Positions 1-56,516 of a stretch of 56,516 nt of DNA are shown piece after piece. The notes beneath the pieces are model-generated. The model saw only the letters and a program-made list of their open reading frames with translations. It was not told the origin of the DNA and ran no database searches. Position numbers and translations under genes: made by a program. Within the stretch, counting starts at the first letter, position 1, and the number at the start of each line of letters is the position of its first letter. The DNA comes from Eubacteriales bacterium (GTDB lineage: Bacteria; Bacillota; Clostridia; Oscillospirales; CAG-272): positions 1 through 56,516 of the forward strand of contig JAZRGD010000052.1 in NCBI GenBank assembly GCA_045644045.1. Reading direction: 5' to 3'.

Positions 1-150
1 AAGTTTGCCCTTTCGGGCAAGTGAAGTTGCCTTCGGCAGTGAAGTTCACTGCGTGAGTGAAGCTTCGCCTAACGGCGAAGTGGGGCGGACTTAACTTCGC
101 TTTGCGGGTGAAACAAGCAAAACTTCACTGTGAACGGAGCAAACAATTTC
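1..150. repeat. Hairpin-array repeat, copy A (left end cut by the window): GTGAAGTT-plus-short-hairpin units followed by AACTTC(G/A)C units
   Basis: GTGAAGTT occurs at 21-28 and 39-46, and GTGAAGCT at 57-64, with an 18-nt period. Each word is followed by a small hairpin: TGCC-ttc-GGCA, CAC-tgc-GTG, CTTCGCC-taac-GGCGAAG. The reverse-complement word occurs at 93-100 and 121-128. The first ~95 nt align with 20818-20912. Confidence 0.7.
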
Positions 151-200
151 ATTCAAAATTTATTTCACAACTGAAACGAAAAAAGAAAAGGAGCAAAAAA

Positions 201-845
201 ATGAAAAAGATCGTTTTGATCGGTGATTCTATCAGAATGGGCTACGATAAATATATCAAGGACGCGCTGAGCGGAGCCGCCGAGGTGTTTTATCCTTCCG
301 AAAACTGCAAATTCGCGGAGTACGTGTTACGCTTTGCGCACGAATGGAAGGCAAGCGGAAAGTGGGGGAGTGATGTCGATCTCGTCCATTGGAACGCGGG
401 GCTTTGGGATGCGTTGGAGCTGTTCGGTGACGAGCCGCTCACGTCGCTTTCCTATTACGGCGAGGCGATCGCGCGGATAGACAAAAGACTGCGTATGCTT
501 TTTCCAAAGGCTAAAATAGTGTTTGCAACCTCCACCAACGTCAACGAGGCAATGGCCAATCCCAAATTTATGCGCCACAACACAACCATAGAAAAATACA
601 ACGCCGAGGCACTTCGCGCCTTGTCGGGCACCGATACCGTTATCAATGATCTTTATTCGCTTACGGCATCCGTTCCCGATTCTTATCGCTCTGATTGGGT
701 TCATTTTTACACGCCGGAAGGCACGGAGCTGATCGGCGGCAAGGTCTTGTCCGTAATCTGCGAGATCCTTTCTATCACACCCGAACAGATCAATATGGAA
801 AGCTTTGAGTCGGAAAACTATTCAAAGAGCAATATCGGATATTGA
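201..845 (+). CDS. SGNH/GDSL-family hydrolase (esterase/lipase-like)
   Basis: ORF 57..845 trimmed to ATG 201, which follows an AAAGGAG ribosome-binding site. The N-terminal 'VLIGDSI' is the SGNH block I motif. The part upstream of 201 lies in the hairpin repeat. Confidence 0.85.
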   Translation: MKKIVLIGDSIRMGYDKYIKDALSGAAEVFYPSENCKFAEYVLRFAHEWKASGKWGSDVDLVHWNAGLWDALELFGDEPLTSLSYYGEAIARIDKRLRMLFPKAKIVFATSTNVNEAMANPKFMRHNTTIEKYNAEALRALSGTDTVINDLYSLTASVPDSYRSDWVHFYTPEGTELIGGKVLSVICEILSITPEQINMESFESENYSKSNIGY

Positions 846-917
846 GTGACCCCTCGCGCGCTCTGCTTTTGTCGAGCGCTTCGCAAAACAAGCTTAAAAC
901 AAAAAAGGAGAAGCATC

Positions 918-1562
918 ATGAAAACGATCGCATTTTTGGGAGATAGCATTACATACGGCTATGCTTTGACCGACAAGAGCCAAAGGTACGCTACGATATT
1001 ATCGGAGCAGCTCGGATTAGAGGAAGAAAATTACGGGATCACAGGCACACTGGTTGCGAAGGCGGGACTGAACGATTCCGATGAGAAGGATTTCGTCAGC
1101 CGAATGCACCTGATTGAAAGTGCCGACGTGGCTGTGATCTTTGGTGGAACCAACGACTATTTTTGGAGTGACAAGCCCATCGCGGGCGAAGATGACTCTG
1201 CCTTTGCCCACGCCGTTGAAACCATTGGAAAATGGGTTTTGGCGAGCAGAAAAGGCAAGGTTACTCTCTTTGTTACCCCCTATACCCACAACGGCATTGG
1301 TAACCGTCAGGGCGGCGCTCATTTCAAGGACGCCGATCGGCACGACACCACCGCCGTCAACTACAACGGACACGTTTTGAACGACTACGTTGCGGTGATT
1401 GAGTCTACCTGCGAAAGGCTGGGTCTCCCTTGCCTCAATTTACATAAGGATTTTGCCTTCGATTGGAGACGGCACACTTTAGACGGCTGTCACCCCAACG
1501 AGGAAGGACACCGCTTGTTGGCGGATGCCATCGGCCAAAAGCTGAAGGAATTGATTGGATAA
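918..1562 (+). CDS. SGNH/GDSL-family hydrolase
   Basis: ORF 846..1562 trimmed to ATG 918, which follows AAGGAG. Carries 'FLGDSITYGY' (block I), 'GGTNDY' (block III) and 'DGCHPNEEGH' (block V, DxxH). Confidence 0.85.
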   Translation: MKTIAFLGDSITYGYALTDKSQRYATILSEQLGLEEENYGITGTLVAKAGLNDSDEKDFVSRMHLIESADVAVIFGGTNDYFWSDKPIAGEDDSAFAHAVETIGKWVLASRKGKVTLFVTPYTHNGIGNRQGGAHFKDADRHDTTAVNYNGHVLNDYVAVIESTCERLGLPCLNLHKDFAFDWRRHTLDGCHPNEEGHRLLADAIGQKLKELIG

Positions 1563-1606
1563 GACCGCATGTTCTGGCCGCTTTGACCTGAGGAAAGGAA
1601 ACTAAA

Positions 1607-2497
1607 ATGCAAAACAAAAAAACAACTGTCAGGGAATTGCTTTTCGATCTGCTTTGCGCCATCCTGGCGGGCATCGTCGTGGGTACTGCCTACCATTTTT
1701 TTCAGAACAGCAACGGCTTCGCCCCCGGTGGCGTGGGCGGTCTCGCCACCATCACCCACCATCTTTTGGAGGACAGGGTCGGCTGGTCGGTCTTAATGGT
1801 GGCCTTTAACCTGCCCATCTTTGTTTTGGTCAGTGCCATGGTCGACAAAAAGCTTGGACTGTTCCTCAGTCTCTATATGCTGGTGCAATCCTTTACCCCT
1901 CAGCTTTGGACACTCCTTGGCGCCTTGCCCTATTCCCATGCCACGGGCGGTGAGGATTTTAACGTGGTGTTCGCCTGTATCGCCACGGGCGTGGTTTCGG
2001 GCTTTGGCTTTTCCTTGATGCTCAGACGCTTTGGTGCCAGTGGCGGCACGTACGGCATCTCCGCCCTGATCAGAAAGGCGCGCCCCGAGACCAATATTGC
2101 CTACGTATCCTTCGTGATGGACGCAAGCGTGGTCGTTATCGCCTTTTTTGTGTACGGAATGAAGGTGACCCCCGTGATCTGTACCCTTCTCAACCTCTTT
2201 ATCGCCAACGTCATCGTGGACAACGGTCTCAGTGGTATGAAGAACGGCTATAAGTTTGAGATCATCACGAGCCACCCCAAGGAGCTGTCCGAGGAGCTGA
2301 TGACCCGCTTAAAGCACGGCGTGACCGAGATCAAGGTACACGGTATGTATTCGGATACCGAAAAATATATGCTGGTCTGCATCATCAATAAAAGGCAGAT
2401 CGGTGAGATGATGAAGATCATCAAGGCGTATCCCGACACCTTTGCCGACTTCCAAAAGGTCAGCGAGGTGTTCGGAAACTTCAAACGGAAGGTATGA
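1607..2497 (+). CDS. YitT-family membrane protein (C-terminal DUF2179-type domain)
   Basis: Multi-TM N-terminal part with 'FAPGGVGGLA' and 'GASGGTYG' repeats typical of YitT. Soluble C-terminal domain 'FEIITSHPKEL...VTEIKVHGMY'. Confidence 0.85.
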   Translation: MQNKKTTVRELLFDLLCAILAGIVVGTAYHFFQNSNGFAPGGVGGLATITHHLLEDRVGWSVLMVAFNLPIFVLVSAMVDKKLGLFLSLYMLVQSFTPQLWTLLGALPYSHATGGEDFNVVFACIATGVVSGFGFSLMLRRFGASGGTYGISALIRKARPETNIAYVSFVMDASVVVIAFFVYGMKVTPVICTLLNLFIANVIVDNGLSGMKNGYKFEIITSHPKELSEELMTRLKHGVTEIKVHGMYSDTEKYMLVCIINKRQIGEMMKIIKAYPDTFADFQKVSEVFGNFKRKV

Positions 2498-2520
2498 CAA
2501 AGGACGTTCGGAGGGGATAG

Positions 2521-3483
2521 ATGTATATTGGAATTTTTACCGCCGTAGCTTTGGTTGGGGCTGTTGTTGCCGTGTGGCTGTACGACCGCCACAAAAGAGC
2601 GCGCGAAAATTTTATTGCGACGCACAGCACCGCCTTGCGGAATTTGCGGCAGATCAACGCGAAGCACCGCTTTCATGAGGTCGGGCGATTTGACGTGACC
2701 CATTCCTATGACAACCAAAACTTTTTCGCTGATATTTCTCCAAAGGATTTTTTGACCTACAGTCTTGTGAAAAAGGAAACCAAGGTCAAGGAAGCCATGC
2801 GTTTGGCGGAAGAAAACCAAACCACGTACCTGCTATACAAAAACGAGATTGAGAACACCTGTGTTTGGGGGAAATACGACGTCGAGATCCCGTTCAAAAA
2901 TAAAAAGAGTCTTTCTAAAATGGAAGAAAAGCAGTTCTGGGCCATTTTTAAAAGACCCACTGTTCGCTTTGAAATCACGGTCAAGCTTCGCTTGACCAAT
3001 ATCCGAGGCACGTATTTGACGCACAAATCCAAGACCTTTGGCGCGGAGGACATTGAGCGCATTTTAGAAGGGCTTGCGAGAAAGTCAGGAGATTTTTATC
3101 TGGACGAGGAAATCTGGCAATCCATTTGCCGCGTAGAGCGGGGAAGGGTCACCAACAAGATGCGGTTTGCTATCTATAGCCGCGACGGATACCGTTGCCG
3201 AAAGTGCGGCAGAAGAACGCAAGACCTTGAGGTGGATCATATTTTTCCCATTGCCAAGGGTGGCAAGTCAGATTTCGAAAATCTACAGACCCTTTGCCAC
3301 AGGTGCAACAAGCTGAAATCGGACACTGTAGAGCCGGGAGCAGTCGACCCAAGGGCGAAAAAGCACGGTCTCAAGGAGATATGTCCCCTTTGCGGTGCGC
3401 CTCTGGCCCTTCGTAGAGGGAAGAATGGGGATTTTTACGGTTGCGTTAACTATCCGCAGTGCAAGTTTACCAAGAAAGCCTGA
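2521..3483 (+). CDS. Membrane-anchored HNH endonuclease with C-terminal topoisomerase-type C4 zinc ribbon
   Basis: N-terminal TM helix 'IGIFTAVALVGAVVAVWLY'. HNH core 'YRCRKCG...LEVDHIFPIAKGG...NLQTLCHRCNKLKSD'. C-terminal 'CPLCGAPL...FYGCVNYPQCKF'. GGAGGGG ribosome-binding site before the ATG. Markedly AT-rich compared with its neighbours. Confidence 0.75.
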   Translation: MYIGIFTAVALVGAVVAVWLYDRHKRARENFIATHSTALRNLRQINAKHRFHEVGRFDVTHSYDNQNFFADISPKDFLTYSLVKKETKVKEAMRLAEENQTTYLLYKNEIENTCVWGKYDVEIPFKNKKSLSKMEEKQFWAIFKRPTVRFEITVKLRLTNIRGTYLTHKSKTFGAEDIERILEGLARKSGDFYLDEEIWQSICRVERGRVTNKMRFAIYSRDGYRCRKCGRRTQDLEVDHIFPIAKGGKSDFENLQTLCHRCNKLKSDTVEPGAVDPRAKKHGLKEICPLCGAPLALRRGKNGDFYGCVNYPQCKFTKKA

Positions 3484-3502
3484 CGTACCAAGGAGAAAAA
3501 TA

Positions 3503-4252
3503 TTGAAAAACAAGCTGAATTACGTAATGGACATCGGCGAAAGAATGCTGGTCAGCGGGGCTGAGGTCAGCCGCGTGGAGGACAGTGTTAGCCGTATTTG
3601 CCACGCCATGGGCGGTGTGAGAACGGATTGCTTCATCATCACCAGTCTGATGGTCGTCACGGTACACGACGCGCAGGGACAGACCCATACCCAAACGAGA
3701 AGGATCCGCTCCCTCGGCAACGATTTTGACAAGCTGGACAAGCTCAACCGTCTCTCAAGGCGTATCTGCGCAGAAAAGATGACGGAGGAGGAGATCGAAA
3801 AGGAGATCGCCGAGATCGACAGGTGCAAGCCCTATTCGCTCCCCGTCTCCTTCGCCACCTATGCCATCATCGCCGCTGCCTTTACCCTTTTCTTTGGTGG
3901 AACGATACTGCAAAGCCTTTTGGCTCTCGCGGTGGGCGGTGGCGTTAGAGCGGCGGTGCTGCTCTCGGAGCGAACCCTGAAAAACCCTATTTTCTGTACC
4001 TTTACCTCTGCCGCCGTGCTGACGGCACTTGCCCTTTTTGTCTCTCGCCTTACCCATCTCGGAGAGGACGAGATCATCATCGGCAGTATCATGCTTCTTG
4101 TGTCGGGACTTGGCTTTACCAACGCCCTGCGCGACCTGTTCACGGGTGACAGCATTTCGGGCATTCTGCGTTTTCTTGAGGCATTGCTTGGCGCGGTGGC
4201 CATTGCCGCAGGCTATTTCCTTGTGTCCTTTATCGGAGGTGCGATCGTATGA
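3503..4252 (+). CDS. Threonine/serine exporter family protein (ThrE N-type, DUF1212)
   Basis: In-frame TTG at 3503 lies 7 nt after AGGAG; ATG 3527 is the alternative start. 'GERMLVSGAEVSRVEDSV' is the family hallmark. TM-rich C-terminal half. Confidence 0.8.
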   Translation: MKNKLNYVMDIGERMLVSGAEVSRVEDSVSRICHAMGGVRTDCFIITSLMVVTVHDAQGQTHTQTRRIRSLGNDFDKLDKLNRLSRRICAEKMTEEEIEKEIAEIDRCKPYSLPVSFATYAIIAAAFTLFFGGTILQSLLALAVGGGVRAAVLLSERTLKNPIFCTFTSAAVLTALALFVSRLTHLGEDEIIIGSIMLLVSGLGFTNALRDLFTGDSISGILRFLEALLGAVAIAAGYFLVSFIGGAIV

Positions 4253-4725
4253 AAGAGGCAATTTTACAAATCATCGCCGCCACCGTAGGCTCTCTCGGCT
4301 TTGGCATCCTGTTCCAGGTGCGCGGCAAGCATCTTTTGACGGTCGCTGTTGGCGGTGGCCTCGGTTGGCTTTTGTGTATTCTTTTGAATCTTATGATTCC
4401 CAACGAGGCGGTGGTCTATTTCATCGTAGCCGTTGCCATATCCCTCTATACCGAGGTCATGGCGAGAATTTTAAAGGCGCCCACTACCGTCTTTCTTGCC
4501 CCCGCGCTGATCCCCTTAGTGCCCGGCGCATCTCTCTACTACACCATGGCACACGCCTTTGACGGCGAGCTGACGCAGTTTGTAGAGCGTGGCCTTAAAA
4601 CGGTATCCTTGGCGGCGGCTCTTGCCATCGGCGTCATTCTCTCCGCCGTTTTGGTCAAGCTTTACGGAAAGGCTTTGGCTGTCAGGCAAGCGCAAAAAGG
4701 AGCAAAGCAAAATGGAAAAAGGTGA
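4249..4725 (+). CDS. Threonine/serine exporter family protein (ThrE C-type, DUF3815)
   Basis: ATGA start/stop overlap with the previous gene. Small four-to-five-TM protein, the usual partner of DUF1212 proteins. Confidence 0.8.
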   Translation: MKEAILQIIAATVGSLGFGILFQVRGKHLLTVAVGGGLGWLLCILLNLMIPNEAVVYFIVAVAISLYTEVMARILKAPTTVFLAPALIPLVPGASLYYTMAHAFDGELTQFVERGLKTVSLAAALAIGVILSAVLVKLYGKALAVRQAQKGAKQNGKR

Positions 4726-5464
4726 AAAAACGACAGACCGCGCGGATTTCGTCACCTACGCCCACAGAGGTGCCTCCCACTATGCGCCCGAAAACACCAT
4801 GATGTCCTTTTATATGGGACTTTGGCAGGGGGCGAACGGCATTGAGACCGACGTGCAGAAAACCAAGGACGGCGTTCTCGTCCTTTTCCACGACAACACC
4901 CTCACGCGCGTCACGGGAGAGACGGGAAGCGTCTCGGACTACACCTACAGAGAGCTGTCTGCCTTCACCGTCAAAAAGGGCGCGCTTTGGGACAAGATAC
5001 CCACCTTCGAGGATTTCCTCTCCCATTTCGCCTGCCGCGATATCACCTTTGCCATCGAGCTGAAGGTGGAGGGCATCGAAAAAGAGGTGGCAGACCTGAT
5101 CTTTCGCTACGGTATCGAAGGAAAAACCGTGGTCACCTCCTTCCATATGGAGTATATCCGTGCCATCAAGGAATACGCCCCCACGCTCCGCATCGGCTAT
5201 TTGACCAAGGACGTGAGTGAGGACACGGTGAACGCCCTTCTTGCCATGGGGGCGGACGAGATCTGCCCCAAGGGGTGCGATGTGACTCCCGAGCGTGTTG
5301 CCCTATGGCATGAAAAAGGCCTTAATGTACGCGCCTGGGGGATCACCGACACCGATATTATGAAAAGTGTGTATGACGCGGGGGTGGATGGTATGACCGT
5401 CAATTTCCCCGACACGCTTTTGGCTTATATCAGAGAGACCCGAAACGAAAGGGAGCAAAAATGA
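4712..5464 (+). CDS. Glycerophosphodiester phosphodiesterase (GDPD)
   Basis: ORF 4589..5464 trimmed to ATG 4712, which follows AAAGGAG. 'YAHRGASHYAPENTMMSF...GIETDVQKTKDGVLVLFHD' is the GDPD signature. Confidence 0.85.
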   Translation: MEKGEKTTDRADFVTYAHRGASHYAPENTMMSFYMGLWQGANGIETDVQKTKDGVLVLFHDNTLTRVTGETGSVSDYTYRELSAFTVKKGALWDKIPTFEDFLSHFACRDITFAIELKVEGIEKEVADLIFRYGIEGKTVVTSFHMEYIRAIKEYAPTLRIGYLTKDVSEDTVNALLAMGADEICPKGCDVTPERVALWHEKGLNVRAWGITDTDIMKSVYDAGVDGMTVNFPDTLLAYIRETRNEREQK

Positions 5465-7089
5465 AAGTATGTGTTTTGCAGCCCCACTATTCCTTCCATA
5501 CCGCCGATGCGGATGCTTGCTTTGCGGATCTGCTCGCCTTGATGGATGCGTGCGACGAAAGCCTTGACCTGATCGTCCTCCCCGAATACAGCGATGCCCT
5601 TGCCGACGTGGCGGGAAAGGACGGCTTTTACGCCATATCCGAGAAGTATAATGCCACTCTGCTGGAAAAAGCGGCCGCCACCGCCCGTCGCTGTCACGCC
5701 CTTTTGTTCGTCAATGCGGGCTGCAAAACGGAGCAGGGCATTCGCAACACCACCCACGCCTTTGACCGTGAGGGAAATCTCATTGGTCGCTATTTCAAGG
5801 CGCACCCCGCCCCCAGCGAGGTAAAGACCGACGGGGAAGGGGGACATGCGTTGGACGTGGCGTACAGCTACGAAATGAACGCTCCCTATATCCTTGAGGC
5901 AGAGGGGCTGCGCTTTGCCTTCCTCACTTGCTACGACTTCTATTTCTATGAGAATTTTCCGCAGATCGCCAGGCAAAACGCGGATATCATCATCGGATGC
6001 TCCTTGCAGAGGACGGATACTCACGAGGCCCTTTCTATCATCGGGAAATTCCTCTCTTACAACACCAACGCTTATTTGGTTCGTGCGTCGGTCTCCCTCG
6101 GTGAGGATAGCCCACTTTGCGGAAGCAGTATGGTGGTCGCGCCCGATGGTACCGAGCTGCTTAATATGAAAAGCAGGGTGGGTTTAGGCACCACTCACAT
6201 TGACCCGGAAAAGAAATATTATAAGCCCGCAGGGCATCTTGGTGCCCCTAAGGCTCATTATCAGTACATAGAAGAGGGCAGAAGGCCTTGGCTTTACCGC
6301 AACGGCGGTGCCTCTGTGGTGCGGACGGACGAGAAAATGCCCTATCCCCGTCTGTGTGCCCACCGTGGCTTTAATACCGTTGCCCCCGAAAACAGTATGC
6401 CCGCCTTTGGCGCCGCCGTTGCGCTGGGCGCGGAGGAGATCGAGCTTGACATTTGGTCTACCTCCGACGGCGTTCTGGTGTCCTGCCACGACGCCACTCT
6501 TGAGCGCGTCAGCAACGGGGAGGGGAAGATCTACGAAAAGACCTTTGCCGAGCTTCGCGCCCTTGATTTCGGTGTCAAGCACGGGGAGAAGTTCGCGGGG
6601 CTTACCATTCCTACCTTTGAGGAAATCTTGCAAAAATTCGCGGGGCGAGTGATCATGAACCTGCACGTGAAGATCTGGGACGCCCGCTTTGAAAAGCACA
6701 TGTTAGAGGAGATCGTTTCGCTCATCCGCAAATACGATTGTGAGAAGCAGGTCTACTTTATGACCACCAACGACGATATGATCCGCCGCGCCATGGCCTA
6801 TGCCCCCGACATCGGTTGCTGTGTGGGCTGGAACGGCAACAAGGAGGACCCCATGTCCATCGTAGACCGTGCCATCGCCCTCGGTGCCTACAAGGTACAG
6901 CTTTTCAAGCCCTATTTCAACGAGGAAAGCGTAAAGAAGGCACATGCCCACGGTATTCTTTGCAACGTGTTTTATGCTGACGACCCCGAGGAGGCAAGAG
7001 CATATTTCCGTATGGGCATCGACACCGTGCTGACCAATGATTATCTGGCTATCTATAACGCTGTAAAGGACGAATATTTCAAAAAATAA
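5461..7089 (+). CDS. Fusion protein: carbon-nitrogen hydrolase (nitrilase superfamily) domain plus GDPD domain
   Basis: ATGA overlap with the previous GDPD gene. The N-terminal half has 'LIVLPEY' and 'FLTCYDFYF' (CN-hydrolase Glu and Cys blocks). The C-terminal half has 'CAHRGFNTVAPENSMPAF...EIELDIWSTSDGVLVSCHD' (GDPD). Confidence 0.8.
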   Translation: MKVCVLQPHYSFHTADADACFADLLALMDACDESLDLIVLPEYSDALADVAGKDGFYAISEKYNATLLEKAAATARRCHALLFVNAGCKTEQGIRNTTHAFDREGNLIGRYFKAHPAPSEVKTDGEGGHALDVAYSYEMNAPYILEAEGLRFAFLTCYDFYFYENFPQIARQNADIIIGCSLQRTDTHEALSIIGKFLSYNTNAYLVRASVSLGEDSPLCGSSMVVAPDGTELLNMKSRVGLGTTHIDPEKKYYKPAGHLGAPKAHYQYIEEGRRPWLYRNGGASVVRTDEKMPYPRLCAHRGFNTVAPENSMPAFGAAVALGAEEIELDIWSTSDGVLVSCHDATLERVSNGEGKIYEKTFAELRALDFGVKHGEKFAGLTIPTFEEILQKFAGRVIMNLHVKIWDARFEKHMLEEIVSLIRKYDCEKQVYFMTTNDDMIRRAMAYAPDIGCCVGWNGNKEDPMSIVDRAIALGAYKVQLFKPYFNEESVKKAHAHGILCNVFYADDPEEARAYFRMGIDTVLTNDYLAIYNAVKDEYFKK

Positions 7090-7101
7090 GGAGATACCGC
7101 C

Positions 7102-7479
7102 ATGCGCTTTATTGCTTACGAAAAGAAAATGGGAGAATACACTCTTCCCGAGGGCTTGAAGGAAAAGCTCGCGGGCCTCACGCCCGAGGAGCAGATTCCC
7201 TTCTTTTATACCGCCGAATACCGCACCTTTGAAAACTCCGGTTGGAGCAACCGCACCGAAGGCGGCGCCCTGGTGCCTGTCACCAAAAGCGCGGAGGTAA
7301 AGGAGCTGATCGTGGACGACGGCATCGTCGTGGGCTGTATGATGTGCAACGAATACGGCGGCTTGACCGTTTGCTTTATTAATGAGTGCGTTTGCACCTA
7401 CTCCACCGAGGAAAACAACGGTGCGGGCTACAAATACCGTGACGATTATACCTATTTTGTCGTGGCAGACAAGAAATAA
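7102..7479 (+). CDS. Hypothetical protein (125 aa, Cys-rich centre)
   Basis: ORF with AAGGAGA 6-7 nt upstream of the ATG. No family recognised. Contains the Cys cluster 'CMMCNEYGGLTVCFINECVC'. Confidence 0.55.
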   Translation: MRFIAYEKKMGEYTLPEGLKEKLAGLTPEEQIPFFYTAEYRTFENSGWSNRTEGGALVPVTKSAEVKELIVDDGIVVGCMMCNEYGGLTVCFINECVCTYSTEENNGAGYKYRDDYTYFVVADKK

Positions 7480-7564
7480 AATAGCAGAAAGATCGAATAA
7501 AAGCCATAATGTTTTATTCGCAAATACGAAAGAATCAAGGCAGGGAAGGATCGTGAACAAGAAA

Positions 7565-7831
7565 ATGACCGTCAAAACGGAGCGGGGCATAGCCTCTTGC
7601 GTCCTTTCTGACGAAAAAAGCTTTGATGTGCAGTTGATGGAGCTTTTTGGCTTCACCAAGGGACACGGTATGTGGGCAGGCGTGGAGGACGGATGCGTGA
7701 AGGTGCAGGACTATTTCGCGCAGGAGACCCTCGCCTCCTTTCCCATTCTTCAGATAGAGGACACCGATGAGCCCGTCTCCCTCAAATGGACGCCCGTCCT
7801 CGTTGCGCCGGAGGGGGGACTGCCGTCATGA
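7565..7831 (+). CDS. Hypothetical small protein
   Basis: Internal ATG of ORF 7382..7831; GTG 7553 is an alternative start. Its stop overlaps the next start (ATGA). No family recognised and the start is uncertain. Confidence 0.4.
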   Translation: MTVKTERGIASCVLSDEKSFDVQLMELFGFTKGHGMWAGVEDGCVKVQDYFAQETLASFPILQIEDTDEPVSLKWTPVLVAPEGGLPS

Positions 7832-8595
7832 AGCGTAGAGAAAGATCAAGAGACACGCTTGGAGAGGCGATTCTTGAGATCCTTCTCACTGCCGTTTCCT
7901 TCGGCGTGGGCTTTGGGATATTCGCTCTTTTTGGAGGTGCGTCTTCCGCTACGGAGAAGGACGGCGACCTGTTGACTCTTGCGGGGCTGGCTGTCATCGC
8001 GTCGGTGGTGGGCATTGCCGTTTTTCTTTGCCGCCGCATTCGCCGCCGCTTGCGCGTTGCCATTCACAGTGGCGACGGCATCAGCCTCGTTCCCATGCGG
8101 AAAAAGGGGTTTGAGGACTTCTATCGTGCCCTCTGCCGCTCCTTCGTTTGGGAGGAAACGCGAGAGAAGGACGACGCCTACGCCACCTTAAGCGACCCTC
8201 GCTTTACCGTCTACCGTATCGTGGAAAACGACCGCCCCGTCGGGTATATTACCTTATGGCGTCTCTCCCGCCTCACCTTCGTGGAGCATTTCTTCATTTT
8301 TGATGAATATCGTAGCCACGGCTACGGCGCGAGAGTGCTGGGGATGGTAAAGGAGGCCTTTGGCCCCCTCATTCTTGAGGTGGAGCCAGCCGAGGACAGC
8401 GAGCTCGCCGCCCGTCGCGTGGGCTTCTACGAGAGATGCGGCTTCCATCTGAACGACTACCCCTACGCACAGCCCTCCTTCCATGGGGAGGCACCCGTGC
8501 CCTTGAGGCTGATGACTTGTCCCGAAAGGCTGAACGACCCGTCTTCCGCCGCAGAGGAGATTTACGAGGTGGTTTACGGGATAAGGAAAGGATAA
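7828..8595 (+). CDS. GNAT-family N-acetyltransferase with two N-terminal TM helices
   Basis: ORF 7786..8595 trimmed to ATG 7828. TM helices 'ILLTAVSFGVGFGIFALF' and 'LAGLAVIASVVGIAVFL'. GNAT core 'FIFDEYRSHGYGARVL...FYERCGF'. Confidence 0.75.
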   Translation: MKRRERSRDTLGEAILEILLTAVSFGVGFGIFALFGGASSATEKDGDLLTLAGLAVIASVVGIAVFLCRRIRRRLRVAIHSGDGISLVPMRKKGFEDFYRALCRSFVWEETREKDDAYATLSDPRFTVYRIVENDRPVGYITLWRLSRLTFVEHFFIFDEYRSHGYGARVLGMVKEAFGPLILEVEPAEDSELAARRVGFYERCGFHLNDYPYAQPSFHGEAPVPLRLMTCPERLNDPSSAAEEIYEVVYGIRKG

Positions 8596-8622
8596 AAGAG
8601 GTATTTTCCCCCTGACGCTTAT

Positions 8623-9408
8623 ATGAAACGAACGAAAACCGACATAGACCCTAGGAGCTATCCCGCATCCCTTGCCCCCTTTTTTGAGGGGGCGGCAGTA
8701 TATGACAGCAGCTGCTCCCCCGAGGCGCGGGTGCTGTTCTTTGATAAGGATGAAGGATATTACTTAAAGACAGCACCCTGCGGAAGCCTTGCCGCCGAAA
8801 ATGGAATGACCCGTTATTTTCACGGGAAAGGACTTTCCGCCGAGGTGCTTTGCTACCTCACCGAGGGGGAGAAGGACTATTTTCTCACCCGCCGCGTGAA
8901 GGGGGAGGATGCTACGCACGCTCTCTGCCTTGCCGACCCGAGGAGACTTTGCGACACCTTGGCCGAATGTCTGCGCGCCCTTCACGAGACACCCTTCGAC
9001 GGCTGTCCTGTGCCCCACCGTACCGCCGACTATTTGCGGACGGTGGAGGAAAATTATAGGACGGGGAAGGGAGACCCCTCCTTTCTCTCCGCCTATCGCT
9101 CCGTCAAAAATGACGAGGCCTATGCCGAGGTGAAGAAAAACGCCCCCTACTTAAAAAATGACGTTTTGCTTCACGGCGACTACTGCTTGCCCAATATTAT
9201 GTTTGATAATTGGCGATTTTCTGCCTTTATCGACCTCGGCAACGGCGGAGTGGGAGACCGACATATCGACTTGTTTTGGGGTGTTTGGACCCTTTGGTAT
9301 AACTTGAAGACCGATAAATATACAGACCGCTTTTTGGACGCCTATGGCAGAGACAAAACAGAGCCTGCGCTCTTGCGCACCGTTGCCTTGGCGGAGATTT
9401 TTGGATAA
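8623..9408 (+). CDS. Aminoglycoside 3'-phosphotransferase (APH) family kinase
   Basis: 'LHGDYCLPNIMFDN...FIDLGNGGVGDRHIDL' matches the APH(3') catalytic and Mg-binding blocks (HGDxxxxN ... IDxG). Confidence 0.8.
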   Translation: MKRTKTDIDPRSYPASLAPFFEGAAVYDSSCSPEARVLFFDKDEGYYLKTAPCGSLAAENGMTRYFHGKGLSAEVLCYLTEGEKDYFLTRRVKGEDATHALCLADPRRLCDTLAECLRALHETPFDGCPVPHRTADYLRTVEENYRTGKGDPSFLSAYRSVKNDEAYAEVKKNAPYLKNDVLLHGDYCLPNIMFDNWRFSAFIDLGNGGVGDRHIDLFWGVWTLWYNLKTDKYTDRFLDAYGRDKTEPALLRTVALAEIFG

Positions 9409-9419
9409 GGAGAAACATC

Positions 9420-10547
9420 TTGGTCACTTACGATCATTTCACACTGTATGCCGATGGCAAGCGTGCTTTTCCCGCTATTCTTTCCGCTATCGCGGCGGCA
9501 AAGGACACTCTTTTCATCAATATGTTTATCTGGCGTGACGATGAGATCGGCAACTGTATGGCGGAGGCCGTTCTGGCCGCCGCCGAGCGCGGTGTCAAGG
9601 TGCGCGTTTCTATTGACCGCTACGGTCTTGTGCTTGAAAAAGCGGAGGAGGCGGGACGCTCCTTCTTTCATAAAAAGACTACCTTTATCGAGCGAGTCAA
9701 GATCGCCGCACTCATGCGCCTCTATCCCGAAAACCACAGGGGGAAGCAAAAGGATATTCACACACCGCTCTACGAAAAAATTCTCTCACACCCGAATATC
9801 ACGGTGGAGAAGGACACCTTCAAGGCGGATCACTCCAAATTCTATATCATAGACGGAGAAACGCTGTTTCTCGGAGGTGTGAATATCGAGGACAAGGAAA
9901 ACGGCTTCGACCTTTCGGGCAGAGAATACGGTGACTATATGGTGCGCCTCACGGGCAAGACTGCTGTGGATGCCTTTCTCGCCAAGCTGGAAACGGGCAA
10001 GGATACGGTCGAAGAGTATTCCTTCACCGTCAATACCAAGCCGCCCTTCCACCCCCTCTTTGAGGCGGAGGACAAATACCTCTCCATCATCTGTGAGGCA
10101 GAGAGCGAGCTTTGGATCACGATGGCGTATTTTTCACCTCTGCCCCGATTCCTTGATGCCATCACCGACGCCTATCGGCGTGGGGTCAAGGTTACCGTCA
10201 TGATCCCCGCGCGCGCCAATTTTCAAAACGATACCAACCGCAAAACGGCAAAGGAGCTGTTTAAGCGATCGGGCGGCGGCATTCGCGTCCTGCTGTCTCC
10301 CCGTATGCTTCACACCAAGCTGGTGATGAGCGAGAAGGAGCTTTCCTTCGGCTCGGCCAATATCACCAAAAAAGCCTTCCGTCAGCTTTCGGAATGCAAC
10401 CTTACGGTGAAAAATGATGCTTCTTCCTTTTGCGAGGCCATCCGTGAGAACGAGCAAAAAAACGCCGAGGCCGCCCATGAGGTACGGGAAAGCAAGGAGC
10501 TTCGATACAGGAGGCTCTATGCGCTTCTCGAAGGAATGTTGGTGTAA
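9420..10547 (+). CDS. Phospholipase D / cardiolipin-synthase-like protein (two HKD motifs, no TM segment)
   Basis: TTG start 7 nt after AAGGAG. HKD motifs 'HSKFYIIDGETLFLGGVN' and 'HTKLVMSEKELSFGSAN'. Confidence 0.8.
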   Translation: MVTYDHFTLYADGKRAFPAILSAIAAAKDTLFINMFIWRDDEIGNCMAEAVLAAAERGVKVRVSIDRYGLVLEKAEEAGRSFFHKKTTFIERVKIAALMRLYPENHRGKQKDIHTPLYEKILSHPNITVEKDTFKADHSKFYIIDGETLFLGGVNIEDKENGFDLSGREYGDYMVRLTGKTAVDAFLAKLETGKDTVEEYSFTVNTKPPFHPLFEAEDKYLSIICEAESELWITMAYFSPLPRFLDAITDAYRRGVKVTVMIPARANFQNDTNRKTAKELFKRSGGGIRVLLSPRMLHTKLVMSEKELSFGSANITKKAFRQLSECNLTVKNDASSFCEAIRENEQKNAEAAHEVRESKELRYRRLYALLEGMLV

Positions 10548-10568
10548 GGCAGTAAAAAGAAAAATGTT

Positions 10569-10628
10569 CCATCCATAGCGTGAAGATCTTCATGAGTGCC
10601 GCGCTATGGATGGGGCTTGCTTTTTTTT
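10569..10628 (+). terminator. Probable intrinsic terminator after the PLD gene
   Basis: 12-bp stem CCATCCATAGCG (10569-10580) / CGCTATGGATGG (10602-10613), followed by a T8 run at 10621-10628. Confidence 0.6.
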
Positions 10629-10688
10629 ATAATGTGTGCTATAATAAGCGGGTAAAATAAGTTATCGCACTTATGAAAGGAAAAACAC

Positions 10689-11264
10689 ATGAAGACTGTA
10701 AAGGATAAATATTTGGTCGTCGGTGCCGATTTTGCGGGCTATCCCTTGAAGGAAGCCGTTGTGGCACACCTGAAGGAGGACGGCTGGCAGATCACAGACC
10801 TGGGCGTGACGGCGGACAGCGACCCCGACGATACTGAAAACATGTTCCACCGCGTGGGTCTCAGAGTAGGTGCGCAGATCTCCGAGGGAATCTTTGAGCG
10901 CGCCATGCTGTTTTGCGGCACGGGTATGGGCATCCATATCGCCGCCTCCAAGTGCCCCCACGTGCACGCCGCCGTTGTGGAGAGCGTGCCCGCCGCCCTG
11001 CGTGCCATTACGGGCAACGGTGTAAACGTCTTGGCCATCGGTGCTTCCTACGTAGCACCTGCTATGGGTTGCGAGATCGCGGACGCTTATCTCTATAACG
11101 AGCTGGGATCGGGCTACGGTTGGTGGCCGAATTTCTATGAATTCCACAAGCTCGCCATCGACGAGATGGAGGCCTTCGATTACGAGACCTACAAGAAAAA
11201 CGGCTTCAAAATGGAGCATCTCGGGGACTACCCCCTCAAGATGGAGAAAAAGCCCAAAAACTGA
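10689..11264 (+). CDS. RpiB/LacA/LacB-family sugar-phosphate isomerase (with C-terminal extension)
   Basis: 'LVVGADFAGYPLKE', 'FCGTGMGIHIAASK' and 'NVLAIGASYV' match the RpiB family blocks. Confidence 0.85.
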   Translation: MKTVKDKYLVVGADFAGYPLKEAVVAHLKEDGWQITDLGVTADSDPDDTENMFHRVGLRVGAQISEGIFERAMLFCGTGMGIHIAASKCPHVHAAVVESVPAALRAITGNGVNVLAIGASYVAPAMGCEIADAYLYNELGSGYGWWPNFYEFHKLAIDEMEAFDYETYKKNGFKMEHLGDYPLKMEKKPKN

Positions 11265-11279
11265 TCGGGGGACAGCGTT

Positions 11280-11798
11280 ATGAAGATCGCCGTGATCGGA
11301 TACAGTGGAAGCGGTAAATCCACCCTGGCGGCAAGGCTTGCCGAAAAGCACGGCGTGCCCGTGCTTTATATGGACACCGTCCATTGGCTTCCCGGCTGGG
11401 AGGAGCGCGAAAGAGAAGAGAAGTGCGCCCTCGTCACCGCCTTTCTTGATGAAAACGATGGCTGGGTCATCGACGGCAATTACAAAAGGGATCGCTACGA
11501 CAGAAGAATGGAGGAGGCGGACAAGATCGTCTTTTTGGCATTCGGTCGCTTCGCCTGTCTGCGCCGCGTCATTCGCCGCTACCGTGAAAACAGGGGGCGC
11601 ACCCGTGCCTCTATGACCGAGGGGTGCGAGGAAAGGCTTCCTCTCGACTTCCTTCTTTGGGTCGTACATACAGGCAGAACGAAAAAGAGACGGCGGGTGT
11701 ATTACGATACCGTAAAGCGGTACGCGGAAAAAAGCACCGTGATCCGCAACCAAAGACAGCTTAACGCCTTTTACGAGGCGGAGGGCTTGTCCTTTTGA
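11280..11798 (+). CDS. Topology-modulation (FlaR-like) / adenylate-kinase-fold P-loop protein
   Basis: Walker A 'GYSGSGKSTLA' followed by 'VHWLPGWEERE' and 'WVIDGNY', typical of this small P-loop family. Confidence 0.75.
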   Translation: MKIAVIGYSGSGKSTLAARLAEKHGVPVLYMDTVHWLPGWEEREREEKCALVTAFLDENDGWVIDGNYKRDRYDRRMEEADKIVFLAFGRFACLRRVIRRYRENRGRTRASMTEGCEERLPLDFLLWVVHTGRTKKRRRVYYDTVKRYAEKSTVIRNQRQLNAFYEAEGLSF

Positions 11799-11840
11799 GA
11801 GACCTGCGCAAAAAAGAAAGAAACGAAAAGGATTTTTTCT

Positions 11841-12314
11841 ATGCTTTGGAAATGCTTATACACCTTCGCGCTTTCTATGGTGCCCATTATTGAATTGAGG
11901 GGAGCAATTCCTCTCGGCTTCGGTCTGGGCTTGCCCCTGTGGCTCAATTACGCCCTGTGCGCTGTGGGAAATTTTCTTCCCGTTCCCTTTATTCTGCTCT
12001 TTATCCGCCGTATCCTCGATTGGATGAAAACGGTGCATCGCTTTCGGTTCGACAAGATCGCCCTTTGGGTGGAGAGAAAGGCCCAAAAGCACTCCGCCAA
12101 GGTTATGAAGGGGATCGCCTCGGGGCTCTTCCTGTTCGTCGCCATTCCCCTGCCGGGAACGGGAGCTTGGACGGGCGCGCTCATCGCCGCCCTCTTTGAC
12201 GTGCGGATGAAATACGCCCTCCCCGCCATCTTCCTCGGCATCCTCGGCGCAGGTGTCATTATGTCCCTCATCACCTACGGCCTCATCGGCGGCATCTTCA
12301 ACATCTTTGCGTAA
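11841..12314 (+). CDS. Small multidrug-export-like membrane protein (COG2426 type)
   Basis: 'PIIELRGAIPLG' near the N-terminus and four TM helices. Confidence 0.7.
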   Translation: MLWKCLYTFALSMVPIIELRGAIPLGFGLGLPLWLNYALCAVGNFLPVPFILLFIRRILDWMKTVHRFRFDKIALWVERKAQKHSAKVMKGIASGLFLFVAIPLPGTGAWTGALIAALFDVRMKYALPAIFLGILGAGVIMSLITYGLIGGIFNIFA

Positions 12315-12340
12315 AGAGGCGCTTTCACCGCCTTAAAAAA

Positions 12341-12375
12341 ACGGCTCACGGAATTTCCGTGAGCCGTTTTCGTTT
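12341..12375. terminator. Bidirectional intrinsic terminator
   Basis: Stem ACGGCTCACGG / CCGTGAGCCGT (12341-12367), flanked by an A7 run on the left and TTTTCGTTT on the right. It sits between convergent genes. Confidence 0.75.
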
Positions 12376-13090
12376 AATAGCGAAGAATAAAATCAAGAAT
12401 GGGGGTGTTGTCTTCAAGGGAGTGGGGATGATGCCCGCCGCCCTTCTTCATGTAAAAGGCGAAATCGATCCCCGCCGCCTCGTACGCATCCTTCAGGTGA
12501 ATGCCGTTTTCGTCAAAGGGCACGGTGGTGTCGCTGTCGCCACAGACCAATACGAGAGGTATTTTATGAGAAACGAGAGCGGGAATCTGGTCAAGAGGAT
12601 GGTCTCGGAAGGCAAGCATATCGGTAAGGTCCTTGCCAAGCACCGCCACGAACTCGTTTTTTAAATTTACGCAATTCGCCTTGCCAAGCCCGAAGGGGCA
12701 AGAAAGCAGATTGATCACGGGGGCGTCAAGATACATGACGGAGACCCTTTCGGGGTACTTAGCGGCAAAATAAATGCCCTTCATGCCGCCACAGCTCATG
12801 CCGATAATGACGCACTTCCCGTCAAGTCCCAGCTCGTCGCGCATATAGTCCGCCATCGCCTTATGGGCGTCGGCGTCGGCGGGGTAGTACCACCGCGTTT
12901 TGTTTTGCACGTATGCTAAGTGATATCACGCGTCAAGCAAAGCGAGCTGAACGGCGGGAAAGGCGTCGAAATACTCCGTTTTCAGTGCCCACTTGCCGTT
13001 TGCTTTGCCCTTTGGCTTCACGACGGTAGCGGCCCTGCTCGCTACGGTAATATTCATTTGCTCGTATCCGTGATAAAGAATTGCTTCCAT
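12374..13090 (-). pseudogene. Alpha/beta hydrolase (esterase) interrupted by one in-frame TGA
   Basis: My minus-strand translation from ATG 13090 reads MEAILYHGYEQMNITVASRAATVVKPKGKANGKWALKTEYFDAFPAVQLALLDA, then TGA at 12928-12926, then YHLAY in the same frame into ORF 12374..12910. That ORF contains the nucleophile elbow 'GMSCGG'. Confidence 0.7.
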
Positions 13091-13104
13091 GCTCTTTTTC
13101 CTTT

Positions 13105-14970
13105 TTATTTGATCGTGTAGGTAATGATGTCAGCCGCTTTGGGCTTCTTTAACGTTAGGCGCAGACGGTAAAGCCCGCCGCTCCAACGGTAGAGAAAGGC
13201 GCCGTCTCCCTTGAAGTCTATGGTCTCGGCCTGAATGTCAAACAAGGAGGTGTCGGTATAGATGCCAAGGCTTGCGTCGCCCGAACGCATAGTAATGACA
13301 CCGTCTCCCACGGTAAAGGGAGCGGCAGCTATAAAGTTTAAGGTGACGCTCTCGCAGATCTTGAGGGCATAGTCCTCCGTAACGCGAATTGCGCTTTTTT
13401 CTCTGTCAAAGACAAAGCGTCTTTCCCATTTTTCGATATCGGCTCTGTTTGCGTACGCCTCGCTGATGTCCAGAGAAAAGGAGACGGTGGCGTCGTCCTC
13501 TGAAAACAGAGCGTTTTTCGCAGCGTAATTGCCCTCCTCAAAATGTCCTGTCTGGTCGTGCCCGTTTACGGTGGGCAGATTGTGGTAGCCGCTTTGGAAC
13601 ATCCATTTGGTGTATCGCGCGCGGCTGAACACGACGGCATCGTAGGAGGGACGCCCCGTGTCGCACAGAAAACGCTCACCATCCTTGTACACAATAAAGT
13701 TGCCCACGTCATTGTGATTGTGGCTTTCCTTGTTGTGCCCGCCCTTGGCGGCAAAGAAGAGTCCCGATCGGTCGGTGTCCGACTCTCTGGCGGTGGCGAT
13801 CTGTATGCTGGCAAGATAATTGCTTTTCCTCGGGAGAAAGGGAGGCACGGTGCGTCCTCTCCTCATTTCCATTAACATCTCCGCCGCGTCGAGGATGCCG
13901 CCCGTGTTTACGTCGCACATAGAATAGCCTGTCTCGCCTCTTTCGTATGCGTCATAGACGATGGCAAGCAGGTTGTCGTTGCTCAAATGCTTGCCGATCG
14001 TAAAAAGAGATGGGTCAAGCATGCTGCGAAGCGCGTCGCAATCCGCGACGCTGACGAGGTAGGAGCCGTAAATGTACATGCTCGAAAAATAGTTTCCGAT
14101 ATTTTGTATTTTGGGCTCGGCGAGTGGATCGATAACCCCGCCTGTCAAGCGGCGCACGATGTCCAACACCTGCACTAGGTTTGCGGTAGAGCCGATCCAA
14201 TACCCCGGTCCCTCGTCACATCCGCCGTCGTCTGGATAGTCGTTGATCTGGTTGGAGGAAGTGATCAACACCTTTGCTACCACTTTTGCTAGCTTCTCCT
14301 TTTCATCCCGAAGCAAAACGGCGGCGGCAGATAAAACGCCCATATTCACGGCAGACGTCCAGTTGTTGGTCTTTCGGCTTGGGTTAAACCCGAAATACCA
14401 ATAATCGTTTCGCGTTAGGTAGTCGTCAACGACACGGCGCATGACCTCATTTTTGATGCGAGGGACGATATGACGGCTGATGGCGTTGAATTTTTCCTCA
14501 AACAGGAAGGAAACGAAGGTCAGCTGCTGGGCGAGAAAGGCGGAAAACAGGCAAACGGTGGGGTGACGCACGTCAGGAAGCGCGTCGTTGCCCGGCGTGT
14601 TATGTACGTGAGCGGGAAGCGCCCACTCGCTCTCCTCCAAGATCATCCATACAAGGTCAAGGATCCTTCCGATGTGCTTGCCCTCGTTCTCGATCGCCTC
14701 AAGAAAAACGTAAGTGTTAAGAGCGATCCTTCTGTCGAACTGCTTCGCCTCATAATTCACGCGATTTTGCATGGTGGTATATTGCATCCAGAGCGAGGCG
14801 TAGAGCGGCTCGAAAACGTAGCCGTCGTATTTTTCCTTGGATGCCTGTAAGGCGTCGTACAGAGCTGGCTTCACGCCCTCCCAATAGTCTCTGTCCGTCA
14901 GGGAATGATAGAGTTGTATATCCGTCAACAGCTCAAGGATTCGTTTTTCATCTGCGTATTTTTTGAGCAT
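13105..14970 (-). CDS. Heparinase II/III-like family protein
   Basis: ORF 13105..15057 trimmed to ATG 14970, 7 nt after AGGAGA. 'GGHNKESHNHNDVGNFIVYKDGERFLCDTG' is the heparinase II/III C-terminal signature. Confidence 0.8.
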   Translation of the reverse strand: MLKKYADEKRILELLTDIQLYHSLTDRDYWEGVKPALYDALQASKEKYDGYVFEPLYASLWMQYTTMQNRVNYEAKQFDRRIALNTYVFLEAIENEGKHIGRILDLVWMILEESEWALPAHVHNTPGNDALPDVRHPTVCLFSAFLAQQLTFVSFLFEEKFNAISRHIVPRIKNEVMRRVVDDYLTRNDYWYFGFNPSRKTNNWTSAVNMGVLSAAAVLLRDEKEKLAKVVAKVLITSSNQINDYPDDGGCDEGPGYWIGSTANLVQVLDIVRRLTGGVIDPLAEPKIQNIGNYFSSMYIYGSYLVSVADCDALRSMLDPSLFTIGKHLSNDNLLAIVYDAYERGETGYSMCDVNTGGILDAAEMLMEMRRGRTVPPFLPRKSNYLASIQIATARESDTDRSGLFFAAKGGHNKESHNHNDVGNFIVYKDGERFLCDTGRPSYDAVVFSRARYTKWMFQSGYHNLPTVNGHDQTGHFEEGNYAAKNALFSEDDATVSFSLDISEAYANRADIEKWERRFVFDREKSAIRVTEDYALKICESVTLNFIAAAPFTVGDGVITMRSGDASLGIYTDTSLFDIQAETIDFKGDGAFLYRWSGGLYRLRLTLKKPKAADIITYTIK

Positions 14971-15077
14971 AGGTAGTTCTCCTAAAACAAAATATTTTTC
15001 CCTCCCCCTTATTATACAATAAAAAAAGAAAAAGTCAATACCTTTTTTGTTTTTCACAGTGCTTTTGCAAAAAACGC

Positions 15078-15112
15078 AAAAAAGTACGGCTCACGGAAAA
15101 TCCGTGAGCCGT
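15078..15112 (-). terminator. Intrinsic terminator of the SNF-transporter operon
   Basis: Stem ACGGCTCACGG / CCGTGAGCCGT (15086-15112), followed on the minus strand by a T-run (plus-strand AAAAAA at 15078-15083). The stem is identical to the terminator at 12341-12367. Confidence 0.75.
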
Positions 15113-15126
15113 GAAGCGTGTCGGCC

Positions 15127-16446
15127 TTAACCAACTCCGCCAAGGATGGCGCCCGCCACCAAAACCAACAGGCAGACACCCGTAAAAACGTACTTGGAAA
15201 GAGGGTAAAACCACTTTCCGATGGGCTTGGCGCGGCCGAGATTTACGGCGTCCGCTACTGCCCTTTTGCCAAGGACCCAGAAGAACATGACGGCGGCGAT
15301 GCCCGCACCCAAGGGGCAAATGTAAATGGACACCACGTCCATCCAATCCGACACGATGCCTTGAATACATAAGGAGATACCGAGACCGATCACCGCCACG
15401 ATCAAGCAAGCGGGAAGCCTCTTCAGGTGAAGCTTTTCTTGCAGGGTCGCAATGGGTGCCTCGTATAGATTGATCAGCGAGGTGAGACCGGCAAAGAATA
15501 CCGCGACGAAGAAGATCACGGCGACGATTCCGCCACCCGGCATCCCCTTAAAGAGATGGGGCAGAGCGATGAACATCAAGCCGGGGCCGCTCTCCGAAAG
15601 GGGCGCGCCCGTCGTTGCCATCGCGGGGATGATAACCAGCGCGGCAAGCATCGCCGCAACCGTGTCAAAAAAAGCTACGTTGCGTGCCGAACGGGGGACG
15701 TCTTCCTTTTTAGAAAGGTAAGAGCCATAGATCAAGGTGCCCCCGCCAGCGATGGAAAGGGAGAAGAATGCTTGCCCCAAGGCATATATCCAGGTTTTGG
15801 GACGGGCCAAGGCTGACCAGTCCACGCTGAAAATGTAGCGGTATCCGTCGAAAGCGCCGGGCTTTGTCAGTACGTAGATGCCGAGACCGAGAAAGAGGCA
15901 GAAGAAAAGGGGCATCATGATCTTGTTTGCCTTTTCAATGCCCTTTCCTACGCCAAAGATCAGGATCGCAAAGGCGGTCGCAAGGGCTATGATCTGCCAA
16001 AGATTATTGCCAAAGGCGGAGGCGGTAGCCCCGAAGGCGGCACCGAAGCCCTCGGCGTTCTCTGCGCTCAGGGTAGCACCCGTAAAGGTTCCGACGGTGT
16101 ATTTTAAGATCCACCCCATTACCACCGTGTAGCCGATGGCCAAGGCCAGCGAGCCAAGCGTGGGAATAAGCCCCAAGGCCTCACCCACACCGCGCTTGCC
16201 CTTGGTAGCGGTTGCCATACCGAAGGCACCCACAGGGCCTGCGTCTGCCGTGCGGCCAAAGGCCATCTCACCGATCACGCCCGTAGCACCGATCAGGATC
16301 ACGAAGAGAAAATAGGGAAGCAGAAAGGCGCCGCCACCGTAGGCGGCCACACGTGCAGGGAAAAGCCAGATGTTTCCCATGCCCACGGCAGAGCCGATGC
16401 AGGCAAAGATAAACCCCCAACGGGAGTGAAAAAGATCGCGCTTCAT
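15127..16446 (-). CDS. Sodium-dependent transporter, neurotransmitter:sodium symporter (SNF) family
   Basis: 'WGFIFACIGSAVGMGNIWLFP' is the NSS TM1 signature. Confidence 0.9.
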   Translation of the reverse strand: MKRDLFHSRWGFIFACIGSAVGMGNIWLFPARVAAYGGGAFLLPYFLFVILIGATGVIGEMAFGRTADAGPVGAFGMATATKGKRGVGEALGLIPTLGSLALAIGYTVVMGWILKYTVGTFTGATLSAENAEGFGAAFGATASAFGNNLWQIIALATAFAILIFGVGKGIEKANKIMMPLFFCLFLGLGIYVLTKPGAFDGYRYIFSVDWSALARPKTWIYALGQAFFSLSIAGGGTLIYGSYLSKKEDVPRSARNVAFFDTVAAMLAALVIIPAMATTGAPLSESGPGLMFIALPHLFKGMPGGGIVAVIFFVAVFFAGLTSLINLYEAPIATLQEKLHLKRLPACLIVAVIGLGISLCIQGIVSDWMDVVSIYICPLGAGIAAVMFFWVLGKRAVADAVNLGRAKPIGKWFYPLSKYVFTGVCLLVLVAGAILGGVG

Positions 16447-16465
16447 TTTAATTCCTTTCGATGTC

Positions 16466-17281
16466 TTATTCTAAATTCAGTCTGTTTTTCAGCATGGAAA
16501 GAATGATAAAGTAGCCGATCACCGCCACCGCAATGTTGATGACAACGGCAGACGCAAGGCTCATCATGGTCACAAACGCCACGTTTTGCGACAGGGCGGA
16601 GACAATGGTGAAAACGGTGGAGAAGATGGAGCTGACTATGCTGATGACTGTGTTGGCCACAAAGTAGAACAGCACGCTTCCCACGATCTTATGCTTGCTC
16701 ATAAAGAGAGAGCCAAGGGTGATGGCGGTGTAGAAGAGAACGAGCTGGGAAACCAGACTGACAAGTATGGTAAGAAGCGTCAAAATGAGAAGATAGATCT
16801 CATTTGATCCCTCAAGGAAGTCGGAAAAAGCGAGGGAAAGGATAGAAAGAAGCATCCCGTCTCCCGAGGAATGTATCGCGGAGGGGAGACCGATGCCGAT
16901 GCAGAGCGCTCCTATGGCGGCGACAGAGGAAAGAAAACTCCAAAGCAAGCCCGAAAGGAGCTTGGAATGCAGATGCTCCTCCGCCGTGGCGGGCAGAGTG
17001 AAGGTCAAGTACCCCTCATCCGTGAAGAAATTCTTATAATAACGGTGTAGAATGAAGAACTCTCCCGCCGCAGGCAATAGGAAGATCGCCAAGGCGGAAA
17101 AAACGGTCAAACTGCCAAAAAGAATGGGTAAAAGCACCGAAAGAATGCCTTCGTCGGGTGTGACGTTTAGGATCAAAACGGAGGCGCATAGAATCACGCC
17201 GCATCCAACCGTGGCGGCGGTGAGAGGCAAAAGCATCCGGCTTAACGCCTTGAAATCGTAATGAAACAGCTTCTTTAGCAT
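16466..17281 (-). CDS. Multi-pass membrane protein, probable permease partner of the adjacent ABC ATPase
   Basis: About six hydrophobic helices. Its start overlaps the ATPase stop by 7 nt. No specific family recognised. Confidence 0.65.
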   Translation of the reverse strand: MLKKLFHYDFKALSRMLLPLTAATVGCGVILCASVLILNVTPDEGILSVLLPILFGSLTVFSALAIFLLPAAGEFFILHRYYKNFFTDEGYLTFTLPATAEEHLHSKLLSGLLWSFLSSVAAIGALCIGIGLPSAIHSSGDGMLLSILSLAFSDFLEGSNEIYLLILTLLTILVSLVSQLVLFYTAITLGSLFMSKHKIVGSVLFYFVANTVISIVSSIFSTVFTIVSALSQNVAFVTMMSLASAVVINIAVAVIGYFIILSMLKNRLNLE

Positions 17282-17991
17282 CGGAAGGTCCTCCTGAAAA
17301 TCTCGTCAAGGGTAGCACCCTCTGCTTCGCAGAACGTCTTTACGTCGCCTGCGGCAATGATCTTGCCGTCCTTCATAAAGAGAAAGTCGTCAAGTATGCT
17401 CTCCACGTCCGCAATCAGGTGGGTAGAGATAAGAATGGTCGAATTGGGTGCGTGGGCCTTGATGATGGTGTCAAGCACGTAGTCACGGGTGGCCGGGTCA
17501 ACGCCGCCGATGGGCTCGTCGAGAAGATAAAGTCTCGCCTTGCGGCACATTACGGCGATGAGCTGTACCTTTTCCTTCATACCCTTGGAGAGGTGGCGCA
17601 CCTTTTTGTCAAGGGGCACCTTCAGGTCGGCAAGCATGGCCTTGGCGCGCTCGGTGTCAAAATCGGCAAACATGTCGGCAAGGAAGGTAAGCACCTCCGC
17701 CACCTTCATCTGCTCGGGGAGGGCGTTCCTTTCGGGCAGATAGGCCACCGTGGCCTTGGTCTCGGCCGAGGGTTCAAGCCCTAAAATGCGAATCACTCCC
17801 GACGAGGGGCGCAAAAGCCCTGCCGCCATCTTGATGAGGGTGGTCTTGCCGCTTCCGTTGGGGCCTAAAAGCCCCACGATCCTACCGGCGGGCAGGGAGA
17901 GGCAAAGATCCTCGATCACGGGCTCTGCGTAGCTTTTGGACAGGTGGTCGCAGACGAGGATCTGCTCCTTGCTCATTTCAGCTTCTGTCAT
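17275..17991 (-). CDS. ABC transporter ATP-binding protein
   Basis: Walker A 'GPNGSGKTT', signature 'LSKGMKEK' and Walker B 'LYLLDEP'. AAGGAG lies 6 nt upstream of the ATG. Confidence 0.9.
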   Translation of the reverse strand: MTEAEMSKEQILVCDHLSKSYAEPVIEDLCLSLPAGRIVGLLGPNGSGKTTLIKMAAGLLRPSSGVIRILGLEPSAETKATVAYLPERNALPEQMKVAEVLTFLADMFADFDTERAKAMLADLKVPLDKKVRHLSKGMKEKVQLIAVMCRKARLYLLDEPIGGVDPATRDYVLDTIIKAHAPNSTILISTHLIADVESILDDFLFMKDGKIIAAGDVKTFCEAEGATLDEIFRRTFRC

Positions 17992-19585
17992 GTTGATCTC
18001 CTTTCCTTTTTATACGTCGCAGACAATACGCCGCGACGGGATACAGAACGATATAGGCTGCCAAGACGGTCTGCACTACGTCACCGATGACGGTATAAAC
18101 GCTCGTCTCCGCGCAAAGCGTGACGGTACCGATCAGGTACGCCGACTCGTCACGGGGTAGGGCGTCCGCCACCTCACCGTTTGGCAGGATCACAGACGTA
18201 AGACCCGTGTTGCCCACGCGAAGAACGGTGCGGCGGTTTTCTACCGCCCGCAGTATGGCGTGCGCCTGATGGATATCCTTGGCGGCACTGCCGTCAAACC
18301 AGGAGTCGTTGGTGGGAAGCACGAGAAGCGACGCCCCTGCACGGGTGCTTTCGCGCGCCAGGGCAGGATAGATGGAATCAAAGCAGAGCAAGCCTCCCAC
18401 CTCTCCGAAGGGGAGATGAAAGAGCTGTGCCCCCGTGCCCGGCTGTGTGTCTCTCGATAGCATACTGATCTCGGCAAGAGCGGGGATCAAGCTCGTAAAA
18501 ACTCTTGCCATGGGCAGATATTCCCCAAAGGGCACGGGACGGCGTTTGTTGTACCGCTCCTCACTCATGGTCCCATCGGGATAAAAAACGAAAATAGAGT
18601 TATAAAAATTTACGACGCTATGCTCTCCGACCTGCTCGGAAAAAGAGCCTACCATTTGGATAGCCCCCGTTTCTCTCGCTACGTGGGTAAAGACGGCTTG
18701 GCTTTTCTTGTCTCTTTCAAGAGCGTGGTGAATGATGCTCTCGGGCCATATCATCACGTCGATATCCTGCTCCCTTGCCGCCGCCAAGGCCAGCTCCTCA
18801 CCCATGCTCAGCTCCTCCGACATAGGGATATTATCCTTAACGGGGGCGCAACTTTGGATCAGCGCGACGGTCAGCGTCTCGCCCTCCCCCTTAGGCGTGC
18901 GCCCAATGAGGATAACGCCGTAAAGCAGATTGACGGCGAACAGCCCTACCGCGAGACAAAGGGAAAGAACGGCCGCCTTGTCGCGGCAAGCGCGAAAGGC
19001 GATGAGGCCCTCCGCCAAAAGCGCGTTCACGAAAAGCAGAAGGAAGGTGAGAAAGCCGCTTCCCAGAAGCGAGGCACTGCCGATCAAAACGGGAGAGTAG
19101 GCAAGAGACGCGGCGGGTGACGCCCAGGGCACGCCCGCCCAGGTGAAATTCTGACAAAAGAACGAAAGGGCCACAAGGGCCGCCACGGTCAGGGAGGGAA
19201 GCGTGGGGCGGGAAAGCAATCTCCCTTTGCGAAACAGCCCGAGGACAAGACAGGAAAGGGCAAGAAAGCAACCCTGAAACAGTGGCAGAAGAACGGTCGC
19301 CGCCAGGATCACCGAGATGGCGGCAGGGATGCTCAGCCCCGCGAAATCCATGGGATACATGGCAATAAAGAAGGAAAAGGCGGCCATCAGGTATCCTTGG
19401 AAAAAGAAGAGACCGTGTAGGTAATAGGTGCGAGGTCTTGCCTCCTCTAAGCGAAACAGCTTGTAGAAAAATGGCGTGAACAAAAGGAAGGAGATGAAGG
19501 CAAGACTTCCCTTTAACAGAGGAAGTGCCGCCAAAAGCCCCATTGCCAGGGAAAGGAGGAGAGAGGGAAGCTTATTTTTCTTCAT
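17978..19585 (-). CDS. lnt: Apolipoprotein N-acyltransferase-like protein
   Basis: N-terminal half with about eight TM helices, plus a C-terminal CN-hydrolase domain ('MIWPES', 'LLCFDSIYP', 'LVLPTNDSWF'). Confidence 0.8.
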   Translation of the reverse strand: MKKNKLPSLLLSLAMGLLAALPLLKGSLAFISFLLFTPFFYKLFRLEEARPRTYYLHGLFFFQGYLMAAFSFFIAMYPMDFAGLSIPAAISVILAATVLLPLFQGCFLALSCLVLGLFRKGRLLSRPTLPSLTVAALVALSFFCQNFTWAGVPWASPAASLAYSPVLIGSASLLGSGFLTFLLLFVNALLAEGLIAFRACRDKAAVLSLCLAVGLFAVNLLYGVILIGRTPKGEGETLTVALIQSCAPVKDNIPMSEELSMGEELALAAAREQDIDVMIWPESIIHHALERDKKSQAVFTHVARETGAIQMVGSFSEQVGEHSVVNFYNSIFVFYPDGTMSEERYNKRRPVPFGEYLPMARVFTSLIPALAEISMLSRDTQPGTGAQLFHLPFGEVGGLLCFDSIYPALARESTRAGASLLVLPTNDSWFDGSAAKDIHQAHAILRAVENRRTVLRVGNTGLTSVILPNGEVADALPRDESAYLIGTVTLCAETSVYTVIGDVVQTVLAAYIVLYPVAAYCLRRIKRKGDQHDRS

Positions 19586-20558
19586 GACTTCCTCCGTATC
19601 CGTCGAAGAGCGACAGAAAATATATTTTTTCGTAAGGCACGGAGAATGTCCGTCCGTTTAAGTAAGCGAGCGGGCTTTCTTCGTCAAGGGCGAAGGAAAG
19701 ACGGTAAGACCAAAGGGCTTGGTACTTGTATCCCCGCGCTTTGTCCGCGTTGTTTACACCGTATTTTCCGTCTCCGAGGAGAGGATGACCGAGATGTGCC
19801 ATATGAGCGCGGATCTGGTGGGTACGCCCTGTCAGCAGTGTGACCTCAAGCAACGCCAGACCGTCCTTGACCGCCAAAGTCCTGTATCGCGTCTTGATGG
19901 GCTTGGCGTCTCTCGGCGGATGCTCGTCGTATATGCGGACGGTATTTGTCTTCTCGTCCTTGCGGAGATATCCCTCCACCGTGGCGGAGGCGGGGCGGGG
20001 GATACCGTGCACCGCGCAAAGATACCGTTTGTCTAACTTGTGGGCTTTAATGGCGGCGTTCATCTCACGCAACGCAATGGCATTTTTCGCCGCGATGACG
20101 ATGCCCCCCGTGTTGCGGTCGATACGGTTGCAGAGCGCGGGGGCAAAGGACTGCTCCCCGTCGGGATCGTATTCTCCCTTTTGCGCCAAATAGGCTTGGA
20201 TATGGGTGATCAGCGTGTTGGTGTCGCCCTTTTCGTCCTCGTGGACGGAGACACCGAGACGCTTGTTAAGCAGCATTACGCTTTCGTCCTCATAAACGAT
20301 ATCAAGCCGTGGCTTGACGGCAAACAGGGCGTGAACGTTTCCGTCTCCTCCCTCGAAGAACTCGTCAGCCAAAAACAGTTGCAAAACGTCACCCTCGACG
20401 AGCATTTGCTTGCCTTCGGCGCGCTTGCGGTTGACCTTGATCTTCTTGAGTCGAATGGATTTATAGAGAAGGGCAGGAGGAAGAGATGGGATGGCCTTGG
20501 TGAGGAATTTATCCAAGCGCTGTCCCGCGTCATTCTTTTTTATTACGATTTCACGCAT
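19572..20558 (-). CDS. RluA-family 23S rRNA pseudouridine synthase with N-terminal S4 domain
   Basis: 'RLDKFL' (S4 domain), 'NRIDRNTGGIV' (catalytic Asp block) and 'HQIRAHMAHLGHPLLGDGKYG'. Confidence 0.9.
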   Translation of the reverse strand: MREIVIKKNDAGQRLDKFLTKAIPSLPPALLYKSIRLKKIKVNRKRAEGKQMLVEGDVLQLFLADEFFEGGDGNVHALFAVKPRLDIVYEDESVMLLNKRLGVSVHEDEKGDTNTLITHIQAYLAQKGEYDPDGEQSFAPALCNRIDRNTGGIVIAAKNAIALREMNAAIKAHKLDKRYLCAVHGIPRPASATVEGYLRKDEKTNTVRIYDEHPPRDAKPIKTRYRTLAVKDGLALLEVTLLTGRTHQIRAHMAHLGHPLLGDGKYGVNNADKARGYKYQALWSYRLSFALDEESPLAYLNGRTFSVPYEKIYFLSLFDGYGGSHEEK

Positions 20559-20599
20559 AACGCGTTCCTTTCAAGGAATGGCAAAATAGTGATATACTA

Positions 20600-20628
20600 A
20601 TTATACACTAATTCCTATCTTTTTGCAA
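20600..20628 (-). promoter_or_regulatory. Sigma-A-type promoter for the rluD-lnt-ABC-SNF operon
   Basis: On the minus strand: TTGCAA (20628-20623), a 17-nt spacer, then TATAAT (20605-20600), about 40 nt upstream of the ATG at 20558. Confidence 0.55.
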
Positions 20629-20761
20629 GACCCTATGAAAAATTCATTACGTAAGGTCGCTGTACGGCGCGACGGGTGTCTTTTTCCAACGGCAGCTTAC
20701 GCCACCGCCGAAAAAAGGAGTGGGACGGATGAGAGGTTTTCCTTTCTGAAAAATCACATGA

Positions 20762-21241
20762 AAAAAACGCATCCGTGAGAATAGCGTGATGTCCTTAACG
20801 GACAAATCACGCTAACTAAGTTTGCCCTTGGGGCAAGTGAAGTTATCTTCGATAGTGAAGTTCACTTCGTGAGTGAAGTTTCGCCTAATGGCGAAGTGAT
20901 GGGCAAACTTAACTTCACTGCGAGCTTTTGCGAGCAACTTCACTGTGCGTAGCACAACTTCACTTTTGCGTTAGCAAAAACTTCACTACCAGAAAAAGAG
21001 CAAGAGTACAAGGAGAAAATCCTTATATTCTTGCTCTGTTTGTTTTCTGTGAATGAATTGGCTTTTCCATGAATTCTCGCTTCGCTCCATGAATTGAATT
21101 GCAACCAATGTGCCGCAAGGCACAATTCATGCCGCAGGCAATTCACGAAAGCACGGCTTTCAATTCATGCAACCGCAAGGTTGCAATTCATTGCGTGTTC
21201 TCTGTTAAGGAGAACACGCTAATCTAGCGGATGCGTTTTTT
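20762..21241. repeat. Symmetric hairpin-ladder element: terminal inverted repeats enclosing two word-plus-hairpin modules and a central terminator-like hairpin
   Basis: A perfect 14-bp inverted repeat AAAAAACGCATCCG (20762-20775) / CGGATGCGTTTTTT (21228-21241) closes the element. Each end also carries a related hairpin (20784-20812 and 21193-21219). Module 1 has GTGAAGTT at 20837, 20855 and 20873 and AACTTCAC at 20911, 20936, 20956 and 20979. Module 2 has ATGAATT at 21053, 21069 and 21089 and AATTCA(T/C) at 21124, 21140, 21162 and 21185. Confidence 0.75.
20997..21049. terminator. Central bidirectional terminator-like hairpin inside the element
   Basis: Stem AGAGCAAGA (20997-21005) / TCTTGCTCT (21029-21037) with an inner AAGGA/TCCTT pairing. 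It is flanked by AAAAA on the left and GTTTGTTTT on the right. On the minus strand it could terminate the AEC-transporter operon. Confidence 0.55.
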
Positions 21242-21243
21242 CG

Positions 21244-22233
21244 TTACGCGATCATTTGTGTCAGACCCACGATCAACGGCATTGTGATCATGGACAGCAC
21301 GGTGGACAAGGAAACGAGGCGCACCGAAAGATCGGTGTCTCGGTTGAATTTAGCGGAGAAGATGGTGGTGGTGGCCCCCACAGGCGCGCTGGCACCGATG
21401 ACCAGCACCGTCAGCACGTTGCCTCTGACGCCGCACAGGTACAACACGCCCAAAAGAGCGAGAGGGAAGAGGATGAGGCGCACCGCCATGCAGAAATAGG
21501 ACCAGCCGTCACGGATGGCGGCAAGCAGATCTGCCTTGCCCAGGTAGTAGCCCACCATCAGCATGGGAAGAGGCAGGTTGAGGGCGGAAAGGGCGGCGAG
21601 GGCATCCGAGACGAGGGAGGGCAGACGAATGCCCGCCGCGCCGCCTACGGTAACGTACAGGGGAGAGGTGAAGAAGAACAGACCCACCACAACCCCGATG
21701 ATACCGGGGTTGAGTAAGATCTTTTTGAAATTCATGGCCTTTTTGTCGCCGTTCATATCCACCAAGCCCCAGGTCCAGAGGGCGATATTGAAGACGGCGA
21801 GAAAGACTGCCGCGTACAGCGCGCCCTCGTGACATGTGGGGGTGTCGATGAGTGCCTGTGCCAGGGGAAGGGCGATAAAGCCCGCGTTGGAGAACACCGC
21901 CGCGAAGCGCATGACTCTCCGCCTGTTCTCGTCCTTAAAGCGGAACAGAAGGTAGACCGACAGGATCATGGCGACGTGCAGAAGCACCGCCACCAGGGCC
22001 ACAACGCCGATATTCCTTAAGATCTCCGTCAGCTCTGCCTTTTCGTACAGGGTGGCGCTGAAGGCGTTGACGATGACGCAGGGGGTGACGAAATACATCA
22101 CGATGTCCGCCATGCACTTGTTGGCCTCCTCGGTGAGGAGCTTGATCCTTTGGCAAACGAAGCCTAAGGCGATGATGATAAAAAGCAGTCCTACCTTCTC
22201 TGCGACCGCGAGAAAGCTATCCAAAAAGCTCAA
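21244..22233 (-). CDS. AEC (auxin efflux carrier) family transporter
   Basis: About ten TM helices. The N-terminal 'KVGLLFIIIALGFVCQRIKLL' pattern is typical of AEC permeases. Confidence 0.8.
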   Translation of the reverse strand: MSFLDSFLAVAEKVGLLFIIIALGFVCQRIKLLTEEANKCMADIVMYFVTPCVIVNAFSATLYEKAELTEILRNIGVVALVAVLLHVAMILSVYLLFRFKDENRRRVMRFAAVFSNAGFIALPLAQALIDTPTCHEGALYAAVFLAVFNIALWTWGLVDMNGDKKAMNFKKILLNPGIIGVVVGLFFFTSPLYVTVGGAAGIRLPSLVSDALAALSALNLPLPMLMVGYYLGKADLLAAIRDGWSYFCMAVRLILFPLALLGVLYLCGVRGNVLTVLVIGASAPVGATTTIFSAKFNRDTDLSVRLVSLSTVLSMITMPLIVGLTQMIA

Positions 22234-22245
22234 GGTGATGCCTCC

Positions 22246-23181
22246 TTACAGCGTGACGCCAAACTCTTTTTCAAGAAGAGCTAAAATTTCATGACGGTAG
22301 GGCATAGAGGGGGAGGAGCCCAGCCTGGTCACCGAGATGGCGGAGGTACAGGTGGCAAATTTCAGTGCCACGTCGATGGGCAAGCCCTCGGCAATGGCGG
22401 TGGCGAAGCCGCCGTTGAAGGCGTCGCCCGCGCCCGTGGTCTCCACAGCCTTGACCTTCACGGCGGGAACGGTCAGCTCGCGCTCACCGTCGGTGAAGTA
22501 AACGCCTCTGACGCCCAGGGTGATGATGACGTTCTTTACGCCCATCTCGAAGAATTTCTCCGCCGCGCGGCGGCAATCCTCCACCGTGTTTGCGGCAATC
22601 CCCGTGAACGCCTCCGCCTCGGTCTCGTTGGGGGTGACGTAATCGATGCCGTCGAAAAGCGCTTTCGGCACGTTTATATAGGGAGCGGGGTTGAGGATAA
22701 AGGGCTTGCCGTATCTTTTCGCCAGCTCCTTGGTGGCCAAAACAGCGTCGACGGTGGTCTCAAACTGGGTCAGCACGGCGTCGGCGTCCGCAAAATCCTT
22801 TTCGGCGGCAAGCACCTGCTCTGCACCGACCTGCTCGTTGGCGGCGAAAATGACGATAATGCGATTTTGCGCGTCGCTCTCGTCGATCTCAATGAGGGCA
22901 CTGCCCGTCTCTCCCTTGGGGTCAACGGTCACGTATTCCTCGCTCATGCCCTCGGTCTCATAATGCTTTTTTAAGATCTGCCCCAAGACGTCGTCGCCTC
23001 TTTGGCCGATGATCTTTACTTCCGATCCGGCGCGGTGCGCCGCCGTCAGCTGATTGCTGCCCTTTCCGCCGGGGCCGAAGCGAAGGGTGGAGCCCTTCAC
23101 CGTCTCGCCCGCCACGGGCAGATGGGGCGCGAAGCCGGTTACGTCTACGATCAGCGAGCCGGGACCTATTACTTTAGCCAT
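22246..23181 (-). CDS. Ribokinase / PfkB-family sugar kinase
   Basis: 'GPGGKGSNQ' (N-terminal PfkB motif) and 'TTGAGDAFNGGFA' (C-terminal ATP/anion-hole motif). Confidence 0.85.
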   Translation of the reverse strand: MAKVIGPGSLIVDVTGFAPHLPVAGETVKGSTLRFGPGGKGSNQLTAAHRAGSEVKIIGQRGDDVLGQILKKHYETEGMSEEYVTVDPKGETGSALIEIDESDAQNRIIVIFAANEQVGAEQVLAAEKDFADADAVLTQFETTVDAVLATKELAKRYGKPFILNPAPYINVPKALFDGIDYVTPNETEAEAFTGIAANTVEDCRRAAEKFFEMGVKNVIITLGVRGVYFTDGERELTVPAVKVKAVETTGAGDAFNGGFATAIAEGLPIDVALKFATCTSAISVTRLGSSPSMPYRHEILALLEKEFGVTL

Positions 23182-23193
23182 AGCAGTCTCTCC

Positions 23194-23850
23194 TTACGCC
23201 TTGGCAGCACCTTCGATGATGGCGATGCCGGCGGAGGTACCGAGACGGGTCGCGCCCGCGTCGATGAGTGCCTTGGCGTCCTCGTAGGTACGGATGCCGG
23301 AGGAGGCCTTCAGCTCTACGCTTCCCGACAGGTTTGCCTTCATCAGGGTGATATCCTCAACCGTCGCCACGCCGGCGGAAACGCCGGAGCAGGTCTTGAC
23401 AAAATGCGCGCCCGACTCGCAGGACAGACGGGTGGCAAGTGCCTTCTCTTCATCGGTGAGAAGGCCCGTCTCAATGATCACCTTCACAGTCTTGCCCTTT
23501 GCGGCCTTTACCACGGCGGAGATCTCGTCGCTTACGTAATCCGCTCTACCTTCCTTCAGCTTGCCCACATTGATGACCATATCGAACTCATCACATCCGT
23601 CGGCATATGCGGCTTCGGTTTCCGCTACCTTGATGGCGGTGGTGTTACGGCCGAGAGGGAAGCCGATAACGGTACAAGTCAGCACGTTACTGCCGGCGAG
23701 AAGCTTTTTGGCAAGGGCAACGTCGCAGGGATTCACGCAAACAGAGGCAAAATCAAACGCGCGCGCGTCGGCGCAAAGCTTTTCAATGTCCGCCTTGGTG
23801 GCGAAGGGCTTGAGGTTGGTATGATCGATGTACTTGTTTAAAGGTTTCAT
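23194..23850 (-). CDS. deoC: Deoxyribose-phosphate aldolase (class I DeoC family)
   Basis: ORF trimmed to ATG 23850, 9 nt after AAAGGA. 'IDHTNLKP', 'ASVCVNP', 'VIGFPLG' and 'FVKTCSG' (Schiff-base Lys block). Confidence 0.85.
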   Translation of the reverse strand: MKPLNKYIDHTNLKPFATKADIEKLCADARAFDFASVCVNPCDVALAKKLLAGSNVLTCTVIGFPLGRNTTAIKVAETEAAYADGCDEFDMVINVGKLKEGRADYVSDEISAVVKAAKGKTVKVIIETGLLTDEEKALATRLSCESGAHFVKTCSGVSAGVATVEDITLMKANLSGSVELKASSGIRTYEDAKALIDAGATRLGTSAGIAIIEGAAKA

Positions 23851-23892
23851 GATGTTATTTCCTTTCAAAATATAAAGTGTGGCAGTATTAAA

Positions 23893-24318
23893 TTAATCCT
23901 CGTCTACCGTCTTGAAGGACTTGCCCCAAAGCTTTAAGCGGGTCTCGTATGCGTCGTTGAAGCGCCAGTCGCGCCAGAAGGTGAGAATGCAAAGGTCCTC
24001 CTCAGACTCACGGTTGTCAAGAGCGTGGAAGCAGCCCGCGGGGATGAAGATCACCTGGCCGCCGTATACGTCGACGATCTCATCGTCTAATTTCAGCTTG
24101 CCCTTGCCCGAGAGGATGTAGTAGATCTCGTCCTCCTCGTGAGCGGCACCGCCCAAGGCATAGCCTGCCTTTACCGTGCCGTGATTCATTTGAATGACGT
24201 TGTCTCTGCCCGTGATCTCGTGGTCGAGGATCATGCGGGACTCGTATTCCTCGCCGAACACGAGGGGCTTTACCTTTGCCACGTCGACGACGAGAGGGGG
24301 CAATTTTTTCTGTTCCAT
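23893..24318 (-). CDS. Cupin-domain protein
   Basis: 'HEEDEIYYILSGKGKL...VIFIPAGCFHAL' fits the two-motif cupin pattern. Confidence 0.75.
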   Translation of the reverse strand: MEQKKLPPLVVDVAKVKPLVFGEEYESRMILDHEITGRDNVIQMNHGTVKAGYALGGAAHEEDEIYYILSGKGKLKLDDEIVDVYGGQVIFIPAGCFHALDNRESEEDLCILTFWRDWRFNDAYETRLKLWGKSFKTVDED

Positions 24319-24343
24319 TTTCGTTTCTTCCTTTCTTGAGCCC

Positions 24344-25405
24344 TTAATCGAAGGCGATCATAGCCTTGATCTTGGTCTTTTGGTACTTCTCCGCGTTTTC
24401 AAATATATCAAGCGCGTTCTCAAAGGGGATATGCTGGGTAAATACGGGGGTCAGCTTGACGGGATTTTTTCTCATGATCTCGCAAACGGCGGGGGCGTTG
24501 CCGTCTCTGCCCGCCGCGCCCACCATGGACAGACACCCAAGCACCAGGGGGTCGATGGGCAGGTCGTCCACGTTTCTCTCGTAAAAGCTGACGACGGAAA
24601 TGCGGGCGTATCTCGCCGCGCAGGCAATGCTGTCACGAAGTGCAGAAGCAGAGCCTGAGGTCTCTACGATGAGATTCGCTCCTTTTCCTCCGAGGGAAAG
24701 CTCCTTGATGCGCGCTACGGCATCCTCTTGTTTGCCGTTGATCACATAGTCAGCCCCCACCGCCAAGGCGGTCTTCAGCTTGCTGTCGTTTCTGCCCACA
24801 AGGATCACTCGGCCTGCGCCGTAGTATTTGGCGAGCCACGCCGCCACCATACCGATGGCGCCCGTTCCGAACACCACTGCGGTGTCGCTCTCGCCTAACG
24901 TTACGCCGCGAAAGGCATCGTAGGCAATGCTGGCAGGCTCAATGAGCGCTCCCTCGTCCATGGTCATCTCGTCGGGAAGACGGAACACGTGCCTCTCGGG
25001 CATCTGCATATATTCGGCGTAACAGCCGTCCCAGCAATTCACTGTTCCCACCGAGCGGGTGGAGGGGCAGCTCATGTAATCCTTTCTCCGACAGGCCTCG
25101 CAGGTGCCGCAAGAAACGAAATTGTCGGAATAAACGCGGTCACCCGGCTTAAAGTCCTTCACGTCGGGACCCACCGATTCCACGATGCCCGCCCATTCGT
25201 GGCCGAAACGGCAGGGATAGGTGATCTCGCCCGAGCGAATGAAGCTGCTGTCTCCCGTAAAAATGGAGGTGTCGGTGGCGCACACACCCGTGCGGAAAAC
25301 CTTGGCAACAATCATATCCCCCGTGGCAAGGGGCTTGGGCACGGTTTCCATACGGGCGTCGCGAGGGCCGTATACGGTGATCGCCTTCATAGTTTCTCTG
25401 TTCAT
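24344..25405 (-). CDS. Zinc-dependent alcohol/polyol dehydrogenase (MDR family)
   Basis: ATG 25405 lies 7 nt after AGGAG. 'GVCATDTSIF', 'GHEWAGIVESVG', the structural-Zn cysteines 'CGTCEACRR', and 'VVFGTGAIG' (Rossmann fold). Confidence 0.85.
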   Translation of the reverse strand: MNRETMKAITVYGPRDARMETVPKPLATGDMIVAKVFRTGVCATDTSIFTGDSSFIRSGEITYPCRFGHEWAGIVESVGPDVKDFKPGDRVYSDNFVSCGTCEACRRKDYMSCPSTRSVGTVNCWDGCYAEYMQMPERHVFRLPDEMTMDEGALIEPASIAYDAFRGVTLGESDTAVVFGTGAIGMVAAWLAKYYGAGRVILVGRNDSKLKTALAVGADYVINGKQEDAVARIKELSLGGKGANLIVETSGSASALRDSIACAARYARISVVSFYERNVDDLPIDPLVLGCLSMVGAAGRDGNAPAVCEIMRKNPVKLTPVFTQHIPFENALDIFENAEKYQKTKIKAMIAFD

Positions 25406-25416
25406 ATTTTTTCTCC

Positions 25417-26178
25417 TCAAATGGTCTTGCCCTCACCCTGACGCATCAGCAGATAAGGGATATCGGGACAAGCTTTCTTCATTTCGGTCATAAATTCGTA
25501 AGGACTGCCGTAATGCTCGGCAAAGTTCCAATAGTGGCAGGGAACGGCCAGCTTCGGTGCCAGCTTTTTCACGACCTTTGCCGCCTCGGCGGCGTTTAAG
25601 TTGCCAAAGGCACCGTTGATTGGCAGAATAAGCAGATCCACGCCCTGAAGACGCTCGTCCTCCAACCATTCGGGGCGATAGGCGGTGTCGCCCATCATGT
25701 AAATTCTCTTGCCCGCGATCTCAAAGAGAAGACCGATGGCGTGAGGTGTGTCCGCGCCGTGGTCGCAGCGGACCGCCGTCAGACGGACACTGCCAAGGGA
25801 GGCGGTGTCGCCCACCGAGAGAAAGGTCAGGTTGTCCTTGATCCCGAGACGCTCGCACTCCGCCGCGGTGTCCTTGGCACCCACGAAGCGAGTTTTGCCG
25901 TTGCCCAGCAGAACGGGCACGCTGTCGGGGTCAAAGTGATCGAAGTGGGCGTGAGAGGCTACCACGTAGTCGAATATTACCTCGTCTGCGCCAAGAATAT
26001 GGGGCATCAGGCGTTTAAAGCCGAAATATCTCTCACAGCAATCCGAGAGGTAAGGGTCAACGGCGATCAGTTCTCCCTCGTGAGTCTTCAGCACGAAGCC
26101 CGCTTGGCCGAGGAAAAACACGCCGACCTCGCCCTCCTTCACGGGGGTTGCCATGATCTTTAATGCGAAGCTTTCCAT
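25417..26178 (-). CDS. MBL-fold metallo-hydrolase (UlaG-like lactonase type)
   Basis: 'VVASHAHFDHFD' is the HxHxDH metal-binding motif. 'FFLGQAGFVLK' lies near the N-terminus. Confidence 0.8.
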   Translation of the reverse strand: MESFALKIMATPVKEGEVGVFFLGQAGFVLKTHEGELIAVDPYLSDCCERYFGFKRLMPHILGADEVIFDYVVASHAHFDHFDPDSVPVLLGNGKTRFVGAKDTAAECERLGIKDNLTFLSVGDTASLGSVRLTAVRCDHGADTPHAIGLLFEIAGKRIYMMGDTAYRPEWLEDERLQGVDLLILPINGAFGNLNAAEAAKVVKKLAPKLAVPCHYWNFAEHYGSPYEFMTEMKKACPDIPYLLMRQGEGKTI

Positions 26179-26195
26179 TTATCTGTCTCTCTTTC

Positions 26196-26969
26196 TCAAA
26201 AATTTCTGGCGAAGCCGCCACAGGTCCAACCGCCGTCTACGGGAAGCACTGCGCCTGTGATATAAGAGGCGGCACTTGACGCGAGAAACGCGGTGGCGTT
26301 TGCGATCTCATCTGGCGCGCCCTGACGCGCCATGGGAATGTGGGAGAGAAGCCCTGCCATGGCGTCGTTCTTCGTCCAAAGCTTGTTGGTGACGGCAATG
26401 CCGATGGTGCCGGGGCAGATGACGTTGGCACGGATGCCCTTGGGGGCAAGCTCCATAGCAATGGCCTTGGTAAAGTTGATCACGCCCGCCTTGGCCGCCG
26501 TAAAGGCGCATTGGTTGCGCAGGGGGATCATGCCCACGATGGAGCTGATGTTTACGATGCTTCCGCCCTCACTCATATAGGGAACGGCCGCTTTGGTGCA
26601 GTTGTAGGTGCCGTCAAGGTCTACCTTGAGGATGGCGTCCCACCATCCGTCGTCAAACTCGTCCACGTGCTTTCTTTGGTCGGGTCCCACGTTGATGCCC
26701 GCGTTGTTGACTAACACGTCGATGCCGCCAAGCTCCTCCGCGATCCTTGCCATGGCCGCCTTTACCGCCTCGCGGTCGGTAATATCGAAATCGTAGCCCT
26801 TCGCGTGATAGCCCTTGGCTGCAATGGCGGCAGCCGCGTCGGCGGTTCCGCGCAGGTCGCAAACGGCAACCTTGGCACCGACGGAAGCAAATCTTTCCGC
26901 CATGGCAGAGCCGAGACCGCCCACTGCGCCCGTGATCACAACTACTTTGTTTTCAAAACTGATCGTCAT
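26196..26969 (-). CDS. SDR-family oxidoreductase
   Basis: 'ITGAVGGLGSA' (TGxxxGxG), 'NNAG' and a catalytic 'FTAAK'-type YxxxK block region. Confidence 0.85.
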   Translation of the reverse strand: MTISFENKVVVITGAVGGLGSAMAERFASVGAKVAVCDLRGTADAAAAIAAKGYHAKGYDFDITDREAVKAAMARIAEELGGIDVLVNNAGINVGPDQRKHVDEFDDGWWDAILKVDLDGTYNCTKAAVPYMSEGGSIVNISSIVGMIPLRNQCAFTAAKAGVINFTKAIAMELAPKGIRANVICPGTIGIAVTNKLWTKNDAMAGLLSHIPMARQGAPDEIANATAFLASSAASYITGAVLPVDGGWTCGGFARNF

Positions 26970-26981
26970 ACCTTTTCTCCT

Positions 26982-28013
26982 TTATACTTCTAAAAGTAGC
27001 TTCATGGCTTTTCCTGCCTCTAAGTCGGCAAATGCGGATTTCCACTCGGTAAGAGGTCTTACCCCAATCATGGGAGACACCCGCAGTCTTCCGCTTGCCA
27101 TCAGGGAAAGCGCGATATTCCAGCCATTATAGCTGGAGCTCATGTTAAACTGTACATCAATGACCTTCATCATGGCCTCATTCCAGGGGATCTCCACCGT
27201 GGGAGCGGCCGTCATGCCAATGGCGCACATCCGTCCCCATTTGCGAAGCACGCGGATGCCCGTACGAATGGCGCTTCCCGCGCCCGATGCCTCGACCACG
27301 AGGTCAGCGCCAATCGCGGTTTCCTGCATGATGCGTGCCACGGCATCTTCCTTGAGTACGTCGATGAATACGTCGTAGCAGTCCAGCTCGTCAGCGATCT
27401 TCAAACGGTAATCGATGTCACTCGTGCAACCGCAAAGAATGATCTTTCCCGCTCCTGAGATGCGCGCCATCTGTGCGGCAAGCAGGGCAATCGGACCTAC
27501 CCCCATAATGACGACGTTATCGCCGGGAGTTACGTGTGCGCGTTCAAGGAGCTGATGCGCCACGATGGCCGCAGGCTCTGCCATGGCGGCCTCCCGCAGA
27601 GAAAGCCCCTCGGGTACCTTATGTAACAGCTTTTCGGGCATAACCACGTAGGTGGTGAAGCAACCGTCAATGCCCCAGCCGATAGAGCGCTTGTCTAAGC
27701 AGTTCTGAATGTGACCGTTGCGGCAGAGATAGCACTTGCCGCAGGCCTTGTTGTGGGGCTCGCCTACCACGGCGTCGCCCTTTTTGTAGAGGGTCACTTT
27801 GTCCCCCACCGCCTCCACTATGCCCGAAAACTCGTGTCCTAAGATCACGGGAGGGTAGTAGGTGAATTGATCGTGGAGAATATGGATGTCCGTGCCGCAA
27901 ATGCCGCCAAAGGCTACACGCACCAGCACCTCGTCCTCCCCATAGGTGGGAATCGGGCGTTCCTCAAGGGAAACGAAGCCCTCCCCTTTTTCTGCCTTTA
28001 CCAAAGCCAACAT
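26982..28013 (-). CDS. Zinc-dependent alcohol/polyol dehydrogenase (MDR family)
   Basis: ORF 26982..28202 trimmed to ATG 28013, downstream of GGAGG. 'GICGTDIHIL', 'GHEFSGIVEAVG', 'CGKCYLCRNG' and 'VIMGVGPIA'. Confidence 0.85.
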   Translation of the reverse strand: MLALVKAEKGEGFVSLEERPIPTYGEDEVLVRVAFGGICGTDIHILHDQFTYYPPVILGHEFSGIVEAVGDKVTLYKKGDAVVGEPHNKACGKCYLCRNGHIQNCLDKRSIGWGIDGCFTTYVVMPEKLLHKVPEGLSLREAAMAEPAAIVAHQLLERAHVTPGDNVVIMGVGPIALLAAQMARISGAGKIILCGCTSDIDYRLKIADELDCYDVFIDVLKEDAVARIMQETAIGADLVVEASGAGSAIRTGIRVLRKWGRMCAIGMTAAPTVEIPWNEAMMKVIDVQFNMSSSYNGWNIALSLMASGRLRVSPMIGVRPLTEWKSAFADLEAGKAMKLLLEV

Positions 28014-28164
28014 TTTCGCTTGCCTCCGCTTTTTTTCGTTTCTGTCTTTACTTTTTCTTTTTTGTGTGTTATAATGTAGCAAATTAATTATATCACGACA
28101 AAAACAATAATAATATGAGTATCTAACCAAGAAACATAACATTTGCATCACTTGCGGAGGAAAT

Positions 28165-28998
28165 ATGATATATTTGCCCACCCTCAAGCCCTTGCTTGGC
28201 AATCAGGACGACATTTATACCGAAATCAACTACGACAAGCGCTTTACCACATTGGATGATGTGACGCGCGACGAGGAGCATATTCACGATTTTTATGAGA
28301 TCTATATCAATCTAAGTGGTGATGTTTCCTTTTTGGTGGAGGATCACGTGTATCCCATTGGCAGAGGCGACGTGATTGTCACCGCGCCAAACGAGATCCA
28401 TCGCTGTCTCTATCACAGCGATTGCTTGCACGAGCATTTTTGTATTTGGATCAGAGAGTTTTCCTTTGTTACGGATCTCTTGCGGAGACGGTTTTACAAA
28501 AGCAACCGCTTGGTGCTGCCTGAAAGCGAGAAGGATGCCGTGATCGCCGCCTGTTTCTCACTGCATCGCGCGCGGAACGGAGAGGATGCCCTCAGCTTCA
28601 GCGCGGCGAAAAGCTTTTTTGAGATATTGGAGACGCTTTGCGCGAGTCGCCCCGAGACGGATGAGACACAAAGCTTACCCCAGAGCTTTTCACGCGTAAT
28701 CGCCTACATCTCGCAGCATTACACCGAGTCCGCTTGTACGGTGACGCGCATTTGCGAAAACTTTTATATCTCAAAGAGCACCCTCTGTCGCCATTTTCAT
28801 CGTTATTTTCAAACCTCACCCTCGGATTATATTGAGGCCAAACGCTTTTCTACGGCCAAAAAACTGTTGGGAGCAGGACAATCGGTGCAAAGTGCTTGCT
28901 TTGGTAGCGGTTTTTCGGATTGCTCTCATTTTATCATGCGCTTTCGTAAAAAATTTGGGGTCACGCCGTATAAGTACCAAAAGGAGTTTTTGAAATAG
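28165..28998 (+). CDS. AraC-family transcriptional regulator (cupin sensor plus HTH)
   Basis: Divergent from the dehydrogenase operon. The C-terminal 'CTVTRICENFYISKSTLCRHF...GFSDCSHFIMRFRKKFGVTPYKY' is an AraC HTH pair. Confidence 0.85.
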   Translation: MIYLPTLKPLLGNQDDIYTEINYDKRFTTLDDVTRDEEHIHDFYEIYINLSGDVSFLVEDHVYPIGRGDVIVTAPNEIHRCLYHSDCLHEHFCIWIREFSFVTDLLRRRFYKSNRLVLPESEKDAVIAACFSLHRARNGEDALSFSAAKSFFEILETLCASRPETDETQSLPQSFSRVIAYISQHYTESACTVTRICENFYISKSTLCRHFHRYFQTSPSDYIEAKRFSTAKKLLGAGQSVQSACFGSGFSDCSHFIMRFRKKFGVTPYKYQKEFLK

Positions 28999-29089
28999 TC
29001 ATTTACGCTTTCTTCGCAAGAATGACGCGGAATTCATATAAACTCATCGGTTTGCCATATATTTATTGCTTTTTTCATGATATGATAGA

Positions 29090-29126
29090 GGCTAAGGGAC
29101 AAAAGCTTCCCTTAGCCTGTTTTTTG
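29090..29126 (+). terminator. Intrinsic terminator of the AraC gene
   Basis: Stem GGCTAAGGGA (29090-29099) / TCCCTTAGCC (29108-29117), followed by TGTTTTTT. Confidence 0.7.
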
Positions 29127-29212
29127 CGAGGAGAAAATGAAGTAATATATCGGCGTTGTGCCTGCTGTGAGCTACGGCGCGGGTAACCGTCCTCCCAAAG
29201 TGGATTGAGGCG

Positions 29213-29260
29213 CGTCAAAAATAAAACGCGGCCGTTCCCCAAAAAAGGAACGGCCGCGTT
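29213..29260 (-). terminator. Intrinsic terminator of the symporter gene
   Basis: 14-bp stem AACGCGGCCGTTCC (29225-29238) / GGAACGGCCGCGTT (29247-29260), followed on the minus strand by TTTATTTTT. Confidence 0.75.
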
Positions 29261-29283
29261 GGGTTGCTGTTAAACTTGTGAGG

Positions 29284-30885
29284 TTATTCCGCATCCTCGG
29301 CGTGATTGAGGGCGTCGGTGGCGTTTACTAACACCTTCTTCTCGTAGCAAGAGAAGATGGCGTCTACCTCGGAAGCGTCCTGCTTCTTGGTGAACAGGCT
29401 GACGATGGGAACGAGAATGAGACCACCCACCATAGCGAACACGCCGGAGTAGAGAGAGTTGGTAAAGACGAAGCCGAGGAATCCGCCGGGCATGGGGATG
29501 ACCTTCAGCATAATGAGAAGCTGGACAAGCTCAAGTCCTACACCGTACACAAAGCTGGTGGCAACGGCGGCGCGGGTGGTCTTTTTGCTGTACAGACCGT
29601 AGAGGAAGGGTGCGAGGAAAGCACCTGCTAAAGCACCCCAGGATACGCCCATCATCTGCGCGATGAAGGTAAAGCCGGGGAAGGCGTCCTTAATGATGGC
29701 AATGACGGCGGAGACCGCGATAAAGAAGACGATGAAAAGACGCATGATAAGGAGAGAGTTCTTTTCCGTTCTCTTTTCCTTCTTGACGAAGGGCATGATC
29801 ACGTCCAAGGTCAAGGTGGAGGCAGAGGTCAAAACGAGAGAGGAAAGGGTGGACATCGAGGCTGCCAGCACCAGCATAATGACTACGGCGATGATCATGT
29901 CGGGCAGGGTGGAGAGCATGGTGGGAATGATCGCGTCGTAAATGGGAGTTTCGCCCAGCACGTGCATATACAGACGGCCAAAGCCACCGATAAAGTAGCA
30001 ACCGCCCGCTACGATGATGGCAAACACGGTGGAGATGATGGTGCCCTTACGGATGGCATCCTCATTCTTGATGGAGTAGAATTTTCCTACCATCTGCGGC
30101 AAGCCCCAGGTGCCGAGGGACGTCAACATAACGACAAAGAAAAGGTAGAGAGGCTGTGCGCCGAAGAAGGAGGTGAAAGCGCCTTCCGCGCCCACGGTGG
30201 GGGCATATTGAGATTCTACCTGAGAGAGCTGACGGATGGCCTCGCTGAGACCGCCATGAGATGCGAGCAGGGTTGCGATCACGGCAATGATGCCGCCGAG
30301 CATAATGATTCCTTGGATGAAGTCGTTGATGGCGGTGGCCATATAGCCGCCGTAGATCACGTAAACGCCCGTCAAGACCGCCATCACCAGGATGCAGACC
30401 CAGTAGGGAACAGAGAAGGCGATATTAAACAGACTGGATAAACCGTTGTAGAGGGAAGCGGTGTAGGGAATGAGAAACACGAAAACGATAAAGGATGCCG
30501 CTACCTTCAGCTTTTCCGAGCCGAAGCGCTTGGAGAAAAAGTCGGGCATGGTCTTACTGCCGATGTGCTGGGTCATCAGACGGGTGCGGCGGCCCAGCAC
30601 ACTCCATGCAAGCAGAGAGCCGATGAAGGCGTTGCCGAGACCGATCCAAGTGGAGGCGAGACCGAAATTCCAACCAAACTGTCCCGCGTATCCCACGAAG
30701 ATCACGGCGGAAAAGTATGAGGTGCCAAAGGCAAAGGCGGTGAGCCAAGGGCCGACGCTTCTGCCGCCGAGAACGAAGCCGTTGACGTCGGTGGCGTTGC
30801 GGCGGCAATAGAGGCCCACGCCGATCATCAGACCGAAGAAGCATACGAGAAGAATTGCGGTGAGAACGATTGCAGAGGTTGCCAT
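29284..30885 (-). CDS. Sodium:solute symporter (SSS) family transporter; predicted tyrosine-related substrate from the T-box
   Basis: ORF 29284..30975 trimmed to ATG 30885. The extension would run through the T-box terminator. 'GGRSVGPWLTAFAFGTSYFSAVIFVGYAG' is SSS-like. About 13 TM helices. Confidence 0.85.
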   Translation of the reverse strand: MATSAIVLTAILLVCFFGLMIGVGLYCRRNATDVNGFVLGGRSVGPWLTAFAFGTSYFSAVIFVGYAGQFGWNFGLASTWIGLGNAFIGSLLAWSVLGRRTRLMTQHIGSKTMPDFFSKRFGSEKLKVAASFIVFVFLIPYTASLYNGLSSLFNIAFSVPYWVCILVMAVLTGVYVIYGGYMATAINDFIQGIIMLGGIIAVIATLLASHGGLSEAIRQLSQVESQYAPTVGAEGAFTSFFGAQPLYLFFVVMLTSLGTWGLPQMVGKFYSIKNEDAIRKGTIISTVFAIIVAGGCYFIGGFGRLYMHVLGETPIYDAIIPTMLSTLPDMIIAVVIMLVLAASMSTLSSLVLTSASTLTLDVIMPFVKKEKRTEKNSLLIMRLFIVFFIAVSAVIAIIKDAFPGFTFIAQMMGVSWGALAGAFLAPFLYGLYSKKTTRAAVATSFVYGVGLELVQLLIMLKVIPMPGGFLGFVFTNSLYSGVFAMVGGLILVPIVSLFTKKQDASEVDAIFSCYEKKVLVNATDALNHAEDAE

Positions 30886-30920
30886 TGTGAAAAAGTCCTT
30901 TCTTTCTTTGACGTGAGGAC

Positions 30921-31197
30921 AAACAAAAATCCGTCCTCCAAATAACAGAGGACGGATGGAAATCCGTGGTACCACCTCGGTTCATCGCTTCCTTACGGAA
31001 AACGACCTTAGAAGGCACGGAGACGGGTCTCTTATGCCTCGGCGCGTTAACGGGCGCACCCGTACATACCTGACACTGTGTGTTTTCGGCAGTCAGCTCG
31101 CGAAATGTATTCGCCGTGTCCGTTCCTTCCGTCTCTCACCAACCGACGGCTCTCTGTGCGTTCGGGACACGCCTACTTGTTCTCGGTCATCGCTTTA
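30921..31197 (-). promoter_or_regulatory. T-box leader (tRNA-sensing riboswitch), specifier UAC (Tyr)
   Basis: On the minus strand, Stem I runs GCGATGA...AGTA...GTGTCC...AGAGAG...GGTGAGA...GGACAC...GAA-TAC-A...GCGAGC. The T-box sequence GAGGTGGTACCACGG lies at about 30978-30964. The terminator TCCGTCCTC / GAGGACGGA (30956-30930) is followed by TTTTT. Confidence 0.8.
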
Positions 31198-31204
31198 TGG
31201 TGCT

Positions 31205-31233
31205 ATCATAGCACAGTTTTTTGGGTTTGTCAA
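31205..31233 (-). promoter_or_regulatory. Sigma-A promoter driving the T-box leader
   Basis: On the minus strand: TTGACA (31233-31228), a 17-nt spacer, then TATGAT (31210-31205), immediately upstream of Stem I. Confidence 0.7.
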
Positions 31234-31286
31234 CCCCGTTTTTGAAATTTTTTTGGAAAACTCTCACAAGATTTTCGGAAAAGCCC

Positions 31287-31315
31287 TTGTATTGAGGGGG
31301 AAACTATGCTATACT
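31287..31315 (+). promoter_or_regulatory. Probable promoter of the sufC-like operon
   Basis: TTGTAT (31287-31292), a 17-nt spacer, then an extended -10 TGcTATACT (31307-31315). Confidence 0.5.
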
Positions 31316-31363
31316 AATTTAGAATATGAAAGGGGCGGTGCGCCGCCCGATGAAAGGAATGTC

Positions 31364-32092
31364 ATGTTAGAGCTTGTCAACGTTTCCTTCTCTGTGGAGG
31401 AGGATGGAAAAAAGAAGGAGATCGTGAGGGATGTGAGTCTCTCCCTGCCCGATGGCTTCGTGGCCTTAACGGGTCCCAACGGCGGCGGAAAGTCCACCCT
31501 TGCCAAGCTGATCGCGGGGATCTATACTCCCACGAGCGGCAAAATATACCTTGACGGTGAGGATATTACCGACCTCTCCGTTACCGAGCGCGCAAGGAAG
31601 GGGGTCAGCTACGCCTTTCAGCAGCCCGTCCGCTTCAAGGGCATCACGGTCAACGACCTGATCACCTTAGCCGCAGGCAGAAAGCTGACGGTGACGGAGG
31701 CCTGTGCCTATCTCTCCGAGGTAGGGCTTTGCGCCAGAGATTACATCAAGCGCGAGGTCAACGCCAGCCTGTCGGGCGGCGAGCTGAAGCGCATCGAGAT
31801 CGCCACCGTTCTCGCGCGCGGCACCAAGTTCACGGTGTTTGATGAGCCCGAGGCGGGTATCGACCTTTGGAGCTTCAGCAATCTGATCTCCGTGTTCGAG
31901 AAAATGCACGAAAAGCGCAAGGGCACCATTCTTATTATTTCTCATCAAGAGCGAATTTTGAACATTGCCGACACCATCGCCGTCATCGCGGGCGGTACTG
32001 TGGATAAGATCGGCACGAGGGACGAGATCCTGCCCGCCCTTCTCGGCGCGGCCGGAGGCTTCTGCGGCACCCTCATGGACAAGATGTCCTGA
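31364..32092 (+). CDS. sufC: SufC-like Fe-S cluster assembly ABC ATPase
   Basis: ORF 30956..32092 trimmed to ATG 31364, downstream of GAAAGGAA. Walker A 'GPNGGGKST', signature 'LSGGELKR', Walker B 'FTVFDEPEAGIDL' and 'IISHQERIL'. Confidence 0.8.
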   Translation: MLELVNVSFSVEEDGKKKEIVRDVSLSLPDGFVALTGPNGGGKSTLAKLIAGIYTPTSGKIYLDGEDITDLSVTERARKGVSYAFQQPVRFKGITVNDLITLAAGRKLTVTEACAYLSEVGLCARDYIKREVNASLSGGELKRIEIATVLARGTKFTVFDEPEAGIDLWSFSNLISVFEKMHEKRKGTILIISHQERILNIADTIAVIAGGTVDKIGTRDEILPALLGAAGGFCGTLMDKMS

Positions 32093-32108
32093 TACAAGGA
32101 GAACGACA

Positions 32109-33029
32109 ATGGACGCAATACAGAAAAGCTTATTGGAAGCGGTGGCAGACCTCCACGAGGTACCGAGTGGCGCCTACAACATTCGCGCCAACGGCAAAAG
32201 CGTGGGGAGAAATACCTCCGCCAATATTGATATTCGCCCCCGTGAGGACGGACAGGACGGCATCGACATCGTCATTCGTCCGGGCACGAAAAAGGAAAGC
32301 GTGCATATGCCCGTGCTTCTCAGCGAGGCGGGTCTCACGGAAATGGTGTACAACGACTTTTACGTGGGGGATGACGCCGACGTGGTCATCGTAGCCGGTT
32401 GCGGCATTCACAACGGCGGCGACAAGGATTCGCGCCACGACGGCATCCACACCTTCCATATTGGAAAAAATGCCCGTCTGCGCTACGTGGAGAAGCATTA
32501 CGGCGCGGGCGACGGAAACGGCAAGCGGCTTATGAATCCCACCACCGTTATCGAGATCGACGAGGGCGGTCACATGGAAATGGAAACGGTACAGATCAAG
32601 GGTGTGGATTCCACCGAGCGCGTCACAAGCGTGACCCTCGCCGCGCGTGCCTCCATCGTCATTAAAGAGAGCCTGATGACTCACGGAGAGCAATACGCCA
32701 AGACCGATTTTACCGTAGACCTGAACGGCGAGGACTCCTCCGCCAACTTGATCTCTCGATCGGTTGCCAAGGATAAGTCCCGTCAAGTATTCGTTTCGCG
32801 CATCAACGGAAACGCCAAGTGCAGCGGCCACAGTGAGTGCGATGCCATCATTATGGACGAGGCTACTGTCAGCGCTATTCCCGAGGTCACCGCCAACTCT
32901 CTCGACGCCGCCCTCATCCACGAGGCCGCCATCGGCAAGATCGCGGGCGAGCAGCTGATCAAGCTGATGTCTCTCGGTCTGACCGAGGCTGAGGCGGAGG
33001 AGCAGATCGTCAACGGCTTCTTGAAATAA
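32109..33029 (+). CDS. SufB/SufD-family Fe-S assembly protein
   Basis: ATG 32109 follows AAGGAGAA. A repetitive beta-helix-like core and the C-terminal 'ALIHEAAIGKIAGEQLIKLMSLGLTEAEAEEQIVNGFL' are typical of SufB/D. Confidence 0.75.
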   Translation: MDAIQKSLLEAVADLHEVPSGAYNIRANGKSVGRNTSANIDIRPREDGQDGIDIVIRPGTKKESVHMPVLLSEAGLTEMVYNDFYVGDDADVVIVAGCGIHNGGDKDSRHDGIHTFHIGKNARLRYVEKHYGAGDGNGKRLMNPTTVIEIDEGGHMEMETVQIKGVDSTERVTSVTLAARASIVIKESLMTHGEQYAKTDFTVDLNGEDSSANLISRSVAKDKSRQVFVSRINGNAKCSGHSECDAIIMDEATVSAIPEVTANSLDAALIHEAAIGKIAGEQLIKLMSLGLTEAEAEEQIVNGFLK

Positions 33030-33061
33030 TTTAAAGTATTACGAAAAGGAGGAACTGTTTT

Positions 33062-34723
33062 ATGCGCATCCTCCTTTTTTCTTTGAATTCTCGCTACATA
33101 CACGTGACCCCCGCCCCCTACGCCTTAAAGGCGGGGGTGCTTGCCTATTCTCACTATCCTCACGAGGTCACCGTGATCGACAAAACGGTCAATGACGACG
33201 AAAAAGCCCTCGCCGACCTCCTGCGTGACGTCGAGGCTGACCTCTACGCCTTTCCCGTCTATATCTGGAACGTCTCTCTCGTGGAGAAGCTCGTTCCGCT
33301 TGTGAAAGCGGCACACCCCCGCGCCCGTATTCTTCTCGGCGGTCCCGAGGTGTCCTACGATGCGGCGCGTTTCCTTGCCCGTCTGCCTGAGGTGGACTTT
33401 ATCCTAAGTGGAGAAGGAGAGTATCCCTTTGCCCGTCTTGCCGACCTGTTAGAGGATGGCGGAGACCCTGCCACGGTAGAAGGCTGCTCCTTCCGTAGGA
33501 AAGACGGAAATTTGCATCTTTCCGCCCCCTTCATAGGGACGGATACGCCCCCAAGCCCCCTTTCGGCGGGCTATGCCGAGGCACTCGGCGGGCGCATTGC
33601 CTATCTTGAGGCCTCACGCGGCTGTCCCTTCTCCTGCGCCTTTTGTTTGTCGGGACGGGCGGGCGGTGTGCGCTTTTTTGACCTTGACGGGGTGAAAAAA
33701 GACATCCTTGCTTTTGTAAAGGGCGGCAGTAAAACGGTAAAATTTGTGGACCGTACCTTCAACGCCGACCGCGCGAGGGCACGCGAGATGTTTTCCTTTC
33801 TGCTTGCGGAAAGAGGAAAAGGGATCCCAAAGGACGCTTGCTTTCATTTTGAGATAGCGGGAGAGCTTTTGGATGAGGAGACGCTTGGCCTCCTCGCGGA
33901 CGTGCCAAAGGGCTACTTTCAAATGGAGATCGGACTCCAAACCTTCCATCGGCCTACCCTTCGCGCCATTCACCGCTCCGACCGTACCGATGCGCTTTGC
34001 GCCGCCGTGCGCCGCCTCTTGGCGAAAGAGAACGTTCATACGCATCTTGACTTGATTGCGGGCTTGCCCGAGGAGGGGCTTGCCGATTTTCAGCAAAGCT
34101 TTGACAAGGCCTTCGCTCTCCGCCCCCATATGCTGCAGCTTGGCTTTTTGAAGCTGCTTCGCGGCGCGCCTCTGCGCGAAAACAGGGAAGCGTATCCTTG
34201 CGTCTTCGCGGAATCGCCGCCCTATACCGTCCTTTCTACCCCTTGCCTCTCCGAAGCGGAGCTTGCCGTCATTCGTTCGGCGGAAATGGGGTGCGACCGC
34301 CTCTACAACAACCGCCGCTATGTAAGAACGGTGGAGGCAATGCTGAAAACGGGAAAGGTCACCCCCTTCTCCCTCTTCGCCTTGGCGGGTGACGCCTTGA
34401 AGAAGCTCCCCGACGGCTATACGCTGAACGATGAAGCAAAAGCCGTTTTTGACGTTTTCGTTCCTTATTTATCGGCAGATTGCTTGGCGGACGCCATGAA
34501 AGAGGACTTTGTAAGAAGCAATTCCTCTTGCCGCATTCCTCCCGTGCTGAGAGACGACAGCGAGGCCTATCGCGCCAAAGCGCGCGAGATCGACAGGCTT
34601 TATCCGCCGCGCGCGGGTGTTCGCCGCTCACTCGTCTTGCTCTCCACGGGCGAAGCCCTCTTGACCGAATACGGCGAAAAAGACCCCGTCACTCACCTCT
34701 ACGATACCCGCCGATTGCTTTAA
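33062..34723 (+). CDS. B12-binding-domain radical SAM protein (DUF4080-type C-terminus)
   Basis: N-terminal Rossmann-like B12 domain. The radical-SAM cluster is 'SRGCPFSCAFCLSG'. Long C-terminal extension. Confidence 0.8.
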   Translation: MRILLFSLNSRYIHVTPAPYALKAGVLAYSHYPHEVTVIDKTVNDDEKALADLLRDVEADLYAFPVYIWNVSLVEKLVPLVKAAHPRARILLGGPEVSYDAARFLARLPEVDFILSGEGEYPFARLADLLEDGGDPATVEGCSFRRKDGNLHLSAPFIGTDTPPSPLSAGYAEALGGRIAYLEASRGCPFSCAFCLSGRAGGVRFFDLDGVKKDILAFVKGGSKTVKFVDRTFNADRARAREMFSFLLAERGKGIPKDACFHFEIAGELLDEETLGLLADVPKGYFQMEIGLQTFHRPTLRAIHRSDRTDALCAAVRRLLAKENVHTHLDLIAGLPEEGLADFQQSFDKAFALRPHMLQLGFLKLLRGAPLRENREAYPCVFAESPPYTVLSTPCLSEAELAVIRSAEMGCDRLYNNRRYVRTVEAMLKTGKVTPFSLFALAGDALKKLPDGYTLNDEAKAVFDVFVPYLSADCLADAMKEDFVRSNSSCRIPPVLRDDSEAYRAKAREIDRLYPPRAGVRRSLVLLSTGEALLTEYGEKDPVTHLYDTRRLL

Positions 34724-34782
34724 AATAGAAATGCGTCGGATCCGCGCGCCGATGATATGCCAAGGTTGCGGCTTGGAGAAAC

Positions 34783-34822
34783 AAAAAAGAGAACCTTTGT
34801 TTGCCAAAGGTTCTCTTTTTTG
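34783..34822. terminator. Bidirectional intrinsic terminator between convergent genes
   Basis: Stem AGAGAACCTTT (34788-34798) / AAAGGTTCTCT (34806-34816), flanked by an A-run and a T-run. Confidence 0.75.
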
Positions 34823-34852
34823 CATTCACAATAATTGATAAGAAGAGCGTGA

Positions 34853-36958
34853 TCAGTGATTGCTGAAAACGATGATCTTGTCTCTCTGCTCCAGATGTAC
34901 CTTGATCTGAGACTGATCGCCCGAGAACAGCACGATCCTTCCACCCGGCTTGACGTAGCCGAGAGGGATGTTGGGGTTGTGCTTTTCCTTGGGGATGGAC
35001 TCGTCTGTGGAGGCGTCAAAGACGGCGCGGATCAGCTCCTCGGCGGTGCAGGGAGGCGGCAGCTCCTCAAAGAAGCGGCTGACCTTCTTGATGTAGATCT
35101 CCTTGCTGTCGTACTCCTCGCTGTCTGCCGTGTCGTAGGTCAGAATATCGGAATAGAAGCCAAAGAGTGCTTCCTTCTCACCGATCTGTGTGATCATCTT
35201 ACTGATGTAACGGTTGCTGATGACCACGTTGTTGACGCTGTAGCTGTTGACAATGTCGTGATGCTTGGGGTCGATGATCTCTGCGATCACGTCGATGCTT
35301 TCGGGATCGAAGGTAGGATCCTCCTTTACCTTCTTGTTGATAATATCCTGTACGTACACCAGATTGGTCAAAACGCTCGCGTCCAGATCCTCGTTCAAAA
35401 CGGTATCGTCCGACAGAAGCAGAACGCTGGTGTCCTCCTCGTTGCTGAGGGCGAAACGCTCAATGGTGGAGCAGATCAGATCCTTGTCGTAGAGCTTTGC
35501 CGCTACCGTCTCCACCACGAAGGGATATTCGCGGTAGTAGTTCAGCTTCTCCAAATTCTTTTCGTCGTCAATGACCAGAATGCGCAAGATCTCACGGTCG
35601 GATTTGCCCCACTCGTCGCAGAAGGCGCGGAAGCCCTGCATGATGTCGCGGCACTTGCTGTTGTGACCCAAAATGACCACGTTCTTTTGGACGATCCAAT
35701 AGTCGTGGTTCAGCTTGACCTCGGGCAAGCACGCCTTGATCGCGGCAGATTTTCTCGTGATATCCTTTTCGGAATCGGCGGCGTAGTAATAATAATCCTT
35801 GCCCTTCTCCGACATAAAGGTCAAGGGAATGGCGTGCCTATGCTCGGCAAGATACGCCTTGGCATGGGCTACGTCGTCCTCCACCCTCTCCTCGTGCGAG
35901 TAGAAGGCGGCGCCCTTGTTGGAAAACAGCTCTCGGTACACCGCGTTCAGCTCGGGCATCAGGGAGAACTGGGAAAGGATCTGACCAAGTATTTTATTGA
36001 TGCGAATGGGAACGATGTTGCACTTGCCGTCCACCTGCTTGTAACGAATGATCTTGTCAACGATCTCCTCCGTCCAGTCGTCGGTGATCTCAACGATGAT
36101 CTTCTGATTGTCGTCGGAATAGGCGGCGGCAGTAATATCCGCTACCTGCATCAAGGTCTTGATGGTTTGCGGATTGCCACGGCTTTGGTCGTCCATGCGA
36201 TCCTTATGCTCAAATTTGCAAATGGTGTTATTGACGTCGTTGCCTAAAATGATGGCAGTCTTGGCATGCTCAAGAGAAATATCGTGTAGCTGCTTGGAGG
36301 AGAACACGTCGCCCTCGCGGACGATGACCGTCACGTTTCTCTTCATTTTTTCCTTGCGGAACATGGCGCGGCGGCGGAAAAAGGGAAGGGCGGCGTATTT
36401 GTCAAGAACCGCCTTGTTTTCTCTGCTGATGGTGTCGGACAGCCTCTCGTCGATCTCCTTTTCGATCTCCGCGCGTCTGCCGGCTACCAGCACCACCACC
36501 TTTTGCTCCGTTTCGCAATAGAGCAGATCGTTGACGATCTCCGAGGCGCGGGTGTTCCAGTTTAAGATGACCACGTGACCCGATACGTGAAGCCGCCGCT
36601 TGCCCGAGTTGGCGTTCTCGATAAAGTGAGAGATATAGTTGGTTACGTAACCGATGACGGCACCCGTAAAGGTGATCATACCCACCAGCACTACCACCAG
36701 GCAAAATACGGTGAGGATCACTCCCGACGTGCCGATCTCCGACACCGAGGAAACAAATCCCGCGTCTAACACCATCGCTACGGTGTAGTACGCCGCCACG
36801 ATAAAGGACAGCTCCTGTGTGCCCTCGCTTGACAGCGCGCTGATGACGGCAGCCGATGCCACAAAAAACAGGATATTGAATAGCAAAATGGCGACCAGAA
36901 CCATACCGCCCGGACGCTTGACCAGCTGAATACTCAGCCATTCCTTAAAACGCTTCAT
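34853..36958 (-). CDS. CASTOR/POLLUX-like putative ion channel (2-TM pore plus two RCK/TrkA-N-like domains)
   Basis: TM1 'MVLVAILLFNILFFVASAAVISAL', a pore-like stretch 'AAYYTVAMVLDAGFVSS' and TM2 'VILTVFCLVVVLVGMITFTGAVIGYV'. These are followed by 'HVVILNWNTRASEIVNDL' and 'NVVILGHNSKCRDIMQGF' Rossmann-like starts. Confidence 0.6.
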   Translation of the reverse strand: MKRFKEWLSIQLVKRPGGMVLVAILLFNILFFVASAAVISALSSEGTQELSFIVAAYYTVAMVLDAGFVSSVSEIGTSGVILTVFCLVVVLVGMITFTGAVIGYVTNYISHFIENANSGKRRLHVSGHVVILNWNTRASEIVNDLLYCETEQKVVVLVAGRRAEIEKEIDERLSDTISRENKAVLDKYAALPFFRRRAMFRKEKMKRNVTVIVREGDVFSSKQLHDISLEHAKTAIILGNDVNNTICKFEHKDRMDDQSRGNPQTIKTLMQVADITAAAYSDDNQKIIVEITDDWTEEIVDKIIRYKQVDGKCNIVPIRINKILGQILSQFSLMPELNAVYRELFSNKGAAFYSHEERVEDDVAHAKAYLAEHRHAIPLTFMSEKGKDYYYYAADSEKDITRKSAAIKACLPEVKLNHDYWIVQKNVVILGHNSKCRDIMQGFRAFCDEWGKSDREILRILVIDDEKNLEKLNYYREYPFVVETVAAKLYDKDLICSTIERFALSNEEDTSVLLLSDDTVLNEDLDASVLTNLVYVQDIINKKVKEDPTFDPESIDVIAEIIDPKHHDIVNSYSVNNVVISNRYISKMITQIGEKEALFGFYSDILTYDTADSEEYDSKEIYIKKVSRFFEELPPPCTAEELIRAVFDASTDESIPKEKHNPNIPLGYVKPGGRIVLFSGDQSQIKVHLEQRDKIIVFSNH

Positions 36959-37210
36959 AAAAGCTCCTTGTTCATGATGATAAGGTCATTTTAACACATC
37001 TTGCGCAAAAGGTCAATATTTTTTTAACAAAAAGGCAAAAAAGAGTAAATCTTATCCGATGGACTTTGCTTTTGCCGCTTGGATATGCTTTGTAAATAAA
37101 ATATGAAAAGTATGGACAGTAAAAAGATGTTATGCTATACTGTTGGTGGAAGAATCTGTACCGCCCACGCTCCCCACACGTGTCGGAGTGTTGTTTGGAA
37201 AGGAGAATAT

Positions 37211-38350
37211 ATGAAAGCAAAAGCAGAGCGAAAGGTCAGAATCGGTACCCTTGCGTGGGTGCTTTGCGTTGCCATTTTGGGAACCTGTCTTCACCTTTTT
37301 ATCCTGACAGTCATTGGCTTTCGGACCTATGGCACGGTAGAACGGTGGCATTTCCGTTACAGTAACCGTCTTTTGCTCAATACCGATCCCGAGCCCACCC
37401 CGGGGATCGTCTACGATGCATCTATGTATATTCCCGGCAAAGAAAGCGTTTACGTTTTCGCGCAGCTTAAGAAAAACGTATATCGGGAGGGGGAGCAGAT
37501 CAAGGCCACCTTCGACGTGGGCCTTTGGAATGACGACCTGGGCGACGGCGACCTGGAGATCCGCATTTTCGCGGAGGCGTTCACGGTGGAGATGGAGGGG
37601 GCGACGAAAAAGGGTGACACCTTTGTGATAGAGAACTTTACCCACGACCGTTATCCCCAACAAAGTACCCTGCGCCTTACCCTTCGCCTTACCCCAAATT
37701 TCGAAGAGGATTGGGTCACGGGGCGGATCGGTTATGAGATCGGCTTTCGTCCCGCGGATGAGGAGGCGTTTCGTGACCGCGTTTGGCAGGAGGAGAAGTG
37801 CGAGGCCATCTTGAAGGATGGATGCGTACCCATTGCCGGCTTTAACGACCGTAATTTTGTCTCTCATCGGGGTGAATTATGGATCTCTTACAGAAGAGAC
37901 GTCCCCTTTTTGCTTTTGAAAAATCAGTACGCTCGCGGCTTGATCAGCGGAAAGACCCTTGCGGAGACCTATTATAAGGACCAATACGAGGGTGTCTATG
38001 AGCTTCAAATGGCCCGTAGCTATATGATAGACGGAAACCGCCCTGCCGGTGTGGCTTTTTCGTATAATAGCGAATACATTCGTTATAATAGCGATAGGAT
38101 CATGGATGATAAAATGTTCAGATTGAGCGAGGAGTGCGACCCGGTGATCGGTGAAAAGTTGAACGAAGAAAAGCGGCAAGAGCTAAGGGCTTACGTTTTG
38201 CGATATATGCGCGACGAGGGGATCATCACCGAAGCCGAGTACGAAAGAGAGCTTTTGCCCCTCGCGGGCTCCAACGATGCGGGCTATTATATCGGTTACC
38301 CCTTCTTCTGGCAAAGCATTTTAGATCACTATCGCTATACGCATAAATAA
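37211..38350 (+). CDS. Hypothetical membrane-anchored protein
   Basis: ORF 37103..38350 trimmed to ATG 37211, which follows AAAGGAGA. N-terminal signal-anchor 'IGTLAWVLCVAILGTCLHLFILTVIGF'. No family recognised. Confidence 0.6.
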   Translation: MKAKAERKVRIGTLAWVLCVAILGTCLHLFILTVIGFRTYGTVERWHFRYSNRLLLNTDPEPTPGIVYDASMYIPGKESVYVFAQLKKNVYREGEQIKATFDVGLWNDDLGDGDLEIRIFAEAFTVEMEGATKKGDTFVIENFTHDRYPQQSTLRLTLRLTPNFEEDWVTGRIGYEIGFRPADEEAFRDRVWQEEKCEAILKDGCVPIAGFNDRNFVSHRGELWISYRRDVPFLLLKNQYARGLISGKTLAETYYKDQYEGVYELQMARSYMIDGNRPAGVAFSYNSEYIRYNSDRIMDDKMFRLSEECDPVIGEKLNEEKRQELRAYVLRYMRDEGIITEAEYERELLPLAGSNDAGYYIGYPFFWQSILDHYRYTHK

Positions 38351-38374
38351 AAAAGACGATGAGAGGATAGAAAC

Positions 38375-39169
38375 GTGATCAACAAAACAATTTCACTCAC
38401 CAACGACGAGTCGGTCTACCTTGAGACCCTTGTTCCCTTGAAAACGAAAAACTACGTCCGCAAGGCGCTTTTGGTCATCCCGGGCGGTGGTTATCACAAC
38501 GTTTGCGACGACAGAGAAGGGGAGACTATCGCAGAGGCGTTTCTGCCCTACGGCTTTGCCTGCTTCGTTCTGCACTATACCGTAAACAGGAAAAAGCCCT
38601 ATCCCGCTCAACTCATCGAGGCGTCGCTTGCCGTAAAGCATATTAAGGATAACGCTGAGACCTACGGCATTGATCCCGAGCAGGTTTTCGCGGTGGGCTT
38701 CTCGGCAGGCGGTCATTTAGCAGGTAGTCTTGCCACTATGTGGCACCGCCCCGAGGTCTACGAGGGAACGGGGCTGACTTACGGCGAAAATAAGGTAAAG
38801 GGCGCTATGCTCATTTATCCCGTTATCGCTGAGCAGGATTTTACCTTCCGCAATCTCCTTTGCACCGATGCCCCAACCGAGGCGCAATTAGACCGCGTTC
38901 GTATCGATCGCGCGGTGGACGAAAATACTGTTCCTTGCTTTATTATGCACACCGCCGCCGATCAGGTGGTGCCCGTGTGTAACGCCCTTCTGATGGCGTC
39001 CGCCATGGCGGAGCGCGGCCGCCCCTTTGAGCTTCACGTCTACCCCGACGGTCTCCACGGCATCGCCCTTGCCAATGAGATCACCGAATGCGGCAATCCT
39101 GCGTGGAATCAGCCTGCCGCAAGGCCTTGGGTGGCCGCAGCCGCGCTTTGGGCGAGCAGACCTTCTTAA
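38375..39169 (+). CDS. Alpha/beta hydrolase (acetyl-esterase/lipase-like)
   Basis: GTG start downstream of GAGAGGA. Oxyanion block 'VIPGGGY', nucleophile elbow 'GFSAGGHLA' and a C-terminal 'DGLHG' His block. Confidence 0.8.
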   Translation: MINKTISLTNDESVYLETLVPLKTKNYVRKALLVIPGGGYHNVCDDREGETIAEAFLPYGFACFVLHYTVNRKKPYPAQLIEASLAVKHIKDNAETYGIDPEQVFAVGFSAGGHLAGSLATMWHRPEVYEGTGLTYGENKVKGAMLIYPVIAEQDFTFRNLLCTDAPTEAQLDRVRIDRAVDENTVPCFIMHTAADQVVPVCNALLMASAMAERGRPFELHVYPDGLHGIALANEITECGNPAWNQPAARPWVAAAALWASRPS

Positions 39170-39179
39170 AAGCAAAAAA

Positions 39180-39204
39180 CTGCCGAAAAGGCAGTTTTTT
39201 GTTT
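39180..39204. terminator. Bidirectional terminator
   Basis: Stem CTGCC / GGCAG with a GAAAA loop (39180-39194), flanked by AAAAAA and TTTTTTGTTT. It sits between convergent genes. Confidence 0.6.
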
Positions 39205-40012
39205 ACAGCTTATTTTTTTCCTTGTATTCCGAGGGGGTTGTGCCGTAATGCTTTTTGAAGCTGCGGATAAAACAGGTCAGACTGGAAAAGCCGCACTCCT
39301 CGGCGGCGGTGCTGACAGAGACACCCTGCTCGGCAAACAATTCCACCGCTTGATGCAGCCGCACGAGGGTCAGGTATTGCTTGGGGCTGTATCCCGTGTA
39401 GAGCTTGAAGGCGTGGGTCAGGTAGTAGCGGTTGGCGTAGAAGCGACCGCATAGCTCGTCAATGCGAATATCCTCCGCGAAGTGGCGGTCGAGATAGCTT
39501 TGCATCTCGTACAGCTGGGCGCGGATGCCGCCGTCCGTCCCTTGGTCGTCGGGTAAGGAGCGCTTGACCTCGATCATGATCTCCTTGACGTATTGCCCCG
39601 TCAGCGTCTCACTGTACGCGTCCGCTCGTTCGCATTCGGAGATGATGCGTGAAAAGAGATGGGCGACTCTTGCCGCCGTCTCGGCATCAAAGCACACCGT
39701 GTGACGGAAGCCCTCGGGACGGAATTTGAGAAGCGCGATCAGATCGAGTGCGTCCAGTGCCTTCTCACATTCCTTGGTGGCAAGATTGACGAAATATCTT
39801 TCGTATACCGTGCTGTCCACCCGAAGGGTGTGGTTTTCTAAGTTTCCGACTAAGATCAGCGTGCCGTCCGTAGCCTGATAGCTTTCTTCACCAATGGAAA
39901 CGGCGAGCTGACCTCGCTTCACGAATATCAGCTCGTACCCGTTGTGATAATGGTAGGTGCCGTGGTGTGGCCCCGTCTTGAAGGCGGCGGCTGTAACAAG
40001 CTTGTTTTTCAT
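39203..40012 (-). CDS. AraC-family transcriptional regulator
   Basis: Trimmed to ATG 40012. N-terminal cupin 'HYHNGYELIFVKRGQLAV'. C-terminal 'CGFSSLTCFIRSFKKHYGTTPSEY' is AraC HTH. Confidence 0.85.
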   Translation of the reverse strand: MKNKLVTAAAFKTGPHHGTYHYHNGYELIFVKRGQLAVSIGEESYQATDGTLILVGNLENHTLRVDSTVYERYFVNLATKECEKALDALDLIALLKFRPEGFRHTVCFDAETAARVAHLFSRIISECERADAYSETLTGQYVKEIMIEVKRSLPDDQGTDGGIRAQLYEMQSYLDRHFAEDIRIDELCGRFYANRYYLTHAFKLYTGYSPKQYLTLVRLHQAVELFAEQGVSVSTAAEECGFSSLTCFIRSFKKHYGTTPSEYKEKNKL

Positions 40013-40048
40013 TCTTGCTCCCATGCGCTCGGCGCTTTTTTTCGTATT

Positions 40049-40897
40049 TTATCCGCGGAAGGCGGAAAGGAGGGACATTCTCTTGGAAGAGTAGCGATAA
40101 GCAGAGGCAAAGTCTCCGAGGGACTTGTGACATTGCTCAATATCGCCGTACAGACGGAATAGCACGAAAAGGCTGAAGTGTCGGTCGCTTCGCTTTTCCT
40201 CGATGATCTCCATGGCCTTCAAGGCATCGGCATAGCGTCCCTTGGCGATCAAGCCCTTGGCCTCCACGTGGGCTGCCAAAATGGGGTCACGGAAGGTGTA
40301 GCCCTCGGTGTCCTCCGCCACGTAGCGATAAAACTCCGCGTCTGCCGCCTCCGCCACCGCGTCTTCGTAGCCGCATGAGGTCACCTCGTACTTCGGAGCT
40401 TGCACGTTGCGCAAGACCGCTTCAAGCAGCGTTAAGCGCGCATGTAACGTTTCCTTGGGATAAGCGGTGTGGGAAAGATAGGCGCGCGCGCGCTCGCAAA
40501 ACCGCTCGGCACTGACCATGGCACCTCTGTGCAGTGCCTCCGAGGCCAAGGAAATGCAAGCGTGAAGGAGCAAAAGCGACGCCTCGTCGTCGGGATGCGT
40601 CAGGTCACGCTCGGCAAGCCGTAAGACCTCCTTGTAATTTCCCGCCAGAAATTGCTTTTTGATGGCGGGAAATACCTGCACCTTGCGGTAAGCCTCGTAG
40701 GAGCTGTCCTCGTCCAAAAGGTATCCCGCCGGCACGCCCAGTCGCTTTGCCAAATATTTTAAGGTGGGTAAGGAGGGAAGGGTGGTGTCGCTTTCAATGA
40801 GGCTGAGCATATTGCGCGTGATCTCCTCACCCGCCAGCTCCGCCTGCGTCCACTTTTTTTCCTTACGCAACGCCTTTATTTTTTGTCCTAATGTCAT
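40049..40897 (-). CDS. XRE-family HTH regulator with TPR-like C-terminal domain (RNPP-like architecture)
   Basis: Trimmed to ATG 40897, 7 nt after AGAGGA. 'LGQKIKALRKEKKWTQAELAG...ITRNMLSLIE' is an XRE HTH. The remaining ~210 aa are helical-repeat-like. Confidence 0.75.
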   Translation of the reverse strand: MTLGQKIKALRKEKKWTQAELAGEEITRNMLSLIESDTTLPSLPTLKYLAKRLGVPAGYLLDEDSSYEAYRKVQVFPAIKKQFLAGNYKEVLRLAERDLTHPDDEASLLLLHACISLASEALHRGAMVSAERFCERARAYLSHTAYPKETLHARLTLLEAVLRNVQAPKYEVTSCGYEDAVAEAADAEFYRYVAEDTEGYTFRDPILAAHVEAKGLIAKGRYADALKAMEIIEEKRSDRHFSLFVLFRLYGDIEQCHKSLGDFASAYRYSSKRMSLLSAFRG

Positions 40898-40981
40898 ACG
40901 TTCATCCTCTTTTCTTCTTGCTCCTACATTGTAGCACAAAATGTGAAGGATGTCAACAAAAAAGTAAATAAAAATTACAGT

Positions 40982-41689
40982 TCACCCCACCACGTTGCCA
41001 AAATCCACCGCGTCGTCAATATCAAATTCCGTCACGCCGTCCGTCAAACGGGAGATCTGCGTCAGACTTTCGGGGACGTCCCCTACGATGACCGTCTCTG
41101 CCGCGGGAAAGGAGGAGTCCAGCGTAATGGCCTCCACTCTGCCCGAGATCAGGCAATATACCGTGATCTCAAAGCAAAAGCGAATGGTGTGGCGGGTCTG
41201 GTTGATGCCCGCCTCGGTGAAGGAGGAATGAAAGGATGCCTTTAAGCTGTCCGCCGTTTTGACCCGTACGGTAAGAGGGCGACCAAGCCCCGAAAGCGGT
41301 AAAAAGCCAAGCAGATTTCCGAGGGGGATGGATACGGAAAGCGCGCCCTCCTCCTCCAAGGCGGAAAGCAAGGATAACGCAAGCCGTTGCTTCAGCAGCG
41401 CGATCCTTACCGTATCCACCGACACAGACCGTACTGCGCCGTCCGTGCCGTAGCCGATATGTATGAGAGAGCTGTAGCTCGTGTCCGTCTCAGCCAGCGT
41501 CAGGGCGATCTGCTCGGCAGACAGGGCGGAAAGCCGCGTACCTACGCGGCTCTCCACAAGTGCCAGCACCTGCGGGTAGAGACAGAAATGGAGCAAGAGC
41601 GCGGGAAGCAGAAGAAAAAGGCCAAGCCCTAACAGACGTCTTTTTCCGCGCTTTTTTCTCCTTTTTCCGATGTAGTAACACTCCTTCAT
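40982..41689 (-). CDS. yunB: Sporulation protein YunB
   Basis: ATG 41689 lies 6 nt after GGAGGTG. Basic N-terminus plus a TM helix. 'VSIPLGNLLG' and 'VTEFDIDD' are YunB-like blocks. Confidence 0.7.
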   Translation of the reverse strand: MKECYYIGKRRKKRGKRRLLGLGLFLLLPALLLHFCLYPQVLALVESRVGTRLSALSAEQIALTLAETDTSYSSLIHIGYGTDGAVRSVSVDTVRIALLKQRLALSLLSALEEEGALSVSIPLGNLLGFLPLSGLGRPLTVRVKTADSLKASFHSSFTEAGINQTRHTIRFCFEITVYCLISGRVEAITLDSSFPAAETVIVGDVPESLTQISRLTDGVTEFDIDDAVDFGNVVG

Positions 41690-41768
41690 GCCGTTCACCT
41701 CCAAAAAAGAAAGGAAAGAGGCTTTTCTCTTTCCTTTTTATTATTCTATGCCGAAGCGTGAAAAACGC

Positions 41769-42824
41769 TTACTCCTCCTCGTCCGCGTCGCTTGGAAGAG
41801 GGCGGCTCTTTTTCTTGACGTGTACCTGTGCGAGAGGGTTGTGGGCCACCGCCCTTTCCATGTTTTCATCGCTGACGTGGGTGTAGATCTGGGTGGTGTT
41901 GAGCTGAGCGTGACCGAGAATATCCTTTAGCACGCGCACGTCCACCTCGCCCGATTGATACATCAGCGTGGCGGCGGTATGCCGAAGCTTATGGACGGAA
42001 AGGCCGCGTCCCGAAAGACCTGCCGCGTCCAAATATTTGTATACCATCCACTGCACCGTCTTTTGGCTGATCCGCGTTTTGCGTGAGCTGATGAAAAGGG
42101 CGGGGGTGCGGATGTCTTGGGTATCCTGTCCCTGTCTCTCAAGTATATAGTCCATCAAGGCGGTACGGCAAGCGCGGTTGAGATAAATGACCCTTTCCTT
42201 GTTGCCCTTACCGATGACACGCAGGGATTTTAACTCCTTGTCCAAGTCGGTAAGATCGATCCCCACCAGCTCCGAAAGACGCATGCCGCAGTTGAGAAAC
42301 AGCGTAATGATGGCGTAATCCCTCAAAACGGTCTTGGATTCGGTGTCAGCTTTGACCGCCTCAAGGAGAGAGACGCTCTCCTTCAAGGTCAGGTATTTGG
42401 GCAGGGTAGTGTGGCGGTGTGGCGCGCTGATGGACTCGGTAGGATCCTTTTCCAGGTCCTTTTTGTCCAAATGAAGGTATTTGAAAAACGCCTTTAAGGT
42501 AGAAAGCTTGCGGGATCTTGCCGCCCAGCCGTTTTCTCTGTTTTGTCCCACGTAGAGCATAAACTCGTAAATGTCGCTTCTCGTGATCTCACAGAAACGG
42601 TCAAGCTCAAAGCCACGGATGTCGATCCGGGCAAACTCCTCGCTTTCCGTGTTCACACCAAGCCGCTTGGCCTCAAGGAAACGGCAAAAGGTACGCAGGT
42701 CGGAGAGGTACTCGCACACCGTCTTTTCCGTGCAGCCCTCAATAACGGATTTTTGAGAGGCAAACTCGCGCAGTAGGGGGGAGAACTGCTCCATTTCGCT
42801 GCTTTTTAAGGTTAAAACTGCCAT
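41769..42824 (-). CDS. Tyrosine site-specific recombinase (XerC/XerD-like)
   Basis: Trimmed to ATG 42824, 6 nt after AAGGAG. 'GMRLSEL', 'HKLRHTAATLMY' and 'LGHAQLNTTQIYTHV' supply the catalytic R..HxxR..Y residues. Confidence 0.85.
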   Translation of the reverse strand: MAVLTLKSSEMEQFSPLLREFASQKSVIEGCTEKTVCEYLSDLRTFCRFLEAKRLGVNTESEEFARIDIRGFELDRFCEITRSDIYEFMLYVGQNRENGWAARSRKLSTLKAFFKYLHLDKKDLEKDPTESISAPHRHTTLPKYLTLKESVSLLEAVKADTESKTVLRDYAIITLFLNCGMRLSELVGIDLTDLDKELKSLRVIGKGNKERVIYLNRACRTALMDYILERQGQDTQDIRTPALFISSRKTRISQKTVQWMVYKYLDAAGLSGRGLSVHKLRHTAATLMYQSGEVDVRVLKDILGHAQLNTTQIYTHVSDENMERAVAHNPLAQVHVKKKSRPLPSDADEEE

Positions 42825-43016
42825 GACGGTCTCCTTGTTAGGGAAAAATACAATTTTATTATACAAAATACAAAGCGAAAATGATGGACATATTGTAAAC
42901 TTTTGTACTCGTTTAAAATGTTTACGATTTAAGTATTGCATTTTGGAGCAAATACCGCTATAATGATGACACTGTTTTTCGCGAGCCGTATTCGCCCTCT
43001 GCCACAAGGAGTCAGC

Positions 43017-43610
43017 ATGACCTTTTTTAAAAAGAACTTAAGTCTCATCTCAAAGCTGTTTATCAATCAGATCGGTATGACCATCTTCGGCATCGTGCTG
43101 ACGATGGCTGTCAATATGGCGGCGAAAGGGAAGTCTGTCTTCCTTCTTTGCGTCAGTCTCTTCGCCGTCCTTTTCTATCTCGCTCTCATCTATAACGTCA
43201 TGTGGGATGCGGGAGCGCGCGACATCATTCGTATTGAAAACGGCAGACAGCCGAAAATCAAGCTTTACGCCTTCAAGGTCTCCCTGCTTGCCTCTGTCCC
43301 CAATCTCTTTTTGGCGGTTTTAATGCTCATCGGCTTTGTCCTTGGCTACGTGCTGGACCTGTCCTTCGGTGTTCTGCTTTACGGCTTCACCCATGTTTTC
43401 GTAGGCCTGTTCGAGTCTATGTACGCGGGGTGCTTCAGCGTGATTTTAGACTCCTTTGCGGACAACGCCTTCCTTGAGTATCTGGTGGCGACCGTCCTTT
43501 ATATCTTCTCCTCCTTGCCTATGATCTTGGTTTCCATGGGCGCTTACGCGCTCGGTGAGCACAACGTCTACCTCTTTGGAAAAAGAAAGCCCAAGAGCGA
43601 TAAAGAATAA
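43017..43610 (+). CDS. Hypothetical integral membrane protein
   Basis: ATG 43017 follows AAGGAG. Five to six hydrophobic helices. No family recognised. Confidence 0.6.
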   Translation: MTFFKKNLSLISKLFINQIGMTIFGIVLTMAVNMAAKGKSVFLLCVSLFAVLFYLALIYNVMWDAGARDIIRIENGRQPKIKLYAFKVSLLASVPNLFLAVLMLIGFVLGYVLDLSFGVLLYGFTHVFVGLFESMYAGCFSVILDSFADNAFLEYLVATVLYIFSSLPMILVSMGAYALGEHNVYLFGKRKPKSDKE

Positions 43611-43665
43611 ACGAACAAGGCTCCCCATAGAATGAATTGTACTTCGTTCTGTGGGGGGTCTTTTT

Positions 43666-44373
43666 ATGTCCTTTTTGTCGAGTAAAAATCTTTTGTCCTT
43701 CGTTTCCGTCGCGCTTTGCCTTTTTCTTTTGCTCCCGATGGGGCTCGGAGCTGCTCGTGGAGAGACCTTGCCCGCTCTCGCTTCACCCGACGGCCGCACC
43801 GTCATTTTGGATGCCGGTCACGGGGGCAAGGATGCGGGTGCCATCGGTGTGAACGGTGCCTTGGAAAAGGACTTGAATCTCGCCGTTACCCTTCTTTTGG
43901 CGGAGCACTTTCGCGCGGCGGGGGTAAACGTTATCTTAACGCGTGAGACGGACGACCTGGTATTAAGCGAGGAAGAGAAGCGGATGACGGGGCGCAAGGC
44001 GAAGGATCTCGCCAACCGCTTGGCGGTGGCAAGGGAAAATCCTCACGCCCTCTTCGTCAGTATCCATATGAACTCCTTTCCCACGGCGCGGTATAGGGGG
44101 CTTGAGGTCTATTACGCGGCAGACGCCAAAAGCAGGGAGGTGGCCGCCGCCATTATGAAAGGAGTGAAGGAGGGGCTCATTCCCGACAACACCCGTACCG
44201 CCAAGGCGACGGGCGGGAGCATTTATCTTTTAGACAACGCTGTCACACCTGCGGTGCTGGTGGAGTGCGGCTTTTTGTCCAATGGGGAGGATGCCGCAAA
44301 TTTATCCGACAAAGATTATCAAAAACAGTTGTCTTTTTGTCTTTTTTGTGCTATCATGGAGGTAGAATTCTAA
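43666..44373 (+). CDS. cwlD: N-acetylmuramoyl-L-alanine amidase, CwlD-type (germination-specific)
   Basis: Signal peptide, then 'ILDAGHGGKDAGAIG', 'LFVSIHMNS' and 'VLVECGFLSN' (amidase_3 blocks). GTG 43651 is an alternative start. Confidence 0.8.
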   Translation: MSFLSSKNLLSFVSVALCLFLLLPMGLGAARGETLPALASPDGRTVILDAGHGGKDAGAIGVNGALEKDLNLAVTLLLAEHFRAAGVNVILTRETDDLVLSEEEKRMTGRKAKDLANRLAVARENPHALFVSIHMNSFPTARYRGLEVYYAADAKSREVAAAIMKGVKEGLIPDNTRTAKATGGSIYLLDNAVTPAVLVECGFLSNGEDAANLSDKDYQKQLSFCLFCAIMEVEF

Positions 44374-44396
44374 TAAACGAACGGATGGAATATAAA

Positions 44397-45773
44397 ATGA
44401 AGGAAGCGAAGACCGTTTACGTTTGCGCCGAATGCGGCTACGTCAGCCGCAAGTGGCTCGGAAAATGCCCCGATTGCGGTGCTTGGAACTCCATGAACGA
44501 GGAGGAAGAAAAGCCCGCGCCCGCGCGCAAAAGCATCGTGAGGCGAGAGGATAAGGAGGCGGTGCGCCTTGCCGATACCGCCTTGCCCGATTATATCCGC
44601 CGCTCTACGGGAATGGGCGAGCTTGACCGCGTTCTCGGAGGCGGTCTCGTGCAAGGCTCGGTGGTGCTGCTGTCGGGTGAGCCGGGTATCGGTAAATCCA
44701 CCCTTCTTTTGCAGATCAGCCACGAGCTGTCCAAGGGGCACAAGGTTTTGTACGTGTCGGGCGAGGAGTCGCGTGGGCAGATCAAGCTTCGCGCCGAACG
44801 CCTCGGCGTGGCGTCGGGCGAGCTTTTCGTTCTCACCGAGACCAACCTCGACGGCATCGAAGAGGAGTGTAAGCGTCTCTCACCGGACGTTTTGATCGTG
44901 GATTCCATTCAAACCATATACAGCGAGCGCTTTACCTCGGTGGCGGGCAGCATCACCCAGGTCAGAGAGTGCGCCATGGCCTTTATTTCCTTCGCCAAGG
45001 AGACCGGCTCCGCCGTATTCCTCGTGGGCCATATCAACAAGGAGGGCGGCATCTCGGGTCCCAAGGTCCTTGAGCACATGGTGGACGCCGTTCTCTATTT
45101 CGAGGGTGACAGAAGACAGTCCTATCGCATCGTGCGCGCCATTAAGAACCGCTACGGCTCCACCAACGAGATCGGCGTTTTCGAGATGGGTGACGAGGGC
45201 CTCACCGAGGTTCCCAATCCCTCCGAGGCCATGATGGAGGGAAGACCGATCGACATCAGTGGCAGTGCCGCCTGCGTGGTGATGGAGGGAAGCCGTCCCC
45301 TGATCACCGAGATCCAAGCCCTTGTGGCTCCCACCGCCTTTCCCAGCCCTCGCCGCACCGCCGACGGCTTTGACTATAACCGTATGTGCTTGCTTCTCGC
45401 GGTGCTGGAAAGACGGCTGCACCTTCGCTTTTCCGCCAATGACGTTTATTTGAACATCGCAGGCGGTATGCGTCTCATTGAGCCGGCCGCCGACCTGGCG
45501 GTTGCGCTTGCGCTGATCTCCGCCATCAGTGATACCGTCATTCCTCCCGACCTCATCGTCTTTGGCGAGCTGGGGCTCGCGGGCGAGGTGCGCGCCGTTT
45601 CTCACGCCGATTACCGTGTGAAGGAGGCTTATCGCCTGGGCTTCCGCAAGATCGTGCTTCCCAAACGCTCGGTGGCCGCCTTGAAGGGAAAGACCGACGC
45701 GGAGCTGATCGGTATCTCCAACCTTTTTGAGGTGCTGACGCTGCTGAAAAAGCAAAAGAAGGACGAAGCATGA
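44397..45773 (+). CDS. radA: DNA repair protein RadA
   Basis: Zn ribbon 'CAECGYVSRKWLGKCPDCGAWNS', Walker A 'GEPGIGKSTL', 'KNRYGSTNEIGVFEM' (KNRFG motif) and a Lon-like C-terminal domain. ATG 44385 is an alternative start. Confidence 0.9.
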   Translation: MKEAKTVYVCAECGYVSRKWLGKCPDCGAWNSMNEEEEKPAPARKSIVRREDKEAVRLADTALPDYIRRSTGMGELDRVLGGGLVQGSVVLLSGEPGIGKSTLLLQISHELSKGHKVLYVSGEESRGQIKLRAERLGVASGELFVLTETNLDGIEEECKRLSPDVLIVDSIQTIYSERFTSVAGSITQVRECAMAFISFAKETGSAVFLVGHINKEGGISGPKVLEHMVDAVLYFEGDRRQSYRIVRAIKNRYGSTNEIGVFEMGDEGLTEVPNPSEAMMEGRPIDISGSAACVVMEGSRPLITEIQALVAPTAFPSPRRTADGFDYNRMCLLLAVLERRLHLRFSANDVYLNIAGGMRLIEPAADLAVALALISAISDTVIPPDLIVFGELGLAGEVRAVSHADYRVKEAYRLGFRKIVLPKRSVAALKGKTDAELIGISNLFEVLTLLKKQKKDEA

Positions 45774-46744
45774 GGACTACCCAAAGGGAGATGAATCCCT
45801 TTCCCTATACCGATTCCAACAAGCGGTATTACACCTACGATTATTATTTGCGCCGTACCTACGGCGGGAAATGCGCCAAGGTCACCCTCGACGCGGGCTT
45901 TACCTGCCCCAACATCGACGGAACGCGCGCCACGGGCGGATGTATCTATTGCTCGGCGCGCGGGAGCGGTGATTTTGCCCCCGACGCCCGTCTTTCCCTG
46001 ACGGAGCAATACCGCCTCCAGGTGGAAAAAATAAAGAAAAAGTGGGATACGGACAGGTTTATCCCCTATCTGCAAGCCCATACCAATACCTACGCACCCA
46101 TCTCGCGTCTGCGCGCGGTATACGAGGAGGTGCTTGCCCTGCCCGGTGCGGTCGCTCTCCATATCGCCACCCGCGCCGATTGCCTTGCCGATGACGTGCT
46201 CTCCCTTTTACGCGCGGTAGCGGAGAAAATTCCTCTTACGGTGGAGCTGGGACTCCAAAGCGTATCCGACGAAACGGCAAAACGCATCAATCGCGGACAT
46301 ACCTACGCCGAATTTCTGTCGGGCTATGCGGCACTTCGCCGTGCCGTGCCTGACGCTCGTGTTTCCGTTCACCTCATCAACGGTCTTCCGGGTGAGGACA
46401 AGGAGCAGATGCTGAGGAACGCGAGGGAGGTCGCGCGTCTTCGACCCGACGAGGTCAAGCTTCATCTTCTTCACGTTTTGCGCGGCACCCCACTTGCCGC
46501 CCTCTACGAACGGGGAGACTACGTCCCCATGACGAGAGAGGATTACGTGGACACCGTGGCAGAGCAGCTGGCACTTTTTCCCCCTGAAACGGTCATCGGA
46601 CGCTTGACGGGAGACGGTGCCAAGGGCGCGCTTCTCGCGCCTCTTTGGAGTTTAAAGAAGGTCACGGTGCTGAACGATATCGACAAAAAACTCTTTGAAA
46701 CCGGCAATTTTCAGGGAAATATGTGCAATTTGCACAAAAAATGA
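45770..46744 (+). CDS. TIGR01212-family radical SAM protein
   Basis: ATGA overlap with radA. 'KVTLDAGFTCPNIDGTRATGGCIYCS' matches this family's atypical Cys cluster. Confidence 0.8.
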   Translation: MRTTQREMNPFPYTDSNKRYYTYDYYLRRTYGGKCAKVTLDAGFTCPNIDGTRATGGCIYCSARGSGDFAPDARLSLTEQYRLQVEKIKKKWDTDRFIPYLQAHTNTYAPISRLRAVYEEVLALPGAVALHIATRADCLADDVLSLLRAVAEKIPLTVELGLQSVSDETAKRINRGHTYAEFLSGYAALRRAVPDARVSVHLINGLPGEDKEQMLRNAREVARLRPDEVKLHLLHVLRGTPLAALYERGDYVPMTREDYVDTVAEQLALFPPETVIGRLTGDGAKGALLAPLWSLKKVTVLNDIDKKLFETGNFQGNMCNLHKK

Positions 46745-46788
46745 ATAAAAAGATTGGCGTTCAATGTGAAAAAAGTTGATAAAAACTC

Positions 46789-46817
46789 TTGCATCTTAGA
46801 TTAAAACACGATATAAT
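46789..46817 (+). promoter_or_regulatory. Sigma-A promoter of the EF-G paralog
   Basis: TTGCAT (46789-46794), a 17-nt spacer, then TATAAT (46812-46817). Confidence 0.6.
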
Positions 46818-46884
46818 ATAAGCAGATAGAATCTCGAAAGGGTTTATCTGCTTATTTTATTATCAAGAAAAGGAGACTCTCCGT

Positions 46885-48951
46885 ATGGACCTGTTTGAAA
46901 CCAAAAACATTCGTAACGTATGCTTGCTTGGACACGGTGGGGCGGGAAAGACCTCGCTCGCAGAAGCTATGCTCTATATCGCCAAGGCCACCGACCGATT
47001 AGGAAAGGTAACGGAGGGAAATACCGTACTTGATTTTGATGCCGAAGAGATCAAGCGCGGCTCCTCCGTCAGCGCCGCCGTGGCGCCCCTTGTATGGCAG
47101 AACATCAAGGTCAACATTTTGGACACTCCCGGCTATCCCGATTTTGAGGGCGACGTCCTCGAGTGTGCCCGCGTGGCCGATGCCGCGCTGATCGTCGTTG
47201 ACGGTAAGGCGGGCGTTGAGGTCGGTACGGAAAGTGCCTTCAACCTGGCCACCAAGATGGGTCTGCCCAAGTCCTTCTTTATTAACCGCTTTGACGATCC
47301 CGAGGCACGCTTCTACAAGGTCTTCGATGCGTTGCGCGAGGCCTTTGGCGTTACCGTTTGTCCCTTGCAGATCCCCATGATCGACGGCGACAAGGTTACA
47401 GGCTTCCTCGATCTGCTCGACTTTGAAAGCTACATTTTCGATTCCGCAACGGGTGACTACGTTACCCTCGCCATTCCCGACGAGTTCATGGAGATCGCCA
47501 ATAAATACCGCGATATGCTGTACGAGGCCATCGCCCAGACTCATGAGGATTTGATGGATAAGTATTTCGCGGGCGAGGAGATCACCCGTGAGGAGTCTGT
47601 GGAGGCCATCCACAACGGTATCATCCGCGGTGAGATCATTCCCGTGTTCTGCGGTGCCGCCACCAAGATGTGGGGTGTTAAGACCCTCCTTGACACCATT
47701 GCCGACTCCTATCCCCGTCATACCGCCAAGGGGGTGGAGAAGGACGTGGACGGAAACGACGTCCCCATTGATAAGGAGGGCGACGTAGCCTCCCTCTTCG
47801 TCTTCAAAACGGTTGCCGATCCCTTCGTGGGTAAGATGTCCTTCTTTAAGGTCATGAACGGTAGCGTTACCAAGGACACCGTTCTCGTCAATACCACCGG
47901 CGGTGCCCAGGAAAAGCCCGGCCGTCTCTATATCGTAAAGGGCAAGAAGCAGGAGGAGATCGCCTCCCTTGCTTGCGGCGACATCGGTATGATGGCAAAG
48001 CTTGCCTCCACCGCCACGGGTGACACCCTCACCACGGGCGCATCCGACTTGAAGTACGCCAGAGTGGAATACCCCAATGCCTACGCCACCAAGGCCGTCG
48101 TGCCTCTCGGCAAGGGCGATGAAGACAAGATCTCCTCGGGCATTGCGAGACTCCTTGAGGAGGATAAGACCCTCCGCTTCCGCAACAGTGCCGAGACAAA
48201 GCAGCTCTTGCTCTCCGGCTTGGGTGACACCCATCTTGATATCGTTGCCGCCAAGCTGAAAAACCGCTTTGGCGTGTCCGTCGGCTTTGTGCCCGAAAAG
48301 CTGGCCTACCGTGAGACCATCCGCAAGTCCGCGCCTGCCGAGGGCAAGCACAAGAAGCAGTCCGGCGGTAGCGGTCAGTACGGTCACGTTCGTATGACCT
48401 TCTCGCCAGGCGAAGAAGAGGGCCTCACCTTTACCGAGACGGTATTCGGCGGAGAGGTACCTAAGAATTTCTTCCCTGCGGTACAAAAGGGTATCGAGGA
48501 GGCTATGCAGAAGGGTGTCCTCGCCGGCTATCCCATGGTTGGCCTGAAGGCAAACTTAGAGGGTGGATCCTATCACGACGTGGACAGTAATGAAATTTCC
48601 TTTAAGCTGGCTGCTATTTTGGCCTTCAAGGACGGTATCCCCAAGGCGTCTCCCGTGCTCCTTGAGCCCGTTGGTACTCTCTCCGTTCACACCCCCGACG
48701 GCTACGTGGGTGACGTTATGGGCGATCTCAATCGCCGCCGTGGAAGAGTGCTGGGCATCGATACCCATGAAAGAGACGGTTATCAGACGGTAGAGGCCGA
48801 GGTGCCTTACGCCGAAATGACCGACTACGTGGTTGCGCTGCGGGCGATGACGCAGGGCAGAGCACGCTTTGATTACACCTTCGCTCGTTACGAGGAGGTT
48901 CCCGCTAACGTGGCCCAAAAGGTCATTGCGGAGGCCGCCAAGGAAGCATGA
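46885..48951 (+). CDS. Elongation factor G paralog (EF-G2-like translational GTPase)
   Basis: G1 'GHGGAGKTS', G3 'DTPGYPDF', then EF-G domains II-V. It is not in an rpsL-rpsG-fusA-tuf context. Confidence 0.85.
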   Translation: MDLFETKNIRNVCLLGHGGAGKTSLAEAMLYIAKATDRLGKVTEGNTVLDFDAEEIKRGSSVSAAVAPLVWQNIKVNILDTPGYPDFEGDVLECARVADAALIVVDGKAGVEVGTESAFNLATKMGLPKSFFINRFDDPEARFYKVFDALREAFGVTVCPLQIPMIDGDKVTGFLDLLDFESYIFDSATGDYVTLAIPDEFMEIANKYRDMLYEAIAQTHEDLMDKYFAGEEITREESVEAIHNGIIRGEIIPVFCGAATKMWGVKTLLDTIADSYPRHTAKGVEKDVDGNDVPIDKEGDVASLFVFKTVADPFVGKMSFFKVMNGSVTKDTVLVNTTGGAQEKPGRLYIVKGKKQEEIASLACGDIGMMAKLASTATGDTLTTGASDLKYARVEYPNAYATKAVVPLGKGDEDKISSGIARLLEEDKTLRFRNSAETKQLLLSGLGDTHLDIVAAKLKNRFGVSVGFVPEKLAYRETIRKSAPAEGKHKKQSGGSGQYGHVRMTFSPGEEEGLTFTETVFGGEVPKNFFPAVQKGIEEAMQKGVLAGYPMVGLKANLEGGSYHDVDSNEISFKLAAILAFKDGIPKASPVLLEPVGTLSVHTPDGYVGDVMGDLNRRRGRVLGIDTHERDGYQTVEAEVPYAEMTDYVVALRAMTQGRARFDYTFARYEEVPANVAQKVIAEAAKEA

Positions 48952-48957
48952 AAAAAA

Positions 48958-48995
48958 CCGACCCCTGTCGGGAGACAGGGGACGGTTTTAGTTTT
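48958..48995 (+). terminator. Intrinsic terminator after the EF-G paralog
   Basis: Stem CCGACCCCTGTC / GACAGGGGACGG (one mismatch), followed by TTTTAGTTTT. Confidence 0.75.
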
Positions 48996-49035
48996 ACAGT
49001 GCCGCCTTTGGCAGACCCGCTTCGGTTGCGATCAT

Positions 49036-50433
49036 TTACACCGGATGGACGCCGGAGCGGCGGGAGGCACGGGCATCAAGACCGTATCTTTGATTCTTGC
49101 GCCATTCAAAATAACGAATAGCCACGTCCTCAAAAATGGCAAGAGTGAGAAGGTCCTCCTCCTGCTCGGCGTAGGGGGCTACGCGGCTTCTGTATTTCTC
49201 CACTGCGGGGGCCAGCATATCGGCGGCGCGGTGGGTGATGGGAAGCTCGTCGCCCAAAATGCTCTTTCTGAACATGGGCTCCACCGTGCCGGGCAAACGC
49301 CCGTACCGACCGCTTATGAGACTTTTAAAGTCCTCGGTCACCGTCTTATAGCGCGCGCCGTCCAAAACGTTTTGCAGGGCCTGCGCGCCGATGATCTGAG
49401 AAATGGGGGTGACGAGAGGGGGGTATCCCGCATCGTCTCTCACGCGCGAGATCTCGGAAAGCACCTCGGGCAAAAGCTGTTTTTCACCCATGGCACACAG
49501 CTTTTCAAACATGGTGAAGTAGGTGCCGTAGGGGACCTGGTGCTGAAGTGCGTCCACGCTGATTTTTTGTACGTTGCGGTCGATCATGCCGTCGGTGAGA
49601 TATTTTTCTCTCAGATCGGCAAAATATGCGGTTACCTCGGAGAGGGCGGCCATGTCGATCTCGGGGGCGTAGGGCGTGCCGATAAAGGCGGAGACGATGG
49701 CCTCCGTAGGGGGCAAGGAGGCACCCGAGGCAAAGGGGGAAATAGAGGTGTCCACGATGTCCACTCCTACCTCTACCGCCTTTAATACGGTCATAGAAGC
49801 AAGTCCTGCCGTCGTATGGGTGTGAAGCTGGATCTGCATATTGTTGTTCTCGGCACGGAGTGCCTTGATCAGCTGATATGCGTCGTAGGGCTTAAGCTGT
49901 CCCGACATATCCTTGATGCAAATGGAGTCCGCTCCCATGGAAAGCAGAGTCTGCGCGTAAGCCACGAAGGATTCGTTGGTGTGGGCGGGGCTTACGGTGT
50001 AGCATATGGCGGCTTGGACGGAGGCCTTTTCTTTTTTGGCGGCGCGAATGGCCGTCTCTAAATTTCTCGGATCGTTCAGCGCGTCGTAAACGCGCACGAT
50101 GTCAATGCCACCCGCAACTGCCTTTTGAATGAAATATTCGACGATATCGTCGGGATAAGGCTTGTAGCCAAGCACGTTCTGCCCACGGAAAAGCATTTGC
50201 AGCTTGGTTCGCTGGAGATTGCCTCTTATGGTGCGCAGTCTTTTCCAAGGATCCTCGTGTAAATGGCGCAGGCAGGCGTCAAAGGTAGCACCGCCGAACA
50301 CCTCAAGGGAATGGTAACCCACCTTGTCAAGGACGGGAAGAATGGGAAGCATTTCCGCAGTGGTCATACGGGAATCGGCAAGAGACTGTTGACCGTCACG
50401 CAGAACGGTTTCTGTCAGTTTAAGTCTTGGCAT
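49036..50433 (-). CDS. Carboxyltransferase 5S subunit / oxaloacetate decarboxylase alpha-type (HMGL-like domain, no biotinyl domain)
   Basis: 'LTETVLRDGQQSL', 'LEVFGGATFD' and 'QLHTHTTAGLA' match the pyruvate-carboxyltransferase TIM-barrel blocks. Confidence 0.85.
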   Translation of the reverse strand: MPRLKLTETVLRDGQQSLADSRMTTAEMLPILPVLDKVGYHSLEVFGGATFDACLRHLHEDPWKRLRTIRGNLQRTKLQMLFRGQNVLGYKPYPDDIVEYFIQKAVAGGIDIVRVYDALNDPRNLETAIRAAKKEKASVQAAICYTVSPAHTNESFVAYAQTLLSMGADSICIKDMSGQLKPYDAYQLIKALRAENNNMQIQLHTHTTAGLASMTVLKAVEVGVDIVDTSISPFASGASLPPTEAIVSAFIGTPYAPEIDMAALSEVTAYFADLREKYLTDGMIDRNVQKISVDALQHQVPYGTYFTMFEKLCAMGEKQLLPEVLSEISRVRDDAGYPPLVTPISQIIGAQALQNVLDGARYKTVTEDFKSLISGRYGRLPGTVEPMFRKSILGDELPITHRAADMLAPAVEKYRSRVAPYAEQEEDLLTLAIFEDVAIRYFEWRKNQRYGLDARASRRSGVHPV

Positions 50434-50484
50434 GGTTTTCCTTTCTGCCGCAAAGCATCACGGCAAGATGAAATAGGTAAGCCG

Positions 50485-50850
50485 TCAGGCTTGAGGCTCG
50501 ATGGTGAACAAGACGGTTCCCGTGTCCACCGCGTCGCCCTTGGCGGTAAGGATCTGGCGAACCGTTCCGTCGGTGGGGGAGGGGATGACGTTTTGGATCT
50601 TCATGGCTTCGAGCAGACAGAGCTTGTCGCCGGCCTGTACCTCGTCTCCCACGTGAACGAAAACATTCAAGATCGTGCCGCTCATAGGAGAGGTCACGCT
50701 GGTAAGCACGGGGGTATCAATAGGGGTGACGGCGGCCTGCGGCACACGCTCGGCGGGCAGACTCGCGCTCTCGCTCACCTCGCCCATATCCTCCACCAGT
50801 ACCTCGTAGGTCTTGCCGAGAACGGTAATGTTTAACTTTTTCGTTTTCAT
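50485..50850 (-). CDS. Biotin carboxyl carrier protein (1.3S-type biotinyl subunit)
   Basis: ATG 50850 lies 8 nt after AAGGAG. 'LCLLEAMKIQNVIPSPTDG' carries the biotinyl-lysine (E-A-M-K) motif. Confidence 0.85.
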   Translation of the reverse strand: MKTKKLNITVLGKTYEVLVEDMGEVSESASLPAERVPQAAVTPIDTPVLTSVTSPMSGTILNVFVHVGDEVQAGDKLCLLEAMKIQNVIPSPTDGTVRQILTAKGDAVDTGTVLFTIEPQA

Positions 50851-50869
50851 GATCAGCACTCCTTATTAT

Positions 50870-51166
50870 CTATCTCGTGCGGCGAAAGGAAACCACACGG
50901 AATCGTTTCTTTTCCGTTTCCTCACAGGCGTGTACCGCCGCCGCCAAAATGGCGATCAGCACCTCTTCGGGAAGCTCCTCCTCGGAGGCGGGGGCAAGGG
51001 GCTCACTCTTTGCGCTCCCCTTTGTGTTCGTTCTTCTTTTTCGGCCGAACAGCCTGCTCTTGGATCTTAGGATCGCGTAGGCCAAAAGAAACAGTAAGCT
51101 CGTCGTTATTACGCTGGCCAGGCATGCAAGAAGCATCTGACCGAGCACGCCTTCTAATAAAAACAT
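50870..51166 (-). CDS. OadG-like small membrane subunit (decarboxylase gamma/delta type)
   Basis: One N-terminal TM helix, a charged linker, then 'EEVLIAILAAAVHA', which is typical of OadG-family tails. Confidence 0.6.
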   Translation of the reverse strand: MFLLEGVLGQMLLACLASVITTSLLFLLAYAILRSKSRLFGRKRRTNTKGSAKSEPLAPASEEELPEEVLIAILAAAVHACEETEKKRFRVVSFRRTR

Positions 51167-51176
51167 GGGCGCCTCC

Positions 51177-52646
51177 TTACAAGGGAAGAACGGCGTGACG
51201 CTTTGCTATTGCGACACCCTTGTCTGCCAGCATGTAGAGAGAGGAAATGACTCTTTGTCTCATCTCGTCTACGGAAATGATGTCGTCCACCTCGCCGCGC
51301 AGAGCGGCAGACACGGGAGAAGACAGGGTCGTACGCCACAGGTCTTCCAGTACGCTACGCTCGGTCTCAAGGGTGACCTTGTCATTCCAAGCGAAAGCAA
51401 CGGAGGCCTCGGTCGTCATAGGGCCGATCTCGGCAGAGTCAAGGGCGTATACGACGTCCGCGCCCATGGCCTTAGAGCCCATCAGCACGAACGCGCCGCC
51501 GATGGCAGAGCCGAGAATGACGGTGATCTTGGGCACCTCCGCCTTGGCGTAGGCAAAGGACAGGGAAGCAAGGTTAGAGGCGTAGAGCCCGCCCTCCTCG
51601 TCCTCCTCGGCAAAGCCTGCCGCATCGACGAAGGTGATCACGGGCATGTGGAAGGCGTCGCAGAAGGAAATAAAGCGAGCCGCCTTTTTTGCCTCCTTGC
51701 TGCCAAGCTTGGCACGGGCGTCCAGAGGACGGTTGCCCAGCACGCCGCAACGAACGCCGCCGATAATGGCAAAGGCCGTCAGCAGGTCGGGCGCGTAAGC
51801 GGCGGTGATCTCCTGATATACACCGTTGTCAGCCAAAGCGCGCACGGCATATCCCAGATTGCCGCCGAAATCAGGGTCACCCAGCATGCGATTGATGCTG
51901 TCGGCGGGGGTCAGTCTTGCCACGCCCTCACCGGCATGAGATGGCAGATAGGAGAGAAGAAGCCTCGCGTCCTTCGCCGCGGAGGCGGCATCCTTTGCGA
52001 TCATGGCCGCCGTGGGAAGACTCCAATCCTTTTCATCCAGCTCGTCTCCCGTGTTGTTTACGTAGAAGGCGGCACCGCGGACGCCGATTACAAAATCAAA
52101 CATAGCGGCAAGAGGAGCGAGCGTACCGGTGCATTCTCCCGCTATGATGGCGATCTGAGGGATCTTGCCGGAGGCGTCTGCCACACAGCGCATGATCCTT
52201 CCATAGCCCGCCAGCGCGGAAACACCGTCAAAGATGTCCGCTCCCTTGCTGTTGAAGATGCCGATGACGGGGGCATTGCTTTTCAGTGCCAAGCGGTAAA
52301 GTGCAAGGATCTTTTCGGCGTGCCGCTCGTCCATTGCACCTTCCTTCCTTGAAAGGTCCTGGCCAAATGCGTAAACGAGTCTGCCGTCTATGGCACCGTA
52401 GCCGTAAATTACTCCCTCAAGCTCAAAGGCGTTCGCACCCTCGGAAAACTCCGAAAAATGACGCTTGGTATAAACGCCAAGCTCCGAGAAGGTGGCTTCG
52501 TCAAAGAGGGCGTTCAGCATCTGTCTGACGTCCGAGCTTTCAGTGGCCGCTAAGGCGGCACGAAGCTCCTCTACGGTGGGCAGAGCGGCCACGTCCGTTT
52601 TTTTTGCCCACACGGCGGCGGGCGCGTTTGGCTTATTGTTTTGCAA
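51177..52646 (-). CDS. Acyl-CoA carboxyltransferase (methylmalonyl-CoA 12S / MmdA-like)
   Basis: TTG start 9 nt after AAGGAGG. Two crotonase-like carboxyl-transferase halves ('GECTGTLAPLAAM', 'LGSAIGGAFVLMGSK'). Confidence 0.85.
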   Translation of the reverse strand: MQNNKPNAPAAVWAKKTDVAALPTVEELRAALAATESSDVRQMLNALFDEATFSELGVYTKRHFSEFSEGANAFELEGVIYGYGAIDGRLVYAFGQDLSRKEGAMDERHAEKILALYRLALKSNAPVIGIFNSKGADIFDGVSALAGYGRIMRCVADASGKIPQIAIIAGECTGTLAPLAAMFDFVIGVRGAAFYVNNTGDELDEKDWSLPTAAMIAKDAASAAKDARLLLSYLPSHAGEGVARLTPADSINRMLGDPDFGGNLGYAVRALADNGVYQEITAAYAPDLLTAFAIIGGVRCGVLGNRPLDARAKLGSKEAKKAARFISFCDAFHMPVITFVDAAGFAEEDEEGGLYASNLASLSFAYAKAEVPKITVILGSAIGGAFVLMGSKAMGADVVYALDSAEIGPMTTEASVAFAWNDKVTLETERSVLEDLWRTTLSSPVSAALRGEVDDIISVDEMRQRVISSLYMLADKGVAIAKRHAVLPL

Positions 52647-52678
52647 GGCTTAAGACCTCCTTGTTCGTTTCTCCCTTT

Positions 52679-52707
52679 ATCATACCATTATTTCCTCCTC
52701 TTGTCAA
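52679..52707 (-). promoter_or_regulatory. Sigma-A promoter of the carboxyltransferase operon
   Basis: On the minus strand: TTGACA (52707-52702), a 17-nt spacer, then TATGAT (52684-52679). Confidence 0.65.
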
Positions 52708-52821
52708 GAAAAACAGCCCAAAAGTTCACGAAATTTTATATTTAATGAAGTTTTAGGCGCGATTTCTGTTGCTTTCTTTCCCTTTTTGTGCTACAATGAG
52801 AAAAAAGAGAGGAGAAGAGCA

Positions 52822-53709
52822 GTGGATGAAAGGATGTATCGCTCTTGTCGCCTTTGCCCGCGCGCTTGCGGCGTAGACCGCTTGAACGGAGAGCGCGGTG
52901 CTTGCGGCATGGGGGCACAGGCCGTTTTGGCTCATACGATGCTCCATATGTGGGAGGAGCCCTTCCTTTCGGGAACGCGAGGGTCGGGGACGGTTTTCTT
53001 TTCGGGCTGCTCTCTCGGATGCGTGTACTGTCAAAACAAAGCCATTTCACGCGGCGAAAGAGGGAGACCTGTTTCCGTGGAGAAGCTGGCAGACGCCTTT
53101 TTATCTCTCCGTGAGCAAGGCGCTCACAACTTGAATCTGGTGACCGCCTCCCATTTCCTTCCCTCAGTGCGTGCCGCCCTGCTGTTGGCAAGGGAAAGGG
53201 GACTTCGCTTGCCCGTCGTTTACAATACCTCGGGCTATGAGACGGTGGAGGCCCTGCGCGCATTAGAGGGGCTGGTAGACGTTTACTTGACCGATCTGCG
53301 CTATGCGCGCGCGGACACCGCCGCACGTTATTCGGGTGCCGCCGATTATCCCGCCGTGGCGCGAAGGGCGGTAAAGGAAATGGTGTCTCAAACAGGCGCA
53401 CCCGTCTTTGACGGAGAGGGGATGCTCGTACGGGGAACGGTAGCGCGCATTTTGCTGTTGCCCTCCCACCTTATTGAGGCGAAAATGAACGTAAAGCATC
53501 TCTATGGCACATTTGGGGATGACATTTATATCAGCCTGATGCGTCAGTACACCCCTATGAAGGGAGCTGTCTCGCCCCTTGACCGTCCTGTCAGCGATGC
53601 CGAATACCTTTCACTCGTAAGCTACGCGGCCTCTTTGGGGGTAACGCGCGCTTTTACCCAAGAAAAAGGCTCTGTAAGCGAAAGCTTCATTCCGAATTTT
53701 GAAAAATAA
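52822..53709 (+). CDS. Radical SAM protein, PflX-type (pyruvate formate-lyase-activase-like)
   Basis: GTG 52822 lies 7 nt after AGGAG; ATG 52834 is the alternative start. 'CRLCPRACGVDR' and 'FFSGCSLGCVYCQN' (CxxxCxxC). An extended -10 TGcTACAAT lies at 52789-52797. Confidence 0.8.
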   Translation: MDERMYRSCRLCPRACGVDRLNGERGACGMGAQAVLAHTMLHMWEEPFLSGTRGSGTVFFSGCSLGCVYCQNKAISRGERGRPVSVEKLADAFLSLREQGAHNLNLVTASHFLPSVRAALLLARERGLRLPVVYNTSGYETVEALRALEGLVDVYLTDLRYARADTAARYSGAADYPAVARRAVKEMVSQTGAPVFDGEGMLVRGTVARILLLPSHLIEAKMNVKHLYGTFGDDIYISLMRQYTPMKGAVSPLDRPVSDAEYLSLVSYAASLGVTRAFTQEKGSVSESFIPNFEK

Positions 53710-53749
53710 AGTTTTTTTCAAAAAAAACGGCTAAATAACGCAAAAGCCC

Positions 53750-53778
53750 TTTACTTTTTTAAAATATAATGGTATAAT
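53750..53778 (+). promoter_or_regulatory. Probable promoter of mtaB
   Basis: TTTACT (53750-53755), a 17-nt spacer, then TATAAT (53773-53778). Confidence 0.45.
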
Positions 53779-53814
53779 TACAGAATAGCGTATCAAAAAA
53801 ACGGAGGTGGCTTC

Positions 53815-55119
53815 TTGAATACGGTAGGGCTTTACACCCTTGGCTGTAAGGTGTCTCAATACGAGACCGAGGCCATCACCGAGGCCTTTGAAAAAGAAGG
53901 CTTTCGCGTCGTCCCCTTCGAGGACGGTGCGGATGTGTACGTGATCAATACCTGCACCGTCACCGCCGAGAGCGACCGCAAGTGTCGCCAGGTCATCCGC
54001 CGCGCTATCGGGAAATCGCCCGACGCGCTGGTCATGGTGGTAGGCTGTTACGCCCAGACCTCCTCGGAGGATATTATGCGCATCAAGGGCGTCTCTTACG
54101 TGTCGGGCACCGACGGGAAGCTCCGCCTGCCCGAAAAGGCAAAGCAATTGCTGAATGAAAGAAGCACCGCCCCCCTTTGCGAGACGTCCTCGCTTGACGG
54201 CGCTTCCTTTGAGCCTATGCGTATCACACGCGCCCCGCGTACCCGCGCCTACGTTAAGATTGAGGACGGCTGTGAGTGCAGATGCACCTATTGCGCCATT
54301 CCGGGCGCGCGCGGCAACGTGCGCTCCAAGTCTCCCGCCGACGTCCTTTCCGAGGTGGAGGGGCTTGCCTCAGGCGGCACGCGTGAGGTGGTGCTGACGG
54401 GCATTGAGACCGCCTCATACGGCGCGGATCTCGATGGCTTCCGTCTGATCGACCTTCTTGAAATGCTGGATGAAAAGAGCAGTGTAGAGCGCATCCGCCT
54501 CGGCTCTCTGACTCCCGAAATGATGAAGGCGGAAACGGTGGAACGCCTTGGACGGTTAAGCAAGCTCGTCCCCCATTTTCACCTATCTATGCAGAGCGGG
54601 TCGGACACCGTTTTGCGCGGCATGAAGCGCCGCTATAACGTCCGTATGGCAAAGGAAGCGCTTTCGCGCTTGCGTGCGGCTATTCCGAGAGTGCAGTTCA
54701 CCACCGATATCATGGTGGGCTTCCCCGGAGAGACGGATGAGGCCTTTGCCGAGACCTACGCCTTTTGCGAGGAAGCGCGCTTTCTCGATATGCACGTGTT
54801 TGCCTATTCCCGCCGCAAGAATACCCCCGCCGCTCTGATGGATGGGCAGGTGGAGGAATCGGTCAAGCGGGAGAGAAGCACCGCCCTCATCGCTCTGCGT
54901 AACAAAATGAGGGGCGAGGTTATGGCTTCGCTGGTGGAGGACGGTCATCCCCTTTCCGTGGTCTTTGAAACGGAGGAGGATGGCTATTATACGGGTCACT
55001 CGGATGAGTTCGTCCCCGTCAGGGTAGAAGCGGGCGCGGCACTTCACGGTCTGCTCAAACGCGTTTCACCCTTAGCCGTTCACGAGGGCATCGTGTACGG
55101 TAAGCTCATACAGGATTAA
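53815..55119 (+). CDS. mtaB: tRNA t6A37 methylthiotransferase MtaB (MiaB-like radical SAM)
   Basis: TTG start downstream of GGAGGTGG. N-terminal UPF0004 cysteines 'LGCKVSQYE...NTCTVT', radical SAM 'GCECRCTYCAIP' and a TRAM-like C-terminus. Confidence 0.85.
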   Translation: MNTVGLYTLGCKVSQYETEAITEAFEKEGFRVVPFEDGADVYVINTCTVTAESDRKCRQVIRRAIGKSPDALVMVVGCYAQTSSEDIMRIKGVSYVSGTDGKLRLPEKAKQLLNERSTAPLCETSSLDGASFEPMRITRAPRTRAYVKIEDGCECRCTYCAIPGARGNVRSKSPADVLSEVEGLASGGTREVVLTGIETASYGADLDGFRLIDLLEMLDEKSSVERIRLGSLTPEMMKAETVERLGRLSKLVPHFHLSMQSGSDTVLRGMKRRYNVRMAKEALSRLRAAIPRVQFTTDIMVGFPGETDEAFAETYAFCEEARFLDMHVFAYSRRKNTPAALMDGQVEESVKRERSTALIALRNKMRGEVMASLVEDGHPLSVVFETEEDGYYTGHSDEFVPVRVEAGAALHGLLKRVSPLAVHEGIVYGKLIQD

Positions 55120-55149
55120 AAATATTCAAATAAATGGAGAGAAAAAACA

Positions 55150-56516
55150 ATGGACAACAAGCTCAAAACCATGGACAAGATCGTGGCACTTTGCAAAAAC
55201 CGCGGTTTTATCTTCCCCGGCTCCGAGATCTACGGCGGCCTTGCCAACTCTTGGGATTACGGTCCCCTCGGTGTGGAATTCAAGAACAACGTAAAGAAGG
55301 CCTGGTGGAAAAAGTTCGTACAGGAGTCCCGCTTTAACGTGGGTCTTGACAGTGCCATCATCATGAATCCTCAGACCTGGGAGGCCTCGGGTCATCTCGG
55401 CGGCTTCTCCGTCCCTCTTATGGATTGCAAGCAGTGCCGTGCCCGTCACCGCGCCGACAAGCTCATCGAGGAGTACGCCTTTGAGAACGGCACGAGCGAC
55501 AATCCCGCAGGCTGGAGCTTTGAGCAGATGGCGGCTTACATCAGAGAGAAGGGAATTGCTTGCCCCGATTGCGGCGGCAAGGAGTTCACCGACATCAAGA
55601 AGTTTAACCTGATGTTCAAGACCTATATCGGCGTTACCGAGGACAGCACGAATACCGTATATCTCCGTCCCGAGACCGCGCAGGGTATTTTCGACAATTT
55701 CCCCGCCGTACAGCGCTCCACCAGAAGAAAGCTGCCCTTCGGCGTTTGCCAGATCGGTAAATCCTTCCGTAACGAGATCACTCCCGGTAACTTCACCTTC
55801 CGCACCCGTGAGTTTGAGCAGATGGAGCTGGAGTTCTTCTGCAAGCCCGGCACCGACCTTGAGTGGTTTGCCTATTGGAAGAAGTTCTGCCACGATTGGC
55901 TCTTGAACCTGGGCATGAAGGACGAGAACCTCCGCCTCCGCGACCACGATCCCGAGGAGCTTTGCTTCTATTCCAAGGCGACCACCGACTTCGAGTTCCT
56001 CTTCCCATTCGGATGGGGCGAGCTGTGGGGCATTGCCGACAGAACCGACTACGACCTGGGTCAGCATGAGAAGTTCAGCGGCAAGGATATGCAGTATTTC
56101 GATCCCGAGACCAATGAGCATTACACCCCCTACGTTGTCGAGCCCTCCCTGGGTGCTGACCGCGTAGCCCTCGCCTTCCTCGTAGACGCTTACGACGAGG
56201 AGGTGCTGGACGCCGAGAAGAACGACGTTCGTACCGTGCTTCACCTGCACCCCGCTCTTGCGCCCTACAAGGCCGCCATTCTGCCTCTGTCCAAGAAGCT
56301 GGGCGACAAGGCCATGGAGATCTACGACGAGCTTGCCAAGTATTTCCCTGTGGATTACGACGAGACCGGCTCTATCGGTAAGAGATACCGCCGCGAGGAC
56401 GAGATCGGTACCCCCTTCTGCATCACCGTGGACTTTGCCACCGTGGGCGACGACAAGACTCCTGCCGACGATTGCGTCACCGTCCGTGACCGCGATACCA
56501 TGGAGCAGGTACGTAT
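55150..56516 (+). CDS. glyQS: Glycine--tRNA ligase (alpha2-type GlyQS), 3' end outside the window
   Basis: My translation from ATG 55150 reads [53 protein letters not shown]..., a classic GlyRS N-terminus. It stays open to the window end and is absent from the ORF track because it has no stop. Confidence 0.9.

Follow-up and report, generated by a model that had tools for sequence, protein, structure and literature searches.

The 480-bp hairpin ladder located between an AEC-transporter gene and rluD consists of two copies of a non-coding repeat that occurs many times in genomes of gut Clostridia, and the left half of each copy, as judged from its match to the Rfam model, is the Gut-1 RNA motif (RF01706), a family of unknown function in Rfam. 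The ladder lies in a window of 56,516 nucleotides from an Eubacteriales genome, where a first-pass annotation had described one symmetric element. It is actually composed of two canonical modules that belong to different word families and are arranged tail to tail, with a bidirectional terminator-like hairpin between them. On balance, we favour the interpretation that this block, which is built of Gut-1-type modules and resides in the loop of a terminator, is a REP/MITE-like mobile element, non-autonomous and folding in single-stranded form.

The block is an insertion polymorphism at the terminator of the AEC gene, with about 440 bp missing in a close relative. In L184, L185 and L186, which share the gene order of the window and predict an AEC protein with 93% identity, the terminator is unbroken and reads AAAAACCGCATCCGTGA-AAATC-TCACGGATGCTTTTTTT. 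The window carries ∼442 bp between the same arms and is collinear with L184-L186 on both sides, the rluD promoter included; the AEC-to-rluD intergenic region is 685 bp in the window and 253 bp in L184. Alignment of the filled and empty sites places the inserted block, which contains no ORF, at 20781..21222, with the boundary defined to within ∼3 nt. The left terminator arm (A-run plus CGCATCCGTGAGA, 20762..20780) is collinear with the intact terminator in L184 and L185 and is outside the element, and the right arm (TCTAGCGGATGCG plus T-run, 21223..21241) is also host sequence, with the AEC stop codon at 21244-21246 on the - strand. No strand is assigned to the arms or to the block. The perfect 14-bp inverted repeat at 20762-20775 and 21228-21241 is present as first described, but it belongs to the terminator of the AEC gene, whose two arms it represents; this terminator is intact in the close relative, and the repeat is not an element end. 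The extended inverted repeat around the block ends covers 44 nt and is 84% complementary. One true filled/empty pair is the basis of the polymorphism at this site. Other AEC relatives, at 84-87% identity, lack the downstream synteny and are uninformative on the insertion site. No target-site duplication is visible, and the leftover loop bases differ between copies of the element, the residual bases at the junctions being T|ATT, T|TTTT, GCAA|TA, ATA|TATA, TT|ATTTG and A|A.

Each module runs from a terminal hairpin through an array of words and hairpins (A half, the Gut-1 part) to an array of the reverse-complement word, also with hairpins (B half). Module 1 is on the + strand and uses the word GTGAAGTT. 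Its 5′ terminal hairpin (TAGCGTGAT..ATCACGCTA), detected as an inverted repeat, is at 20782..20814, one base wider on each side than first annotated, and the same hairpin, with a covarying upper stem, opens the element in L082, L088, L103, L134, L143, L144, L148, L152, L168 and L169. The following segment (20815..20836, +) consists of the linker ACT, s1 (AAGTTTGCCC, 20818-20827), a loop and s2 (GGGCAA), with s1 and s2 forming hairpin hp0, which is 98.5% paired in 24 homologues and has 2 compensatory sequences. The A half (20837..20894, +) contains the word GTGAAGTT three times, with a small hairpin after every copy (ATC-TTC-GAT, CAC-TTC-GTG and TCGCC-TAAT-GGCGA); it is Gut-1-like and its stems covary. 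Next, at 20895..20910 (+), are AGTGAT and s3 (GGGCAAACTT, 20901-20910), the complement of s1. Across the 24 homologues, the s1:s3 helix is 97.9% paired and shows both compensatory changes and G:U wobbles, and the same complementarity rule holds in the remaining word families. The B half (20911..20986, +), identified from word positions and family loops, has four AACTTCAC words with three hairpins between them, TGCGAGC-TTTT-GCGAGCA, TGTGC-GTA-GCACA and TTTTGC-GTTA-GCAAAA. All four complementary words had been recognised previously; however, a hairpin had been assigned to only three of them, and the fourth also has one (20919-20936), which pairs via tandem G.A/A.G mismatches of a type that recurs family-wide.

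The internal hairpin, common to both modules and without an assigned strand, is an inverted repeat of 22 nt (86%) at 20993..21041, rather than 20997-21037 as first annotated. It presents an A-run, a 17-22 bp stem and a T-rich tail on each strand (CTCTTTTTCT on the - strand, GTTTGTTTTCT on the + strand), and the predicted folds contain it. Its long stem is imperfect, and a simple terminator scan of the window did not call it. Homologous cagaaaaagag..ctctttttctg hairpins are found 3′ of the B half in many copies elsewhere, some with cleaner A/T runs.

Module 2 had been described, as read on the + strand, as using the same grammar with a different word. The grammar is indeed shared, but this is a canonical module on the - strand with the word ATGAATT. 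Its 5′ terminal hairpin (TTAGCGTGTTCTC..GAGAACACGC, 21193..21222, -), within which the outer hairpin first annotated at 21193-21219 is confirmed, is homologous to that of module 1, based on inverted repeats and alignment, and the homology appears after removal of the host arms. The A half (21110..21191, -), defined by the Gut-1 match and the fold, includes ATGAATT/GTGAATT words W0-W3 and the hairpins GCAACC-TTGC-GGTTGC, GAAAGC-CGTG-CTTTC, GCC-TGC-GGC and GTGCC-TTGC-GGCAC (- strand). Read from the sequence, s3 (GGTTGCAATTC, 21096..21106, -) complements the 3′ part of W0 and the 5′ arm of hp0, a rule also seen in L050 and L119. The B half (21053..21095, -), from word positions and fold, has three AATTCAT words separated by GGAGCGAAGCGAGA and GGAAAAGCC. 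A third GTGAAGTT-type module occupies 1..128 (+), directly upstream of a + strand ORF with its ATG at 201. It is cut at s1 by the start of the window and its B half is degenerate, and its hairpin 2 is compensatory relative to module 1 (GCC/GGC versus ATC/GAT). In other genomes, one module may occur alone or with a different 3′ domain, and a single-module subfamily ends 3′ in ..CCGCTAAGGACATCACCC, which is only loosely similar to its 5′ hairpin.

The pattern of a constant word and a variable palindrome, as first proposed, is real and conserved. The GTGAAGTT word occurs at 20837, 20855 and 20873 on the + strand and at 20911, 20936, 20956 and 20979 on the - strand, and the window total of 11 copies exceeds the 1.4 expected, with 0/100 shuffles reaching 11. 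ATGAATT was confirmed at 21053, 21069 and 21089 (+) and at 21124, 21162 and 21185 (-), though the copy at 21140 reads AATTCAC. Window-wide, its 11 copies versus 7.5 expected are not significant, yet six of them are inside 140 bp. RNA folding gave z = -8.5 for module 1 (+), z = -9.0 for module 2 (-) and z = -11.8 for the whole block, and the minimum-energy structures are the predicted ladder with words paired with their complements.

The first-pass annotation recognised no Rfam family and held that a hit to one would remove the novelty; the Gut-1 matches therefore much reduce it. Module 1 matches RF01706 at 45.6 bits (20813-20884, +) and the module at 1..128 at 38.5 bits (1-68, +, truncated at the 5′ end), with lower matches of 32.2 bits at 20932-20988 (-) and 29.1 bits at 21119-21193 (-). 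All of these are below the curated gathering threshold of 50 bits. Six homologues from other genomes that exceed the threshold (L163, 57.4 bits; L126, 53.4; L180, 53.0; L084, 52.0 and 51.0; L125, 50.6) align with module 1 column by column. The window copies are in register and on the matching strand with the model, in which GUGAAAU-like linkers join covarying hairpins. The likeness extends to three to four small covarying hairpins, a constant GUGAAAU-type linker and gut Firmicutes-type sequence. The Rfam model covers the A half alone (∼77 nt), whereas the element here also has a B half, and the Gut-1 seed sequences, when taken with their flanks, have the full architecture (s1/s3 and the complementary-word half) with a different word. 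Gut-1 had been reported only from human gut metagenomes, with no function given, and was treated as a free-standing small RNA that was rated as certain to be one (Weinberg et al. 2010, Genome Biol 11:R31, PMC2864571). The complementary half, terminal hairpins, internal terminator-like hairpin, multiple word families, multi-copy status and terminator-loop position are absent from that paper and from the literature searched, in which nothing on such elements was found beyond it.

A pattern scan detected at least 120 matching stretches in other genomes, the loci compared being 8-kb blocks of those genomes and 56 kb of the source. Metagenome-assembled genomes of gut Clostridia carry multiple copies of the family, as do prophage-like contigs. 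Hosts are uncultured gut Clostridia including Oscillospiraceae, Acutalibacteraceae, Christensenellaceae and others, and copy number is three modules in the 56-kb window and at least 3-4 loci per genome in several assemblies under a strict pattern. All copies are intergenic, and convergent 3+4 or 3+3 arrays predominate among 138 clusters. At least five word families (GTGAAGTT, ATGAATT, TCGATAT, GCTAAAT and GUGAUAUU) follow one grammar. The word always matches its own reverse complement inside an element, and in every family the word, complement and s3 co-vary, with up to three families inside 8 kb. In viral contigs, 63 pattern matches were mostly coding tandem repeats, and the true relatives are only L006, L023, L050 and L058. 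The two inverted copies in L023 were considered as a transposon and rejected, as they flank phage head genes (portal, scaffold and capsid, by reading translations). No match to the block was found by blastn against phage and plasmid collections, and exact-protein searches with rluD and the ORF at 201-845 matched no contigs.

The notion that the block arose as a chance or locally generated palindrome cluster, by slippage or template switching at the terminator and without family or function, was suggested by the terminator locus itself being palindromic and by the block missing in one relative. It is refuted by a word count far over chance expectation, the recurrence of the grammar in other genomes, a second locus in the same window and alignable, covarying homologues, some above the Gut-1 threshold; the probability left to it is negligible.

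Interrupted terminators are not confined to the AEC gene. Split arms (A-run plus arm ... arm plus T-run) flank at least eight family members elsewhere (L103, L114, L126, L143, L144, L148, L163 and L168), and their length exceeds the maximum of 20 shuffles in all eight except L148 (11 nt, equal to the maximum). One subfamily adjoins different genes in different genomes and has two copies in one genome (L143 and L144), and at the 3′ end of an ABC-transporter gene the element is found in either orientation (L103/L144 versus L108). Some loci are occupied across several species, namely rumA-element-PF05635 and the ABC-transporter 3′ end, which could mean host function over selfish spread. At several loci, the PF05635 ("23S rRNA intervening sequence protein") gene is directly 3′ of the element. 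Clustering of 735 ORFs from 120 loci gave recurrent neighbour families that include the ABC transporter, RumA, PF05635 and others, and no recurrent transposase or other mobilising enzyme was found beside the elements at these loci. The lack of a recurrent neighbouring transposase is expected of a non-autonomous element.

Covariation of the hairpin stems, which the first-pass annotation had put forward for testing, is strong. In the A half, 96% of helix cells are paired, compared with 31-52% when partners are slid, and there are 63 cells changed on both sides versus 15.6 in shuffles (0/500), with 11 pairs changed on both sides. Spacers between words are 8-22 nt, tracking stem length, and perfect palindromes make up 234 of the 299 distinct spacers. 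Very few pairs are G:U/G:T (12 + 21 of 1554), a scarcity unlike the typical RNA covariation of structured-RNA alignments. A comparison of G:T with A:C counts as a strand test (12 versus 21) did not single out either strand. Hairpin stability is higher on the strand bearing the complementary word, by 102 versus 32 with RNA parameters and 103 versus 28 with DNA parameters. A-half loops are T..C in 60 of 75, and B-half loops are G..A or A..A in 72 of 89, with G or A as the first base and A as the last family-wide, and 34 G.A mismatches, which are tandem. This strand-asymmetric signature of G..A-closed loops and tandem G.A is mirrored between the halves, as in inverted REP doublets. Loop-loop kissing between the A and B halves was rejected, because the window loops (TTC, TTC and TAAT versus TTTT, GTA and GTTA) are not complementary.

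The stem covariation would be equally expected of a functional RNA, and the alternative that the element is above all a structured RNA, with a Gut-1-type small RNA or 3′UTR element doing the work, is in our view rather unlikely. Roles could include an mRNA stabiliser or insulator, a processing substrate, or a sponge for an RNA-binding protein reading single-stranded words between hairpins, and the host would then have recruited the copies to their positions, with no need for selfish mobility to account for their number. Consistent with this are the rating of Gut-1 as an RNA, the RNA-like loops that the B half shows on one of its strands (GNRA, GNA and CUUG-type) with tandem sheared-type G.A in a CGAG context, the s1:s3 G:U wobbles that favour the element + strand, the terminator 3′ of the module in sense orientation, the upstream gene co-oriented with the element in 23 versus 11 cases, and retention at the same loci across species. 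However, the variable stems are almost without G:U intermediates, and, with the signature mirrored, every transcript combines a favourable half with an unfavourable one (U..C loops and U.C/C.U mismatches). Arrays lacking the complementary half occur in every gene context and thus have no consistent orientation to transcription of the neighbouring genes, no conserved promoter is present upstream of the 5′ hairpin in aligned copies, and the insertion polymorphism indicates that the host manages without the element. Overall, the strand signals are ambiguous as to expression as a non-coding RNA.

Alternatively, the words may be sites in double-stranded DNA (iteron, centromere, transposase-end or operator-like) bound by a protein and forming two sets in opposite orientation, with the palindromic spacers incidental. 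Constant 7-8-bp words at ∼15-26 bp spacing in inverted arrays of 3 and 4 fit such sites, and two inverted word arrays recall multi-site transposon ends and partition sites. We consider this improbable, since a separate protein would be needed for each of at least five words, up to three of them inside 8 kb of one genome, word spacing varies with stem length, and selection for palindromic spacers with strand-asymmetric loops is not accounted for. In addition, no recurrent neighbouring DNA-binding gene was found at the 120 loci, and hundreds of chromosomal copies are unlike origins or centromeres. Similarities to the P1 parS boxA (ATTTCAC) and the plasmid ssoA CS-6 motif (TAGCGT) were put down to coincidence, both being missing in other word families and subfamilies.

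Of the four options offered in the first-pass annotation, a REP-type mobile single-strand hairpin is supported as the best fit. Like REP/BIME/REPIN elements (RAYT, IS200/IS605-like Y1), the family comprises short extragenic units in which a conserved word marks the hairpin foot, and these form inverted sets, so that the favoured strand switches between the two halves. Further shared properties are a high copy number per genome with most copies at the 3′ ends of genes, several coexisting families, non-autonomy and the absence of target duplication. However, the palindrome is conserved in REPs, whereas here the hairpins vary and the 7-8-nt word is constant; the 20-40 nt palindrome with a GTAG foot is absent, and the units, with stems of 2-8 bp, are much smaller and occur as stacks of 3-4 in each half. 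REPs are mainly known from Proteobacteria, whereas this family has Clostridia as hosts, and no RAYT gene was seen in the 56 kb of the source genome or the 8-kb blocks of the others. Correia/NEMIS, ERIC, BOX and RUP repeats are similarly shorter than 500 bp, without an ORF, multi-copy, intergenic and polymorphic between relatives, and can fold into long structures when transcribed, and BOX shares the modular build (boxA-boxB(n)-boxC). Their imperfect terminal inverted repeats may have a counterpart in the homologous terminal hairpins of the two modules. The family differs from MITE-like repeats in that its target is a terminator-loop structure and not a short sequence such as TA, and in its word/hairpin ladder interior, in place of a simple long inverted repeat, and own bidirectional terminator-like hairpin. 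It is small, non-coding, multi-copy and present or absent between relatives in the manner of MITEs derived from DDE transposases, but shows no target-site duplication of fixed length. Insertion at a hairpin apex and an insert with end-to-end pairing are also features of IS1397/ISKpn1 in REP loops and of 23S rRNA intervening sequences. IS1397, a member of the IS3 family, is autonomous and specific for the REP sequence, and rRNA intervening sequences sit in rRNA and are removed by RNase III. In comparison, the element here has no ORF and is found in a range of unrelated mRNA terminators. Reading of the element ends revealed no attC boxes (RYYYAAC/GTTRRRY), and integrase is absent from the loci. 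L129 is cassette-like, yet has word arrays instead of attC.

If the block is a mobile element, it would spread as a folded single-stranded nucleic acid, and the word and hairpin units may be modules recognised by a hairpin-binding enzyme encoded elsewhere, as for REP/BIME/REPIN. Insertion in a terminator would be tolerated if the self-folding ladder rejoins the split host arms and if the internal bidirectional terminator-like hairpin substitutes for the interrupted function. The 3′UTR of the AEC gene would contain module 2 in sense, and transcripts of such elements may be what was catalogued as Gut-1 RNA. The mobile interpretation leaves the variable hairpins between constant words without explanation, and arrays without the complementary half cannot form the ladder. 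A more general proposal, which we offer tentatively and hold to be less likely than mobility of the block itself, is that Gut-1-type ladders are an unrecognised class of structure-targeting mobile DNA. Such ladders, non-autonomous, made of interchangeable word and hairpin units and carrying a replacement bidirectional terminator, would integrate in the apical loops of Rho-independent terminators, probably as folded single strands and irrespective of terminator sequence, and would have spread across gut Clostridia and their phages with the help of an enzyme encoded elsewhere, with the Rfam RNA as a by-product of transcription.

These findings give Gut-1, which has had no host or function since 2010, its first genomic and mechanistic context, in that it forms one half of a larger modular repeat found in abundance in uncultured gut Clostridia and prophage-like contigs. 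For annotation, the blocks would lengthen 3′UTRs and add terminators, and are likely to confuse predictors of terminators, small RNAs and repeats in gut metagenome-assembled genomes. If terminator-loop targeting is true, the family would be a clean case of a mobile element that recognises DNA or RNA structure, not sequence, and that also compensates for the function it disrupts.

The closest homologue of the AEC transporter, P0002 (93% identical), is encoded on metagenome scaffolds that share the gene order of the window (ADH, cupin, DeoC, PfkB, AEC, rluD, Lnt). On these scaffolds, a bidirectional terminator, AAAAACCGCATCCGTGA-AAATC-TCACGGATGCTTTTTTT, lies intact downstream of the AEC stop codon, and the AEC-rluD intergenic region is 253 bp, versus 685 bp in the window. 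Alignment places the additional ∼442 bp (20781-21222) between both arms of the AEC terminator stem, and the sequence outside this insert is collinear, rluD promoter included. The perfect 14-bp inverted repeat around the hairpin ladder (20762-21241) is present, with an imperfect extension of 44 nt, and had been read in the first-pass annotation as the closure of the element. However, because the insert aligns between the arms of a terminator that is intact in the relative, the repeat is the host AEC terminator stem.

Split arms (an A-run and arm on one side, the complementary arm and a T-run on the other) also flank eight loci from other genomes or contigs, L103, L114, L126, L143, L144, L148, L163 and L168. 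Their length is above the best of 20 shuffled controls in all except L148, where the 11 nt arm equals the shuffle maximum. The flanking genes of these copies differ from genome to genome, L143 and L144 occupy two separate terminators of one genome, and at an ABC-transporter gene 3′-end the element points one way in some species and the other way in others. The element junctions show no target duplication of fixed length, and no transposase recurs near the 120 listed loci. The block is an insertion, and probably represents a non-autonomous mobile element with terminator loops as its sites. In relatives of the AEC locus with 85% identity (L187/L188:5059-5843), the region ∼1 kb downstream of AEC contains a gene for an rve-type integrase together with a 58-aa PF05635 fragment, and the hairpin-ladder element is absent from that site.

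The block belongs to a family. Scanning one genome per species with the pattern detected at least 120 stretches. Among the matches listed, nearly all are in gut Clostridia genomes assembled from metagenomes, the carriers being Oscillospiraceae, Acutalibacteraceae, Christensenellaceae, Ca. Scatosoma and Eubacteriales, and the sources, judged from isolate names, ruminant, rabbit and other animal gut. Parsing of 38 non-redundant canonical copies gave the order: a sequence-variable terminal hairpin (10-16 bp), then ACT and the segments s1 (AAGTTTGCCC) and s2 (GGGCAA), with a loop between the two; three GTGAAGTT words, each followed by a hairpin (the A half), AGTG.. and s3 (GGGCAAACTT); and four AACTTCAC words with three hairpins between them (the B half). 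A bidirectional terminator (cagaaaaagag..ctctttttctg) often lies 3′ of the last words. Three words and four complements is the commonest layout (24 of 48). TCGATAT, ATGAATT, GCTAAAT and, among the Gut-1 seed sequences, GUGAUAUU define further word families with the same grammar, and in every family the second array is the exact reverse complement of the word and s3 complements the 3′ part of the word together with the first stem arm. As many as three word families share an 8-kb stretch of a single genome, and two are adjacent in the window. Unusually long single-orientation arrays of GTGAAGTT reach seven copies at L124:3176-3313 and six at L138:3704-3821; the number of units thus varies, for which slippage or recombination between words may be the cause.

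In L129:1-4100 (MAG JAFTKM010000008, roe deer cecum), four unrelated small minus-strand genes (161, 285, 186 and 257 aa) form a cassette-like run, each separated by a conserved ∼300-bp unit holding four ATGAATT words without the complementary half; at two of the four junctions these are followed by three to four GTGAAGTT. A TGGTATAAT-type promoter motif is readable in at least two units, and the run adjoins ORFs that by eye resemble cotJB/cotJC. The arrangement resembles an integron cassette array, but has word arrays where an integron has attC. In L084:637-1960, and also in L081, L113 and L137, the last AACTTCAC word directly adjoins, on its 3′ side, the ribosome-binding site of a PF05635 gene (“23S rRNA intervening sequence protein”, a four-helix bundle; E 6e-25). 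A rumA-type methyltransferase gene lies upstream, its 3′-end overlapping the terminal hairpin of the element. In L084, the PF05635 gene precedes a gene of 299 aa in which HTH and T5orf172 (GIY-YIG-like) domains are predicted, and a second element copy is found 2.6 kb downstream. L023 (IMG/VR contig 3300029305_011416) carries two 4+4 ladders in inverted orientation (3845-4055, after a portal-like gene, and 7848-8060), with an AT-rich centre and without s1/s3, bracketing ORFs that by eye resemble phage scaffold, major-capsid and head-completion genes; the family is therefore also present in phage or prophage genomes.

The 56.5-kb window contains 11 copies of GTGAAGTT, with 1.4 expected; 0 of 100 shuffles attain this count, and chance is a negligible explanation. 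Seven copies are where they had been placed (plus strand 20837, 20855 and 20873; minus strand 20911, 20936, 20956 and 20979). Module 1, on the plus strand, comprises the 5′ terminal hairpin (20782-20814), A half (20837-20894), s3 (20901-20910) and B half (20911-20986). It belongs to a subfamily marked by the hairpin TAGCGTG..CACGCTA and common to at least 10 genomes, in which the 3′ part is absent (L134), a ∼120-nt domain ending CCGCTAAGGACATCACCC, or an inverted second module, as in the window. The reported ATGAATT and complement cluster is confirmed at 21053-21191, but it is the same canonical module on the minus strand, with terminal hairpin (21219-21193), A half (21191-21110), s3 (21106-21096) and B half (21095-21053). 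Between the modules lies a bidirectional terminator-like hairpin (20993-21041); this central hairpin (22-bp arms) and the outer hairpins were all recovered. The hairpins described after complement words hold, but the spacer 3′ of the first AACTTCAC had been overlooked and is also a hairpin, TGCGAGC-TTTT-GCGAGCA, closed via tandem G.A/A.G. RNA folding z-scores are -8.5 (module 1, plus strand), -9.0 (module 2, minus strand) and -11.8 (entire block), and the proposed ladder is the predicted minimum-energy structure. A third module, of Gut-1 type (1-128), truncated by the window edge, has a compensatory change in its second hairpin. Its B half is degenerate, AACTTCGC then a single AACTTCAC. Within 1-200, this module borders on a plus-strand ORF with no Pfam match, next to its ribosome-binding site and ATG (201), a 5′ and not a 3′ position.

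The view that the block has no known family did not survive a permissive Rfam scan, in which all four matches were to Gut-1 (RF01706). They score 45.6, 38.5, 32.2 and 29.1 bits (threshold 50), all of them in register with the units of word and hairpin, and among the matches listed six alignable homologues exceed the threshold (50.6-57.4 bits). At the gathering threshold, the only Rfam family in the window is a T-box leader elsewhere (RF00230, 30945-31199, minus strand, 97.6 bits), consistent with a Firmicutes/Clostridia host. Gut-1 was introduced as a candidate small RNA from human gut metagenomes only, with no function assigned (Weinberg et al. 2010, PMC2864571). The flanks in the authors' seed alignment include a member with the word GUGAUAUU, then GGCGAAUAUA, then four AAUAUCAC words separated by three hairpins; hence the larger unit is represented in the Rfam model by its left half alone. 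The grammar has been catalogued since 2010, and the element is best filed with extragenic repeats and MITEs. Literature searches found no account of the full two-array module, several word families, multi-copy status in identified Clostridia, phage copies or terminator-loop occupation.

The structure is under selection. Perfect palindromes make up 234 of 299 distinct spacers. With 24 cores aligned, pairing in the A-half helices is 96%, falling to 31-52% when partners are slid, and both-side changes number 63 cells versus 15.6 in shuffles (0/500). s1 is complementary to s2 (98.5% paired) and also to s3 (97.9%), and all three change jointly in L081 and L137. Arrays of protein-binding sites on double-stranded DNA are a very improbable alternative: that word and complement vary in concert points to pairing within the molecule, or at least to orientation-independent recognition, and speaks against one word-specific protein on double-stranded DNA.

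A structured RNA serving the host is rather unlikely. The s1:s3 helix contains G:U wobbles that point to the plus strand, a terminator lies 3′ of the sense-oriented module, and element and upstream gene share their orientation in 23 cases versus 11, all as expected of one RNA. On the complement-word strand, loops are closed G..A or A..A (GAA, GTA, GCA, GNNA), mismatches are tandem G.A in CGAG context, and hairpins are more stable (102 versus 32 with RNA parameters, 103 versus 28 with DNA parameters). This signature is mirrored, the favoured strand being the element minus strand in the A half and the plus strand in the B half, so any one transcript would combine a favourable and an unfavourable half. 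Inverted REP doublets have the same arrangement. G:U/G:T pairs are very rare (33/1554), variable stems switch almost solely between Watson-Crick pairs, and arrays without a complementary half are found in every gene context, divergent-gene gaps included. Because of the strand-specific, mirrored signature, the rarity of G:U/G:T and these contexts, we consider selection on hairpins in DNA, or on both strands, somewhat more likely than selection on one RNA.

A mobile element of this kind would move as a folded single strand, its word-plus-hairpin units recognised by an enzyme encoded elsewhere, much as for REPINs. The ladder may re-close the stem of the host terminator, the host arms pairing around the entire insert in the predicted whole-block fold, and this, together with the element's own bidirectional terminator, would explain why it is tolerated. 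The AEC mRNA in the window would carry module 2 in sense, ending at the central hairpin.
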